A stretch of 64,000 nt of DNA from Meiothermus sp. (GTDB lineage Bacteria > Deinococcota > Deinococci > Deinococcales > Thermaceae). The position numbers and the translations under genes are program-made. The notes beneath the pieces were generated by a model. That model was not told where the DNA came from, did not search any database, and saw nothing but the letters and a program-made list of their open reading frames with translations. Shown in pieces: positions 1 to 64,000 of the stretch (its first letter is position 1; each line of letters starts with the position of its first letter). The stretch lies in assembly GCA_037440185.1 (NCBI GenBank), contig JBBIUP010000001.1, positions 17,729-81,728 on the forward strand, read 5' to 3'.

Positions 1-2
1 GA

Positions 3-338
3 GGTCTGGTCTCGAGCTGGCTGGCCCTGCGCAATCCCGACCTCTTTCAAAAGGTCGCCACCCAGTCGGCCTGCCTGACCGCCTCGCCCGAGGGGGGCGA
101 CTCCTTTACCGACCCCGAGTGGCTCGCCGAACGGTACCTGGCTTCAGAAATCCTACCTTTGCGCTTCTACTGCGAAACCGGCCAGATCGAGTGGTTGCTG
201 GCCCCCAACCGCCGCTTTGCCGCCATGCTGAGCGATAAGGGCTACCGCCACACCTACTTAGAGCGTCCTTCCGGCCACAACTGGATGACCTGGCGGCAGG
301 GGCTGGCCCCGGCCCTGGCGTACCTGTTCGGTCACTAA
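3..338 (+). CDS. Alpha/beta-hydrolase, esterase (Fes-like) family; 5'-truncated by the window edge
   Basis: Open frame from base 3: GLVSSWLALRNPDLFQKVATQSAC...HTYLERPSGHNWMTWRQGL, TAA at 336-338. GH-x-W His motif is typical of the esterase family. Confidence 0.75.
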   Translation, partial: GLVSSWLALRNPDLFQKVATQSACLTASPEGGDSFTDPEWLAERYLASEILPLRFYCETGQIEWLLAPNRRFAAMLSDKGYRHTYLERPSGHNWMTWRQGLAPALAYLFGH

Positions 339-359
339 GCCCATGATAGGCTGGAGTTT

Positions 360-1055
360 ATGGAGTTTGGTTCCGCAATTGTAGCCATTTTAATTATTGT
401 TGCACTCGAGGCAGTTTTATCTGTAGACAACGCCATGGTTCTGGCCGTGATGGTGCGGCCTTTGCCGGAACACCTGCGCTCGAAAGCCCTGCTCTATGGC
501 ATCATTGGCGCGTATGTGTTGCGTGGGCTGGCATTGCTGTTTGCCACGGTCATCATCCAGATCTGGTGGATTCAACTGTTGGGTGGCTTGTACCTGGTGT
601 ACCTGGCAGTCAATCATATTTTCCGCCGCAAACCCCACAGCGACTCAGACCAGAACCGCCTACAGCAAGCAGCCGCCGCCAGTTTCTGGCGCATCGTGAT
701 CATGATTAACATAGTTGACCTGGCCTTTGCAGTGGACTCGGTACTGGCGGTGGTGGCCTTCAGCCGGGAGTTCTGGGTGATCTTTACCGGGGTAGCCATC
801 GGTATTTTGCTCATCCGGCTGGCTGCCGGCATCATGGTCACCATTATTGAGCGCTACCCCCGGCTCGAGACGGTGGCCTATGCGGTGGTAGGCTGGGCCG
901 GCCTCAAACTATTCCTAGAGGGCTGGGGCCACGCCAGCGAGGTCTGGCTGCACCGCCCCGAGTTGGCCCTGCATCTGCCCCAGGCTTTTTTCCTCAGCGT
1001 GACCCTGGCCATCCTGGCCTTTGGCAGCCTGTGGTCTTTGCGCCGTTCCGCCTAA
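360..1055 (+). CDS. TerC family integral membrane protein (YkoY/Alx-like Mn exporter)
   Basis: Motifs LEAVLSVDNAMVL, DLAFAVDSVLA; multiple TM segments; GGAG RBS. Confidence 0.9.
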   Translation: MEFGSAIVAILIIVALEAVLSVDNAMVLAVMVRPLPEHLRSKALLYGIIGAYVLRGLALLFATVIIQIWWIQLLGGLYLVYLAVNHIFRRKPHSDSDQNRLQQAAAASFWRIVIMINIVDLAFAVDSVLAVVAFSREFWVIFTGVAIGILLIRLAAGIMVTIIERYPRLETVAYAVVGWAGLKLFLEGWGHASEVWLHRPELALHLPQAFFLSVTLAILAFGSLWSLRRSA

Positions 1056-1061
1056 AGCATC

Positions 1062-1607
1062 ATGCCCAAAGACTGGGATACCTACTACCTCAACCATCTA
1101 CCCCAGAGCCGGCCGGCCCAGGTGGTGGCGGCCTATGCCCACCGACTCCCAACCGGCTTGGTACTCGACTTAGCTGGAGGCATGGGCCGCAACGCCTTTT
1201 TTATGGCCCACCGGGGGCATCCGGTGTTCTTGCTCGAGCAAAGCCGGGTGGCGCTCGAGTTCGTCCAGCGCGAAGCCAGCCGTCAGCAGCTTCAGGTCTG
1301 GGCGCTTTGGGCCAACCTGGAAGCCCCCTCCCCCAGCCTGCCCCCTGGCCCGCTGGCCGGTATCGTCAAGTCGTACTTCCTGCACCGCCCCTTGTTGGAA
1401 TTGTTCGCCGAGCGGCTGATGCCCGGCGGTCTGGTGCTCCTCGAGGGTTTCACCGTAGAGGAGGCCTGGCAGCGCGGCAGCCAGACTCTGCACTACTGGC
1501 AGCCCGGCGAACTCCTGCACCCGCCCCAGGGTCTGGAGCTACGGGCCTGGGCCGAGGGCTCTATGGAAGGCCACCACCGTACCTGGGCGGTGTGGCACAA
1601 GCCCTGA
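1062..1607 (+). CDS. Class I SAM-dependent methyltransferase (TehB-like)
   Basis: VLDLAGGMGRNA SAM motif I; YFLHRPL and LMPGGLVLLE motifs. Confidence 0.85.
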   Translation: MPKDWDTYYLNHLPQSRPAQVVAAYAHRLPTGLVLDLAGGMGRNAFFMAHRGHPVFLLEQSRVALEFVQREASRQQLQVWALWANLEAPSPSLPPGPLAGIVKSYFLHRPLLELFAERLMPGGLVLLEGFTVEEAWQRGSQTLHYWQPGELLHPPQGLELRAWAEGSMEGHHRTWAVWHKP

Positions 1608-1677
1608 ACCCTGACCACCCTATCGGGAATCGTAGCCTCATGCGCTTTTCATCTGAAAAAGAGTGCTACCCTACTCT

Positions 1678-1812
1678 CTGGTTGGGGAGTAACCACCCTC
1701 GAGGTCAGTCCAGGCTGGCAAAGCTGGAACCTCTTTGGGGTATGATTAATCGTCAATACGAAGCAACCGCTTCCGGTTAATCAGGGTACGTAGCCTGGGT
1801 GAGACCACCACG
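1678..1812 (+). ncRNA. yybP-ykoY (Mn2+-sensing) riboswitch
   Basis: Hallmark segments GGGGAGTAAC (1684), CGTCAATAC (1751), CCGG and GGTGAGACC (1798), directly upstream of a TerC gene; -10-like TACCCT at 1667-1672. Confidence 0.85.
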
Positions 1813-1868
1813 ACACGAAAAGGCCGTGGTGGCTTCGTATTTTTGCCTAGCCACGGCCAGGGGTGCCC

Positions 1869-2612
1869 ATGGAACAACTTGGACAAGCGCTGATTGTTAT
1901 TGGAATCCTGATTGTCTTGGAGGCGGTACTCTCTGCCGACAACGCGATGGTGCTGGGGGTGATGGTCAAGCAACTACCCCACCCCTGGCGGCAGCGGGCT
2001 CTGTTTTATGGCATTGCTGGGGCCTATATCTTGCGCGGCCTGGCCCTGGTCTTTGCGGTGTATCTGATTCAGTTCTGGTGGATTCAGGCCCTGGGTGCGG
2101 TTTACCTGCTCTTTATAGCCATCCGACACTTCAGCAAACCCAAGCCCAAAGAGGAAGTCCATCTCGATGCCGTCCAGACCCTCAAGGTAGTCACCCCGCG
2201 CCAATTCTGGACAATCGTAGCCCAAATAGAACTGGCCGACCTGGCCTTCGCGGTGGATTCGGTGTTGGTGGCGGTAGCACTTTCGAACAACATCTGGATC
2301 ATCTTTACCGGCGTGTTTATTGGCATCCTGGCCCTTCGCTTCGTGGCGGTGCTCTTTGTGGGTCTGTTGGAAAAATACCCGCGCTTCGAAGCAGTGGCCT
2401 TTGCGGTAGTAGGCTTTGCCGGGGTCAAGCTGGCTATCGGCGGCTGGGACAAGTTCACCAAGGAAGTCCTGAGCCGCCCGGAATGGGTCACAGGGATAGA
2501 CAAAACCCAGTTCTCGCTCTTTATTCTGGTAATTCTGGTACTGGGAACCATCTGGGCCATGAGCCAGAAACCTAAGAAACTCGAGGCTCAACCCATCAGC
2601 AGCGAACAGTAG
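1869..2612 (+). CDS. TerC family integral membrane protein (second paralog)
   Basis: LEAVLSADNAMVL, DLAFAVDSVL; downstream of the yybP-ykoY riboswitch. Start is ATG 1869 or GTG 1863. Confidence 0.9.
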   Translation: MEQLGQALIVIGILIVLEAVLSADNAMVLGVMVKQLPHPWRQRALFYGIAGAYILRGLALVFAVYLIQFWWIQALGAVYLLFIAIRHFSKPKPKEEVHLDAVQTLKVVTPRQFWTIVAQIELADLAFAVDSVLVAVALSNNIWIIFTGVFIGILALRFVAVLFVGLLEKYPRFEAVAFAVVGFAGVKLAIGGWDKFTKEVLSRPEWVTGIDKTQFSLFILVILVLGTIWAMSQKPKKLEAQPISSEQ

Positions 2613-2771
2613 CCAAGCTCCCCCCGAGCAAACAACCCTGCAGCGACCCCTGTCCGCCCGGAGCCATTCAAACAAGTGGAGATACTCTCCTTGGAAAGCG
2701 CTGCCTGCTCTAAGCTCCAATCCGTCTGCTGATCGCTTTCAGGATGGCGTAATTCTGGTAAGGTTTAGCCG

Positions 2772-4442
2772 ATGGTATTTGTTTTGGCAATCCTGGCCTA
2801 CCTGATTGGCTCGCTGCCGCTGGGCTACTGGGCGATACGCCGACTGACCGGGCAAGACCCGCGCCTGGCCTCAGCCTACAACCTGGGCCTCGAGAACACC
2901 CTCAAACTCCTGGGAACAGGCCCAGCCCTGCTGGCCTGGAGCCTGGACTTCCTCAAGGGTCTAACGGCAGTATGGATGGGTGGGCAGTTTGGGCTGTCCT
3001 GGGCAGTTGTTTTTGCACTTGTGGTCTACCTGGGGCATCTGTACCCTCCCCGGCTTTTTGCCGAAGGAGCGCTCTTGCGGGGGCGAGGGGCGGGGGTGTT
3101 GGCAGGAGTTGTCCTAGGCCTGCATCTGAGCGGGCTGCCCTACCTGCTTACCCTGGTGGTTTTGCTGGTAGCCGGTGTGGGCCTGTTCTTGAGCCGCTAT
3201 GGCTCGCTGGCCGCCATGTATATTCCAGCCACGCTGGCACTGTTGCTTACATTTGAACCCATTTCGGGTTGGGCCAAGCTGGCGGCCTGGGTTTTGCTGT
3301 TTGTGACGTTGTGGCGCTACAAGGAAAATATTGGGCGGATGCTGGAAGGCACCGAGCCTCGCCTGGGTGAACCTTTACCCCTTCCATCCGATAAACAGGT
3401 GGTGTGTGCCTTCATGATCCACCCCCTCACCATCGCCGATCTCTTCCAAAGCCCCCGTTTCCGTTGGGCTAAACCGCTGGTGAACCGGGGGCTAATCTCC
3501 CAAAGTCTGGTGGAAAACTTCGCCGCGGCCATCCGGCCCATGAAGATAGGGGAATTACGGGGGGTCAAGACCCACGATGGTCGTGAGATTCGCTGTCATC
3601 TGCTCTCGGCACCGTTGCTGCCCCATCAGATCAGCAGCAAGCCCGAACTCGCCACCCAGCGGGCCATCCAGGGAGCGCGGCTGGCCAAAGAATTGGGCTG
3701 CACGGTGGTGGGGCTGGGAGCCTTCTGGAGCGTGGTGGGCGAGAAAGGCCGCATCGTGCAGGAGGCCGTGCCGGATATCGAAGTCACCAATGGCGGAGCC
3801 TACACCGCCGGAACCGTCAAGGCCGCCATTCCCGGTATCCTGGCCCACTTCGAGCAGTCCGGGCTCAAGCTCAAAGACGCAACGGCCGCGGTGGTAGGGG
3901 CCAACGGCGTGGTGGCCTTTGGCATTGCCCGGCAGATTGCGCCTTTGGTTGGAAAGTTGATTCTGGTGGGGCGCAACATGGAGCGCCTGGAGAAGAGCGC
4001 CACCACCCTTAGGCAAAACTTGGAACGCAAGGGGCAGCCCGTGCCGCAGGTCGTGATCACCCTCGAAATGCCCGCCATCCGCGAGGCCGACCTGATCTTC
4101 ACCGCCACCTCCGACCCCCAACCGGTCATCTTCCCCCAGCACGTCAAGCCCGGTGCGTGGATCTACGACGAGGGCGTGCCGCCCGACGTGGACGAGTCGG
4201 TGAAGGGCGTACAGGGCGTTCGGGTGATCCCCGGCGGGGTGGTGCGGCCTCCGGGGGCCATGACCGGCAACATCAACCTGCACTTCGGCGAGGGGGCGGT
4301 GCCAGCGTGCCTGGCCGAGACCATGATCCTGGCTGCCGAAAAAGCGTATGAACGCAAGAGTCTGGGCGGCGAGACCAAGAGCGAGAACATCCAGTTCTTC
4401 GTCGAACGGGCTGAAGCACTGGGGTTCAGGGTGGTGGATTGA
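2772..4442 (+). CDS. Fusion of a PlsY-like membrane acyltransferase domain and an acyl-ACP reductase-like NAD(P)-binding domain (COG5322-like)
   Basis: N-term YLIGSLP, LDFLKG, GHLYP, ENIGRMLEGTE (PlsY fold). C-term AFMIHPL, GLGAFWS, TNGGAYT, AVVGANG, GGVV, PACLAETM (AAR-like, catalytic Cys kept). Confidence 0.8.
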   Translation: MVFVLAILAYLIGSLPLGYWAIRRLTGQDPRLASAYNLGLENTLKLLGTGPALLAWSLDFLKGLTAVWMGGQFGLSWAVVFALVVYLGHLYPPRLFAEGALLRGRGAGVLAGVVLGLHLSGLPYLLTLVVLLVAGVGLFLSRYGSLAAMYIPATLALLLTFEPISGWAKLAAWVLLFVTLWRYKENIGRMLEGTEPRLGEPLPLPSDKQVVCAFMIHPLTIADLFQSPRFRWAKPLVNRGLISQSLVENFAAAIRPMKIGELRGVKTHDGREIRCHLLSAPLLPHQISSKPELATQRAIQGARLAKELGCTVVGLGAFWSVVGEKGRIVQEAVPDIEVTNGGAYTAGTVKAAIPGILAHFEQSGLKLKDATAAVVGANGVVAFGIARQIAPLVGKLILVGRNMERLEKSATTLRQNLERKGQPVPQVVITLEMPAIREADLIFTATSDPQPVIFPQHVKPGAWIYDEGVPPDVDESVKGVQGVRVIPGGVVRPPGAMTGNINLHFGEGAVPACLAETMILAAEKAYERKSLGGETKSENIQFFVERAEALGFRVVD

Positions 4443-4444
4443 AG

Positions 4445-5197
4445 CTACTCGTGGCCCAGGAGGCCCCGCTTTCTAGCCGCTACATCGGCGCTTTGGAATA
4501 GAAATACCCCCAGGCCATAGACGGCCACTGTTCCCAGCGCCAGAAGTGCCCATCTGAACACTTCAACCGTACCACCCAGAAGTGTCTCTCTGATGACGCT
4601 TGCCCCCAGCACCAGTGGGAACCACTCGAGCAGTGGCAACTCGACTATCACCGCCGGAAAAACCATCAGTTGAACCAGCACGAAAATGTTGTTGACATCC
4701 TTGAAGAGCAACATTAAGGCACCAAACGCAAGCCCCAGGCCCAGTGCAGCAATCAAGAAGAGGACAAACGCCGGGATCACCTGCCAACTTAGCGTGTAAC
4801 TGATTTGGGTAATGTAGGCCAGTACAAAAAATAGCAGTCCAAACTGTACAAGGTTTAACCAGAATCGGGCGAGGGTCTGTACGACAAAAAATGCGGTCAA
4901 GCCCTGCCCCGACAAGACCATGTTCTCGAGGGTACCGGATTTGGCTTCTTTGCTTACCTGCGTGGCTGGATTGCTCATGATGCCAAGAGCGACCAGCCCC
5001 AGCAGATACCCAACCAGCAGCCGGGTAAGCTGGGCTTGGTTAGCAGTTGTGACCCCCGCAAGGTTGGCAAAACCCAGCAGCAAGTAAAAGATCAAGCCAA
5101 TAAGTATTAGCCCGAGCGCGAATTGGAGCGGGTAGCGCACCAGCTCGAGCCAGGCTCGCATAAACTCGGCCCAGATCAGGTTAGCCAGCCGGTGCAT
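4445..5197 (-). CDS. ABC-2 type exporter permease
   Basis: About 6 TM segments, KEAKSGTLENMVLS motif, C-terminal ARKRGLLG; AGGAG RBS before ATG 5197. Confidence 0.85.
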   Translation of the reverse strand: MHRLANLIWAEFMRAWLELVRYPLQFALGLILIGLIFYLLLGFANLAGVTTANQAQLTRLLVGYLLGLVALGIMSNPATQVSKEAKSGTLENMVLSGQGLTAFFVVQTLARFWLNLVQFGLLFFVLAYITQISYTLSWQVIPAFVLFLIAALGLGLAFGALMLLFKDVNNIFVLVQLMVFPAVIVELPLLEWFPLVLGASVIRETLLGGTVEVFRWALLALGTVAVYGLGVFLFQSADVAARKRGLLGHE

Positions 5198-6107
5198 GTT
5201 GCGACTCCTTTTTGGGGGCATAGGCTCTAAAGACCTCGGCCAGCTCCACTTCCCGCTTCTCGATGCCCTTGATCGGCCGGGGGCGCAGCAGGTTCATCAG
5301 CTCGTAAATTTGATCGGGGTTGTCCAGGGTGACTTCGAGCACGGTGCCCGACTCAGCCCACCTATTCTGGAATGGCAAATCCGGCAGTGTAGTGGGCTCT
5401 CGGAAAGTAATCCGATAACTTTGCACGGCAAACCTCTCCAAAAGCTCTTGTTTGGGTTTGTCCACAGCAATAATCCCATCGGCCAGGATAGCCACCCGCG
5501 TGCTCAGCCGAGCAGCCACCTCCATCTGATGGGTGGTCAGGAGAATGCCCTTACCACCCTTTGTCATCGCCAGGATTTGCTCCTCGAGCACCTCTGCCGC
5601 GTCAATGTCCAGACCCAGGGTAGGCTCATCCAGCAGGACGAACGGTGGGTCGTGGGCGATTGCAAGAGCAAAGGCCATCTTTGAAATCATGCCCTTGGAA
5701 AGGGTTTGGGTTGGTGCGTTCCGCTTCTCCCACAGACCCAGCAACTCCAAAAGGTACTTGGCCCGCTCGCCCGCCACCTTACCGGTCATACCCCGGACGA
5801 TGCAGGTATAGCGCAAGTTCTCGAGAGGTGTAAGTCGCGGATACAAGCCTCGGTTGGTGTCAATGAGTGCTCCCATCTGCGCCATGTACTCGCGTTGCCC
5901 AACCATGAATCCATTGATCACAACTGTACCTGCATCTGGAAGTACCAGACCGCAAATAGTACGTATGGTGGTGGTTTTCCCACTGCCGTTGCGCCCCAGA
6001 AGCGCCACGATCTCCCCCGTCTGCACCTGCAAGGAAACGTCGGTGAGCACCTTTACCACGTTGCTGCGGGAGCGATAGGTTTTTTGAATTGAATCTATTC
6101 TCAGCAT
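5181..6107 (-). CDS. ABC exporter ATP-binding subunit
   Basis: Walker A GRNGSGKT, signature LSKGM, Walker B LLDEPT; likely start ATG 6107 after AGGA. Confidence 0.9.
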   Translation of the reverse strand: MLRIDSIQKTYRSRSNVVKVLTDVSLQVQTGEIVALLGRNGSGKTTTIRTICGLVLPDAGTVVINGFMVGQREYMAQMGALIDTNRGLYPRLTPLENLRYTCIVRGMTGKVAGERAKYLLELLGLWEKRNAPTQTLSKGMISKMAFALAIAHDPPFVLLDEPTLGLDIDAAEVLEEQILAMTKGGKGILLTTHQMEVAARLSTRVAILADGIIAVDKPKQELLERFAVQSYRITFREPTTLPDLPFQNRWAESGTVLEVTLDNPDQIYELMNLLRPRPIKGIEKREVELAEVFRAYAPKKESQHAPAG

Positions 6108-6134
6108 TTGTTTTCCTGCCCGATCAGATTTTAT

Positions 6135-6161
6135 CGGTGTGGGGATATTCACCCCACACCG
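6135..6161. terminator. Perfect 10-bp hairpin between the peptide ORFs and the ABC ATPase (stabiliser or attenuator)
   Basis: CGGTGTGGGG-ATATTCA-CCCCACACCG; no U-tract follows on the minus strand. Confidence 0.6.
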
Positions 6162-6168
6162 TTGCTGT

Positions 6169-6234
6169 CTAGCACCATCCAAAGAAGCAAAAGATATGAT
6201 CCAACAAAGCTACAATATACTCACGAGTAATCAC
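6169..6234 (-). CDS. Putative 21-aa amphipathic peptide MITREYIVALLDHIFCFFGWC
   Basis: GGAGG RBS 4 nt before GTG; ends C-x4-C-stop. Alternative in-frame ATG at 6258 gives 29 aa. Confidence 0.6.
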   Translation of the reverse strand: MITREYIVALLDHIFCFFGWC

Positions 6235-6278
6235 ATAACCTCCATTGAATTTCCACATCAGACCAAAGGTTTAGCCAT

Positions 6279-6341
6279 CTAGCATCCCTGGGTTACCGCG
6301 CAGATAATTTCCGCAATTATACGAATAATAGCATCACGCAA
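6279..6341 (-). CDS. Putative 20-aa amphipathic peptide MRDAIIRIIAEIICAVTQGC
   Basis: Strong SD AAGGGGGTGA 7 nt before TTG; ends C-x5-C-stop. Confidence 0.6.
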   Translation of the reverse strand: MRDAIIRIIAEIICAVTQGC

Positions 6342-6377
6342 ACTGCATTCACCCCCTTTCTGAGGTACCTCGAGGGG

Positions 6378-6404
6378 ATATTAGCATCTTATTTTTTTTG
6401 TCAA
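6378..6404 (-). promoter_or_regulatory. Sigma-A-like promoter for the peptide/ABC operon
   Basis: TTGACA (6404-6399), short 15-nt spacer, extended -10 TGcTAATAT (6386-6378). Confidence 0.55.
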
Positions 6405-6461
6405 GTTGATGACCATATTTTGTTGGAAGGCAAACTAAAGTCAATGCTAAGATATTAAATC

Positions 6462-7130
6462 GTGTCCACTCCACCATTGCTCCTGCTATCTCCCACCCGC
6501 CTCGAGGCTCCCTTCCTCAAAGGCCAGAAGTTCGATTTTCACGGACGCGCGGGGCTGCGCGGGGCGGGCTGGGTCTGGCTCGAGTGCGGCATCGGCAAGG
6601 TCAACACCGCCGACACCCTGGCCGCTTTCGTCCAGCGGCGCAGGTTCGAGCGGGTGCTGCTCTTTGGCATTGCGGGGGCCTATGCCGACTCGGGCTTGCA
6701 GATAGGCGATTGCGCCCTGGCCGAGCGGGAGATTCAGGCCGACCTGGGGGTGCGGGATGGGGGCCTGAAGGGCCTGGGCTTCCCCAGCCTGGTGGTGGCC
6801 TCCAAGCCCTACCACAACCGCTTTCCGCTGGACAAAGCTTTTACAGACGAACTTAAGAGCAAACTGGGCCTGCCCGGCAAACAGTTCCTGACCCGCGACC
6901 TGGTCTCGGAGAACCCCAGCGAGGCCCGCCAGCTCGCGCGTAAATGGGAGGCCGACCTCGAGAACATGGAAGGCGCAGCCTTTGCCCAGACCTGCCTTTG
7001 GCTGGGGCTTGCCGGGGCCGAACTGCGCTCGATTTCAAACACCGCAGGCATCCGCGACAAGTCCCAGTGGCGCATCAAACAAGCCGTGGAGAGCCTCGAG
7101 TACCACATTTTGCGTATTATCGGATCATGA
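6462..7130 (+). CDS. mqnB: Futalosine hydrolase (menaquinone futalosine pathway)
   Basis: PNP/MTAN fold motifs GIGKVN, FGIAGAY, ENMEGAA, RSISN, W-x-IKQA; leaderless GTG after TAAGAT. Confidence 0.8.
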   Translation: MSTPPLLLLSPTRLEAPFLKGQKFDFHGRAGLRGAGWVWLECGIGKVNTADTLAAFVQRRRFERVLLFGIAGAYADSGLQIGDCALAEREIQADLGVRDGGLKGLGFPSLVVASKPYHNRFPLDKAFTDELKSKLGLPGKQFLTRDLVSENPSEARQLARKWEADLENMEGAAFAQTCLWLGLAGAELRSISNTAGIRDKSQWRIKQAVESLEYHILRIIGS

Positions 7131-7729
7131 TAGATATCACCCGCCCCATCTATCCAGGCGTTCCAGTATGGCCCGGAGACACCCCGTTTAGCTACCAACT
7201 GGTCTCACAGATTTCTGACGGTGACAGCGTGAACGTAGGCAAGATTTCCGGCACTGTTCACCTGGGCACCCACCTCGATGCGCCCTGGCACTACATAGAC
7301 GATGGAGGGAAGCTGGAAACCGTCCCGCTCCCGGTGCTCATTGGCCCCTGCCGGGTGGTGGATGCACGTGGACAGATCGCACTCACCGCCGAATTCCTCA
7401 AGACAGTACAACTTGCCGAGCGCACCCTGTTTTTCACTGGGCAGCCCAACCGCTGGGAGACTTTTCCATTGGAGTATATGCACGTCTTGCCCGAGTCTGC
7501 CGCGTATATGGCCAGCCAGGGTGTGCGGCTCTACGGCACCGATTGCCCCAGTGTGGACACGCTCAACTCCAAAGACCTTCCCGGCCACAAGGCGTTCGCC
7601 AGGGCCGGGGTGTACATCGTTGAAGGCTTGGCGCTTCAGGACGTAGCCCCCGGCGACTATGAGCTCATCTGCCTTCCACTGAGGCTTGAAGGGGCCGACG
7701 GTTCTCCAGTACGGGCGATGCTGCGTTAG
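7127..7729 (+). CDS. Cyclase family metal hydrolase (kynurenine formamidase-like)
   Basis: HLGTHLDAPWH motif, GTDCPSVD, GADGSPVRA; ATGA overlap with mqnB. Confidence 0.85.
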   Translation: MIDITRPIYPGVPVWPGDTPFSYQLVSQISDGDSVNVGKISGTVHLGTHLDAPWHYIDDGGKLETVPLPVLIGPCRVVDARGQIALTAEFLKTVQLAERTLFFTGQPNRWETFPLEYMHVLPESAAYMASQGVRLYGTDCPSVDTLNSKDLPGHKAFARAGVYIVEGLALQDVAPGDYELICLPLRLEGADGSPVRAMLR

Positions 7730-8406
7730 AAAGGAATCCCTGTCTCACCCACTTTCTGTAGTTCAGGAATTTTACCCTCCAAAACCCGCTTGACCTTGAT
7801 GAGATCGGCCACCAGGTTGGCTCGTGCATCCGGGTAGGCCTCGGGCGCGTGCTCTTGCAGGTGCATCAGGTAGTTGGGCTGGGGAATCGCCATCACAACC
7901 GGGTTGAGGGTCGTATCGCCCACAATCTTACGAAAGGGACTGGTCTCGGGCCAAGCCAGCCACCGACCGCCCTGCTGAGTGATCTTGAAGTCCTTGCCCA
8001 AGAAGTGCTGTGCCGTGGGGCCGCCCAGGCAGACCAGGGCTCTGGGCAGAAGGATTTCTAGCTCGAGCTTGAGCACCTTGCTCCAGGCCTTGATCTCGGC
8101 AGCGTTGGGGGTGCGGTTGACCTGAATTGCATGCTCCAACTTCCACGTCCAGACCTTGACGATGTTGGTGATGTAGAGGTCGTGGCGCTGCATCCCGGCT
8201 TCGCCCAGAAGCTGGTTGAGGATTTCCCCGGCTGACCCGGTATAAGGCCGCCCGCTCTGGTTGTCGGCTCCGCTGGGGCTGTGCCCGACCAAGATCACTG
8301 GGCTGTCGGGGTTGCCGTCGCCGGGCACCACCTGGATCACGCCCTCGGGTAGGGTCAACTCGAAAAGCTCGCGGTTGAGCTGGGCCAGTCGCTCCGACTT
8401 GCTCAT
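7726..8406 (-). CDS. Uracil-DNA glycosylase family 4-like protein with degenerate motifs
   Basis: PGDGNPDSPVILVG, GRPYTGSAGEIL, YITNIVK, NRTPN; leaderless ATG 6 nt after TACCAT. Confidence 0.75.
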   Translation of the reverse strand: MSKSERLAQLNRELFELTLPEGVIQVVPGDGNPDSPVILVGHSPSGADNQSGRPYTGSAGEILNQLLGEAGMQRHDLYITNIVKVWTWKLEHAIQVNRTPNAAEIKAWSKVLKLELEILLPRALVCLGGPTAQHFLGKDFKITQQGGRWLAWPETSPFRKIVGDTTLNPVVMAIPQPNYLMHLQEHAPEAYPDARANLVADLIKVKRVLEGKIPELQKVGETGIPF

Positions 8407-8559
8407 GGGCCAATGGTAGCGCGGGACGCGGATCGGCGCAGGGTATGGCTGCACTTTTGAAGGCGACCCCCAACGTTCGCAAGCCTCACAGAATTCTGTT
8501 TGTCACTGGCTTTTACTGTGCCCCTCTACATCAGGAAAATCGGGTTCACAAATCTAAAT

Positions 8560-10371
8560 CTACAACCGTCGCTGCAAGAAATCCGCTAGCAGCCGGTAGG
8601 TGCGGATCTTGCCCTGGATGTCGCCGCCGGGGCCATGCCCTTCATCGCCGAATTCGTGGTATTCGAAGTCTTCACCCTCTTTCTTGCCCAGTTGCAGCAA
8701 TTTGTCGCGGAAGATACGGGCCTGGCTGATGGGGCAGCGGGGGTCGTTAACGCCGTGGACGATCATGATCTTGGCTTTGAGCTGGTGGGCGAACTCGATG
8801 GCGCTGCGGTCGCGCCAGAGGGCATGATCCTTCTCGGGGTCGCCCATTTGCGAGCGGAAGTAGTACTTGAAATGCTCCATGTCTTCTTCATAGAGCTTGT
8901 GCAGATCGGTGATGCCCACCCAGGGTACCCCCACCTTGAACACATCAGGCTTCTTGGTGACGGCAATGAAGCTCATGAAGCCCCCAAACGAACCCCCAAA
9001 AATGCCAATGCGTTCAGGGTCTACATAAGGCAGGGCTCTGAGATAGCTAGCTCCGGCTACCACATCTTCCAGGTCGCCCCCGCCCCAGTCTTTGAGGTTA
9101 AGGTCGCGCCATTCCACCCCGTAGCCAGTCGAACCCCGAATATTGGGCTGCAGAATCACATACCCCTGATCCACCAGGAACTGTGCGAACAGGTCGAAGC
9201 TCCGAAAAAACTGTGCAGTGGGCCCACCATGGACGATCACCACCGCAGGCAGCCTGGCCCCCGGCGCGATGTCCTTGGGTTTGTAGAGGAGGGCGGGCAC
9301 TTTGTGTCCATCGTAGCTCTGGTACCAGATATGCTCGTCTTCCACAAATACCGAGGGGTCAATCGAGCCGTACTCGGCAGCCAACAACACTTCATAGGTA
9401 TCACTAGCCAAGTCGTATAAAATTAACTCGGGACGACGGGTGGCGGAGGTGAGCAACACCAAAAGTTTGCTGTCACCCAGCACAAAACTGCTGCCTGCCG
9501 CGATACCCTCGGGCAGTTTCAGCTCTCTGGCTTGTCCAGTTTCGACATGGTAGAGCACCGGCATGATGGCCGAGTGGCGGTTGCGGATCACTGCCAGCCA
9601 CTCGCCATTTTTGGAGAAGCTGGCCGCGTACTCCTCGGTGTCGCTTTGCTGTGGGCTGAACCAGCGGATCTCGCCGCTGTCGAGGTGCAAAATTCCAGCT
9701 CGGTTGCTACCCGAAACATCGGAAGTGAAGGCCACACGTTTTCCATCCGGGTGCCAGTCGGCCACATTGTCCTGCGAACCTTCCTCGAGCGCGAGGATTT
9801 TGCGCATCTCTGTGCCATCGTCGCGCACCAGATAGCTATCCTGGTTTTTCAGGTTGGGTAATTCATTCGAGATAAAAGCCAGCCACTTGCCATCGGGGCT
9901 CCAGCCGCTCGCAAAAGCCGGGGCTTTGAAATGGGTCAGTTGTTTCCACTCGTGGGTTTCGTGCCTCAGGTCGAGCACAAACACGTTCATCTGTCCAGCC
10001 CGGTTGCTCATGACAGCCATGCGGGTGTTGTCGGGGTGTACCTGACCTGCATATTCCTGTGTTTTGGAACTGTCGTCCATCTGCACCACGCTGGCAGAGG
10101 CTAGGTGCAGCTTGAAGAGATTGTTTTGTTCATCGCCGTCTTTATCTTTGGCAAAGATGATCTCGGCGTCGTCCCTGGTCCAGACAAAGCCCGCCCGCAA
10201 CTGGCGCGGGGCCTGTCCGTCGGTAAGCTTTTGCACCTCGCGGGTTTCCAAGTCCATCGTGTACAGCTCGTATCGCCCGGTTTTGTCCCAGTAAAAAGCA
10301 ATTTTCTGGCCGTCCCAACTGGGCGTGACGGCGGCAAAGCTGGGGAGTTTAGCGAGTTCCTCTAAGTTCAT
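8560..10371 (-). CDS. S9 family (acylaminoacyl/prolyl oligo-) peptidase with beta-propeller
   Basis: HGGP, NIRGSTGYG, GGSFGG nucleophile, DPRC, DEGH. Confidence 0.92.
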   Translation of the reverse strand: MNLEELAKLPSFAAVTPSWDGQKIAFYWDKTGRYELYTMDLETREVQKLTDGQAPRQLRAGFVWTRDDAEIIFAKDKDGDEQNNLFKLHLASASVVQMDDSSKTQEYAGQVHPDNTRMAVMSNRAGQMNVFVLDLRHETHEWKQLTHFKAPAFASGWSPDGKWLAFISNELPNLKNQDSYLVRDDGTEMRKILALEEGSQDNVADWHPDGKRVAFTSDVSGSNRAGILHLDSGEIRWFSPQQSDTEEYAASFSKNGEWLAVIRNRHSAIMPVLYHVETGQARELKLPEGIAAGSSFVLGDSKLLVLLTSATRRPELILYDLASDTYEVLLAAEYGSIDPSVFVEDEHIWYQSYDGHKVPALLYKPKDIAPGARLPAVVIVHGGPTAQFFRSFDLFAQFLVDQGYVILQPNIRGSTGYGVEWRDLNLKDWGGGDLEDVVAGASYLRALPYVDPERIGIFGGSFGGFMSFIAVTKKPDVFKVGVPWVGITDLHKLYEEDMEHFKYYFRSQMGDPEKDHALWRDRSAIEFAHQLKAKIMIVHGVNDPRCPISQARIFRDKLLQLGKKEGEDFEYHEFGDEGHGPGGDIQGKIRTYRLLADFLQRRL

Positions 10372-10469
10372 GCCTTGATTCTAGCGGGAAGTTTGGGCAA
10401 AGCGCCAAGAGATTCAATCTGCTCCGCCAACCCTATGGACTATTGGTTCAGGACTTATGCACTACAAGT

Positions 10470-10575
10470 GCCGTCATTGCGAGCGACCGGAGGGAGCGAA
10501 GCAATCCAGGTCGCTCGTCCAGCCAGTCAGCTTGGAGGCCGGTCTGGATTGCTTCGCTCCGCCCGCAATGACAGC
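10470..10575. repeat. REP-like composite inverted repeat (GTCATTGCGAG...GAAGCAATCC type)
   Basis: GTCATTGCG/CGCAATGAC and GGAGCGAAGCAATCCAG (10493-10509)/CTGGATTGCTTCGCTCC (10544-10560). Confidence 0.75.
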
Positions 10576-10757
10576 GGGGCGGAGCGCTCGGTTGATCTGC
10601 CCGACGACCTGTCAGGTCGGGGCGTGAGTACTAGGGAGGTTACCGGAACTACCGCACCGGAGCAGGGGTGACGAACGCCATAGGGAAGACGGTTTGCCAT
10701 CCTAATGCTGGGCAGTCTTAACGCAAACCGCCCTAGCTATCGGCTATCAACCCAAAT

Positions 10758-11600
10758 TTAGAACACTTCCTCACCCGTCCGGCGGCCCTTGATGCGCTTG
10801 AGCTGGGCAACCAGTACAAAACTGACGATAAAGAGCAATGACCAGGAGGTAAGCTTGGAGATTGAGACCATTTCCCAGCCATCGGCCTGGTTGGGGTACT
10901 GCCAAGCACCCAGGTAGGTTCCGATGTTCTCGGCAATCCAGATGAAAGACGCAACCAACAAAAAGCCTGCTTTGACCGGCAGCCAGAACTCGCGCACCGG
11001 GGCTATGGCCGGATTGGGGCGGCTGAAGGGTTTTTCCGAGAGGCTGAAGTAGATGCGGGTGCGCCAGTAAGCCACAAACAGGCCCCCGATGATCAGCCAG
11101 CGAATGTCGTAGACAACGGCATTGGTGTAGAAGTTGCCGTAGATCAGCAGCACAAACAGCCAATTGACCCAGCCAGGCGGGAAATTCTCGAGCCGCAGAT
11201 GCAACCGCCGCCAGGCCTGGGTGATGTAGCTGGCCACTGCCGCGTACATGAAGCCAGCGAAGAGCGGCACGCCCAACACCTTGGTGTAGGCATCGCCAGG
11301 ATAGGCCCAGGAACCCAGGTTGACCTTGTAGATTTCCATGGCCATCGCAATCGCATGGAAAAGGGTGATGGTTTTGAGTTCGTCCACCGTCTCGACCCCA
11401 AGGCCCCAGACCATCCAGATCTGGATAAGAATGCAGCACAGCAGCAGAAAGTCGTAGCGAGGGAGGCCAGGAATTTCGACGAATCTAGTCAGAAGCAAAA
11501 GTAGCAAAATCAGGCCAGGGAAGAAGCAACTGGCGGCTTCTTGGTAGGTAAAATTCAGGAGTAAATTCCAGGCTCTGGGGCGCGAAAACGAGGGTTGCAT
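10758..11600 (-). CDS. DUF817 family membrane protein
   Basis: RYDFLL, ETVDELKTITLFH, GFMYAAVASY, WIAENIGT, WQYPNQ motifs. Confidence 0.8.
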   Translation of the reverse strand: MQPSFSRPRAWNLLLNFTYQEAASCFFPGLILLLLLLTRFVEIPGLPRYDFLLLCCILIQIWMVWGLGVETVDELKTITLFHAIAMAMEIYKVNLGSWAYPGDAYTKVLGVPLFAGFMYAAVASYITQAWRRLHLRLENFPPGWVNWLFVLLIYGNFYTNAVVYDIRWLIIGGLFVAYWRTRIYFSLSEKPFSRPNPAIAPVREFWLPVKAGFLLVASFIWIAENIGTYLGAWQYPNQADGWEMVSISKLTSWSLLFIVSFVLVAQLKRIKGRRTGEEVF

Positions 11601-11745
11601 TGGCCTCAGGCTAGCAGATAAACCAGATTGGCTTGGGTCAATCTACGCCGTAGTAGGCTTGACGAACCACAGCAGCCTATCTTCCAAGACGCAGTAGCCC
11701 GATGCATACCGAGCCGGTGGCAGTGATATGCAAACCAGGGGGAAC

Positions 11746-12342
11746 TCAGTAGCTGATGACAGGAGCCTTGCCGATGTAGCCGGAGTCGGCCAGCACCTTG
11801 AGGATAAAGTCGGCCACGTCGGCTCTCGAGATTCTTCCCCGTCCGCTCTTGCCGGTTTTGTAGATTCCAGTTTTGGGGTCGTTGGTCAGGCCAGTGGGCC
11901 GGGCAATTGTCCAGTCCAACCCACTTTCCATCAGGGTCTTTTCCTGGCGCTGGTGCTCCTCCAGCGCCGCTCTGAGAAAGAGCCATGCAGCGTTAGCGAT
12001 CAAGCCTTTGCGGCTATCCCCAACTCCAAATGAACTCACCGCGACCACCCGCCGGACACCGTGCAGCTGCATGGCCCGCACGACGTGGGCAGTGCCCTGG
12101 CTGCGGGTCTGGTCGCCCAACTGGCTGCCTGCACCCAGCGCGATCACCACTGCATCACGGCCCTGAACTGCTCTGGAGACAGCATCGAGGTCGAACACAT
12201 CGCCCTGTGCGACTTTGAGATTGGGATGATCGGGAAACGAAGGGCTTCTAGCAAAAGCTGTTACGCAGTGCCCTTGTTCCAAGGCTTGCTGTACGACTTG
12301 AAACCCGACCCCTCGAGAAGCACCGAAGACTACGATTTGCAT
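11746..12342 (-). CDS. NAD(P)-binding SDR/flavin reductase-like protein
   Basis: IVVFGASRGVG, LDWTIARP, ISRADVA. Confidence 0.85.
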   Translation of the reverse strand: MQIVVFGASRGVGFQVVQQALEQGHCVTAFARSPSFPDHPNLKVAQGDVFDLDAVSRAVQGRDAVVIALGAGSQLGDQTRSQGTAHVVRAMQLHGVRRVVAVSSFGVGDSRKGLIANAAWLFLRAALEEHQRQEKTLMESGLDWTIARPTGLTNDPKTGIYKTGKSGRGRISRADVADFILKVLADSGYIGKAPVISY

Positions 12343-12501
12343 GTCCACAAAATAACCATACGGGCACAACTTAGGGCGGTTTCAGGACATAACCCGGGGT
12401 ATCTGCAGCCGAAAACTTCACCAGGGAGGCGGTTCGCCTACCGAAGAGGGATAGTATCCATACGCGAACCGCCCCAATACGCCCCTATGTCACCAAAAGG
12501 C

Positions 12502-14757
12502 CTATTGGACGTTGAGCGAGATGGTGGTGAGTGGCGGGTCGGTCTCGGGTGCACCGGTCTGGCGCACCTCGTAGGTAATCTGACCTGGGCCAGGGTCGGA
12601 GAAGTAGCTCCAGCCACAAGCAGCGCTGAGGGGTAGGTCTTTGCGCCCAATCACCCGATCCCCACGCCTGACCAGTACCGAATAACTGCTGGCCGAGCCC
12701 ACCCCCCCAAAGCGGAAGGGCCTCGAGACCGTGCCCCCCGCTTGCAGGTTGGAAAGCGAGAAGCTCTGGCTACAGATGGCTCCAGCCTGGGCCTCAGGCA
12801 CTACCAGCGAAATCCGGGTTCCCGAGGTTGCGCCTTCGGCTCGCACCTCGTAGGTGCGGGTTCCGCCAGTAGGTGGCGGGACATTCAAGCTCCACAGACC
12901 GTTGCCGTCGGCAGTCACCCGCCCGAGGCTGGCCCCGTCTTCAAAGATCTCCACGGTCTGACCCGGCTGGGCCGTACCCTGGAGGGTAAAGCCGGTAGCT
13001 GCTACTGAGGCCCCATCCGAAGGCACAGAGAAAGCAGGCTCCGCCGGAAGCGTGGCGGTGACAATGGTACTGGCTCCGGTCATCTGTCCGGGGCGACGCG
13101 CCTCGTAGGTATGTGCCCCGGCCACCAGGGCTGAAGGAAGTGCCGAAGCAGCCACCGGGAAACTCCATTTACCATCCGAACCCACCGTCACCACACCTAG
13201 AGGGTTGCCGTTGTCGAAGAGCTCGAGGGTTTCGCCTGGTTTACCAGCACCCTGCAGGATATAGCTTCCGGCCACCAGGGTCGCGCCACCCGCAGGAGCC
13301 GTGATGGTTACGGCCGCTACCGCTGGGGCCAGGCCGGTGCTGAAGGCCCGCAAGCCCAGCCCAGGCAGAACAGAGAGCAGTCCCAACAAACCCAGGGCAG
13401 CCAGCAAGATACCCAGCACAGGCGTACCCATCCGCGCCGCTGGGGCCATCAATCCCTGGGTCAGACCCATGGGTGCTGCAGCCACCGGAATACCCGGTGC
13501 TTCCGAGCTGCCAAACTGGGCCAGGGCTGCCTCAGCCTCGCGGTCTTCGGCTTCTTGCACGGGCGTGGGCTTGCTAAAAATCAGGAAGAAGGTCTTGAGG
13601 TAGTAGTAAGCGCCAATGGCCGAGGTGATGAGGGCCAGCACCACCAGTCCGTAGAAACCGGCCTGGGCTGCCTCCTGGAAAACCAGGTATTTGGCCCAGA
13701 AACCGGCCAGTGGTGGTAGCCCCAGCACCGATAGTATGCCAAGGCCCATCGCCCCACCCAAAAGCGGCTTGCGATACCAGAGCCCTCGCAGACGTTCCAG
13801 GGGCACGTCCTGGTTAGATAGCATCGAGAGCACTGCAAAGATAAGGCCGGTAGCCAGGCCATAGGTCAACAGGTAGAAAGGAATGGTGGCCTGTCCAGTA
13901 GGGCCAAAGAGCCCCAACCCGATATAGCCGGCATTGGCGATGGAGGAGTAGGCAAAAAGCCGCTTGGCTTCGGTCTGCGACAAAGCTCCCAGATTCCCAA
14001 AGAGGGTGGTGAGAGCAATCAGCGCGGCCATCCCGATGCCCCAGGCTTCTAGACCTTCGGGGGTGAAGATGCGCAGCATGGCGGCAAAAGCCGCCGCCTT
14101 TACCGCCGTCGCCATGAAAAGCGTGACCACGGTAGGGCTACCCTGGTACACATCGGGCGACCACCACTGGAAGGGCACCATGGCAGTCTTGAAGGCAAAG
14201 GCCGCCATGATCAAGAACAATCCCGCAATATAGAGCGGCCCCGAGCCAGTAGCTCCTACGTTAAAGCTGCCGGTTGCGCCAAAGTAGAGCGCAATCCCAT
14301 AGAGGAACATGGCCGCGCCCAGCGCTCCCAGCAAGAAATATTTCAGACCCGCCTCGAAGCCTTTCTCATCGCGCTGCCAGGTCGCCAGAACATACAGAGG
14401 CAGCGAGAACACTTCCAGCGCAATCACCAAGACCACCAGGTTAGGGCTGCTGGCCATGATGTGCATACCCGCCACGGCGTAGAGCACCAGCAGCGGAAAC
14501 TCGAACTTTTTGGCTGGGCCTAGAAACAGGGCCCACAACCCACCCAAAATCGCTACCAGGGTAAGGCCCCGCGCCAGGGTGTCGAAGCGGTAAAGCCCGC
14601 CAAAAGCTTCTAGGGTCTGACCCCATCCCACCACGCAGAACAGGCCCGCTAGGATCAGACCCGCCACCGTGATCCAACGGTTGGCCTCCCTCGAGATCAC
14701 AAATGCCAGCAACGAGAGCACCGTGGCGAAGCCAACAAGGATGTATAAGGTTAGCAT
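12502..14757 (-). CDS. nuoN: NADH-quinone oxidoreductase subunit N (Nqo14) with a C-terminal extension of about 3 Ig-like domains
   Basis: EAGLKYFLLG, PFQWWSPDVYQGSP, KRLFAYSSI, GLPPLAGFWAK, followed by about 270 aa of beta-rich repeats. Confidence 0.9.
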   Translation of the reverse strand: MLTLYILVGFATVLSLLAFVISREANRWITVAGLILAGLFCVVGWGQTLEAFGGLYRFDTLARGLTLVAILGGLWALFLGPAKKFEFPLLVLYAVAGMHIMASSPNLVVLVIALEVFSLPLYVLATWQRDEKGFEAGLKYFLLGALGAAMFLYGIALYFGATGSFNVGATGSGPLYIAGLFLIMAAFAFKTAMVPFQWWSPDVYQGSPTVVTLFMATAVKAAAFAAMLRIFTPEGLEAWGIGMAALIALTTLFGNLGALSQTEAKRLFAYSSIANAGYIGLGLFGPTGQATIPFYLLTYGLATGLIFAVLSMLSNQDVPLERLRGLWYRKPLLGGAMGLGILSVLGLPPLAGFWAKYLVFQEAAQAGFYGLVVLALITSAIGAYYYLKTFFLIFSKPTPVQEAEDREAEAALAQFGSSEAPGIPVAAAPMGLTQGLMAPAARMGTPVLGILLAALGLLGLLSVLPGLGLRAFSTGLAPAVAAVTITAPAGGATLVAGSYILQGAGKPGETLELFDNGNPLGVVTVGSDGKWSFPVAASALPSALVAGAHTYEARRPGQMTGASTIVTATLPAEPAFSVPSDGASVAATGFTLQGTAQPGQTVEIFEDGASLGRVTADGNGLWSLNVPPPTGGTRTYEVRAEGATSGTRISLVVPEAQAGAICSQSFSLSNLQAGGTVSRPFRFGGVGSASSYSVLVRRGDRVIGRKDLPLSAACGWSYFSDPGPGQITYEVRQTGAPETDPPLTTISLNVQ

Positions 14758-14821
14758 GCGCCACCTCCGTTGGGGCTAAAGGCCACCGCCTGACCTGCCC
14801 TCGGCTTCAGACTTTGGGCTT

Positions 14822-16243
14822 TCATGACGCACCCCCGAACAGCGCGGCAATGGCCTTGCCTAAGGGCTCGAGGTACACCGTGAAGAGCTTGGGGTAGAGG
14901 CCCATCAGGAGCAGCACCCCTACCGTTACGGCAGCAAAGACCCACTCGCGCGAGTCCATATCCGGCACAGCCTGGGCCTGGGCATTCTCCTGAAAGAGCT
15001 TCTGAAAAGCCGTGAGCGCATAGGCCGCCGCAGCGATGACCGCAAGGAATGCTACCAGGGTTAACCAGGGTGAGACCTGATAGGCCCCCAGCAAAGCCAT
15101 CAGCTCACCGGGGAAGCCCGATAGTCCCGGTAACCCAATCATGGCCATCAGGATGAACATACCCAACACGTAGAGCGCCGGGGTGTGCTTGGCGAGACCG
15201 CGTACCGGGGCCACCTCGAGGCTCCCGGTGCGCTTGTATACCAGGCCCACAAACAGGAACATGGCCGAACCGTAGATCATCGAAGCACCCAACAAATATA
15301 GCGCTCCTACCGTGCCTTCCATGTTTCCACTAAACAAACCCAACGCCCCGATGCCCATGTGCGAGACCCCCGCATAGGCCAGCAGGGTTTTCCAATCGGG
15401 TGCACTGAAAGCCACCCAGGCCGCATAGAGCGCCCCAAAGGCCGCCAGGAACAGCATCAGCCCCTGCCACTGCTCGAAGCCTTCCGGCATCAGCGGGATG
15501 GCCCACTTGAAAAAAGCAAAGATGCCTACCTTGTATAGCGTGCCCATGGCGTCGGCCAGGCCGGAGGGGTGGTTTTGCTGGTGGAAGCTGGGTAGCCAGG
15601 CATGCAATGGAAAGAGGGGGGTCTTGACTGCCAGGGCCACCAAAAAGCCCAGAAAGGCCAGCGCAGCGGCCTGTCCAGTCAGCGGGTTGGCTGCTAGGTC
15701 GGTGAATAGAAAACTATCGGCCCCGCCCAGATAGCGAACCGCGAAGATCGAGGCCAGCATAGGCAGCGAGCCTACCAGCGTGAAAATCGCAAAGATATAG
15801 ATCGCTCGCAACCGATCGGGCCCACCATAGAACCACAGCATCAAGAGTGCAGGAATCAGGGTGGCTTCAAAGAAAGCGTAGAAGAAAATCAGGTCTTGAG
15901 CCGCAAAGATGCCCAGCAACCCGGTCTGCATCATCAGCGCGAAGGCCAGGAACCGCACCGGTACGTCGGCAATCCATACACCCAGCAACACCACCAGGCT
16001 CACTGCAATCCACAGCAGCAGGCCTGCCCCATCAAGCCCCACCGCGTAGTAGACTCCCACCTCTGGCAGGAAAGCCGTCTGACTGGCGTAGGCCACACCT
16101 TGGCCGCCGTAACCGGCAAAAAGAATGAGCGAAATCACCAGGCTTACCGTCGCCGAGGCAATCGCAAAGGTACGGCCCAGACTCGGTACGAAAATCAGCA
16201 ACAAACCCGCCAGGAGGGGCAACCACAGTCCCACATGAATCAT
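14822..16243 (-). CDS. nuoM: NADH-quinone oxidoreductase subunit M
   Basis: [32 protein letters not shown]; operon position. Confidence 0.95.
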
Positions 16244-18072
16244 CGCAACACCCCCCAGCCCACCAGCAGTACCAGCGCAATCAATAGTCCTGCTAAGTAA
16301 AAGCGCAGCGCGCCGGTCTCGAGCTTCGCCAGCAAGTTCCCCAGTCCTCCCATCAGGCTGCCCAGCCCGGCAAAGCCGGTAAGGATACCCCTATCACCAC
16401 CCAATAGCACCTCCGCCAGCGACTTCATGGGATTGACAAAAAGAGTGTTGTAGAGTGTATCGGCGTAGAAACCATTGAGCGCCCAGGTCTGGAAGTGGGT
16501 GTACCACTGCGGCATTTTTTGCTGGAAGAAGCGAAAGCCCCACCAGAGCGCGGTAATCGCCACCGCCGCCGATACGATGATCAACACCCATTCGGTGAGC
16601 ACCGGCAGCTTCTCGTGGCCGAAATCCCCGATGGCCTTTTTGAGGAAGGGGCTGATAAAGTTCTCGTAGTCAATCACATAGGGCAGACCGATAAACCCGA
16701 CCCCCAGTGCGCCCACACTGAGGATGTGGTTGGGCCAGAGCATCACCGGCGGGCTTTCGTGGGGATGCTCCTTACCGCGGTAGTCCCCCCAGAAAACCAG
16801 TACATACCAACGTATCGAGTAAAGCGCCGCCAGCACCGAAGCACCCAGCATCAGCACCCAGAGCCAGGGGCCATACTCGAAGGAGTAGGCCAGGATGGCG
16901 TCCTTCGACCAGAAACCTGCCAGGGGCACCAGACCCCCCGAGGCAAAAGCAGCTACCAGGCCATGCAGGTGTGTGGAGGGCAGATACTTGCGCATTCCCC
17001 CCATCGCTCGCACGTCCTGTTCACCGCCCAGAGCGTGAATGACTGAGCCCGAGGTCATGAACATCAGGGCCTTGAAGAAGGCGTGTGTCACGATGTGAAA
17101 GATGGCCACCCAGTAGGCCCCCACCCCCACAGCCACAAACATGAAGCCAAGCTGCGAGAGAGTCGTGTAGGCCACGATGCGCTTGATGTCCCACTGGCCC
17201 AGTGAGCAAAGTGCCCCGTAGATAGCGGTGAGCAGACCGATGGCCACAATCAGACCCGACAAGAAGGCATCGTCGTGCAGCATGAAGGCGTGACGAACCA
17301 ACAGGTAGACCCCCGCCGTCACCATGGTAGCAGCGTGGATCAGCGCCGAGACCGGGGTAGGGCCAGCCATCGCGTCGGGCAACCAGACCATCAAAGGAAC
17401 CTGGGCGCTCTTGCCGATAGCCCCGATGAGCAGAAAGAAACCGGCCAGCGTGAGGGTGGTGAAGCTATAACCGCCCGCCTCCACTTTCCCCACCAATTCA
17501 GAGATCGAAAGGGTGCCAAACATGCTCCAGAGCAAGCCCATGGCCAGCAAAAAACCCAGGTCGCCTATGCGGTTGACGATGAAAGCCTTGCGGGCCGAAT
17601 CGGCATTGACCCGCTCGTGGTACCAGAAGCCGATCAGTAAATAGGAGGCCAGTCCCACGCCCTCCCAACCGATGAAGACCACCGGCAGGCTGTCACCCAG
17701 GATCAGCACCAGCATGGCCGCGATGAACAGGTTGAAGTAGCTGAAGAAGCGGCTATAGCCAGGGTCGCCGTGCATGTAGCCGATAGCCCAAACGTGGATT
17801 AAGAAGCCCACCCCGGCCACCACCATCAGCATGATGCCCGAGAGGTTGTCGAGGTTGAAACTCAAAGGAATCCCCGGCAACCATTCCGAAAGCGCCCATC
17901 TGGCCCCGCCCTGCAACACCAAGAACAGGCCCAGGAGGAAACTGCCCAGCACCAGCAAGGAGGCCAGCCAGCCAGCGGTGGGCTCTCCGATACGCTTACC
18001 AAACAAACCCAGAATCACAAACCCCAGCAGGGGCAGTGCGATGATCAGGGGTAGGAGAATGGTCTCTTGCAC
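16240..18072 (-). CDS. nuoL: NADH-quinone oxidoreductase subunit L
   Basis: [44 protein letters not shown]. Confidence 0.97.
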
Positions 18073-18075
18073 GAT

Positions 18076-18366
18076 TTACCCCCTCAGTTGCCGCAGCTCG
18101 TCTACACTGGTGGTCTCGCGGCGGCGGAAGATAGCCACAATCAGGCCCAGGCCCACCGCCACTTCTGCTGCCGCAATGGCGATAATGAAGAGCACCACCA
18201 CCTGGGCATCTAAGCTGCCGGTGAGCTTGGAGAAACTAATTAACGAAAGTGCAGCCGCATTTAACATCAGCTCGATAGAAAGGAACACCAAAATAGCCGT
18301 TCGCCGGGTGAGCGCCCCATAAGCCCCAATCGAAAACAGCAAAGCGGAAGCTACCAGCCAGATCAT
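18076..18366 (-). CDS. nuoK: NADH-quinone oxidoreductase subunit K
   Basis: SIELMLNA, AAAEVAVGL. Confidence 0.95.
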   Translation of the reverse strand: MIWLVASALLFSIGAYGALTRRTAILVFLSIELMLNAAALSLISFSKLTGSLDAQVVVLFIIAIAAAEVAVGLGLIVAIFRRRETTSVDELRQLRG

Positions 18367-18962
18367 CGCTTCACCACCGCCTTTTCATCTTTCTGCTCGG
18401 CCAGGGGTGGATTGGGCTGGTCATCGCGGCGGGGATGGGCTGGATGGCCGGTGGCTGCGATGATGCGCTCGGGCTCCACCAGCACCACCGCAGCAACCGT
18501 TGCCACCAACAGCAAGAAACCCACCACCAAAAGTGCATAGAGCCACTTCTCGGGGTCGTAAAGCAGCGGCCCCAGGGCTTGAGGCAGGCCGCCGCCCAGG
18601 GAAGGTGGGCCGGTTGGCGGCTGAAAACGGGTCACGGCAAAGATCAACACTCCAGCCAGACCCAACGCACCAAGGCCCGCCACCCAGGGCAGCCGGGGCA
18701 TCAGATCCTGGCCGACATTGGCATTGGCTGCCGAAAGCAACATAATCACAAACAAAAACAGCACCACAATCGCCCCGGCATATACGATGATCTGTACCAT
18801 AGCCACGAAGCGGGCTTCCAGTGCTACATACACACCAGCCACCACTAGAAAATTGGCGATCAGTGCGATGGCCGCATGCACGGCATTTTGCAGCCGCACC
18901 ACCGCAATGGCAGTACCTGCCAGCAACAGCAGTGCGAGGATTTCCCAAAAACCGACACTCAT
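18363..18962 (-). CDS. nuoJ: NADH-quinone oxidoreductase subunit J
   Basis: QIIVYAGAIVVLFLFVIML; GGAGG RBS before ATG 18962. Confidence 0.95.
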   Translation of the reverse strand: MSVGFWEILALLLLAGTAIAVVRLQNAVHAAIALIANFLVVAGVYVALEARFVAMVQIIVYAGAIVVLFLFVIMLLSAANANVGQDLMPRLPWVAGLGALGLAGVLIFAVTRFQPPTGPPSLGGGLPQALGPLLYDPEKWLYALLVVGFLLLVATVAAVVLVEPERIIAATGHPAHPRRDDQPNPPLAEQKDEKAVVKR

Positions 18963-19117
18963 TGATTCCTCCAAGGGAGCCCTGGGTTTGGGGTCAGGCG
19001 TCTAGGGTCAAGCATGATATGGGAGATTCTAACCTCAAATTTTGCTTGTGTAGCACCCTTTACGGGCTTTGGTTTTATCATGCCTCGAGGCTCAACCCTA
19101 AACACAAAGCCCTCTAC

Positions 19118-19660
19118 TCACTTTTTCGGCTTGGGTGGATTCACACCCTCGAGTTCTGCCCGTGCATAGGGTACGCTGTAGCCCTTCTTGACGGGCTTGC
19201 CTGTATAGGCAGCCTCGCGGCGCTGCGGCTTGGTACCCTCCACCTCCACCAGCATGTCCTCCTTACCATAGACAAAGTCGGAGTAGCGGTAATCGGCCAT
19301 CTCAAAGTCGTACCCCATCACCACTGCGCCAGTGGGGCAGGCCTCCTCGCACAACCCACAGAAAATGCAGCGCAACATGTTGATCTCGTAGACCTGGGCA
19401 TAGCGCTCGCCTGCACTCACCGGATTGTGGGGGTCGTTCTCGGCGGCTTCCACGTAGATGGCATAGGCCGGGCAAGCCGCCGCGCACAGCGAACAGCCGA
19501 TGCACTTTTCCAGGCCATTGGGGTGCCGGGTCAGCACATGCCGTCCGTGAAAGCGCGGCTTGAGGGGCACCGGAGCATCCGGATAGGGAATGGTCACGGG
19601 TTTGGAAAACAAAGCTTTGAGCGTGATGCCCATGCTTTGGGCCAGTGCAGCAATGCTCAT
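19118..19660 (-). CDS. nuoI: NADH-quinone oxidoreductase subunit I
   Basis: [12 protein letters not shown] and [12 protein letters not shown] ferredoxin motifs. Confidence 0.97.
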
Positions 19661-19709
19661 GTATCAACTCCTTTCGCTAGACCTGAGCCCTATACGCCCA
19701 GTTGTGTAA

Positions 19710-20978
19710 TCAATCTCCTGCTCCCATACGGGTCACAGCGCTGGGTTTGGGTCGAGCGTTCAGGATCACGTACACCGAGAAAGCAATCAAGCTCAGCAGC
19801 GATAACCAGCCCAGGACTGCAGTGGGTAGCTTGAAAGCCACCACAAAGGCTGCCACCATGAACCAAACCAGCGCAAACGGGAACAAGCGCCCCCAGCTAA
19901 AGACCATCAGCTGGTCGTAGCGCAGGCGGAAGAGCGTACCGCGCACCCAGATAAAGAAGAACAAAAACAGCGCGATCTTGGCAAACATCCACACATACGG
20001 CAGCGCAAATAGGGGGCCGAGAATGGGAATTTGCTCCATGAAACCGGGCATCCGCCAGCCTCCCAGGAAGATAGTGGGAATCAGGGCCGCAGCAGTGATG
20101 AGGTGAATATACTCGGCCATCTGGAACAAGGCCCACTTGATCGAGCTATATTCGGTGTTATAACCCCCCACCAATTCCTGTTCGGCCTCAGGAAGGTCAA
20201 AGGGCGTGCGGGCTGCTTCGGCCATGCTGGTCAGGAGGAAGATAGCAAAAGCCGGGAGCATGTACAGAATCAGCCAGCCATTTTCGTACTGCCAGTTCAC
20301 AATGTGCTGGAGGTTCAGCGACCCCACCAGCACCACCGGCGCAACCAGGCTGATGCCCAGGGCCAACTCATAGGAAATTAGGGAGGCCGAGGACCGCAGT
20401 GAGCCTAGAAGCGAATACTTTGAGTTGGATGCCCAGCCCGCCAGGAAGATGCCATAGATAGCCATCTCTGAAACCGCAAACACATACAAGATGCCCACGT
20501 CCAGGTTAATCACCCAGGGGTCGTAGCCAAAGAAAGCATCCTTGGGGCCAAAGGGAATCAGGCCAAAGGTAAGCAGGGCAAAGGTGACCGAAATCATGGG
20601 AGCCATGACAAAAATCACCTTGTCCGCTTTGGTTACGACCAGGTCTTCCTTGAAGATGGACTTGATGGCGTCGGCCAGGGGCTGGAACAGGCCATCGGGC
20701 CCCACCCGGTTGGGTCCCTGACGAATCTGGATACGGGCCAGCAAACGGCGCTCAATCAAGGTCATGTACGCAAATGCGGTCAGCAGACCTAGAACCACCA
20801 GGAACGCCTTGATGCCTACCATCCATAGGGGGTCAGTGGCATTGGCATCTGCGGGAACCGTTTGTGCTGCCATAGCAGTACCGACCGCCAAAGCCGCACT
20901 ACCAGAAACCAGCTTTTGAACTGATAACCTGAGTCGCTTTGGGCCTTCGACTTTGGGCTTTGGGCATTCGGCCTTCAT
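19710..20978 (-). CDS. nuoH: NADH-quinone oxidoreductase subunit H (start uncertain; possible N-terminal extension)
   Basis: [43 protein letters not shown]. Confidence 0.93.
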
Positions 20979-23383
20979 GCTTCACCTCCCACCAATACCC
21001 TGGCCTCTACCTTGCGACCTGCCCAGGCTCCCAGCGCAGGCAAATACATCGCGCCATCGGGAAGACCGGGCACCACCTTGACCTCGAGTTTCTCTACGCC
21101 CGTCGGCGTTTCCAGCTCGATCAAGTAGCCATCCGCTAGACCATGGATCTTGGCGGTCTCGAGGCTCATTTCCAGCTTCACCTCCACCACCTTGGCTACT
21201 GCACCTACCAACTGCTCCCGTCGCCACATGGTTGGACGTAGGTACAGCAGCCCCTGGGTCACATTCGACTCGGAGGCAGCCCACCCGGTCGTCTTGGGCA
21301 TCCAGCGCTGCATCACGGACGGGAGTTTGTGTTTCTCGAGAAGCAGCCTGGTAGCTTGACGAACCAGACGAACGGGGGTCTTTACCCCAGTAGCCTCCGC
21401 AATCAAGCCCAGTGCCGCTACTGCACCATCTGCCTGGCCGTTGTTGAGGCCAGTAGGCTCTAATGGCAGCACCCGGCCTTCCAGGTTTACAGTGTGACCC
21501 CGCTTTTCATAGGTGGTCTGGTTTGGCAACACCACATCGGCATACTTCTCGACCAGAGCGTGCTGGTGGGTCAGATGCAGGATACGGAACGAAGCAGCTT
21601 TGAGCTGGGTCTCGGTGGGCAGGAAAGCATAATAGACTGCCCTGGCCGCTTGGTGCACGGAGCGTACTCCGTCCCGAAGGGGGTCGTCCCCGGTTTCCGT
21701 CCAGCCTGCCCCACCCTTACCTGGGAACAGGCCCAGCGCTTCCAGGCCCCTGGCATTGGCGGCCGGGGTCATGCACATCACCTTGGCATTGGTTCGCTCG
21801 GCCAACTGGCGGGCTTTCATGGCCGCATCGGAATGGTTGAGTACCCCAGCCCCCAGCACCAGAACAATCTTTTGGCTGGCCGCCAGTTTGCTCTTGACCC
21901 AGGCCACCTGCTCGCCCAATCCAGCAGGGGCTTCTATCTGATCCAGCAATGCCGAGAGCAAGGCAGCCTCGGCCCCTGGGGCATGCACCGCTCTGGCCCC
22001 AGCCCATTTGGCGGTGTTGGCCGGATATGCGCTGAAGAGGGCCAGTTTGTCGGTCAGGCGCGGCATCCGCTCCTTGATGCTGAGGTCTGCAAAGGGGGTG
22101 CCATGGTTCAACTTGGGTAATGGCTTGAGACCACGGCTAAACTCCGAGAGACGGAGGTGTAGGGTGGGCGCTTCTTCGGCGGGCTCACCCAAGACCAGCA
22201 CAAATTGCGCGTCCAACAGCTCATCAAAGCTAGCCGGAGCAAAAACCGTGGTGGGATAGGCGGTACGCCCCTGGAAGTCACGGTGGCTGCTGCCCAAAGC
22301 GCTCACCAGCTCTACCGCTGCCAACCCCTCTTCCAAAGAACTATTACCTCCCAGGTAGATGCCAATGTCGGTCTTGGCAATACCATCTAGACCGCTCCGG
22401 ATGGCAGTTAGGGCTTCTTCCCAGGTGGCCTCTACTAGCTTTCCGTCTTTGCGTACCAGCGGTGAACGCACCCGGTTCTCATTCACCCATTCGTGACCAA
22501 AGCGGGCTGCGTCCGAGATCCAGACCTCGTTCACCTCACGGCGCTCCGCACCACGGATACGCTCGAGCAGCCCGCTGCGGGTATCTACTGCAATGGCGGC
22601 CCCACTGGCATCGTCCATCGAGGTGGTCTCGGTGGAGTCATACTCCCAGTTGCGTGCGCGAAAACGTGCGGTCTGGTCGAGCAAAGCACCTACTGGGCAG
22701 ATGTCTACGATATTACCAGTGAAATTGGAGGGCAGGCCGTCGTCTTCGCTGTTGATGAAGGTGTGCACCCCTCTCTCGATGAAGTCGAGCACCTCATCCC
22801 CTGGAATCTCTTCGAAATACCGCACGCAGCGCTTGCAGTGAATGCAACGCTCCCGGTCGAGAACAATGAACTCCGAGAGCGAGTGGTGCTTGTCCACATG
22901 CCGCCGGGTCATTTCGAAGCGGGTATACATGGGCAGTTCCATCGGGTCGGGCTGATAGAACTTTTCCACCAATCCATACTCGTAACTGCGGTCTTGCAGC
23001 TCGCAGGCTCCGCCCTTGTCGCAGGTGGGGCAGTCGAGCGGATGATTGAAGAGCGTGAGTTCAACCATTCCCGACTGGGCGTGTTTTACCTCGTCGGAAA
23101 GGGTATCAATGCTCATCCCATCGCTGATGGACGTTACACAGGCAGCCGCCAATTTGGGCATCCAAAAAATCTTAGGCTGCCCATTTTCCAATATGAAATT
23201 GCCATCCGGCCCCTTACGAGGGCTCCCGGTTTTGACCAAACACATCCGGCAGGCCCCCACTGGCGAGAGGTGTTTCTCGGCACAGAACAGCGGCACGTCG
23301 TAGCCAGCATGGAAGATCGCATCCATCACCGAGGTACCGCCCGGAACTTCGACGGTTCTATCGTTTATGGTTACTTTGGCCAT
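20975..23383 (-). CDS. nuoG: NADH-quinone oxidoreductase subunit G
   Basis: [41 protein letters not shown]. Confidence 0.96.
21652..21691. repeat. Palindromic dispersed repeat inserted in-frame in nuoG
   Basis: GGTGCACGGAGCGTACTCCGTCCCGAAGGGGGTCGTCCCC; sibling copy at 45876-45918. Confidence 0.75.
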
Positions 23384-23391
23384 TCCCCACA

Positions 23392-24711
23392 TCACCCCCA
23401 ACGACTTCCCATGCGCTCGACGGGCTTGCCCTTCTCCACCACATCCACAAATTGGTTGCGGAAGTGCTTGAGGCTGCCGCGCACCGGCCAGCAGGCCGCA
23501 TCGGCTAGGGCGCAGAAGCTACGGCCTTCAATCTGATCGAGCATATTTTCCAGCAGCTCCACGTCCCCCTTCTGACCCTGCCCGGTGCCCATCTTCTCAA
23601 ACAGGCTGACCATCCACCCCGAAACCCCCTCGCGGCAGGGGGTGCACTTACCACACGATTCGTGACCATAGAAGCGGGTAACGTTCCACATCGCGTCTAC
23701 CATGCTCATGCTGGTCGGGATGCCGATCACCCCACCTGTACCCAGCAGCGAGCCCTTGGCACTGATGGATTCGTAGTCCATAGGGGTATCGAGAATTTCG
23801 TCGTTCCAGGGCAGCGGTGGGCAGGACGAGCCTCCAGGGATGAGGGCCTGGATTGGCTCGGTGGGGCCACCCGCATAGTCGAAAAGTAGCTCGCGGAAGG
23901 TAGTGCCCAACGGCAGCTCATACACCCCCGGTCGCTTGAAAGGGCCAGAAACTTGAAAGAGTTTGTGGCCCTTGGATTTTTCAGTGCCCATGCTGGCAAA
24001 CCAGTCGGCCCCACGCTGGACGATGTGTACCGCCGAGCACAACGATTCGACGTTATTTATGGTGGTAGGCATTCCCCACAGGCCGGCCTGGGCCGGGAAG
24101 GGGGGTTTCATGCGGGGGTTGGCCCGCAACCCTTCCAGTGAGTTCATCAATGCAGTCTCTTCACCGCAGATATAAGCCCCAGCCCCACGATGCACATAGA
24201 GATCGAAACTGAAGCCGGTACCCATCACATCTTGACCCAGATAGCCCTGGCTATAGGCTTCCTGGATGGCCGCGGCCAGGCGGTCGTAGGCCCGCCGGTA
24301 TTCGCCGCGTACATAGATATAGCCTTTATTGGCCTGAATTCCTACCCCAGCGATCATCATGCCCTCGATAAGCTGGTGGGGATCGTCTTCCATCAGGTAA
24401 CGGTCTTTGAAGGAACCCGGTTCCGATTCGTCGGCGTTACAGACGATATAATGCTGCTTGCCGGTGTTTTTGGGCATGAAGCTCCACTTCATGCCGGTAG
24501 GGAAGCCGGCCCCGCCCCGCCCCCGCAAACCAGACTTCTTTACTTCGTCAATCACCCAGTCCTGGCCCTGCTGGATGGCCTTGCGGAGGGCCTGATAACC
24601 GCCGTTGGCCAGGTAATACCCAAGGGTCCAGGAACCCGGCTGTCCCACATGCTTGTAGAGGGTGGCTTCAAAGCGGGGGTCTTTGCCGCTGACAATCGGC
24701 CCACTGCTCAC
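23392..24711 (-). CDS. nuoF: NADH-quinone oxidoreductase subunit F
   Basis: [41 protein letters not shown]. Confidence 0.97.
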
Positions 24712-25271
24712 GCTCCCACCTCGTCTCCACGGTTATGTACGACGTGCCCAACCTTGCCAGGTAGCACAATCTCCTCGAGTCTTTTTCCCTGCCTTAGACC
24801 CTGCAAAAGTGCATGCAGCCGCGCCTTGGTCACACATTCCAGATAGGGCTCGTCGTTGACCTGCACCACCGGCGCAGTGTGGCACGAACCCAAGCACTCA
24901 ACTTTCTGGATGCTAAACAAGCCGTCGTCGCTCACATCACCGCGCAGGATTTGCAATTCGTTGACCAGCTCGTCCCACAACTCGTCGCCCCCCCCGATAG
25001 CGCAGCTCAGAGTAGCGCAGACCTGAAGGTGGTATTGGCCAGTGGGTAGAGCTTGGTAGTAGCTATAAAAGCTCATTACCCCAGCCACCTCAGTGGTGGT
25101 GGTTTCCAGAATCTGAGCAATCTCCTCTTGGCGCTCCGGCGAGATCCAGCCCTCCTCCTGTTGCACCCGCCGCAGCATCGGCATGAGGGCCGAACGCCGT
25201 CCCTCCGGGGTAGCGGGGTATTGGGCAAATACCTCACCCAGCCATGCCTGTTTATCGTCAAAGAATCCCAT
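24708..25271 (-). CDS. nuoE: NADH-quinone oxidoreductase subunit E
   Basis: VCATLSC, ECLGSC 2Fe-2S motifs. Confidence 0.95.
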
Positions 25272-25355
25272 ATTCCTCCGTCCAGGATCGAGTATCGAAC
25301 GTCGAGCGCAACCAGATGATCCTTGGCTCGAGGCCCACTACACAGAGCGCAAAGC

Positions 25356-26603
25356 TCATCTGTCTACATCCCCCATCACAGGGTCAAGCGACGCAATCAC
25401 CGCCACCATATCGGCCATCTGCACACCCTTGCAAGCATAGGGTAGGCTTTGCAAATTGACGAAGCTGGGAGCCCGAACCTTGACCCGGTAGGGCATGGAA
25501 CCCCCATCGGAAATGATGTAATAGCCAAGTTCGCCCCTGGCACTCTCGGTAGGTACATAGACCTCGCCGGGAGCCGGGTGGAAACCCTCGGTTACCAGCT
25601 TGAAATGGTAGATCACAGCCTCCATCGAGGTTTCCAGTAACTCCCGGGGAGGCAATGAAACCTGCGGGTTGGGGTCGCGTATGGAACCAGGGCCGATGGC
25701 TTCGATGCGCTCAATGGCCTGCCTGATGATCTTGACCGACTCGCGCATCTCGAGAATGCGAATCACCATGCGGTCGTAGATATCCCCCCCGTAGAGCACC
25801 GGCACATCAAAGTGGTAGTCCTCGTATCCAGCATAGGGGTAGGCTTTGCGCACATCGTAGTTCACGCCAGATGCCCGCAAACTGCCTCCGGTAAGTGATA
25901 GGTTGATGGCGATATCGGCAGGAATCACCGAGACCCCCTTGGCCCGCTGGTAGAAGATGGGGCTTTCCTTGAACAAGGCCTCATATTCGTCCATGCGGGC
26001 TGGCATTTGCACAATTAACTTTTTGATTTCACTCAGGAACTCTGGCGGAAGGTCTTCCTTCAGCCCTCCAATGCGAATGTAGTTGTGATGAAAGCGCTGG
26101 CCCGAGACCCACTCGAACAGGTCGAGCACCGCCTCCCGTTCGCGGAAGGCATAGAAAAACGGCGTCAGCGCGCCAAAATCCAGCATTCCCGTTCCCAGAA
26201 ATACCAGGTGCGAGGCAATACGAGACAGCTCGTTGAGCATGATCCGGATGGCCTGTGCCCTGGGGGGAACTTGCGCGCCTATCAACTTCTCCACGCTCAG
26301 CGCATAGGCCAGGTCATGGCTAAAGCTGTGCAGATAGTCCATGCGTGGGGTATAGGTGATGCACTGCGTGTAGGTACGGTTCTCCATGTTTTTCTCAAAG
26401 CCGGTATGGAGATACCCGACGTGGGGGGTCAGGCGCAAAATCTGCTCCCCCGAGAGATCCACCACCACCCGCAACACCCCGTGGGTAGAGGGGTGTTGCG
26501 GTCCAACGTTGAGGGTCATAACCTCCGATTTAAGCTCTGGAGCATCGGCAATTTCATAGATCTCAACGGAGGGACTATGCACATCTTTGGGGTCTTTGGT
26601 CAT
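25356..26603 (-). CDS. nuoD: NADH-quinone oxidoreductase subunit D
   Basis: [27 protein letters not shown]. Confidence 0.97.
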
Positions 26604-27226
26604 CCGTTCCCCCCTTTGGCAACCTTTTGGATTTCGTCGTAGACATCCTGATAGCCTTTGCGCGACCCGCCACGCCAGCCGGTCATACCGCTTCTATCGC
26701 CAGAAAGACCGGCCCTAAAAGCATCGGGGTCAATAAACCGCCCCTCCTTAAACAGAGTAGGCGTCTCACCCAGAGGAAAGTCTTTGCGCAAAGGATGGCC
26801 TTCCAAATCTTCGGGAGTGAGGATTTTGCGCGGATCGGGATGGCCCTCAAAGCGGATCCCGACCAGATCATAGACCTCGCGCTCGAGGTAGTCGGCCCCC
26901 ATCCACAGGTCGGTCAGGCTGGGAATGCTGGGCTCGGCCTGGGGAATGAAAACCCGGATAAAAACCCGGCTTCCATCCCCACCTTTGTAACCTGGTAGCG
27001 AGACCAGCTCGTACACCACGCAAAATCGCTCGGGCTTTGGATTGGGGTAGGTTAGATAATCTATTCCCACCACATCGGCCAGGTAGTTCCAGCCCTGACC
27101 TTTGAGCGCTGCCATGAGGGATTTGAATTCGGCCCGTGGCACTACCACCCAGGTGTTGCCGTGGGCTTCCTCGACTTCCCAACCTTTGGCCCGGGCTTGG
27201 TCTTTTAGATGTGCCAGTTTTTGCAT
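26600..27226 (-). CDS. nuoC: NADH-quinone oxidoreductase subunit C
   Basis: [26 protein letters not shown]. Confidence 0.95.
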
Positions 27227-27241
27227 ATCCACCTCGGAGAC

Positions 27242-27781
<540 letters not shown>

Positions 27782-27860
27782 GTATGTTTCCCTCCGGAAA
27801 CCGTCTAGGGCTGGGTGTCAGGGGTCGAGGGCAAAAGGTGCTTGACTCCGGACTTTCCCA

Positions 27861-28220
27861 TCAATGCCACTTCATCACGCCCTTGTACCACTCGTACAAG
27901 AAACCCACAAACAACAACACCGTAAACACCAGCAAGCCCCAGAAACCGACCACTCCCACCGTGCCTGCACTCACCGCGTAGGGCCACAGAAAGGCCACTT
28001 CCACGTCGAAGATGATGAAAAGCATCGCTACGGAATAGAAATGCACCGGGAAACGTTTGACCTCACCGGCGGGGTCGTTGCCCGACTCGTAGGGCATCAG
28101 TTTGAAACGTCCACCTTTTTTGGGGCCAAGAATCGCTCCCACAACAGTTGCCAGAACGGCAATGCCGACCGCAACTGCCAGGTATACCAGTAGAGCCTGA
28201 TACTCACTTATAGGTGACAT
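27861..28220 (-). CDS. nuoA: NADH-quinone oxidoreductase subunit A
   Basis: PYESGND, FIIFDVEVAFLWP. Confidence 0.96.
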   Translation of the reverse strand: MSPISEYQALLVYLAVAVGIAVLATVVGAILGPKKGGRFKLMPYESGNDPAGEVKRFPVHFYSVAMLFIIFDVEVAFLWPYAVSAGTVGVVGFWGLLVFTVLLFVGFLYEWYKGVMKWH

Positions 28221-28244
28221 GCGCCTCCTCTTGGGCGGTCGAGC

Positions 28245-28262
28245 TTGTGCCAGTCTTCACGA
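28245..28262. promoter_or_regulatory. Probable Rex operator upstream of nuoA
   Basis: TTGTGCC-AGTC-TTCACGA versus consensus TTGTGAA-N4-TTCACAA; lies in the nuo leader. Confidence 0.55.
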
Positions 28263-28305
28263 AGTTTCGCAAAACTTCACTGCCTCCCGCATTTCTATCG
28301 CCAAC

Positions 28306-28333
28306 ATCTTACACTTCTACCTTGACGACGCAA
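28306..28333 (-). promoter_or_regulatory. Candidate sigma-A promoter of the nuo operon
   Basis: TTGCGT-16 nt-TAAGAT on the minus strand. Confidence 0.45.
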
Positions 28334-28615
28334 CTATCGTTATAGGCAAATGTTATTTTGGAATGACTACCAACATTGTGAGGGCCTCCATACTGTCTCT
28401 GCAAGTTCCGGCCCAGAAGGCTCGCTCGGAATTATGTCAGGTTCGTCGCTGCAACTAAGCTTCCCACAAAATCAACCTGGCGCAACGCAGATGCCCTCCC
28501 CGTACCGATGCGGATTGTAGGCATTCATCTACCTCAAGGGCGAGACAAGAGGTACACAGCAGAAGCCAGCCCTGGCTCCACCATTCGACCCTCAACTCAT
28601 TCTGTATTTGCTGTT

Positions 28616-29755
28616 TCAGTAACGTTTGTCCACCAAAGGCGGCCCCTCGAGGGCCGGATCGGCCTGAATATCGTCAAGACGAATGCCGCTGGCTTGTTGC
28701 AGGGCCGAACCAAGCTGGGGCGGGACGGCTTCGGCCTTGATGCGCAGGGTTAGCTTGTCGGTTCCGCCCTCTTTGGTTTCCACCACCAGTTGTGCGCCGG
28801 TACGGGGGTCAATACCAAAAGCCATGAGCAGCGGGGCCAGTTCGGTGGGGTAAAGCTTGACCCCCTTGACCTTGACCATCAGATCGGTACGTCCAATCAC
28901 CCCCCTGGGAAGGTAGATTTGACCATCCTTCCGGGTCACCACTGCCAGGTCGCCGGTGCGAAAACGAACCATGGGCATTAGGGTTCGCGACAGCGCAGTG
29001 ACGACCATCTCCCCTTTTTCACCATCGGGAGTGGGTTGCAGGGTTTCGGGATCGAGTATTTCGATGATGGCCATTTCAGGTATTTCCATCAAACCGTTCT
29101 TTTCCCGGCTCTCCCCCGCCACAACCCCAAGCTCGGAGGTTCCATAGGCATCTGCCGCGACCCCTCCGATGGCTTGTTCCAGCTTTTCACGGTAGCCCGG
29201 AACCGAGGTAAAGGGCTCTCCACCCGCCATCAACAGCTCGAACCTGCCTCCGGCCTGGGCTATTTTCATAGCAAAGCTGGGATTGCAGACCAGAATCTCG
29301 AAGCCATACTGCTGTTGCAGTTGGGCGATTCGCTCGGCCTCGCCAGGGCCGTGCGGCAACACCATCGCGCCAGCCCGCTGAAGAGCCTCGTGAAACAGCC
29401 AGCCGCCTGCAAAAATGTGATAACCAAAGGCTACCAGGGCTTTTTTACCGCTCACTCCCAAACGGCGCATCTGAGAAGCCAGGGCCTCGGCCTGGTATTC
29501 CACATCTTCGGCAGACAGGTACTCGGGCATCCAGCCAATCGCCGGACTGGGGGTCAGGTGCATTAGGGCCGCCCCTTGCGGGGGCTGGGGATGGGCCTGG
29601 ATATACGCCAGCCATTCCTGGCGGGTGGTGAGGGGTAGGCTGGCAATGTTTTGTGGGGTGAGGCTCGAGGGATCTACTCCACTCAGTTTTTGTGCATAGA
29701 CTGGATGTTCTTTGGCAGCGGCAATCACGGTACGAAGGCGTTGGGCTCGATCCAT
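28616..29755 (-). CDS. Phenylacetate-CoA ligase (PaaK)-like adenylate-forming family protein
   Basis: GGEP, DAYGTSE, EILDPET, GEMVVT, RFRTGDL, GRTDLMVKVKGV. Confidence 0.8.
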   Translation of the reverse strand: MDRAQRLRTVIAAAKEHPVYAQKLSGVDPSSLTPQNIASLPLTTRQEWLAYIQAHPQPPQGAALMHLTPSPAIGWMPEYLSAEDVEYQAEALASQMRRLGVSGKKALVAFGYHIFAGGWLFHEALQRAGAMVLPHGPGEAERIAQLQQQYGFEILVCNPSFAMKIAQAGGRFELLMAGGEPFTSVPGYREKLEQAIGGVAADAYGTSELGVVAGESREKNGLMEIPEMAIIEILDPETLQPTPDGEKGEMVVTALSRTLMPMVRFRTGDLAVVTRKDGQIYLPRGVIGRTDLMVKVKGVKLYPTELAPLLMAFGIDPRTGAQLVVETKEGGTDKLTLRIKAEAVPPQLGSALQQASGIRLDDIQADPALEGPPLVDKRY

Positions 29756-29845
29756 AGCATGGCTCCTTCTTCATGTACGGGCCGATTATACGGCCTGCTG
29801 CCTGCTACGTGCTGCCTTCAGCTCCTCGACTCAACCTTGGGGGGT

Positions 29846-30178
29846 TTAGTCGAATAGGTCGAAGAGCCGGCCCAGCTTGCTTTTCTTCTTACCGTGGCGC
29901 TTGTAGTACTCGTCGTCGTCGGTGTCGTAGGGGTTGCGCTGATGGGTGGGTGGGGGGGTGTAACCCTGAGGCTGCGGCGGGGCGTACTGCTGGCGGCGGT
30001 AACCCTCGAGTTCAGCCTCGTATTCTTGTTCATACTGGCGCACCTGGCCCAATAGTTTTTCCATCTCACCGCCATCCAACCAGACTCCCCGGCACTTGGG
30101 GCAGACATCAATATGCACGCCGTTGCGCTGGATTTCATTCATTCCACTTTCACAGGTAGGACAAACCAGAAGGGGCAT
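29846..30178 (-). CDS. zf-TFIIB domain protein
   Basis: CPTC...IDVCPKCRGVWLDGGE, C-terminal KKKSKLGRLFDLFD; GGAGG RBS. Confidence 0.85.
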   Translation of the reverse strand: MPLLVCPTCESGMNEIQRNGVHIDVCPKCRGVWLDGGEMEKLLGQVRQYEQEYEAELEGYRRQQYAPPQPQGYTPPPTHQRNPYDTDDDEYYKRHGKKKSKLGRLFDLFD

Positions 30179-30305
30179 AGATTCCTCCGCCCTAAGGCTG
30201 ACAGAAAAGGAGCGGTGCAACAAGGACGGGGCTGCTATTCAAAAAGCGGGTTTTGCCCTACAGTGGTGAAGTAAAAATACCCGTCCAGCACTCACAAACC
30301 TCATA

Positions 30306-31472
30306 CTACAAAGCGCTCAGCGCTTGCTCTAAATCGCCCCTCAAGTCCTCGAGATTTTCAATGCCCACCGACAAGCGCAAAAAGCCATCGTGCAGTCCTA
30401 GATTTTCACGTTCGCCTGGTGACAAAAACCGGTGGGAACTGGTGGCCGGGTGCGAGAGCGTGGTGTTCACACCCCCCAACGAAAGGGCTAGCTTGATGTA
30501 GCCAAGGTTGTGTAAAAAGGTGTTGACTGGCTGGCGATAAGGCTCGAGCTCAAAAGAGAGCATCGCGGCAAAGCCATTGCGCAGCACCTGCTGCGCAGTG
30601 AGATGATCGGGATGGGAGGGCAAGCCAGGGTAGTGTACCTGGTGTACCTTGGGGTGTGCTTCGAGAAAACGCGCTAACTGGGCAGCATTGCTGGAAGCTC
30701 GTTGCATCCGCACTTCCAGGGTTTCGGCTCCGCGTACACTCAGCCAGCATTCGTGGGGATTGGACACCAGACCCATACGAACCGCCACCGAGCGAATGGG
30801 TTCGATCAGGTCATGCCGTCCTGCTACCGCACCCATCATCACATCGCTGTGTCCACTGATGAACTTGGTCAAGCTTTCCATCACAAGATCTGCGCCCTGC
30901 TGCAGGGGCCGACAGTGGTAGGGTGAAGCAAAAGTGTTGTCCACCAGCACCACCGCTCCGGCCTGGTGGGCCATCGCACAAAGCCTGGGTAGAGCCGGTA
31001 TCCGCAGGCGCGGGTTGGAGGAGGTCTCGAGCACCAGCATCTGAGCTCCCTGTAGCTCCGTCTGCGTTCGTTCAAAATCGTTTATTTCAACCGTTGCCAG
31101 CTCGACTCCGAAGCGCCCCAGATCACGCAAAACATTAAGCGTACTGCCATACAAGTCCTGCGAAGCTACCACCTTGCTTCCCCGACCCAGCAAACCCAAA
31201 AATGCTGCACTCAAAGCGCTCATCCCACTGGCACAAGCCACCGCAGCTTCGGTTTGGTGGAGCCTGGAAAAGAGTTTTTCCAACGCTTGGTGGTTGGGGG
31301 TACCGTTTCGACCATAGATAGCGCCGGGTTTGTCGCCGGAATAAACCGTATCTACTTCATCCAGATCGCTGAAAGTCCAGGAAGCCGACTGGTAGATAGG
31401 CAAGGATACTGGACGGTTGGTGGGTGTTTCGGCTGTGGCTCCGTGCACGACCAAAGTGGAAAGGGATTCCAT
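30306..31472 (-). CDS. PLP-dependent transsulfuration enzyme (cystathionine gamma-synthase/lyase family)
   Basis: YGRNGTP, ASGMSA, VDNTFASP, SLTKFISGHSD, SLGG, RLSVGIE. Confidence 0.9.
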   Translation of the reverse strand: MESLSTLVVHGATAETPTNRPVSLPIYQSASWTFSDLDEVDTVYSGDKPGAIYGRNGTPNHQALEKLFSRLHQTEAAVACASGMSALSAAFLGLLGRGSKVVASQDLYGSTLNVLRDLGRFGVELATVEINDFERTQTELQGAQMLVLETSSNPRLRIPALPRLCAMAHQAGAVVLVDNTFASPYHCRPLQQGADLVMESLTKFISGHSDVMMGAVAGRHDLIEPIRSVAVRMGLVSNPHECWLSVRGAETLEVRMQRASSNAAQLARFLEAHPKVHQVHYPGLPSHPDHLTAQQVLRNGFAAMLSFELEPYRQPVNTFLHNLGYIKLALSLGGVNTTLSHPATSSHRFLSPGERENLGLHDGFLRLSVGIENLEDLRGDLEQALSAL

Positions 31473-31582
31473 ACTCCACAGACTACTGGCTGGCCTGCCA
31501 CAATCAGCAAACCCATCCAAAGCTAGGGCATGGGCCCAGAGTGTGAATAAGCCTGCTCGAGTTAGGAGACAATCCCTCATTC

Positions 31583-31611
31583 TTGACAGTTTTGCTAAAT
31601 CGTTTTAGCAT
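31583..31611 (+). promoter_or_regulatory. Sigma-A promoter overlapped by a LacI-type operator
   Basis: TTGACA (31583) -17 nt- TAGCAT (31606); palindrome TGCTAAA-TCGT-TTTAGCA (31593-31610) with central CG; ATG 8 nt downstream (leaderless). Confidence 0.8.
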
Positions 31612-31619
31612 TATTCCAA

Positions 31620-32657
31620 ATGAACAGAGTCAACTCGGTATCAATCCGAGGAAAAAGTAGTACTGTAACTGCCGCCGATGTTGCGAGATTAGCGGGGGTT
31701 TCGGTTAGCACTGTCTCGATGGTTCTAAATGGAAATGGTCGAATTTCTAGTAAAACGATTCAGCAAGTGCGTGCCGCGGCGGCTCTGCTCAACTATGTGC
31801 CCAATGCACAAGCCAGCAGCTTGCGAAAGCAAATCACCCATCGTATCGCCTTGGTAGTGCCTGATATTGGCAACTCGGTCTATGTGGCCATTGCCAAGTC
31901 CATCCAACAAGTAGCCAAGCAGCATGGCTACTATGTCTCGCTGGTCAGTACCGACGGCGTGGAGGGTGCCGATGTGGATGCGTTACTTCTCTTACGCAAC
32001 GGGCACGTGGATGGCATGGTGCTGATTGCTATAAAATCCTCCAAAGAGCTGGAAGAAAACCTGGCCAGGGTCAATAAACCGGTGTGTGTGATCGGACGGG
32101 TTCCAGGCGACCTCGGGGTAGACAATGTACAGGCTAACTCCCTTCAAGGGGTACGACTGGTGGTAGACCATATTTTGTCACTGGGACGCAGGCGGCTGGT
32201 ATTCATCAATGGCCCCCTAAACACCAACCCAGCTATTCAGCGCCTTGAGGGGTATCAGGTAGCCATCCGCACGGCGGGTCTTGAAGAGCGGGTAGTGTAT
32301 GGCGAATTTACCCTCGAGGGCGGCTACGAGGCTGCCGAAGAAGCACTGGGCAAATACCCTGAGGCCGATGCGCTGGTCTGCGCCAACGACCTGATGGGTA
32401 TCGGAGCGCTCCGGCGGCTGCGCCAAGCGGGAGTTCGCGTGCCCCAAGACGTAGCGGTGAGCGGGATGGACGACATCCGCGAATGTGAGATTTGCAGCCC
32501 GGCCCTGACTTCGGTCGCACTGCACGCTGCCGAGCGTGGGCGGATGGCGGCCCAGATGCTGTTTGATCGGCTGAGCGGCGCGTCCACCGGCAGTCCCATC
32601 CGGGCGGTGCTCGAGCCCACCCTGCGCGTGCGTGAATCCACCGGGGGCCAGGCATGA
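31620..32657 (+). CDS. LacI family transcriptional regulator
   Basis: TAADVARLAGVSVSTVSMVLN HTH, YVPNAQASSL, VPQDVAVSGMDD. Confidence 0.95.
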   Translation: MNRVNSVSIRGKSSTVTAADVARLAGVSVSTVSMVLNGNGRISSKTIQQVRAAAALLNYVPNAQASSLRKQITHRIALVVPDIGNSVYVAIAKSIQQVAKQHGYYVSLVSTDGVEGADVDALLLLRNGHVDGMVLIAIKSSKELEENLARVNKPVCVIGRVPGDLGVDNVQANSLQGVRLVVDHILSLGRRRLVFINGPLNTNPAIQRLEGYQVAIRTAGLEERVVYGEFTLEGGYEAAEEALGKYPEADALVCANDLMGIGALRRLRQAGVRVPQDVAVSGMDDIRECEICSPALTSVALHAAERGRMAAQMLFDRLSGASTGSPIRAVLEPTLRVRESTGGQA

Positions 32658-33583
32658 GTCACAACATCCGGCGCTGGACCAGCCACCGCTTGAAAATGGG
32701 TGAAGGGAGGGCCACTGTCTCTTGGTGGCTGTTTTTGCCCAGTATCATTCCAATCTTGCTGTTCTCGGTGCTGCCGCTGTTGCAAGGCATCTATCTGGGA
32801 TTCACCAACTACACCCTGGGAGCCGAGAGCGTGCGTTTTGTGGGGCTGGAAAACTTCAACAAGATGCTGGCCGACCGGCATTTTTGGGCTTCTTTTCGGA
32901 TCGGATTCATCTGGACATTCTGGACCACCCTGGGCGTACTGGTGCTGGGGATGATTCTGGCCATGCTGCTCAACGCCAAACTGCCGTTTCAAGGCCTGGC
33001 CAGGGTGCTGGTTCTGATTCCCTGGGCCATTCCGCCGGTCATCAAGGGTCTGATGTGGCGGATGGTCTACCATCCCGATGCAGGGTTTCTCAACCAATGG
33101 CTGATTGGGCTTGGTTTGATCCAGTTCCCCATCAATATTCTCAACGATTTCACCTGGGCTTTACCCGCCGTGATTGTGGTAGGTATCTGGACCGGTTTAC
33201 CCCAGGCTACAGTGGTCTTCTTGGCAGGGCTGCAATCCATTCCGGATGAGCTCAAGGAGGCTGCAATGCTGGACGGCGCAGGCAGCTGGAGTGTATTTCG
33301 GCATGTCACTTTGCCCCTGATGATTCCGGTGATTGTGGCAATAGCGGCCTTGGAGTTAATGTGGAACTTCAACTCCTTCGGGCTGGTGTACGTGCTCACC
33401 GAGGGTGGCCCTGCTGGAAGCACCAAACTACCAATGCTGCTGGCCTACGAGGAAGCCTTCAGCTTCGGCAACATCGCTTATGCCTCGGCACTGGGCATCG
33501 CCCTGGTTTTGATTGTCGGGGTGCTGGTCTTCTTCATCGTGCGCAACCAGTACGCCAACGCTGGGATGGGTAGGGCCCGATAA
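32654..33583 (+). CDS. Carbohydrate ABC transporter permease
   Basis: FVGLENF, AGLQSIPDELKEAAMLDGA EAA loop. Confidence 0.93.
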   Translation: MSHNIRRWTSHRLKMGEGRATVSWWLFLPSIIPILLFSVLPLLQGIYLGFTNYTLGAESVRFVGLENFNKMLADRHFWASFRIGFIWTFWTTLGVLVLGMILAMLLNAKLPFQGLARVLVLIPWAIPPVIKGLMWRMVYHPDAGFLNQWLIGLGLIQFPINILNDFTWALPAVIVVGIWTGLPQATVVFLAGLQSIPDELKEAAMLDGAGSWSVFRHVTLPLMIPVIVAIAALELMWNFNSFGLVYVLTEGGPAGSTKLPMLLAYEEAFSFGNIAYASALGIALVLIVGVLVFFIVRNQYANAGMGRAR

Positions 33584-34428
33584 TGCTTAGTCATCGCTTG
33601 CAAAACCGCCTGGCCCGCTTTGGGATGAGTCTGCTGTTGCTGGCTTTTATTATCTTTCTGGCCTTTCCGGTGGTCTGGCTAACCTCGACTGCATTTAAGC
33701 CTGCCCGTGAAATTGGCTTGCAGAACCCCAATCTGATTCCACAACAGGCCACCCTGGAGAACTTCAAAGTAGCCATAGAAGACCAAAAAGTATTGCAGAG
33801 TGCTTTCAACACGCTTAAAATCGCGGTGATCTCAGCATTGCTGACCTTGCTGGTAGCTTTACCAGCAGCTTATCTGCTGGCACGGCAGCGTTCGCGCATG
33901 AACCGAGCCGTCACCATCTGGATTCTGGTCTCCCAGACTTTCCCCCTGATTTTGATCATCGTGCCGCTGTTCTTGATTTTGAGCCGTCTGGGGTTGGTAA
34001 ACACCCACACCGGGCTGATTCTGGTGTATGTGGTTTGGAGCCTGCCCTTTGTGCTGTGGATGCTCCAGGGCTATGTGCGAGGGATTCCAGTACAACTCGA
34101 GGAAGCTGCCGCCGTAGATGGAGCCAGCCAGTTCGACATCCTGTCTAAAATTATCCTGCCACTGCTGCTGCCAGGACTCATCGCCACTGGGCTATATGCC
34201 TTTGTGAATACATGGAACGAGTTCTTTTTTGCTCTGGTGATGCTCAAATCACCCGACCTGGTAACGCTACAGGTCAACCTGGCTCGATTGCGTGGGGTTG
34301 AGGGGCTGGCCCGTTGGGGACCGCTGGCAGCAGGAAGCCTGATTGCTATCATCCCCACCTTGATTGTTTTTGGTTTCATGCAGCGCCGTCTGGTAGGTGG
34401 ATTTCTGGCAGGGAGTGTAAAGGAATAG
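33583..34428 (+). CDS. Carbohydrate ABC transporter permease
   Basis: IPVQLEEAAAVDGAS, WNEFFFA, GSVK. Confidence 0.93.
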   Translation: MLSHRLQNRLARFGMSLLLLAFIIFLAFPVVWLTSTAFKPAREIGLQNPNLIPQQATLENFKVAIEDQKVLQSAFNTLKIAVISALLTLLVALPAAYLLARQRSRMNRAVTIWILVSQTFPLILIIVPLFLILSRLGLVNTHTGLILVYVVWSLPFVLWMLQGYVRGIPVQLEEAAAVDGASQFDILSKIILPLLLPGLIATGLYAFVNTWNEFFFALVMLKSPDLVTLQVNLARLRGVEGLARWGPLAAGSLIAIIPTLIVFGFMQRRLVGGFLAGSVKE

Positions 34429-34472
34429 CTATCTACCTCTGGTAGTGAAGTGGCATCCAAAGGAGGAAGCGT

Positions 34473-35735
34473 ATGGGCAAAGGTTGGTTGATATGGATCA
34501 TAGCGCTGCTGGGGATGGGCATGGCCCAACCAGCACAGCCGATCAAACTGCGGTTTGTCAGTCTGGCTTGGCAGACCGAGGCTGTGAAGGCTGTAAGAGA
34601 AGTGGTAGCAGACTGGAATGCCCGCAACCCACGCATCCAGGTGGAATATCAGCAAGTGGATTGGAACTCGATTCAGGACTACCTGACCACCTCGTTCCAG
34701 GCCAGAAATGTTCCCGATGTGTTCCACTACGAGTCCAATCCCGTACTGGACTTTGCCAACCGGGGCTTCTTGGTTAACCTCGCACCGCTGATCTCTGCTG
34801 AGATGAGACAAGATATCCTGCCAGGTGCGTGGCAAACCGTTAGCAACAGCAAGGGGGAAATTTACGGCATACCCTTCTTGATGGAGCCGCTGATTGTGCT
34901 GTATAACAAAAAGCTCTTCACCCAAGCAGGTATTCCCTTGCCCAAGGATGGCGACGTCTGGACCTGGGATGACCTAAGACGTGCTGCCAAGACCCTCACG
35001 ACCGGGCAGCAGTTCGGCTGTGCCATTGGGCTGCGAAATGCGGGTAACCGCATCCTCAACCTCAGTGTGGGTTTTGGGGGTGATTACTTCAACAAAGTTG
35101 GCGAGCGCTTCACGGTAAAGGTTGGCAATGAAGAGCGCCAGCTTCTCAGCACCATTCTGGCTATGCTCTACGAGGACAAAAGTTGCTCTACTGATGGGTT
35201 GGGCTTGAGTGGCACCGAGCTAATCCCTGGTTTCCTGGCAGGCAAATACGCCATGATTCCGGGAGTAGGGGCTTTTGTGCGCCAACAAATTATCGAGAAA
35301 GCACCCGCCGGATTTAGCTGGGGTGTGCTGCCTCCTCTGAAGGCCAGAACCCAAAACCAGGGCAGCGTTTCACAAACCCTCAGCATCCCCAAAGATTCCA
35401 GATATCCTCTCGAGGCGATGCAATTCATCAACTTTATGATGAACCGGGGCAACATGGCCAAGCTCGCAGCGGGCGACTGGCTGATTCCCACCCGCCGCAC
35501 CAGCACCCTGCTCCCACCCTTTGGCACCAACGCCAACGGCTGGCGTACTTCGGTCGAAGCTACCAGGTTCCTGACCTTCCCACTCTGGCAACAAGTCAAC
35601 GGTATCGCCGAAATTCGCAGCCGGGTCTTAAATCCCAAGCTACAACTGCTCTTTGCCAACCGCCTATCGCTGGACGACTTTGCCAGGCAAGTTGAGTCCG
35701 AAGGCAACGAAATCCTTAAGAAATACTATCCATAA
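34473..35735 (+). CDS. Sugar ABC transporter substrate-binding protein
   Basis: Signal peptide (GMA|Q), PDVF, YGIPF, YNKKLF, WTWDDL. Confidence 0.9.
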   Translation: MGKGWLIWIIALLGMGMAQPAQPIKLRFVSLAWQTEAVKAVREVVADWNARNPRIQVEYQQVDWNSIQDYLTTSFQARNVPDVFHYESNPVLDFANRGFLVNLAPLISAEMRQDILPGAWQTVSNSKGEIYGIPFLMEPLIVLYNKKLFTQAGIPLPKDGDVWTWDDLRRAAKTLTTGQQFGCAIGLRNAGNRILNLSVGFGGDYFNKVGERFTVKVGNEERQLLSTILAMLYEDKSCSTDGLGLSGTELIPGFLAGKYAMIPGVGAFVRQQIIEKAPAGFSWGVLPPLKARTQNQGSVSQTLSIPKDSRYPLEAMQFINFMMNRGNMAKLAAGDWLIPTRRTSTLLPPFGTNANGWRTSVEATRFLTFPLWQQVNGIAEIRSRVLNPKLQLLFANRLSLDDFARQVESEGNEILKKYYP

Positions 35736-35743
35736 ATAAAACC

Positions 35744-35767
35744 GGTTGGGGGCTTCTGCCCCCAACC
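35744..35767. terminator. Intra-operon hairpin after the SBP gene
   Basis: GGTTGGGGGC-TTCT-GCCCCCAACC; no U-tract, so more likely an mRNA stabiliser. Confidence 0.55.
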
Positions 35768-35783
35768 CTACGAAGGGGTTGCG

Positions 35784-36926
35784 ATGGCATCGAGTATTTG
35801 GGATGGGGCCAGGGGCTGCATCTACGGAGGTGCAGTGGGGGACGCAATGGGGGGTTCTACCGAAGGCTACACCCCAGAGGCCATTCAGAAGCGTTTTGGG
35901 GGCTACGTTAGCGACTTTGTGGGCCCATTCAACGAAAACTGGCAGACAGCTCGCCCGCATGCTCCCTTTCACAAAGGCGATGGCCATATCACTGACGACA
36001 CCCATATGGTACTGGCCCTCAGCAAGGTGTATGCCCAGGTGCGTGACCACCTTGACGCCTACCATATCGCCGATCTGTTGGTATCGGAGATTGCTGACTC
36101 GATAACTTATATACCGGAACTCGAGCGCGAAACCGTGTTGCTGAACCGGCTCTTTCTGGCCGAGAAATACCTGGTTTTGCGCCTGCGGCATGCCCATGCC
36201 GATCCACGCGAGGCTGGGGTGGGAAACATTGTGAACTGTGGAGCGGCTATGTACATGACTCCGGTGGGCATCGTAAACGCAGGAAACCCGCAGGGTGCTT
36301 ACCGCGAAGCAATCGAAATTGCAGGTGCCCATCAGAGCAGCTATGGACGCGAGGCCGCAGCAGTCATGGCCGCAGCAGTGGCAGCCGCGCTGAAGCCCAG
36401 AGCCACCATTGATTCGGTAATACAAACAGTTCTGGCGCTCGCCCAGGATGGTACCAAAGAGGCCATTAAGGCCACCACAGATGCTGCAAAAAACTGTGGC
36501 GATTGGAAGCAGGCCATTCCGATTCTGCGCGAGGCTATTCGACCGTACGACACTGTGGGCGAGAACTACCGCGAGCCCGCCCTGGATGCTCGCAAGCCTG
36601 CCCGCACCAAAGCCATCGAGGAGCTTCCAGTTGCACTGGGAATGCTGGTGGCGACCAAGGGCAGCTACACCGACACCGTCTTAGGCGGGGTCAACTACGG
36701 GCGCGACTCCGACAGCATCGCCAGTATGGGCGGCGCTATTGCAGGCGCCTTGGGTGGCGAGAGGGTTGTGCCCAAAGCGTGGATAGACCGTGTAGCGACT
36801 GCAAGCCACAAAGACTTCCAGGCAGCAGCAGATGGACTGGCCAGGGTAGCCCTGGAAGTTCTGGAGAAGGACCGCAAGCGCTACCAAGAACGCCTCGAGA
36901 GCTTTCCGCAAGGAGTCGAAACTTGA
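35784..36926 (+). CDS. ADP-ribosylglycohydrolase (DraG/ARH) family protein 1
   Basis: GDAMG, TDDT, NCGAAM, GRDSDSIASMGGAIAGA. Confidence 0.9.
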   Translation: MASSIWDGARGCIYGGAVGDAMGGSTEGYTPEAIQKRFGGYVSDFVGPFNENWQTARPHAPFHKGDGHITDDTHMVLALSKVYAQVRDHLDAYHIADLLVSEIADSITYIPELERETVLLNRLFLAEKYLVLRLRHAHADPREAGVGNIVNCGAAMYMTPVGIVNAGNPQGAYREAIEIAGAHQSSYGREAAAVMAAAVAAALKPRATIDSVIQTVLALAQDGTKEAIKATTDAAKNCGDWKQAIPILREAIRPYDTVGENYREPALDARKPARTKAIEELPVALGMLVATKGSYTDTVLGGVNYGRDSDSIASMGGAIAGALGGERVVPKAWIDRVATASHKDFQAAADGLARVALEVLEKDRKRYQERLESFPQGVET

Positions 36927-38233
36927 GCATCCGCATCACCTGGCTCAATCCTGTCGAGCGGTTTGGGCACGAGTTACGGCAATTGCGCGAGGAGGGTGCT
37001 GTTTTTGGGGAACTCGAGCAGTCCTGGGCAGCCCTCTCCAGCCACGAACAGCAAGAGCGAGCACTCGAGTTTCTGGCTCGAGCCGAGGAAATCTCATCTA
37101 CGGTTCAGAAAGTAGCACTGCGCGAGCGGTTTGTTGAAAACTTAGCAGGAGGGTCGAAGCGGCAATTCTCGAGCGGTGAACTCCGCAATCAACTCCACGC
37201 CGCTTGGCTGGGCCGGGCGGCGGGTTGTCTGCTGGGCAAGCCGGTGGAAAAAGTGCCCCGGGAAGGAATCCGCACGATCCTGGAAAGTACAGGTGAATAT
37301 CCGTTGTCTCAATACTTCACGGCCAGGGACGTGCCACCCGAGGTCACCGAGCGCTACCCCTGGAACCGTGCCAGCCGCCCCACCAGCCTGCGCGAGAACA
37401 TCGTTTGCATGCCCGAGGACGACGACCTCAATTACACGATGTTGAATCTTGCGGTGGTGGAGCGCTTTGGAGCAGACTTCAGCAGCGAGAACGTGGCCCA
37501 GACCTGGCTCGAGATGATGCCTGTCCTGACCGTTTTCACCGCCGAACGTGTGGCCTATCTCAACCTGTTGAACTATTACACCCCACCTCAGACCGCCGTT
37601 CACCAAAACCCGTACCGTGAGTGGATCGGGGCGCAGATTCGCGCCGACCTGTGGGGCTATATGCATCCTGGCAACCCCGCGGCAGCAGCCAAGGCAGCCT
37701 TCCGGGATGCTCGCTTGAGTCACGTCGAGAATGGTATTTTTGGTGAGATGATGGTGGCCGCTATGGTAGCTGAGGCTTTTGTGGCCAACAATGTCGCGCA
37801 GATCATTCAAGCCGGGCAGAAAGTAATCCCCAGCGATTCACGTCTAGCCCAGGCCATTGAGCAAACAGTCCAACTAGACCCCCTTAATCAGCCCTGGGAA
37901 ACTACCCTCGACGCACTGTACGCCAACCTGGGGCACTACCACTGGGTGCATACCATTAACAATGCTGCGCTGGTGGTAGCCGCGCTGATCTATGGTCAAG
38001 GCGATTACCAGCGATCTATCACCGCTGCCGTGATGGGGGGTTGGGATACCGACTGCAACGGGGCTACGGTGGGCAGCATTGTGGGCTTGATGAACCGTGC
38101 CGTGCCGCAGAAGTGGACCATACCCCTCCACAACCAAGTGCGCACCAGCCTCAAGGGCTTTGATCACAGTAGCTTTGACGGGCTGGCACAAAGAACCCTG
38201 AATATCATTCCAATGCACTACATACGAACATGA
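36923..38233 (+). CDS. ADP-ribosylglycohydrolase family protein 2
   Basis: GCLLGKPVE, PEDDDLNY, IGAQIRAD, GWDTDCNGAT; TTG start overlapping the previous stop, AGGAG RBS. Confidence 0.9.
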   Translation: MSIRITWLNPVERFGHELRQLREEGAVFGELEQSWAALSSHEQQERALEFLARAEEISSTVQKVALRERFVENLAGGSKRQFSSGELRNQLHAAWLGRAAGCLLGKPVEKVPREGIRTILESTGEYPLSQYFTARDVPPEVTERYPWNRASRPTSLRENIVCMPEDDDLNYTMLNLAVVERFGADFSSENVAQTWLEMMPVLTVFTAERVAYLNLLNYYTPPQTAVHQNPYREWIGAQIRADLWGYMHPGNPAAAAKAAFRDARLSHVENGIFGEMMVAAMVAEAFVANNVAQIIQAGQKVIPSDSRLAQAIEQTVQLDPLNQPWETTLDALYANLGHYHWVHTINNAALVVAALIYGQGDYQRSITAAVMGGWDTDCNGATVGSIVGLMNRAVPQKWTIPLHNQVRTSLKGFDHSSFDGLAQRTLNIIPMHYIRT

Positions 38234-39084
38234 GCAAAGTGATGTTGTTTGTCCCGGCCAGCGACGAGCGAAAGCTCGAGAAGATCCTTTCGCTCAATGC
38301 GTCTGCCTTCTTGATTGACCTCGAGGACGGTGTAGCGGAAGGGCAGAAAGAGGCAGCACGAAATCTGTTGGAGCAGTTCGCCCCCAAGCTCTACCCACAA
38401 AAACCCTGCTGGGTGCGGGTGAACGCCCTCGAGACCCTGCATTTCTTCCACGACTTCGCCAGCGCCGTTCAGCCTGGATTGTTGGGCATCAATATACCGA
38501 AGGTTGAAAGTGCCTTGCAGCTTCAGATCGCCGACTGGTATCTGGGCCAGCTCGAGCGCACCCAAAATATGCCGGTGGGTTGGGTACGGCTGATGGCGAC
38601 GGTGGAGACTGCCAGGGGTCTCGAGGCCGTCCTCGAGATTGCATCGGCTTCCCCCCGCCTCCTGTGTCTCTGCTTTGGCAATGCTGACTACAGCCGTGAC
38701 CTAGGGCTGGACTGGCCCGCTCCTGATGGCGTAACCTATCCAGCCATCACGGCGGCCAAAGTACGGCTGGTGCAGGTCTCGGCTATGGCCAGGTTAGAAG
38801 CCCCACACGACGGGGCCTCGGCGGAGTTCAGAAACCTCGAGGCCTTGGAGCGCGAAACCCAGGCCGCCAAGCTGATTGGCTTTGGCGGGAAGCACGCCAT
38901 TCACCCTGCTCAGCTACCGGTGCTCGAGCAGGTTTTTCGGCCCACTCAAACTCAGATTGCGTGGGCAAAACGGGTGCTCGAGTACCATCAGCAGCACCCC
39001 CAGCAGGGCGCGTTTCAACTGGAGGGACGCATGGTGGATGCCCCGGTTATTGCCAGAGCACGGCAGATTCTGGAAGAAGAATAG
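38230..39084 (+). CDS. HpcH/HpaI aldolase / citrate lyase beta (CitE) family CoA-ester lyase
   Basis: LFVPA, DLEDGV, VRVN, VETARG, GFGGKHAIHP, GRMVDAP. Confidence 0.9.
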   Translation: MSKVMLFVPASDERKLEKILSLNASAFLIDLEDGVAEGQKEAARNLLEQFAPKLYPQKPCWVRVNALETLHFFHDFASAVQPGLLGINIPKVESALQLQIADWYLGQLERTQNMPVGWVRLMATVETARGLEAVLEIASASPRLLCLCFGNADYSRDLGLDWPAPDGVTYPAITAAKVRLVQVSAMARLEAPHDGASAEFRNLEALERETQAAKLIGFGGKHAIHPAQLPVLEQVFRPTQTQIAWAKRVLEYHQQHPQQGAFQLEGRMVDAPVIARARQILEEE

Positions 39085-39201
39085 CCATGCACTGGCTCGG
39101 GTTCTTTGCCCCGCCTTGATAAACGACTTGCCGAAGCTCCCTCAGAGCCAATTCCAAGAGATCAACACAAAAAAACTGCAACAATAGTTTACCCCGATCC
39201 T

Positions 39202-40377
39202 ATGGAGACCCCGAATCCTCCTCTCCAGCACCTTAAAGTGCTCGACCTCTCGAGCCTTTACGCCGGTCCACTAATTGCCACCAATCTCGGCGACTTTGGG
39301 GCCGAGGTCATCAAAGTCGAACATCCGCGCGGCGACGATGCCCGGCGCTGGGGTCTTAGCAAAAACGGGGTACCGCTGTGGTGGAAAGTGATCTCGCGTA
39401 ACAAGCGCCTCATCACCCTGGATTTGCACGAACCAGAAGCCCAGCAGAAAGTGCGAGCACTTTACCGCTGGGCCGATGTGGTCGTTGAGAACTTCCGGCC
39501 TGGGCGATTGGAGCAATGGGGTCTGGGCTTTGCCGACCTACAGAAGGTCAACCCCAGGGCAATCATGGTACGGGTAACCGGCTTTGGTCAGACTGGGCCA
39601 AGGGCTTCGCAGCCGGGATTTGGCACACTGGCCGAGGCTTTCTCAGGATTCGCCTACATCACCGGACAACCCGATGGCCCCCCGACCCTGCCCCCCTTCG
39701 GACTGGCCGATGGCGTGGCGGCCCTGGCCGGAACCTACGCGGTGATGATGGCACTGTACTGGCGCGATGCAAAAGGTGGCAACCAGGGTCAGTACATAGA
39801 TTTGAGTTTGTACGAACCACTATTCAACATCCTGGGGCCACAAGCCATCGAATATACCCAGACCGGTACCGTGCAACAGCGCCAGGGCAACCGCTCCAAG
39901 CGCACCTCACCGCGCAATACCTACTTGACCAAAGACGGGCACTGGGTAGCCCTCTCGGGGGGAACGCAGCAGGTTGTAGATCGCATGTACCAGGTGATTG
40001 GACGGCCTGAACTCTCGCAGGATCCACGTTACAACAATGCTAGGGGAAGGCTCGAGCACGCCGATGAGATTGATAGCTGGATAGCCGACTGGATTGGGGG
40101 ACACAACCTCGAGGAAGTCCTGAGACGTTTCGAAGAGATCGAAGCACCCGTCGCACCCATCCATTCCATCGCCCAAATCTTGCAGGATCCACAATATCTT
40201 GCACGGCAGTCTTTTCTCGAAGTGTCCGATGAAGACCTGGGTTCGGTAATCATGCAAAATGTAGTCCCCCATCTAAGTTTGACCCCCGGCATCATTCATC
40301 ATCCTGGCCCCACTACGCCCAATCGCGATGCGGAATATGTTGAGGCCATCATCCACCAATTCCAGGAGTCACCATGA
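39202..40377 (+). CDS. CaiB/BaiF family III CoA-transferase
   Basis: VLDLS, DFGAEVIKVE, RNKR, ENFRPG, GFGQTGP. Confidence 0.92.
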   Translation: METPNPPLQHLKVLDLSSLYAGPLIATNLGDFGAEVIKVEHPRGDDARRWGLSKNGVPLWWKVISRNKRLITLDLHEPEAQQKVRALYRWADVVVENFRPGRLEQWGLGFADLQKVNPRAIMVRVTGFGQTGPRASQPGFGTLAEAFSGFAYITGQPDGPPTLPPFGLADGVAALAGTYAVMMALYWRDAKGGNQGQYIDLSLYEPLFNILGPQAIEYTQTGTVQQRQGNRSKRTSPRNTYLTKDGHWVALSGGTQQVVDRMYQVIGRPELSQDPRYNNARGRLEHADEIDSWIADWIGGHNLEEVLRRFEEIEAPVAPIHSIAQILQDPQYLARQSFLEVSDEDLGSVIMQNVVPHLSLTPGIIHHPGPTTPNRDAEYVEAIIHQFQESP

Positions 40378-42485
40378 AGCCATCACCTGACTATGCTGAG
40401 CGGGTTTATGCCGGTGTCTTGGGCAAGATGATCGGCGTGTTTCTGGGGCGACCTATCGAGGGCTGGACGTACAAACAGATTCAGGCCAGGTTCGGCGAGG
40501 TACAGAGCTACCTGCACGAAGCCGTGAACCGCCCGCTGATCCTCCCCGACGATGACCTGAGTGGAACCTTCACTTTCTTGCGGGCTTTGCAAGACAACCA
40601 GTATCCTCGCAACCTCACGTCCAAACAGATCGGTGAGGCCTGGCTCAACTACATCGTCGAGGGTCGTAGCATCTTGTGGTGGGGTGGGATAGGCAACTCT
40701 ACCGAGCAGACCGCTTACTTCCGGCTCAAACAAGGCGTCCCGGCCCCACAGAGCGGCAGCATGGAACTCAACACCAAACTGATTGCCGAGCAGATTGGGG
40801 CGCAAATTTTCATTGACGGCTGGGCCATGGTGGCCCCTGGCGACCCTGATCTAGCTTTTCACCTGGCAACCGGGGCAGCACGGGTTAGCCATGATGGTGA
40901 GGCCGTATACGCCGCCCAGGTGCTAGCAGTGATGGAGTCGCTGGCCTTCGTGGAGTCGGACTTGAATATATTGTTGGGTCTGGCACTAAGTTATATCCCC
41001 AAAGACAGCGTTATCTACCGACTGATCACCGACCTGCGCGAACTCCGGCAACAGGTAGACGATTGGCACCAGGCCAGAGCCTGGCTCGAGCGATACTATG
41101 GCCCCGACAAGTACGGGGGCAACGTGCACGTAGTGCCCAACCACGGGGTCATTATCCTGAGTCTGCTCTATGGCGCAAACGACTTTCTACAAACCCTGAT
41201 GATCGCCAATACCTGCGGTTGGGACACCGATTGCAACTCAGGCAATGTAGGCTGTTTGATGGGTATCAAGAATGGTCTGCCAGGCATTGACTCCGCCCGC
41301 CATCTGCGCGAACCCCTGGCCGACCGCCTGTTTGTCTCGAGTGCCGAGGGCTCCCGTAGCGTCACCAATGCAGCAACGCTTGCCGATGAAATTGTGCGAG
41401 CCGGACACCAGGTGGCCGGTCTCGAGTACACCCCACCAAAAGGTGGCGCACAGTACCACTTCGAATATCCGGGTTCGGTACAGGGTTTTGTAGCCGATGC
41501 GGGCTCGAGGGTTCAACTACACAACGTGGAAGGCCGCAGCCAGCGTGGTACACGCAGCCTGCAGCTCACCTTCGAGTTGGGCGGTCAGAACCCGGCTCGA
41601 GTCTTCACCCGCAGTTTCTTCCCGCCCGAAGTCCCGGAGCCACCCGACGCACCCTACGCCCGCAACCTGGGTAGCGGCTGGAACTATATGCTGCTGGCCT
41701 CACCGCGCTTTTATCCGGGTCAAACGGTTACGGTTGGGTTCTCAAGTAATTCGGCTGACTCCGAAGTTCGTCTGTTCTACCGTGCCTATGACGGCAATGA
41801 CCAACTGGTTTATGCCTATAGCCCTAAGGTCGCCTTGAATGGCAGGCAGCAAGAACTTTCTTGGCAACTTCCTGATATCGGTGGCCCTATTACCGACTTG
41901 GGTCTGGAAATCTCAGGGTCTGCGCGTAATGGTCAGTTGTTTCTCGACTTTCTTCAGGTCTCCGGCGAACCGGTAGCGTACTTTGCCAAATTGCTGGGAA
42001 CCGGAAGCATGTGGCGGCGGGCCTGGGTCAATGCTGTAGACCGGCTGGACAAACGCTTCCCCGAACCGTTTCGTATGCTGCACATGCATGGACTCGGCCA
42101 ACTCAGCATCGGTAGCCGCGACTGGCGCGATTATTCTGTCCGGGCCAGCCTCACCCCCTACCTGGCCAAACAAACCGGAGTAGCCGTGCGCCACCAGGGC
42201 CTCAACCGGTTCTACGCAGCCATGCTGGTTAAGCCAGGCAAGTTCCAACTCCTGAAATACCTGGGACAGCCAACGGTACTGGCCGAGACCCCTCTGGCCT
42301 GGAAAGAAAATCAGACCTACGAGATTGTGCTGTCCGTAAAGGGTTCGATGCTGAGCGCTGAAGTAGCTGGTGTACAACTTACGGCCCAGGATCTCGAGCC
42401 TGGGCTATCTTCTGGCGGCATCGCCCTGCTGATCGAGGAGGGCTGGCTCAGTTGCGATAGCGTGACCGTGCAGCCCAATCCTTGA
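40374..42485 (+). CDS. ADP-ribosylglycohydrolase family protein 3 with beta-rich C-terminal extension
   Basis: LGRPIEGW, PDDDLSG, IGAQIFID, GWDTDCNSG, plus about 350 aa of beta-sandwich-like sequence. Confidence 0.88.
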   Translation: MKPSPDYAERVYAGVLGKMIGVFLGRPIEGWTYKQIQARFGEVQSYLHEAVNRPLILPDDDLSGTFTFLRALQDNQYPRNLTSKQIGEAWLNYIVEGRSILWWGGIGNSTEQTAYFRLKQGVPAPQSGSMELNTKLIAEQIGAQIFIDGWAMVAPGDPDLAFHLATGAARVSHDGEAVYAAQVLAVMESLAFVESDLNILLGLALSYIPKDSVIYRLITDLRELRQQVDDWHQARAWLERYYGPDKYGGNVHVVPNHGVIILSLLYGANDFLQTLMIANTCGWDTDCNSGNVGCLMGIKNGLPGIDSARHLREPLADRLFVSSAEGSRSVTNAATLADEIVRAGHQVAGLEYTPPKGGAQYHFEYPGSVQGFVADAGSRVQLHNVEGRSQRGTRSLQLTFELGGQNPARVFTRSFFPPEVPEPPDAPYARNLGSGWNYMLLASPRFYPGQTVTVGFSSNSADSEVRLFYRAYDGNDQLVYAYSPKVALNGRQQELSWQLPDIGGPITDLGLEISGSARNGQLFLDFLQVSGEPVAYFAKLLGTGSMWRRAWVNAVDRLDKRFPEPFRMLHMHGLGQLSIGSRDWRDYSVRASLTPYLAKQTGVAVRHQGLNRFYAAMLVKPGKFQLLKYLGQPTVLAETPLAWKENQTYEIVLSVKGSMLSAEVAGVQLTAQDLEPGLSSGGIALLIEEGWLSCDSVTVQPNP

Positions 42486-42859
42486 TTTCATCTCAGCCTG
42501 GTGGTTACGAGATCGCCTGGATTTTAGTGATCCAGGGTTGCTTTGGCCCTTGGATAGTGTCTACAGAAGGTTAGCAAGTATCTCCACACCAGAAATGGGG
42601 TGTGCGTGTCAGAGCCAGCAATGAAGCTGCGCCACCGCAAACCTCTGACCATCCATGGGCAATCCCGGTGGCCGACATTTCTAGAGCGGTTTTCAGGAAG
42701 AATCAGTTGGCTCCCTGGGCAGAAATGCTGTGCATGGCTGATTTGTTTGCTGCTTGGAGCTGGACGCACGTATCAATTCCCCTCAGGCGTTACATCAGCC
42801 AAAGTATCTCGGTTGAAAATCACCAGGCGTTCGCAAACATCGTCCTATACTCCAAAGCG

Positions 42860-43234
42860 ATGAGCACCCTGTTCGTCCCTCTGCTAATCACTTTTGCGCT
42901 TGGTGTAGCCGCATATCTTGCTCACCGCACCATGAACCAGATGCACCGCCGCCTGCTCGATTCCGAGTTGGGCGGGCGCGAGTACAACCACCTGAGCGAT
43001 CATGACCGCTATTTCCTCAACGAGACCGTCAATCTCAAATTCCACCAGTCTATCGGTGGCAAGCTGGCTTCTTTCGTGCTGCTATATGCTTATCCCACAC
43101 TTTTTATCGGCGAGAAAATGTTAGGCCGTACCCAGTGGAGCGCCGTAGAGGTCATTGGCGGCTCGTCGCTGTTCTACTTTTTGGTGCTGGCCCTGGTGGG
43201 TCTAACCACCCAAGTTATCTTGCTGCAAGGCTAG
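42860..43234 (+). CDS. Hypothetical membrane protein (124 aa)
   Basis: TATACT 8 nt before ATG 42860 (leaderless); three hydrophobic segments. The longer ORF-track start is unlikely. Confidence 0.6.
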   Translation: MSTLFVPLLITFALGVAAYLAHRTMNQMHRRLLDSELGGREYNHLSDHDRYFLNETVNLKFHQSIGGKLASFVLLYAYPTLFIGEKMLGRTQWSAVEVIGGSSLFYFLVLALVGLTTQVILLQG

Positions 43235-43376
43235 TCATACCGACTTAAGGGGATTACTTGCGTAACCACGGGAATTAGTCAACCGCAAGTAATCCCCCGA
43301 CCAACGGGAGTAAAAGAGGAATTAGCCTGAACACTTTAGGCTCGCATACGAAAGTGTTCAGGCTAATTCCGTATCA
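43235..43376. repeat. Deinococcota SNR/MITE-like double-hairpin repeat
   Basis: Ends TCATACCGA...TCCGTATCA; 14-bp stem (43249-62/43284-97), CCGACCAACGGGAG core, 20-bp stem (43318-37/43351-70). Confidence 0.7.
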
Positions 43377-43551
43377 GAGCGGTTGCCAGGAATACCCGGT
43401 ACAACGGTTTTTGTTGCACTGGATTCATTACGCTGCATGACGCGCAGAGTAATTGTGGGAACCGCGATCCAAACCCACACAGATCCAGGATGGGTTCTTG
43501 AGGGGAGTTTTATGTCTACGCCAATGTTGTCCGCATGAGCAGACCCCCTGA

Positions 43552-44259
43552 TTATCGCTTGAGCAATTCCAGTGCCACCCACAACCCCAGCCGTCGTTCG
43601 GGGCTGTCCAGATCACCCAACATGCCCTTAAGCTGTTCCAGGCGGTAGTAGATACTCTGCCGACGCACCCCCAGCTTGCGGGCCGTTTCAGCAATGTTGA
43701 ACTGCGAAGTCAGCAGGGCTTCCAGGGTAGCCAATAAGGTACTTTGGGGTCGGCTGGGCAGGCTCAAGATAGTGCCCAGTTGACGCTGCAAAAAGCTTCG
43801 ATCGCGGCCTGTCTCGACCAGGGCTTCCAGCAGCGACTCCAAGAGCGGCTCTTCCCTATCTACCCCAGGTCGCAAAATCCGCTCGTGGGCAGCGCGGGTT
43901 AGATCGGCGAAGCGTACCTCGGTACGAAAAGTCAGAATTGGAAATTGCAGCATACGGGCCGTTTGCAGCATCTCGGCTGGCACTTCCTGCAACCACTGCA
44001 CCAGCTCGAGGGCCAATCCCCCTACGCCAACCTCTACTAACGAGTGCACATACGCCACACGGGCCTCTGAGGTGGTGCGGGATAGCTCGAGGCCGGTCGA
44101 AAGCAACAATTCACCCCCCGACAGAAGCCTTGCCACGTCCAGCACCTCGGCCACGTGTACCCAGGTAATGTAGGCCTCGAGTTTGGCCTGCCCCGACAGC
44201 AACTCCGCACCCGCAAAAGCAGGCAGCTCGAGGATTTGTCGCAGGGTGGGAAGGCTCAT
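43552..44259 (-). CDS. PucR family transcriptional regulator (short form)
   Basis: ITWVHVAE, LSGGELLLSTG N-domain; C-terminal HTH NIAETARKLGVRRQSIYYRL. Confidence 0.88.
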   Translation of the reverse strand: MSLPTLRQILELPAFAGAELLSGQAKLEAYITWVHVAEVLDVARLLSGGELLLSTGLELSRTTSEARVAYVHSLVEVGVGGLALELVQWLQEVPAEMLQTARMLQFPILTFRTEVRFADLTRAAHERILRPGVDREEPLLESLLEALVETGRDRSFLQRQLGTILSLPSRPQSTLLATLEALLTSQFNIAETARKLGVRRQSIYYRLEQLKGMLGDLDSPERRLGLWVALELLKR

Positions 44260-44273
44260 GGGTATAACGGCGA

Positions 44274-45545
44274 TCAAGGTTCAGAACGGGCAGTTCCAGG
44301 CAAAACCCAGTGCTCCAGAATCCAGCGCATGGTCTTGTCGGCCAAGCGATCCAGCGCCTGCACCGCCATCTCGAGGTGCTCTTCTCTGGTGTCCTCAATC
44401 TTGTTGTGGCTGATACCGTGCAGGCTCTGGGTGAACATCATCACGGTGGGGATGCCTGCACGCGCGACTTCTGCAGCATCGTGTAGAGGGCCCGAGGGCA
44501 GACGGTACGAGACCCCGGCCACCTCACGGATGGCCTCATCACAAAACTCAATGAGCTGCGGGTGGAAGGGAATTGGCTCGATGTTCCAAATTCGGCTCCA
44601 CTCCATAGTGCAATTTTCTTCTCTGGCAAAACGCTCGCTGGCCTCATGGGCCTCGGCCAGCATCTGGGCCAGTACATTGGCATCGAGATCGCGCTGGTCG
44701 AGCGTGGTCTCGCAGCGCCCCACCACTGCGGTCACGATGCCAGGAAAGGTTTTGACACTGCCCATCGTACAGACCGCATCCGGGTGCTTCATGGCGATGG
44801 GGCGGATTTCCAGCGCCAGCTTGGCGGCTGCCGCCAGGGCGTCTTTGCGGCGGTTCATCGGCGTTGAGCCAGAGTGGGCCTCCTGACCGTGGAAGGTAAT
44901 GGTGTGGCGTTCTACCCCTTTGGTGCCCAACACCACACCCAGCGGCAGGCCTTTGTCCAAAAGTACCGGGCCTTGCTCGATGTGCAGTTCGAGGTAGGCG
45001 GCGGCGTTTTTTCGCTCAACCCGGGCCTCGGGAAAACGATCCATCTCCACTCCACAGCGGCGTAAGGCATCTTCCAGCCGGATGCCTTCGCGGTCGGTAC
45101 GGCCCCGATCGGCCTCGATGGTATGGGTTCCGGCAAAAGCCGAAGAGCCCAGCAGGCTCCGCCCGAATCGAGCCCCCTCTTCATCAGCCCAATCCACCAG
45201 TCGCACCGTGACGGGGGGGTTTCCTTCGTATTCCTCGGCAATTCGGCGCAAGACCTCGAGGCCCGCCAGCACATTAAGGCAGCCATCCAGCCAGCCCCCG
45301 CCGGGCACCGAGTCCAGGTGGCCGCCAATCAGCAGGGCTTTCTCCGACTTGCCCCTGAGTGTGACCCAGTTGTTGCCCGCTGCATCATAGTGATGTTCGA
45401 CCGGTAAGCCCGCCAGCTTGGATTCAAACCACTCTCTGGCTTTCAACCAGGTATCGGTCCAGGCCACCCGCCAGGCCCCATTCTCATCACCCGTCAGGGC
45501 CCGCAGTTCTTTGAGTTCAGCGACCGTTCGTTTGGGCTCGAGCAT
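44274..45545 (-). CDS. Zn-dependent N-carbamoyl-amino acid hydrolase / beta-ureidopropionase (M20)
   Basis: GHLDSVP, EEGARFG, ELHIEQGP, HSGSTPM, GPLHDA; in the pyrimidine catabolic cluster. Confidence 0.88.
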   Translation of the reverse strand: MLEPKRTVAELKELRALTGDENGAWRVAWTDTWLKAREWFESKLAGLPVEHHYDAAGNNWVTLRGKSEKALLIGGHLDSVPGGGWLDGCLNVLAGLEVLRRIAEEYEGNPPVTVRLVDWADEEGARFGRSLLGSSAFAGTHTIEADRGRTDREGIRLEDALRRCGVEMDRFPEARVERKNAAAYLELHIEQGPVLLDKGLPLGVVLGTKGVERHTITFHGQEAHSGSTPMNRRKDALAAAAKLALEIRPIAMKHPDAVCTMGSVKTFPGIVTAVVGRCETTLDQRDLDANVLAQMLAEAHEASERFAREENCTMEWSRIWNIEPIPFHPQLIEFCDEAIREVAGVSYRLPSGPLHDAAEVARAGIPTVMMFTQSLHGISHNKIEDTREEHLEMAVQALDRLADKTMRWILEHWVLPGTARSEP

Positions 45546-45650
45546 GCTTTCCTCCACGATGGAACTGAAGCAATTCTACTGCTGTCACAAAAAGGGCGAC
45601 CCGCAGGCCGCCCCCAGAACATTCGTTGACTAAGTGTTTCCATGATGACT

Positions 45651-45918
45651 TTGCGAAATCCGCCCGGCAACGCCCTGGGGAATTGCGCCTACCACGAGGT
45701 AGTTGCCCTTCGTACTGACGACATTTCGCAAAATCACGATGGCGCAACTTAACAGAGGTTCAACGAATCTCCCCCATCCATGCCCGGAATCTTTCTCCGG
45801 GGCATTTAAGTTGCGCCAGGGTAGATGGGCTAAACCAGCGGAATCGGCCTGTAGGTACCTGGCGCAATTCCCCTGGGTGCACAGCAGCAAGGCTGCTGTC
45901 CCGAAGGGGATCGTCCCC
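45651..45918. repeat. Cluster of nested inverted repeats (REP/REPIN-like)
   Basis: GGGGAATTGCGCC/GGCGCAATTCCCC, GGCGCAACTTAA/TTAAGTTGCGCC, an inner hairpin, and the GGTGCAC...GTCCCGAAGGGG element. Confidence 0.6.
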
Positions 45919-45963
45919 ACCGATCTTGCGGGACAGGATCTCGCATTTCAACGATGGAGACAT

Positions 45964-47049
45964 TTAGCGATAGTCTCTGGCCCGTTTGCCGGTGGCCGCT
46001 TCCCAGGGTCCATAGTCCACCGTGGCTGCTGGCGGGTCTCTGGTCAAAATCCCCTGCTCACGCAACAGGCGCACCGAGGCCTGGTAGTCGGCAGGCACCA
46101 ATAATCCAGCCCAGCCCTTGGTGGTAGCACCGGCGTTGTAGAGCTTGGCAATTTCGGCCATCTGCCAGGTCTGGTGTCCCTTGGCATCGGCTCGGGTGCC
46201 AGAACCCTTGCAGGTATTGCCGCAGAAGGGCAGCACATACTTCTCTACCGTTTCGGCCTGGTTGGCCACAGCCCAGTTCCAGCCCTGGATGGAGGCCCGG
46301 ATCAGGCGGGCAGCCACTTGGCGACCTGTGAGGCCCGAACCCTTAAAGTTGCGCTCGTTCAGCACGCGCTCGCTGGTGAAGATCAGGTCTTCCAGCAGGT
46401 TGATACCCTCGTCGGCCAGCTTGAACACATCCACCCTGGTTTCATCGTAGCCCAACCCGGCAATCTGGTTGACTTCGTTGTAAGTCATGGCGGCAACCAG
46501 TTGTACCTTATCGGGAAAAACCAGCGAGGGATCAAAGGGATAGCTCACAGCCGTCACATTGGGGTTGGAGGCACGGGGGTCGAGCGAGCTGGTCAGGTTA
46601 CACTTGCGAAACAGCGCCACCGCTGGGTACTCGTTGCCCGAGGGCCAGACCCCCACGCTCTTGCCCTTCATATCAGCGCAGAGGTTTTTGATGTTGCTGG
46701 ACTTGAGTGAAACCAGGGTAAAGCCCGAGCGCTGGAACATCTGGGCAATATGCACCACCGGAATACCACGCTCACGGGCGGTTAGTAGATCGGCAATCCA
46801 GGTCGTACCAAAATCGGCCGCTCCAGATTGCACCACTTGAATAGGAGATTGATCGCCAGCCGGCAGCAGGGTCACATCCAGCCCCTGGGCTCGGAAAAAG
46901 CCTCGCTCCTTGGCTACAAAATAGCCAGCGAACTGGGCCTGGGGAAACCACTTGAGCTGTAGATTCACCTTCACTAAGTTCTGCTGCGCACTCCCCAGCG
47001 ATGCCAACGCGAAGACTGCCAGTACCAAAAAGACCGACCACTTCTTCAT
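45964..47049 (-). CDS. ABC substrate-binding protein, NMT1/THI5 family (pyrimidine uptake)
   Basis: LQLKWFPQAQFAGYFVA, AMTYNE; signal peptide. Confidence 0.88.
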   Translation of the reverse strand: MKKWSVFLVLAVFALASLGSAQQNLVKVNLQLKWFPQAQFAGYFVAKERGFFRAQGLDVTLLPAGDQSPIQVVQSGAADFGTTWIADLLTARERGIPVVHIAQMFQRSGFTLVSLKSSNIKNLCADMKGKSVGVWPSGNEYPAVALFRKCNLTSSLDPRASNPNVTAVSYPFDPSLVFPDKVQLVAAMTYNEVNQIAGLGYDETRVDVFKLADEGINLLEDLIFTSERVLNERNFKGSGLTGRQVAARLIRASIQGWNWAVANQAETVEKYVLPFCGNTCKGSGTRADAKGHQTWQMAEIAKLYNAGATTKGWAGLLVPADYQASVRLLREQGILTRDPPAATVDYGPWEAATGKRARDYR

Positions 47050-47307
47050 CCTTGCCTCCTTTTGTGCCAGAGCGACTTCAGATGGTAGCCTACCTTAGCC
47101 GAATACCCATTTGTCAAGATGCTGCTTCCACCTCCCTGTAGCAAATAGCCGATGGCTTATGGCGAAAGACATTTTTGGCTATCGGCCATAAGCTATCTGC
47201 AATCAGCCCTCCCTGAATGAAACATGCCATCCGGTTAACCTCCGCTCGAGATGCTGGTTTCGCCGCGAAGCGGGGTGACCGAAGGTGCGAGCCTGGCACA
47301 AGGGTCG

Positions 47308-48279
47308 TCAGCGATACGATACATGCCATGTAGTTAGTCTCCGCTCGAGCCACGCCACCAGGTTGTACCAGGCAATACCGATGATCGAGGCCACAATAAT
47401 GGCCGACCAGACGATATCGAAGCCAAAACGGCCTGCCTCAATCTGGATCCGAAAACCCAGACCCTGCCCATTGGCTCCAAAAAACTCCCCCACAATCGCG
47501 CCAATCATGGCCAGGGTCGTACCAAGCTTGAGGGCATTGAAGATGAACGGCAAGGCATTGGGCAGCCTTAGCCAGCGGTACTGTTGCAGTTCACCCGCCG
47601 CATACGAGCGCATCAGGTCGAGCGATAGCGGGCTGACCTCGGTAAGGCCCCGGAAGGTATTAACCACCACCGGAAAAAACACCGTGATAGCCACAATCAC
47701 CGCTTTAGATTGCCAGTCTATGCCCACCATTTTGACCAAGACCGGGGCCAGGGCCACGATGGGAATGCTGCTAAAAACCGTGGCGTAGGGCAAAAGGCCG
47801 CGCTCGAGGAACACATACCGGCTCACCAACAATGCCAAAATCACCCCCAGGCTAGACCCGATCAAATACCCCACCAAAGCTTCCAACACCACCGTCTGAA
47901 AGGCATCGCGCAGCAGTACGTCCTGCACTTCTAACAAGGTAGACAACACCCGGCTGGGCGTTGGGATTAGTCCCGGAGGAACCTGATAGGCCCGCAGCAA
48001 GGCTTCTGCCGTCACTACCACCACCATCAAGGTCAGGGCGGCTGGAGTAAAGCCGATGATTGGATTGGTCGTGCTCACAAATTGGTTGGCAACCCTGGCA
48101 ATGCCCAGCACTGCCAGCAAGAACCCAACCCCGATCAGAAGTTTTTGGGCATCGGTGGCCTGTTCGGTCTGGTTCCACCAGCTTGCAATGAACCACAGCA
48201 AAGCCGCAAACCCAACCACCAGCATCCCCCAATCCAGCAGGGCCGTTCGCGGGACTGGTTTAGTGGGTTGGGCCATCAT
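47308..48279 (-). CDS. ABC permease (SsuC/TauC type)
   Basis: IPIVALAP, FFPVVVN, LPNALPFIF, GAIVGEF. Confidence 0.9.
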   Translation of the reverse strand: MMAQPTKPVPRTALLDWGMLVVGFAALLWFIASWWNQTEQATDAQKLLIGVGFLLAVLGIARVANQFVSTTNPIIGFTPAALTLMVVVVTAEALLRAYQVPPGLIPTPSRVLSTLLEVQDVLLRDAFQTVVLEALVGYLIGSSLGVILALLVSRYVFLERGLLPYATVFSSIPIVALAPVLVKMVGIDWQSKAVIVAITVFFPVVVNTFRGLTEVSPLSLDLMRSYAAGELQQYRWLRLPNALPFIFNALKLGTTLAMIGAIVGEFFGANGQGLGFRIQIEAGRFGFDIVWSAIIVASIIGIAWYNLVAWLERRLTTWHVSYR

Positions 48280-49199
48280 TACCTCACCCCCTCCCCCTGC
48301 GGCACCCGTACCTGCTTGGAAGATGGAGCCGCTACAGACTTGGCCCGTTGCCAGGGGGTTACCAAACGTTCAACCCAGTTCACCAGGGCTACCAGCAAAA
48401 TACCCAACACTGCCGACGAGAGCATGATGACCCACATCGCCACCACATCCGAAGCCCGCGAGTTTTCGGCCAGCATCTTCCCAATGCCCTGAAAGCTGAT
48501 GGTAGAAATCTCGGCCACTATGGCCCCAATCAAGGCCGCCGCCATGGCCACTTTGAAAGCCGTGAAGAGATAGGGAATGGACGCTGGAAAACGCAGCTTT
48601 AGATAGGTCTGCCAGTTGTTGGCGTTGTAGGTTTTCATCAGGTCGAGGCTGAGGGGGTCGGGGCTCTTGAGTCCCTTGGCCACTCCAATGGCAATGGGAA
48701 AAAAGGCAATATAAGCCGCGATGATGGCCTTGGGAATCCAACCCTGTACCCCATACTGCCCCAAGAGCACTACCAGCATGGGGGCAATGGCGATCACCGG
48801 AACGGTCTGGGAAGCCACAATCCAGGGCAGCAGCGAACGCTCGAAGGCCCGCGAAGCCACAATTCCAATGGCGAAAAAGAAACCTACGATGGCCGCCAGC
48901 AGCAGACCGACAATGGTCTCGAGGGCAGTCACTACGGCATTGATCGGGATAGCATTGGGCGAGGAGAGCGGAAACATCAGGTTGCGAAAACCGTTCCAGA
49001 GCTGCTGCGGTGAGGGCAAGACGGGGCTGCGCAACTGGGTTGCACACTCCACTGCCGTCTTGCAGGGCAACACCGCTCCAGTATCCAGCGCTCGCTGGGC
49101 TGCGGGAATATTCGCCAAATACATCAGCGGCCAATACAGCACCAGCGCAATCACCGCCACTACCAGCATGGGAACCAGATTGGGGGAGATATGGGTCAC
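48279..49199 (-). CDS. ABC permease (SsuC/TauC type)
   Basis: QTVPVIAIAP, FPASIPYLF, GAIVAE. Confidence 0.9.
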   Translation of the reverse strand: MTHISPNLVPMLVVAVIALVLYWPLMYLANIPAAQRALDTGAVLPCKTAVECATQLRSPVLPSPQQLWNGFRNLMFPLSSPNAIPINAVVTALETIVGLLLAAIVGFFFAIGIVASRAFERSLLPWIVASQTVPVIAIAPMLVVLLGQYGVQGWIPKAIIAAYIAFFPIAIGVAKGLKSPDPLSLDLMKTYNANNWQTYLKLRFPASIPYLFTAFKVAMAAALIGAIVAEISTISFQGIGKMLAENSRASDVVAMWVIMLSSAVLGILLVALVNWVERLVTPWQRAKSVAAPSSKQVRVPQGEGVR

Positions 49200-50023
49200 T
49201 CGGTCACCTCATACCCGTGGCCTTTGCGCAGTGCCTCGCGTACCTCGGTAGCGATGTTGAAAAACCCGGCGGTCTCGCGGGTATCGAAGGTACGCGGCTG
49301 GGGCAGGTCTACCGGGATCACGGTCTCGATCTTGCCGGGGCGTGGGGTCATGACCACAATGCGGGTCGAGAGGAACACCGCCTCCGGGATGGAGTGGGTC
49401 ACAAAGATGATGGTCTTGCCGGTTTCGCGCCACAGCCGCAAAAGCTCGAGGTTCAGGTTCTCGCGGGTTATTTCGTCCAGGGCGCCAAATGGCTCGTCCA
49501 TAAACAGCAATTGCGGATCGAAGGCCAAAGCCCGCGCAATGGAGACCCGCTGCTGCATCCCGCCCGAAAGCTGCCAGGGGTAGTTTTTGGCAAACTTCTC
49601 CAATCCCACCAGCACCAGCATCTTCTCGGCCCTGGCTTTGCGCTCCCCAGCCGGAAAGTTCATCACCTCCAAGGGCAGCATCACGTTGGAGAGCACCGTG
49701 CGCCACTCCATCAGGGTGGGAGCTTGAAAGACATAGCCGTAGGCCCGGCTCTTTCGAGCCTCCTCCGGATTTTTCCCACCGATCTGGATGGTTCCCGAGG
49801 TCGGTCTAATGAGGTCGGCCAGCAGGCGGAGTAGGGTGGTTTTGCCACAACCCGATGGCCCAATCAGGCTGATGAACTCGCCGGGGGCGATCTCGAGGTT
49901 CGCATCCTTGAGCGCCACCGTTCCGGTCTGGAAAACCATCGAAACGTTCTGCACCCAGACAATAGGATCGGCTTTCGCGTGGGCAGAGGATGTGGGGGCG
50001 TTGGGGGTATTGGATTGCATCAT
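49196..50023 (-). CDS. ABC ATP-binding protein (TauB type)
   Basis: GPSGCGKT, LSGGMQQR, MDEPFGALD. Confidence 0.93.
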   Translation of the reverse strand: MMQSNTPNAPTSSAHAKADPIVWVQNVSMVFQTGTVALKDANLEIAPGEFISLIGPSGCGKTTLLRLLADLIRPTSGTIQIGGKNPEEARKSRAYGYVFQAPTLMEWRTVLSNVMLPLEVMNFPAGERKARAEKMLVLVGLEKFAKNYPWQLSGGMQQRVSIARALAFDPQLLFMDEPFGALDEITRENLNLELLRLWRETGKTIIFVTHSIPEAVFLSTRIVVMTPRPGKIETVIPVDLPQPRTFDTRETAGFFNIATEVREALRKGHGYEVTE

Positions 50024-50031
50024 GGGCTTTC

Positions 50032-50676
50032 CTATTTGTACCTATTGCCGGTCAGGGCAGCGGTCAGACCCAGACCAATGTAGATTCCTCCCGTAACCAA
50101 CCGCTGCCCCAGGGCGAAGCGCGGCTCGCGGGCCTTGAGTCGAAACCAGCCACCCAGCGAGCTAGACAAGAGCGCATAGGCCCCATCGCTAAGGGTCGCC
50201 AGAATAATGAAGACCAGCCCCAGCAGCAAAAACTGCACCGAGGCCGCCCCCCGGTGCGGGTCAACAAACTGCGGTAGGAAGGCAAAGAAGAACAGCGCCG
50301 TCTTGGGGTTGAGTGCGTTGACTACGAAGCCCTGGGCGAAAATCTGCCGTAGCGACTGGCGTTGCAAGGTTCCGAGCTCGAGCGACTCCTTGGAAAACCA
50401 GGTCCGCAGGCCCAGGTAGACTAGATAGGCCGCACCAGCGTACTTGATCAGGTTAAAGGCCAGAGCGCTGGAAAGAAGAATGGCAGAGAGGCCCAGCGTA
50501 GCCATCAGCACATGCACCATCCCGCCGCACTGGATGCCCATTACGCTGGCCATACCTGCAGCGGGGCCTTGCGAGGCACTGCGGGTGACGATATACAGCA
50601 CCGCAGGCCCCGGAATCAGCAGCAGGGCCAGACTGGCCAGAGCAAACACAAACAGTTGATCGGGGGGGATCAGCAT
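50032..50676 (-). CDS. LysE/RhtB family amino-acid exporter
   Basis: PGPAVL, KYAGAAYL, NALNPK, FLPQF. Confidence 0.9.
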   Translation of the reverse strand: MLIPPDQLFVFALASLALLLIPGPAVLYIVTRSASQGPAAGMASVMGIQCGGMVHVLMATLGLSAILLSSALAFNLIKYAGAAYLVYLGLRTWFSKESLELGTLQRQSLRQIFAQGFVVNALNPKTALFFFAFLPQFVDPHRGAASVQFLLLGLVFIILATLSDGAYALLSSSLGGWFRLKAREPRFALGQRLVTGGIYIGLGLTAALTGNRYK

Positions 50677-50733
50677 CCAGACCTCGTCTTAGCTGGGGAT
50701 TCTACTGCGCCATACATAAATATCCAAATCCAC

Positions 50734-50886
50734 TCACCACTTCTTGGAACCACGCTGCGCAATCACGATTAACAGACCGCCCACAACCACAAACAGAGCC
50801 CACGCCGAACTACCACCCAGTGCCAGAAGCACACCGATCGAGAGGCATATCCCACCCAGGAAGTTGAGAAGCTGGTTCGGCTTCAT
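50734..50886 (-). CDS. Small 50-aa two-TM membrane protein (absent from the ORF track)
   Basis: MKPNQLLNFLGGICLSIGVLLALGGSSAWALFVVVGGLLIVIAQRGSKKW; ATG abuts the hydA stop (TAAATG). Confidence 0.6.
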   Translation of the reverse strand: MKPNQLLNFLGGICLSIGVLLALGGSSAWALFVVVGGLLIVIAQRGSKKW

Positions 50887-52266
50887 TTAGAAGTACATCG
50901 GCTCGCGCCTGAGAAGCTGGCCCCGCCCCTTCTGGCCCACGAATTGCCCACCCTTCACCGCAAGCTGGCCCCGCACCGTTACGTCAGTGGGTTTACCATC
51001 AATCTCGAAGCCTTCGAAGCCGTTGTAGTCGTTGTTCACGCTCTGGGTGGTGGCAGATATCTTACCCCGGAAATTGGGATCGTAGATCACCAGGTCGGCA
51101 TCGGCTCCAACCGCAATGGTGCCCTTGCGCGGGAACAACCCGAAGAGCTTGGCGGCGCGGGTGCTGGCAGCGTCCACGAAGCGGTGGATGTCGAGATGGC
51201 CCCGGCTTACCCCATAGGTGTAGAGCAGGTTCACCCGGTCTTCGATGGCCGGGATACCGTTGGGAATGGAAGTAAAGGCATCCTTACCCAGCAACTTTTG
51301 TGAACTGTCGAAGGGACAGTGGTCGGTGCCTACAGTGTCTATGAAACCCTGGGCCAGCGCGTCCCATAGCACCTTCTGATTGCCCTTCTGGCGCAGTGGC
51401 GGCGACATCACATGCTTCATACCCTCCACGCCTGGACGCTCGGCATAGGTTTTATCGAGCAGGAAGTGCGGAATCACCGACTCGATATAGAGGGGCACAC
51501 CCCTGGACTTGGCCGCCATCGCCGCATCCAGCGCCCCCTTGCAAGAGAGGTGCACCACGTAGCCCGTAGCCCCGGTATTCTCGAGGAAGGTCGCAAAGCG
51601 AGCAGTGCCCTCGGCCTCTACCGACTCGGGCCGGCTGGGCTCGTGCCACTCGGGGCCAGTCTTGCCCTCGGACAAGAGTTTTTGTTGCAACTGCCCTACC
51701 AGTTCGGCGTTTTCGCAGTGGGCCGTGACGATCACCCCCAGCTCTTTGGCCAACCGCAGGGTCTGGTACATCTCGCCATCTTCAACGCCGAAGAAGTTTT
51801 TGTAGGACAGGAAAATCTTGAAGCTGCTAATCCCGTCGGCCACGATCTCCCGGAGTTGCCCCTCGGTCTTCTCGTCGAACTTGGAGACCGCCATGTGGAA
51901 GGTGTAGTCGCAGTAGCTATTGCCCTCGGCCTTGCTCTTCCAGAGCTGGTAGCCCTCCAGGGTATCGTCGTTGCGGTTGGGACAGCACATCTCGATGTAG
52001 GTAGTGGTGCCCCCCATCAAGGCTGCCTTGGAACCAGTCTCGTGGGTGTCCTTTGCGAAGGTGGCCATAAAGGGCAGGTAGATGTGCACATGGGGGTCTA
52101 TAAAGCCCGGGAACACGTACTTGCCGGTGGCATCAATCACTTCGGTGCCGGGTGGAACTTCCAGATTCTGCCCGATGCGGGTAATGGTCTCGCCCTCGGC
52201 GTAGATGTCGGCCTTGTAGCGACTGTCTGCAGTGATGATTTCGCCGTTCTTGATGAGTAATGGCAT
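50887..52266 (-). CDS. hydA: Dihydropyrimidinase / D-hydantoinase
   Basis: PGFIDPHVH, SFKIF (carbamylated Lys), HCEN, GTDHCPF; resembles Thermus D-hydantoinase as recalled. Confidence 0.95.
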   Translation of the reverse strand: MPLLIKNGEIITADSRYKADIYAEGETITRIGQNLEVPPGTEVIDATGKYVFPGFIDPHVHIYLPFMATFAKDTHETGSKAALMGGTTTYIEMCCPNRNDDTLEGYQLWKSKAEGNSYCDYTFHMAVSKFDEKTEGQLREIVADGISSFKIFLSYKNFFGVEDGEMYQTLRLAKELGVIVTAHCENAELVGQLQQKLLSEGKTGPEWHEPSRPESVEAEGTARFATFLENTGATGYVVHLSCKGALDAAMAAKSRGVPLYIESVIPHFLLDKTYAERPGVEGMKHVMSPPLRQKGNQKVLWDALAQGFIDTVGTDHCPFDSSQKLLGKDAFTSIPNGIPAIEDRVNLLYTYGVSRGHLDIHRFVDAASTRAAKLFGLFPRKGTIAVGADADLVIYDPNFRGKISATTQSVNNDYNGFEGFEIDGKPTDVTVRGQLAVKGGQFVGQKGRGQLLRREPMYF

Positions 52267-52496
52267 GTGTTTCCCCCTTATGTTTAGAAGCCGTATTTTC
52301 TTCTTATTGAGCCAACAACGAATCTGGCATCGTACACAACAGCGTATCTGTGGGTCGTTCAACAAAACAAACCAGCGTATTTGTCGAACTGGGTCTTGTT
52401 GTTGTGTGAATATCGTATTTGTTTCATCGTGAGATTCCTCCAGTACGTATGAAACTCCCTGATACCTCTAAGACAGCCGAATGTCATAGTCGAAGA

Positions 52497-52601
52497 TCAA
52501 TGAATATCAATCCCCACTTCATCCCGGTAGCGCTTCATGGCTTCCCAATCGTTGGTCACTTCGGTGCGATTCTTCGACAACTGATCCCACGTCACCAGGG
52601 C
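52497..52601 (-). pseudogene. Duplicate of the last ~34 codons of preA
   Basis: Near-identical to 53280-53384 (offset 783), differing mostly at synonymous sites. Confidence 0.85.
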
Positions 52602-52624
52602 GCATTTCGGTAATGTCTGAAGCT

Positions 52625-53197
52625 TCACTCAAAGACCCTCCTATAGATTTGCGGCAGCGAGATTTGCCCGCCCAGACAAGGCAGAGGGATGTCGCCATCG
52701 CCGGTCAGGTCTTTCTGATGCCAGTGGCCCTCCTCATCGCGCCACCAGTGCCGCACGAATAGAGTGTCCTGGTCAACAATCAAGTAGGTTCGGAGGCTGG
52801 GGAGGCGGGTGTACTCGAGATACTTCTCTCGCAAGTCCACGCTTGCTGTGGTTGGCGATAGCACCTCGACCAAAATGCACGGCTCGGTTTCGTAGTATTC
52901 GGATGCGCCTACTCCACAGGCCACCATGATGTCGGGGTAGTAGAAAGCTTGCTTTGCCTCGTCCTGGGCGTTTTGACCGACATGGAGCTTCATGCCCTCG
53001 TGGTGAACGCGGCAGTCTTTTTCTTGGGCAAGTTGCAAGCAGTGACCAAAGATGTTGCCGCTGATTCGGCTGTGGCGTTGGCTAGCCCCAGCCATCGCGT
53101 AGACCTGCCCGCCCACATACTCCCGTCGCACCTCAGCCGTTGGCTCGCTCTCGAGGTACTCAGCAACGCTCATCAGCTGGGGAATAGGCTTAATCAT
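52625..53197 (-). CDS. Uma2 family (DUF820) PD-(D/E)XK endonuclease
   Basis: EYVGGQVYAMAG, YYPDIMV, VEVLSPTT, D-x-REK-x-x-EY; leaderless after TACACT. Confidence 0.9.
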   Translation of the reverse strand: MIKPIPQLMSVAEYLESEPTAEVRREYVGGQVYAMAGASQRHSRISGNIFGHCLQLAQEKDCRVHHEGMKLHVGQNAQDEAKQAFYYPDIMVACGVGASEYYETEPCILVEVLSPTTASVDLREKYLEYTRLPSLRTYLIVDQDTLFVRHWWRDEEGHWHQKDLTGDGDIPLPCLGGQISLPQIYRRVFE

Positions 53198-53279
53198 AAG
53201 AATTAGTGTAACCGCTTAAGGACAGGATTTCTCGAGTTTTGTTGACTTTTAGCGTTCGGCGTTAGTCGTTCGACATGCC

Positions 53280-54665
53280 CTAATGAATATCAATCCCCAC
53301 TTCATCCCGGTAGCGCTTCATGGCTTCCCAGTCAGTGGTAACTTCCGTGCGGTTCTTCGACAACTGATCCCAAGTGACCGAGGCACGGCCTGACGGCACT
53401 TCAACCATCTCGATGCAGTCTTCGACGGGGCAGACGTTGTGGCACAGGCGGCAACCCACGCAGTCGTCTTCGCGCACCACCGGCTGCGGGCGGGCGCTTA
53501 CCGCTTCGTGTTTGCCGTTACTCCGCACGTCGTAGCTATAGGGCTGTACCAGGTTGCCGCTGGCATCCACCAGGTCTATGCACTGGTGAGCGGTGTCGTT
53601 GCAGGCCACATAGCAAAGGTTGCACTGGATGCACTTGTCGGGGTTGATGCGGGCCACGGCGCGGAAGGAGAGGTCGAAGTCTTTGAAGTCGGAGATGCGG
53701 TGGAGGCTCTGGCCCACCACGTCGTCAATGGTGGCGAAGCCCTTGGAGTCCATCCAGCTACTGAGCCCGTCGCACAAGTCTTCGATGATGCGGAAGCCGT
53801 AATGCATCACAGCGGTGCAGACCTGGAGGCTGGTAGCGCCCAGCAGCAGGAACTCCGCCGCGTCCTTCCAGGTCGAGATGCCGCCCATGCCGCTGATGGG
53901 CACGCCCGACCGGATTACACGCTCATCCACACCTAGCGAGGAGAGCATGTTCAGCGCGATGGGCTTGACCGCCGGCCCGGCGTAGCCGCCGTGCCCGCCC
54001 TTTCCGCCGATGTTGGGGGTAATGGCCAGGGTGTCGAGGTCAACGGCCACGATGGAGTTGATGGTGTTGATCAGGCTGAGGGCGTTCGCACCCGCCGCCA
54101 GCGCCGCGTGGGCGGGGGGGACGACGCTCGAGACGTTCGGGGTCAGCTTGACAATCACCGGAATCTTGGCCACGTCCATCACCCACTGGGTAATCTGCTG
54201 GCAGTACTGGGGCACCTGGCCCACCGCCGCCCCCATGCCGCGCTCGCTCATCCCATGGGGACAGCCATAGTTGAGCTCGATGCCGTCGGCCCCGGTGTCC
54301 TCGATCTTCAGGATGATGTCGCGCCAGGCCTCGGGCGTAGACTCCACCATCGCCGAGACAATTACCGCTCGGTCGGGCCAGTGGCGCTTCACGTCGGCGA
54401 TCTCGCGCAGGTTGACCTCGAGGGGCCGATCCGAAATCAGCTCCACATTGTTGATCGCCAGCATTTTTTGCCCGCCGTAGTGCCAGGCCCCGTAACGATT
54501 CGAGACGTTGAGCACCGGCGCCCCGATGGTCTTCCAGACCGCGCCGCCCCAGCCGTACTCAAAGGCCCGGTGCACTTGGGCGCCGGAGTTGGTGGGGGGA
54601 GCCGAAGCCAGCCAGAACGGATTGGGCGATTTGATGCCGGCAAAGTTAATCTTAAGGTCTGCCAT
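53280..54665 (-). CDS. preA: NAD-dependent dihydropyrimidine dehydrogenase subunit PreA
   Basis: NPFWLASAPPT, ELNYGCPHGMSERGMG, KLTPN, CIQCNLC, CVGCRLC; AGGAG RBS before ATG 54665. Confidence 0.95.
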   Translation of the reverse strand: MADLKINFAGIKSPNPFWLASAPPTNSGAQVHRAFEYGWGGAVWKTIGAPVLNVSNRYGAWHYGGQKMLAINNVELISDRPLEVNLREIADVKRHWPDRAVIVSAMVESTPEAWRDIILKIEDTGADGIELNYGCPHGMSERGMGAAVGQVPQYCQQITQWVMDVAKIPVIVKLTPNVSSVVPPAHAALAAGANALSLINTINSIVAVDLDTLAITPNIGGKGGHGGYAGPAVKPIALNMLSSLGVDERVIRSGVPISGMGGISTWKDAAEFLLLGATSLQVCTAVMHYGFRIIEDLCDGLSSWMDSKGFATIDDVVGQSLHRISDFKDFDLSFRAVARINPDKCIQCNLCYVACNDTAHQCIDLVDASGNLVQPYSYDVRSNGKHEAVSARPQPVVREDDCVGCRLCHNVCPVEDCIEMVEVPSGRASVTWDQLSKNRTEVTTDWEAMKRYRDEVGIDIH

Positions 54666-54681
54666 GACTTGCTCCTTTTTG

Positions 54682-55165
54682 CCCTTCCCCCCTTGTGGGA
54701 GAGACCGGGTGGGGGGTCGGAAGCGTAGCTTTCGAAACGACTCCACAAATGACCATTGCTCTGTTTGACCGCTTGCTACGATTCAGGCCGTGAACCCTCG
54801 AGCGCGTGCCCGCTGGCTCCGGAAAAATATGACCGACGCCGAGCGGCACCTGTGGAGATTTCTCAGATCGGCGCAGCAGGGCTACAGCTTTCGCCGCCAG
54901 GAGGACATTGGAAAGTACGTGGTGGATTTTGTCTGCTACGAGAAGAAACTGATTGTTGAGGCAGACGGGAGTCAACACCTGGATAGCGAGTCTGACAGGG
55001 TGCGCGATGCTTGGCTCGAGAGTCGGAGCTTCCGGGTGCTGCGCTTCTGGAACAGTGACGTGCTGAAAAACACCGAGGGCGTGCTCGAGGCGATACGCAG
55101 GGCGCTGGCTGAGGGGTGAGCTTGCACTCACCACCCCCCTCCAACCTCCCCCACAAGGGGGTAGG
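54682..55165 (+). mobile_element. DUF559 endonuclease cassette bounded by imperfect inverted CCC...GGG palindromic repeats
   Basis: Left 54682-54717 and right 55133-55165 are reverse complements sharing CCCACAAGGGGG; the cassette sits antisense between preT and preA. Confidence 0.6.
54790..55119 (+). CDS. DUF559 (Vsr-like) endonuclease
   Basis: ARWLRKNMTDAE, FRRQ, YVVDF, EADGSQH, DRVRDAWL, VLRFWN; leaderless GTG after TACGAT. Confidence 0.9.
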   Translation: MNPRARARWLRKNMTDAERHLWRFLRSAQQGYSFRRQEDIGKYVVDFVCYEKKLIVEADGSQHLDSESDRVRDAWLESRSFRVLRFWNSDVLKNTEGVLEAIRRALAEG

Positions 55166-55177
55166 CTTTGTGGTGTT

Positions 55178-56509
55178 TTAGTCATCCGCCGCCACTCCGA
55201 CACTCGGCACGAGCTTGCGGTGCATAGCAAACGCCGCCATCTTGCCGTCCTGTACTGCCATCACAGTTGAGGCCGAGCCTTTGGCCCGCACGCAGTCGCC
55301 GCCCGCATAGACGTTGGGCTGGCTGGTCTCGAACTCGTCGTTGACCTTGATGTAGCCCTTGTCGGTCTCGAGGCCCAAGAGCTTCGCTACCACAGGCTTC
55401 TCCTGCCCGATGGCCTTGACGACCTGGTCGCAGGGCAGCACAAACTCTGAGCCCACCACGGGTTGCGGTGAAGGTCGCCCCGAGGCATCCGGTGCACCGA
55501 GCTCCATCTGCACGCATTTCAGGCCCGTGACCTTGCCACCCTCCGCAATCACTTCCACTGGCTGGGTCAGGAAGCGGAATTCCACGCCCTCGTTCTTGAT
55601 GAAGCTGTACTCGTGAGGGTAGGCAGTCATTTCTCTGTCGGTGCGGCGGTAGACCATCGTGACACGCTCGGCCCCCAGGCGCTTGGCGACGGTGGCCGCG
55701 TCCACGGCGGTGTTGCCCGCCCCGATCACGATGACGTTGCTGCCGATGCTCATGCCGTGGGGGTTCATCTTGGAGGCTTCGATGTACTCGAGGCCATCCA
55801 GAATATGCTCCTCACCGGGAATCCCCATCGCCGGAACCGTACCCAGCCCCACGCTCAGGAACACCGCGTCGAAGCCCCCCCGCACCTCGTCCCAGGAGAG
55901 GTTCTTGCCCAGCTCCATCTGGGTCTGGACCTTCACACCCAACCGCTGAATCATCTCGACTTCGGCCTGGGCTACCTCCACCGGCTCGCGCAGCACGATG
56001 ATGCCGTAGGTCGAGAGGCCGTTGGCGAGTTCGCGCTTCTCGAAGACGGTGACGCCGTGTCCCAGCTTCGCTAGCTCGCCCGCGCAGGTCAGGCCGGCTG
56101 GCCCCGAGCCGATTACCGCGACCTTTTTACCGGTGGGGGGGCCAGGCTTGAACACGTCAATCCCGCGTTCGTACACGTGGTCGGTGGCGTAGCGCTGCAA
56201 GCGCCCGATGGCGATGGGCTTGTGGTCGGAGCCCAGCACACAGGCCCCCTCGCACAACTCCTGAACCGGGCACACCCGCGCACAGGTCGCACCCATCAGA
56301 TTGGACTCCAGAATGGTGCGGGCCGAGCCCACCACATTTTCGCTGGCGATCTTTTTGATGAACCTGGGGATGTCAATGTGGGTGGGGCAGGCGTGGGTAC
56401 AGGGCGCGTCATAGCAGTAGAGGCAGCGGTTGGCCTCCACCAGCGCCTCGTGGTCGCTCATGGGCGGGTAGTATTCGGACAGAACTTCCTCTGGCTTGAT
56501 AATCTGCAC
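55178..56509 (-). CDS. preT: Dihydropyrimidine dehydrogenase subunit PreT (GltD-like)
   Basis: RCLYCYDAPCTHACP, CARVCP, IGSGPAG, GAGNTAVD; upstream of preA. Confidence 0.92.
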   Translation of the reverse strand: MQIIKPEEVLSEYYPPMSDHEALVEANRCLYCYDAPCTHACPTHIDIPRFIKKIASENVVGSARTILESNLMGATCARVCPVQELCEGACVLGSDHKPIAIGRLQRYATDHVYERGIDVFKPGPPTGKKVAVIGSGPAGLTCAGELAKLGHGVTVFEKRELANGLSTYGIIVLREPVEVAQAEVEMIQRLGVKVQTQMELGKNLSWDEVRGGFDAVFLSVGLGTVPAMGIPGEEHILDGLEYIEASKMNPHGMSIGSNVIVIGAGNTAVDAATVAKRLGAERVTMVYRRTDREMTAYPHEYSFIKNEGVEFRFLTQPVEVIAEGGKVTGLKCVQMELGAPDASGRPSPQPVVGSEFVLPCDQVVKAIGQEKPVVAKLLGLETDKGYIKVNDEFETSQPNVYAGGDCVRAKGSASTVMAVQDGKMAAFAMHRKLVPSVGVAADD

Positions 56510-56650
56510 GCTTCCTCCTTTGACAATCGTGTAGGGGCCATTTCTTGAGCTATAGCAAAAGCCAGAAACCCTCTCGGTGATGGCTAGATCACTAAGAAGG
56601 TTCGAGCCCTCACGGGAGCCGACTTAACCTGGATGGTTTTAGCTAACTGG

Positions 56651-56680
56651 AATATACGAGCCGGGTCAGAACGTTGTCAA
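56651..56680 (-). promoter_or_regulatory. Sigma-A promoter of the pyrimidine catabolic operon
   Basis: TTGACA-18 nt-TATATT on the minus strand. Confidence 0.65.
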
Positions 56681-56823
56681 GCACACTATTGCCGGGTGGA
56701 ACGCTCGTCGTTATGCAACCTGGCGAATGAAATTGCAGGGTGGGTCAGAGATTGTGTTTGGAGTGAAACGGAATTGTCTTGTTATGTCTTGACTTAAATC
56801 TGCTTCTGCTATATACATATTTC

Positions 56824-56946
56824 ATGGCACTCAAACGAACCACGCCCGATAAAAAAGCGGCCCGCGACTTACTGATGGATATTGCCACCGGCGCAATCGT
56901 TGCGCTATTACTGGTTGTTTCTACCCTGTTGATGCCCACGATATAA
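56824..56946 (+). CDS. Small 40-aa single-TM protein (absent from the ORF track)
   Basis: MALKRTTPDKKAARDLLMDIATGAIVALLLVVSTLLMPTI; TTGACT-17-TATACA promoter 6 nt upstream. Confidence 0.55.
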   Translation: MALKRTTPDKKAARDLLMDIATGAIVALLLVVSTLLMPTI

Positions 56947-57041
56947 ACCTGGACTAAATCCAGGTGGATTTAACTGCAATATACGCATCAATATGAATTT
57001 CAAACCCCACACCAAAGTCAATAAAGCTTTAGAATTTTCTC

Positions 57042-57257
57042 GTGTACGAGACACTTGAAGGTTCGGTTCTGCAATCCCAGGTCGCCAGCATTCATGGAGC
57101 GATTTTCTATGATGTGGTGTTGCAAACAGGCGACACCACCCGTTGGCTGCGTTTTCAGGATACTTTTCTGAACCCTGCACCCAAGCTGGGTGAGTATCTG
57201 AAGATTGAACTCATTTTGGGGAATGTTAGTGAAGTACGGCGAATCCCCGTTCCTTGA
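57042..57257 (+). CDS. Hypothetical 71-aa protein
   Basis: TAGAAT 6 nt before GTG (leaderless); beta-rich composition. Confidence 0.55.
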   Translation: MYETLEGSVLQSQVASIHGAIFYDVVLQTGDTTRWLRFQDTFLNPAPKLGEYLKIELILGNVSEVRRIPVP

Positions 57258-57311
57258 CGGGTCAGATTGGAAATTGGAGATGAGTTCAATCGGTGATTGA
57301 AATAAATAAAT

Positions 57312-57332
57312 CTTGAGTAGGGTATACTCAAG
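57312..57332. promoter_or_regulatory. HAIR element (HspR operator) upstream of lon
   Basis: Perfect CTTGAGT-N7-ACTCAAG. Confidence 0.9.
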
Positions 57333-57455
57333 TAGCCTAAGTGTAAGATTTGACCCTATCCATGTCCCGCCTCCTTATAAAATCAACTCATATATCGCTC
57401 CCATCCCGCCGAGAGAGCGACGAACCCCAGGCGGAACTCAGGAGATAGATACCCT

Positions 57456-59840
57456 ATGCGTTTAGAACTGCCGGTCATTCCACTGCGAAATACCGTCATC
57501 TTGCCGCATACCACCACCCCGGTGGATGTGGGCCGTGCCAAAAGCAAGCGTGCGGTCGAAGAAGCAATGGGTGCCGACCGGCTGATCTTCCTGGTAGCGC
57601 AGCGCGACCCGGAAGTAGACGACCCCACCCAGGACGATCTCTTTGTGTGGGGCGTTCAGGCGGTGGTTAAGCAGGCCATGCGCCTACCCGATGGCACTTT
57701 GCAAGTGATGGTGGAGGCCCGCGCCAGGGCCGAGGTCAAAGATTACATCGCTGGGCCTTTTCTGCGGGCTCGGGGCGAGGTGTACTCCGAAATCTTTCCC
57801 GCCGACGAGACCGTGACCCGCGTGTTGGTGGAAGAACTCAAAGATGCTTTCGATAAATACGTGAGCAGCCACAAGTCGTTGCGGCTGGATCGCTATCAGT
57901 TAGAGGCGGTGAAGGGCACCACCGACCCGGCCATGCTGGCCGATACTATCGCCTATCACTCGACCTGGACGGTAGCCGAGAAGCAGGAAATCCTCGAGCT
58001 GACCGACATCGAAGTTCGGCTCAAGAAGGTTCTGGAATTCCTCAGCCGGGACTTGGAGCGCTTCGACCTCGACAAGAAGGTAGCCCAGCGGGTCAAAGAC
58101 CAGATGGACACCAACCAGCGCGAATACTATCTGCGCGAGCAGATGAAGGCCATCCAGAAGGAGCTGGGTAGCGGCGAGGACGGCCTCAGCGACCTGGATG
58201 CATTGCGCAAAAAGATCGAGGAATCCGGGATGCCCGAGGCCGTGCAGACCAAGGCCCTCAAGGAGCTGGATCGGCTCGAGCGCATGCAGCAAGGCAGCCC
58301 CGAGGCCACGGTAGCCCGCACCTATCTGGACTGGCTAACCGACGTGCCCTGGATCAAGGCCGACCCCGAGGTGCTGGATATCACCCACACCCGCCAGATT
58401 CTGGACGAGGATCACTACGGCCTCAAAGACGTGAAGGAGCGCATCCTGGAATACCTGGCGGTACGCCAGATGACCGCCAACCTGGAAGTGCGCAACAAAG
58501 CTCCCATCCTGGTGTTGGTGGGGCCTCCAGGGGTGGGCAAGACCTCGCTGGGCCGCTCCATCGCCCGCAGCATGAACCGCAAGTTCCACCGCATCTCGCT
58601 GGGTGGGGTGCGCGACGAGGCCGAAATTCGCGGCCACCGCCGCACCTACATCGGCGCGATGCCGGGCAAGCTGATCCACGCCATGAAGCAGGTGGGTGTG
58701 GTCAATCCGGTGATTTTGCTGGACGAAATTGACAAGATGAGCAGCGACTGGCGCGGCGACCCCGCCAGCGCCATGCTGGAAGTGCTCGACCCCGAGCAGA
58801 ACAACACCTTTACCGACCACTACCTCGACGTACAGTACGATCTCTCCAAGGTTTTCTTCATCACCACTGCCAACAGCCTGCAGACCATTCCTCGGCCCCT
58901 GCTCGACCGGATGGAAATCATCGAGATTCCGGGGTATACCAACCTCGAGAAGGCCTCTATCGCCCAACAGTACCTCTGGCCCAAACAGGTCAAAGAGGCT
59001 GGCATGGACGGCAAAATTGACGTCACCGAAGCCGCCACCATGCGGGTCATCAACGAGTACACCCGCGAGGCCGGGGTGCGGGGACTCGAGCGCGAGATGG
59101 GCAAGATCGCCCGCAAAGGGGCCAAGTTCTGGCTGGAAGGTAACTGGGAAGCTGTCCGCACCGTGGACGCCCCCGAAGTCCCGACCTACCTGGGTATTCC
59201 TCGCTTCCGCCCCGACAAGGCCGAGACCGAGCCCCAGGTGGGCACGGCACAGGGGCTGGCCTGGACGCCGGTGGGTGGCACCCTCTTGACAATTGAGGTC
59301 GCCGCCGTGCCTGGCAACGGCAAGCTATCGCTGACGGGCCAGCTGGGTGAGGTGATGAAGGAGTCGGCCCAGGCCGCCCTGACCTACCTGCGGGCGCATG
59401 CCAGCGACTATGGCCTGCCCGAGGACTTCCACAACAAAGTAGACCTGCATGTTCACGTGCCCGACGGGGCCACCCCCAAGGACGGCCCCAGCGCAGGCAT
59501 CACCATGACCACCGCCATTGCCAGTGCCCTCAGCCGCCGTCCAGCCCGCATGGATATTGCCATGACCGGCGAGGTCAGCCTGCGTGGCAAAGTGATGCCG
59601 ATTGGCGGCGTGAAGGAGAAGCTGCTGGCTGCCCACCAGGCCGGCATCCACAAGATTGTGCTGCCCAAGGACAACGAGCCGCAGCTCGAGGACTTGCCCA
59701 AAGAGGTGCTGGAAGGGCTGGACATCAAGCTAGTGGAGAATGTGGGCGACGTGTTGGGGTACCTCCTGCTGCCCGAGCCGGCCATGCCCCCTGTGGTGCA
59801 GCCCAGCGACAATCGTCAGCAACCGGGCGCGGGTGCGTAA
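57456..59840 (+). CDS. lon: ATP-dependent Lon protease (LonA)
   Basis: GPPGVGKT, DEAEIRGHRRTY, PKDGPSAG, GGVKEK. Confidence 0.98.
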   Translation: MRLELPVIPLRNTVILPHTTTPVDVGRAKSKRAVEEAMGADRLIFLVAQRDPEVDDPTQDDLFVWGVQAVVKQAMRLPDGTLQVMVEARARAEVKDYIAGPFLRARGEVYSEIFPADETVTRVLVEELKDAFDKYVSSHKSLRLDRYQLEAVKGTTDPAMLADTIAYHSTWTVAEKQEILELTDIEVRLKKVLEFLSRDLERFDLDKKVAQRVKDQMDTNQREYYLREQMKAIQKELGSGEDGLSDLDALRKKIEESGMPEAVQTKALKELDRLERMQQGSPEATVARTYLDWLTDVPWIKADPEVLDITHTRQILDEDHYGLKDVKERILEYLAVRQMTANLEVRNKAPILVLVGPPGVGKTSLGRSIARSMNRKFHRISLGGVRDEAEIRGHRRTYIGAMPGKLIHAMKQVGVVNPVILLDEIDKMSSDWRGDPASAMLEVLDPEQNNTFTDHYLDVQYDLSKVFFITTANSLQTIPRPLLDRMEIIEIPGYTNLEKASIAQQYLWPKQVKEAGMDGKIDVTEAATMRVINEYTREAGVRGLEREMGKIARKGAKFWLEGNWEAVRTVDAPEVPTYLGIPRFRPDKAETEPQVGTAQGLAWTPVGGTLLTIEVAAVPGNGKLSLTGQLGEVMKESAQAALTYLRAHASDYGLPEDFHNKVDLHVHVPDGATPKDGPSAGITMTTAIASALSRRPARMDIAMTGEVSLRGKVMPIGGVKEKLLAAHQAGIHKIVLPKDNEPQLEDLPKEVLEGLDIKLVENVGDVLGYLLLPEPAMPPVVQPSDNRQQPGAGA

Positions 59841-59850
59841 ACCTATAATG

Positions 59851-59882
59851 CCAGACCCTCCCTCAAATCAGGGAGGGTCTGG
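59851..59882. terminator. Hairpin terminator downstream of lon
   Basis: CCAGACCCTCCCT-CAAATC-AGGGAGGGTCTGG (13-bp stem). Confidence 0.7.
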
Positions 59883-59903
59883 TGTGTCTTACGTGGTTTT
59901 CCA

Positions 59904-60143
59904 CTCGAGGCGAAGCACCGTAACCCCAATTCTTCCAGATAGGCCGTCCGTTCTGCATCGTAGGCGAGCCCTCGAGCTTGAGACCCAACAGACCATAGGG
60001 AGTTGCCTTCATGAAAACTCGAGGCGCAGTTTCTTGCCCAGCACCACCGCCACCCGCCCCAGGGTTTGCAGGGTTACGAAGGGGTTGTCGGGGTCGAGCG
60101 GCGGTCTATGGCGGTACGGCAGGGCTTAATCTCGGAGTACCAT
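59904..60143 (-). pseudogene. Remnants of an XRE-type antitoxin C-terminus and a DUF559 C-terminus
   Basis: LDPDNPFVTLQTLGRVAVVLGKKLRLEF (60009-60098, early stop upstream) and AYDAERTAYLEELG/TVLRL (59904-59965, frameshifted). Confidence 0.55.
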
Positions 60144-60166
60144 TCACGAACTACTTAGCGTAATCG

Positions 60167-63139
60167 CTAGCCGCACTTGCTATAACCGCAGCTATAGCAC
60201 TTGGTACACCCTTCCTCGCGCACCAGGTTCTCGTCGCCGCACTCGGGGCACGTGCCCAGGCCAGTCTTGCCCTTTTCCATCGGCTGGATGTTCTGAATCG
60301 GCGCGGTCATGGCACGTTGCATGGCCTGGGGCACCATGTGGTCTTCGAGGGGCATCTGGGCGGCTTTGCGCTCGCCCTCGGCAAGCTGGATTTTGCTGGT
60401 GGTTTCCAACGCGACCGCAATCAGGTCGGCCTTGCTGGTGACAAAGCGACCCTGGTAGCTACCGTACAAACCTCCGTTGATGCCGCGCAGGGTCTTGACC
60501 AGCTCGGGCACCGGCACCCCGTATTGCAGGGCCTTAGAGATGATGCGGCCCAGGGCCTCGCTATCGGCGTTGGCCTCGTCGCCAGCTTTGCCCGAGGTCA
60601 GGATCACCTCCACCGGGTGTTCGCCCTGCATGTTCACCGTCACCAAAAAGCCCCGCCGGGTGCCGTCGCTGTTGGTCAGCTTCACCATGTCGGTGTAGCC
60701 CACCAGGCGGCCGGTACGCTCGAAGATGGGGCCCACACCCCGGCTGGTCTCGAGGCCGGTGTGTGCGCTCGAGGGAACCTCCAGCAGCGCAGGCTGCACT
60801 GCAATGGTCTCCTCCTTCTGGCCCTCGGCCTTCTTCTCTTCCTTGCTCACCGACAACACCTGATACTCGCGGCTGCCATCGCGGTAGACCGTGATGCCCT
60901 TGCAGCCGGTCAGATAGGCTTCGGTATAGGCCGCCTCCACGTCGGCCACGCTGGCCTCGTTGGGCAGGTTGATGGTCTTGGAGAGCGAGTTGGCCGCGTA
61001 GCCCTCGGCGTCGAAGGTGGTCTGCACCACGCCCTGCATCCGCACGTGATCCAGCGGTGGCACGTCGTGCGCGCCTTCAAACACGTTGCCAATGGCGCCG
61101 GGAATGCCTTCCAAGCCCTTCACGGTGCCGTGGTTGGCCTGGATGGCTTCGATAATCGCATCCCAGTTCCAGGCCCCGTCCTTCTCGAACGGCCCCGTGG
61201 CCGGGAATTGCTCCATCATCTCCAAAAACAAGGGGTGCAACAGGGCCTTGTAATGCCCGCCGATGCGCCGCCACATGAAGGGCGAGAACATTGGCTCGAT
61301 GCCGCTCGAGACCCCCATCAGCATGCTGGTAGTTCCAGTGGGGGCCACCGTCAACACCGCCACGTTGCGGCGAGGGCGAATGCCCAGTTTCGCAAAGGCA
61401 GCCTGGTTCTTCTCGTACACCTCGAAGACCCCACGTTCGTGCCCCAGATGCTCGGACTCGGCCACGGCCTCTTCGCGCATCACGTTCATTGCCTGGATCA
61501 CCACCTGGCGGCCCGCTTCCGACGAATAGGGCAGGCCCATCTTGATGAGCATGTCGGCCATGCCCATCACCCCCAGCCCCAAGCGACGCAGGGTTTGCGA
61601 GGCGGTGCGGTTGTCTTCCAGGGCAAACACGTTCACATCCAGCACATTGTCAAGGAATCGAATGGCGGTGCGCACATCCTGTCGGAAGGCGGCATGGTTG
61701 AACTCACCGTTTTCCACATAGGCCGCCAGGTTGATGGCCCCCAGGTCGCAGGGCTCGCCTACCGTGAGGGGGATTTCGCCGCAGGGGTTGGTGGAGCGAA
61801 TCGCATAACGGGAGCCGAGGTTCTTGAGGGCCGAGAGGTCGTTGATGCGATCCACAAAGATCAGGCCGGGTTCGCCGGTGGCCCAGGCGTGCCAGGCAAT
61901 TTCGTGCCACAGCCACTTGGCCGGCACCTTGCCAGCGTAGACTGGAATCGCTCGAGCCCCGTCTTGAGCGCGTTCGGGCAGGTCGGGCAACACCCCGCTG
62001 TAGTTGCCTTGCACCGGGTGGGGGTAATATTTGCCCGGCACCTCGGAGGGCTCGACCGCCCACAGGCCATCGGCCTGCAATACATTCCAGAAAGCATCGG
62101 TAGCCAGGATCGAGATGTTGAAGGTCGAGATGTCGCCCTCGCTGGCCTCGCGGTCGAGGTCTTTGGCAGTCAGAAAGTCCAGCAGATCGGGGTGGTCAAT
62201 GGCGATAGTGGCCATACCCGCCCCACGGCGGGTGCCACCCTGGCGCACCACCCGCAACACCGGTGCGTACACATAGCGCAGGGTGGCGACAGGGCCGGCT
62301 TTATCGGCTCCCAGGTTGGCCCACTCGAGGAAGTTGTCGAAAATCTCTATCAGGAAGCTGACCGGGCCGCTGCTGGTGCCGCCGCTGCCCTTGATTTCGG
62401 CTCCTTCGGGGCGCAAGCTGCTGAAGTCCACATGGGGTTCCTGGCCCTTCACCGCCAGGCTCAGGGCAGCCCTGGCAGACTCGATAATGCCGCGCATATC
62501 ATCGGGTACCCCCAGCACATCGTTGGGCCTTTCCCGCACCATCATGACCCCGTTGCGCCGGGCCAGTGCCGCTAGTTCGGGCTTCAGGAGGCCATAAACC
62601 ACCCGCGTCCAGTTGCGCACGGTAATGTTTTCCTTCTCGCCATCGGGGTTGATGGGGGGGCGCATCATGCCCTTGATGAAGTCTTCGACATCGGCATGCT
62701 CGGCCGCAATGTAGGCGAAACCGCGCACCGTGCCACGCGGGCCAGCGTTCTTGCGCGAGACGTAGAGGTCGAGGTTGACCCCGTTGCCGCCACCCACTTT
62801 GGTCACCAGGGCCAGCTTGGTCGCCACTTCCAACACCCCATCGAAGCTGCTGGGGTCGCTATCGGTTGCACCCTGCACGAAGCAATTGAGCACATTGCCA
62901 TGCTGGGTACCCGCACCCGCCAACACCCGCCCACCAGGGCAAAAACGCTTGGAAGCCATCAATTGATAAAACTGCTCTCCCCAGTACTCTTTGTCCTGCT
63001 CAGATTTTTCGGGCGAGGCCACCCAAGTTGCCACGCGGCGAAACATTCCAAACACGTCCCCATCACCAGATTGCATGTACTGGCGCTTGGCAATGGCTTG
63101 GGCGTGGTCATCAAAAAGTGCGGGTTTGAAGCTATTCAT
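60167..63139 (-). CDS. nrdJ: Adenosylcobalamin-dependent (class II) ribonucleotide reductase
   Basis: NCFV, QGGTRRGA, TNPCGE, CDLGAINL, VAPTGT, KGITVYRDGSR; C-terminal TSCPD-like domain and CPEC...CYSCGYSKC. Confidence 0.95.
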   Translation of the reverse strand: MNSFKPALFDDHAQAIAKRQYMQSGDGDVFGMFRRVATWVASPEKSEQDKEYWGEQFYQLMASKRFCPGGRVLAGAGTQHGNVLNCFVQGATDSDPSSFDGVLEVATKLALVTKVGGGNGVNLDLYVSRKNAGPRGTVRGFAYIAAEHADVEDFIKGMMRPPINPDGEKENITVRNWTRVVYGLLKPELAALARRNGVMMVRERPNDVLGVPDDMRGIIESARAALSLAVKGQEPHVDFSSLRPEGAEIKGSGGTSSGPVSFLIEIFDNFLEWANLGADKAGPVATLRYVYAPVLRVVRQGGTRRGAGMATIAIDHPDLLDFLTAKDLDREASEGDISTFNISILATDAFWNVLQADGLWAVEPSEVPGKYYPHPVQGNYSGVLPDLPERAQDGARAIPVYAGKVPAKWLWHEIAWHAWATGEPGLIFVDRINDLSALKNLGSRYAIRSTNPCGEIPLTVGEPCDLGAINLAAYVENGEFNHAAFRQDVRTAIRFLDNVLDVNVFALEDNRTASQTLRRLGLGVMGMADMLIKMGLPYSSEAGRQVVIQAMNVMREEAVAESEHLGHERGVFEVYEKNQAAFAKLGIRPRRNVAVLTVAPTGTTSMLMGVSSGIEPMFSPFMWRRIGGHYKALLHPLFLEMMEQFPATGPFEKDGAWNWDAIIEAIQANHGTVKGLEGIPGAIGNVFEGAHDVPPLDHVRMQGVVQTTFDAEGYAANSLSKTINLPNEASVADVEAAYTEAYLTGCKGITVYRDGSREYQVLSVSKEEKKAEGQKEETIAVQPALLEVPSSAHTGLETSRGVGPIFERTGRLVGYTDMVKLTNSDGTRRGFLVTVNMQGEHPVEVILTSGKAGDEANADSEALGRIISKALQYGVPVPELVKTLRGINGGLYGSYQGRFVTSKADLIAVALETTSKIQLAEGERKAAQMPLEDHMVPQAMQRAMTAPIQNIQPMEKGKTGLGTCPECGDENLVREEGCTKCYSCGYSKCG

Positions 63140-63184
63140 GCTGTCCTCCAAAATTTGAGCGCGTGATCCCCGGCCACCATTGCG

Positions 63185-63231
63185 GCACAAGATATAGGGG
63201 GTTCCGCGTCAGATACTACTACCTATTGTGT
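63185..63231. promoter_or_regulatory. Pair of NrdR boxes
   Basis: GCACAAGATATAGGGG (63185) and CTACTACCTATTGTGT (63216), 31 bp apart. Confidence 0.8.
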
Positions 63232-63495
63232 GTTATTGACAAGGGGGTCAAGAAAGCCGGCTTTTTCGGATGAAAACAGAATACAGTAGGTGCCTTGAGA
63301 AAATCAAGCCTCGAGGCCAAACATCTAGGGGGTATCTTTGTGAATTACTACTATAAGTAGTAGATAGATTGAGATTGTTTCTGTCCTGTACAGAAGTAGC
63401 CTCGAGATTTGGCTGGTGCAGGGGGAGCGCAAAGCTACTTCCCACGAAGATTTGGGTGTACAGCCCTCCGTCCTCCGCATCCTGGGAACTTAATC

Positions 63496-64000
63496 CTACT
63501 CGCGGGCCTGCCAGACCGCCAGGGAAAACGGCTCCAAGATGCCATCCTCGAGGTTGCCTCCCACACACTTGCCTTCCTTACCCGATAGCAAGTCTATGGC
63601 CTGCTCGCCCCTGGGCCAGACCCCGTGCAGCGGGATGTGGATACGCCAGGCCTCGGGCGAGGCATTGATGGTCACGACCACGCTTCCTTGTTCATCGCTG
63701 CGGGCAAAAGCCAGGTGAGCATCCTGCCCGTAGAGGTACTGGTATCTGCCGTGGCGCAGCACCGGAAGTGACTGCCTTAGGGCCGACATCTGCTGAATGG
63801 TCTGCATCAAGGGCCTGTGCCAACGGGTCTGGTTCCAGATCATGCCCCGGCGGTTGTCGGGGTCGTGACCCCCGGCTATGCCGATCTCGTCGCCGTAGTA
63901 GACCGTCGGCACCCCTGGCAGGGTGAAGAGCATGGCAAAAGCCAATTGCACCCGCTCGATCTTGGCCCGCAAGATGCTAAAAATGCGGGGGGTGTCATGC
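63496..64000 (-). CDS. GH13 alpha-amylase/neopullulanase family, C-terminal part (5' end beyond the window)
   Basis: HDTPR, FTLPGVPTVYYGDEIG, DPDNRRGMIW. Confidence 0.9.
   Translation of the reverse strand, partial: HDTPRIFSILRAKIERVQLAFAMLFTLPGVPTVYYGDEIGIAGGHDPDNRRGMIWNQTRWHRPLMQTIQQMSALRQSLPVLRHGRYQYLYGQDAHLAFARSDEQGSVVVTINASPEAWRIHIPLHGVWPRGEQAIDLLSGKEGKCVGGNLEDGILEPFSLAVWQARE

Follow-up and report, generated by a model that had tools for sequence, protein, structure and literature searches.

A transporter operon of Meiothermus and relatives contains overlooked genes for hydrophobic peptides of about 20 residues with a C-terminal Cys pair

Main

Within a 64,000-nucleotide stretch of the genome of a Meiothermus sp. 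(hereafter the window), two tiny genes and an ABC transporter make up an operon that is real, was overlooked by gene callers and is undescribed within the open-access literature searched, in which we found no account of such a peptide–transporter system. We propose, with a probability of roughly 0.6, that its products are leaderless, hydrophobic, neutral-to-anionic peptides of about 20 residues with a Cys pair, which would be exported by the adjacent type V pump and would act on membranes or surfaces in the manner of phenol-soluble modulins (PSMs). Their lack of net positive charge speaks against killing of bacteria in the classic way.

Layout of the operon

An earlier note on this DNA had described an AT-rich islet on the minus strand, in which two tiny ORFs, each led by a Shine–Dalgarno (SD) sequence, encode peptides of about 20 residues ending in a Cys pair and are followed by a perfect 10-bp hairpin, an ABC ATPase and a permease. 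All of these are present (Table 1): the GC content is 0.415 at positions 6201–6400, where the peptide genes lie, against 0.53–0.70 in the surroundings, and both genes end in TGC TAG. An in-frame ATG, without an SD, stands 8 codons upstream of the GTG start of peptide B. The operon is flanked by a phosphorylase-family gene (6462–7130), which we take to be MqnB, and by a PlsY-domain fusion gene (2772–4442). No modifying enzyme lies within the operon and no separate immunity gene was seen at it; the suggestion that no peptidase is nearby either is right for the operon itself, with an S9 peptidase (8560–10371) about 2 kb off, beyond its limits. Meiothermus operons contain no outer-membrane channel.

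Table 1 Features of the operon in the window
Feature	Position	Strand	Basis or state in relatives
−35-like hexamer TTGACA	6399..6404	−	Sequence reading; relatives have a TTGAC/TTGAT-like hexamer in this position
A8 run within the promoter spacer	6392..6399	−	Relatives have an A or T run of 7–12 nt; possible site of slipped-strand switching
−10-like hexamer TAATAT with TG-n extension	6378..6383	−	Spacer of 15 nt; TAnnnT/A, 4–7 nt before the palindrome, in the 13 loci matched
10-bp palindrome, predicted transcript start	6362..6371	−	Sequence differs in relatives, self-complementarity kept
Shine–Dalgarno, peptide A	6349..6358	−	SD retained in orthologues
Peptide A gene, 20 aa, TTG start, C-terminal C-x5-C	6279..6341	−	10 orthologues (kin not independent), pS 0.73, pN 0.17
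Shine–Dalgarno GGAGGT, peptide B	6238..6243	−	Sequence reading
Peptide B gene, 21 aa, GTG start, C-terminal C-x4-C	6169..6234	−	13 orthologues (kin not independent), pS 0.84, pN 0.16
10-bp hairpin lacking a U-tail, 3′ of the last peptide gene and ahead of the ATPase	6135..6161	−	Position kept in relatives, sequences unrelated
ABC ATPase, 308 aa, DrrA-like group	5181..6107	−	ABC_tran match
ABC-2 / type V permease, 250 aa	4445..5197	−	Domain match and structure model

The promoter proposed earlier stands in part. Both hexamers, TTGACA and TAATAT, are present, but their spacer is only 15 nt and the pair was unlisted by a consensus scan that accepted spacers of 16–18 nt only. Among the 13 loci in which the elements could be matched, the spacer measures 14–16 nt in ten, 18–19 nt in two and 8 nt in a broken metagenome locus (L062). 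The copy of Meiothermus taiwanensis DSM 14542 (L041), with an A11 run and an 18-nt spacer, is predicted to be expressed. An A or T run of 7–12 nt follows the −35 hexamer in 14 of the 15 Meiothermus-family loci that include the region, and A/T runs of at least 8 nt occur at only 45 places in the 2.95-Mb genome to which the window belongs. A 29-nt duplication of the promoter was found in X1, X19 and L065. Homopolymer runs in a promoter spacer are the layout of slipped-strand promoter switches, and the variation of this run between genomes makes phase variation by slippage possible; alternatively, the runs could serve DNA bending. Tract-length variants inside one species were not seen in the contigs at hand, and the second family that carries the operon (G044, G183 and G184) has no homopolymer runs in its promoters.

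The hairpin sits past the last stop codon, overlaps no ORF, and pairs ten perfect base pairs around a 7-nt loop (z −3.4; 0 of 200 shuffles). In nearly all loci a hairpin recurs 3′ of the final peptide gene; perfect stems reach 10–15 pairs in 14 of 18 loci and 6–7 pairs in the other four, and coding controls give mostly 4–8.

The small ORFs are genes

In the codon analysis of the two peptide genes, for which kin are not independent, pS is about four to five times pN (Table 1) and variation falls mostly at third codon positions. Because the synonymous sites are near saturation at these low values of pN, the peptides are under selection at the protein level. The SD, start, Cys pair and stop are conserved over three genera plus the second family; the start codon itself differs among orthologues (ATG, GTG or TTG). 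A profile derived from these same peptides gave 30 matches in 364 whole genomes of Deinococcota, 29 of them at the transporter locus and one weak and partial, and thus no orphan copies away from it; as a measure of the chance background, the window's own 2.95-Mb genome holds 15 other SD-led ORFs of 17–23 codons with the same Cys pattern. The two tiny ORFs are thereby confirmed as real genes.

Standard resources miss them. None of the ten peptides looked up is present in a collection of 15 billion proteins, and none of 15 matched any model of Pfam or NCBIfam, those of PSMs included (15 of 21 were scanned, the others being shorter than 20 aa), in a search that has low power on 20-mers. Transcript data were four RNA runs in the form of contigs, which are uninformative on level and strand: run X3 includes a 276-nt contig across the first two peptide genes of locus L035 (6082–6357), and run X1 covers the entire region evenly, as DNA would.

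Properties of the peptides

Across the loci we collected 33 distinct peptides of 17–22 aa, all with a net charge of 0 to −2; the charges of the window pair, 0 and −1, are as the earlier note had estimated. GRAVY values range from 0.64 to 1.95, with about 1.2 typical. The two Cys residues enclose loops of 4, 5, 6 or 9 residues, of which the C-x9-C forms hint at dimers. The second Cys is terminal or at most 2 residues from the end. Because the ORF extraction required a Cys pair, the universality of the pair is partly a product of selection; listing ORFs with a strong SD and no Cys filter added nothing beyond decayed or frameshifted ORFs. The peptides show no leader motif, and processing would be invisible from sequence.

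The amphipathic-helix periodicity ascribed to the window pair proved weaker than described. Neither peptide exceeds its shuffles at p < 0.05, whether for the best 11-mer (p 0.07 and 0.33) or for the segment from the N-terminus to the first Cys (p 0.26 and 0.72), and helical amphipathicity beats shuffles at that level in 6 of the 33 peptides. Strong hydrophobicity, broken by a thin polar stripe, is thus their main trait, and amphipathicity is modest.

The transporter and its wider family

The best NCBIfam match of the ATPase, to the DrrA subfamily, is under the cut-off, as is the match of the permease to ABC2_membrane_3 (E 1.5e-6). A structure model of the permease (pLDDT 86.8) finds its best structural matches in KpsM, Wzm and TarG (Z 16.5–19.0), and its top 18 matches at Z of at least 8 all belong to the type V fold group. 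The modelled permease thus has a type V ABC fold, served by a separate ATPase. It shares the fold class of the PSM exporter and lies nearer to Wzm, KpsM and TarG than to PmtD, which matches it at Z 11.1 with 6% identity (range of identity to PmtD 6–15%), so that the likeness to Pmt drawn in the earlier note is not a special one and a candidate orthology is unsupported. Profile searches gave no match to PmtD, and PmtC was not among the 35 matches at E ≤ 1e-25.

The permease belongs to a wider ABC-2 family ending in G-x-L-G-H-[EY], of which we collected 317 representatives at E ≤ 1e-30 and which extends to cyanobacteria, haloarchaea and Firmicutes. Distant relatives lie beside NRPS genes (L157, L195), beside LanM (L161) and LanC (L072), next to a radical-SAM gene accompanied by a hairpin and a tandem pair of 33-aa precursor genes (L192), and near halocin H4 (L159); another accompanies a probable precursor and an unknown enzyme (L158), and another peptidases and a methyltransferase (L160). 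Four further relatives (L194, L196, L197 and L198) have no peptide natural-product context. Among Deinococcota paralogues, a LanC gene precedes one, and tandem genes for peptides of 42–51 aa precede five. Because members of the wider family lie in such loci, peptide export is the likeliest role of the transporter by association; the earlier description of a dedicated peptide exporter thus gains from these contexts, and loses its support from nearness to PmtD. The window clade differs from the rest of the family in that it would serve peptides that have no modifying enzyme. Cys-pair cassettes occur in no other clade examined, and none was found in the screened gaps of 13 plasmid regions (12 distinct loci) with distant relatives.

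Distribution, variation and decay

A permease profile run against the same 364 Deinococcota genomes (both tallies include the unpublished genome G327) separated a close clade in 16 genomes (257–388 bits) from all others, which begin at 153 bits; the named records of this clade are Meiothermus species and Deinococcales MAGs. The earlier note had suggested looking for small ORFs upstream of homologous exporters, and a peptide cassette indeed precedes the transporter in 14 of the 16, with coding-type selection. The carriers are all 11 members from the window's family (three genera) and the three from another family, in which the ATPase is about 48% and the permease 32–36% identical and the peptides differ in sequence; G040 and G056 have no peptide ORFs upstream of the transporter. 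Tandem cassettes were absent from all 70 loci of lower-scoring paralogues used as a control (70 of the 134 listed; 12 further loci with no ATPase in view were dropped), two of which have a single Cys ORF with a weak SD. A search for related loci with a permease alignment returned eight genome and six metagenome loci, all from Deinococcota; with a single permease as query it returned none.

The description as a two-peptide system proved too narrow, since cassettes hold two to four genes and loop lengths vary: most have two genes, G012, G016, G022 and G183 have three, and G044 has four. Within the window's family the operon is patchy, occurring in 10 of 67 other genomes. Around the first flanking gene we compared 30 loci, 9 of them from carriers, and in most non-carriers, among them eight of eight loci of one genus (g5), no more than about 250 nt separates the two flanks. 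Because the flanking genes nearly abut in these genomes, the operon is an insertion at this site.

Peptides and pump have also been shuffled between lineages. Between the window's genome and G009 the MqnB-like neighbour is 95% alike but the permease only 61%, and the corresponding values for G028 are 81% and 86%. This shuffling, together with the variable gene number and loop length, fits a pump of broad specificity rather than a fixed partner. The permease tree is poorly resolved within the Meiothermus clade, and for this reason we claim no direction of transfer.

Several copies are decaying. We found a frameshift in peptide A (G028), a stop in the permease (G008), a frameshift in the ATPase (G009) and a dead first ORF in G016 and G022, and in G025 promoter and peptides are missing ahead of the ATPase start, at a contig end. 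Of the five metagenome loci that include the region, four are intact and in L062 both peptides are broken. Part of this decay may be assembly error; that it is frequent is in keeping with a trait that is costly and dispensable. Directly downstream in G044 come two genes for outer-membrane efflux, one for an adaptor and one for a MacB pump.

Comparison with known peptide systems

Rana-box peptides are animal products, cationic and cut from prepropeptides; ranatuerin-2 has C-x4-C. The A-type peptides of the operon have C-x5-C and the B type C-x4-C, with loops of 6 or 9 in others. This is a likeness of layout and convergent at most, for the genes here are bacterial, SD-led and of about 20 codons, not amphibian prepropeptides. 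In the frog peptides the Rana box is described as a C-terminal C-x5-C loop that follows a helix (PMC13149500).

The closest parallels in working mode are bacterial. PmtCD is described as a type V exporter of PSMs of 20–26 residues that also confers immunity on the producer (PMC12623860). Alpha-type PSMs resemble the peptides here in their length of about 20 residues, in comprising several hydrophobic, putatively helix-forming variants and in the type V ABC exporter (PMC12623860); a leaderless state would be shared as well, as far as the missing leader motif indicates. The Meiothermus peptides differ in their invariant C-terminal Cys pair and in genes that lie inside the exporter operon; the pump has one ATPase and one permease, and the host is a diderm thermophile, not a Staphylococcus with agr. 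The cyclase AgrB, which marks systems of AgrD thiolactone pheromones, was found neither in the window's own genome (G000, 78% complete) nor in five near-complete carriers.

Multi-peptide leaderless bacteriocins such as aureocin A70, garvicin KS and the cereucins are encoded by three or four tandem genes, often unannotated, with no modifying enzyme, and in the table rows examined they have 26–51 aa and charges of +2 to +8 (PMC6131525). The operon shares with them tandem, predicted-leaderless genes, here two to four, beside an ABC exporter; its peptides are shorter, neutral to anionic and equipped with a Cys pair, and no immunity gene was seen. By analogy, the system would work like the PSMs and like the multi-peptide leaderless systems, and it belongs to neither, because the host and agr setting of the former and the cationic charge of the latter are absent.

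Proposed mechanism and alternatives

We suggest that one transcript from the upstream promoter covers the peptides and the pump, and that the peptides are made leaderless and in bulk, exceeding the transporter, with the hairpin stabilizing or terminating the peptide part of the transcript so that peptide outweighs pump. The peptides would insert into the inner membrane and be taken up by the pump from the side, as has been proposed for PmtCD (PMC12623860), and the adjacent type V transporter would extrude them from that membrane and also provide self-protection. The periplasmic Dsb system would then oxidize the Cys pair to a C-terminal disulfide loop; DsbB is present in five of five carriers tested, and a search of the genome that holds the window, 78% complete, gave none. 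The weakest parts of the proposal are the final use of the peptides, which might be as a surfactant for spreading or biofilm shaping or in antagonism of neighbours, and on/off switching through slippage in the promoter A/T run. It is possible, if doubtful, that these features together define a new class of secreted peptides: leaderless, enzyme-free, neutral-to-anionic 20-mers whose C-terminal disulfide loop is convergent with the Rana box of frogs, encoded in mixed and swapped cassettes, exported from diderm thermophiles by a type V pump of their own and turned on through promoter slippage in only part of the population.

The peptides might instead be precursors of signalling pheromones, cut by a membrane protease near an acidic residue about ten from the end so that the pump releases a small disulfide ring. 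Streptococcal pheromones of the SHP/ComS type provide the precedent, as short hydrophobic precursors that Eep cuts to hydrophobic mature peptides of 9–11 residues and that the ABC transporter PptAB exports (PMC7564271), and peptides of types A and B start with a basic N-terminus, continue with a hydrophobic stretch and place an Asp or Glu 10–12 residues before the end. In G044 and G183 a two-component system lies beside the cassette in divergent orientation. We nevertheless consider this reading unlikely: no regulator adjoins any of the 11 Meiothermus-family loci examined, the Rgg C-terminal domain TIGR01716 is absent from five of five carriers (the control was positive in Lactococcus), as is AgrB, conservation is as high in the N-terminal part as in the ring, and the acidic residue is missing from the G044 peptides. 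The Cys loop, too, sets them apart from SHP/ComS, and several different peptides per locus, strong SDs and the hairpin suggest bulk output.

With lower probability still, the peptides could belong to the transporter itself, as small subunits in the membrane or as regulators, or their ORFs could be leaders that adjust its expression, and the cargo of the pump would be something else. Twenty residues of their hydrophobicity can span a membrane, their linkage to the pump is perfect, and the nearest solved folds are those of glycan exporters; two of the 16 clade members do without peptides. A fixed subunit would hardly vary in number and shuffle freely against its pump, an attenuator would not be expected to leave its hairpin past the last stop and clear of every ORF, and no glycan-synthesis genes lie near the operon.

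It is very unlikely that the peptides bind a metal or metalloid through a Cys pair kept in the reduced state, with the pump expelling or releasing the peptide as a chelator, despite the two invariant Cys with Asp, Glu or His close by, the neutral-to-anionic charge and TerC-family genes 2–5 kb away. The spacing within the Cys pair ranges from 4 to 9, no metal-sensing regulator was found, and the TerC neighbourhood is not part of the operon, because the operon is placed between genes that abut in non-carriers.

Ibs and TisB are type I toxins, and neither co-transcription with an exporter nor an invariant Cys pair is known as a feature of such toxins. These two traits make it highly improbable that the peptides are self-toxins of that kind, detoxified by the pump and causing dormancy or lysis of a sub-population, even with their matching size, hydrophobicity and near-zero charge, the frequent decay and the short, apparently weak promoter spacer of most genomes. 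The idea that the ORFs arose by chance in AT-rich intergenic DNA, as their shortness and absence from all gene catalogues checked might suggest, is refuted by the codon-position bias and selection, the tandem cassettes with conserved signals upstream of the transporter in relatives, and the profile matches at the locus.

If leaderless export by the adjacent pump is correct, the PSM working mode, in which tiny unmodified membrane-active peptides are paired with a type V pump, would extend to a distant diderm phylum and would there be joined by a disulfide loop of a kind hitherto familiar from peptides of animals. Because standard annotation misses such genes, the transporter clade would provide a handle for mining peptide genes of fewer than 25 codons. 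The peptides, at 17–22 residues, enzyme-free and from thermophiles, are directly synthesizable and testable, and a two-gene pump with natural substrate variants would make a simple model for peptide extrusion by type V transporters. The Meiothermus carriers are hot-spring bacteria, and some of their relatives carry the operon too.

Promoter region and flanking genes

At the predicted transcript start of the peptide operon lies a 10-bp palindrome, whose sequence differs among genomes while its self-complementarity is kept, centre included; it may be a 5′ hairpin, an operator or a dimer site. The promoter segment (−35, A run and −10) carries a 29-nt tandem duplication in some strains (locus L065; L035:6038 in runs X1 and X19). 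The TerC-like and methyltransferase-like genes are outside the inserted peptide operon, and the PlsY fusion is kept throughout the window's family.

Location of features in the window and in compared loci (L-numbers)
Feature	Position	Remark
10-bp palindrome	window 6362-6371	
Two TerC-family-like membrane genes around a methyltransferase-like ORF	window 360-1055, 1062-1607, 1863-2612	Pfam confirms first TerC-like gene
PlsY (G3P acyltransferase) domain fused with shikimate-dehydrogenase-like NAD(P)-binding domain	window 2772-4442	
Cassette of second family	L031:335-10798; L067	Divergent two-component system on one side
Tandem genes for 42-51-aa acidic peptides	L017, L025, L081, L083, L084; L036:3815-6577	Upstream of paralogous pump
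Two 33-aa precursor genes and hairpin	L192:1793-2030	Bacillus cereus plasmid CP128120.1
85-aa ORF	L158:2669-3955	Thermus thermophilus plasmid NZ_AP024931.1

Cassette surroundings in other genomes

In genome G044, of the second family, the cassette is bordered on its other side by genes for a MacB pump, an adaptor and two efflux proteins of the outer membrane, which may offer a route across that membrane. In G025, at a contig end (L137), the ATPase starts directly after the neighbour gene, with neither promoter nor peptide genes, and the genome gave no permease match.

Small ORFs beside related pumps

The 42-51-aa peptides are encoded by near-identical genes, two to three or more in tandem, 5′ of a distant paralogous ATPase/permease in five genomes of a family other than the window's; this arrangement appears to be another peptide system that annotation has missed. 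In L036 an M16 peptidase gene follows. Immediately 5′ of another paralogous ATPase are SD-led ORFs whose predicted products are basic, helical and 38-57 aa long (L087, L093, L094, L095 and L097).

Related pumps also occur on plasmids. The unannotated T. thermophilus ORF, which is preceded by a perfect SD, encodes a core of Ser/Tyr repeats and is followed by a 326-aa protein, which has no Pfam match, and the pump. The B. cereus precursor genes, likewise unannotated, and their hairpin stand 5′ of a radical-SAM/SPASM enzyme and an ABC pump, and probably form an unannotated RiPP locus.
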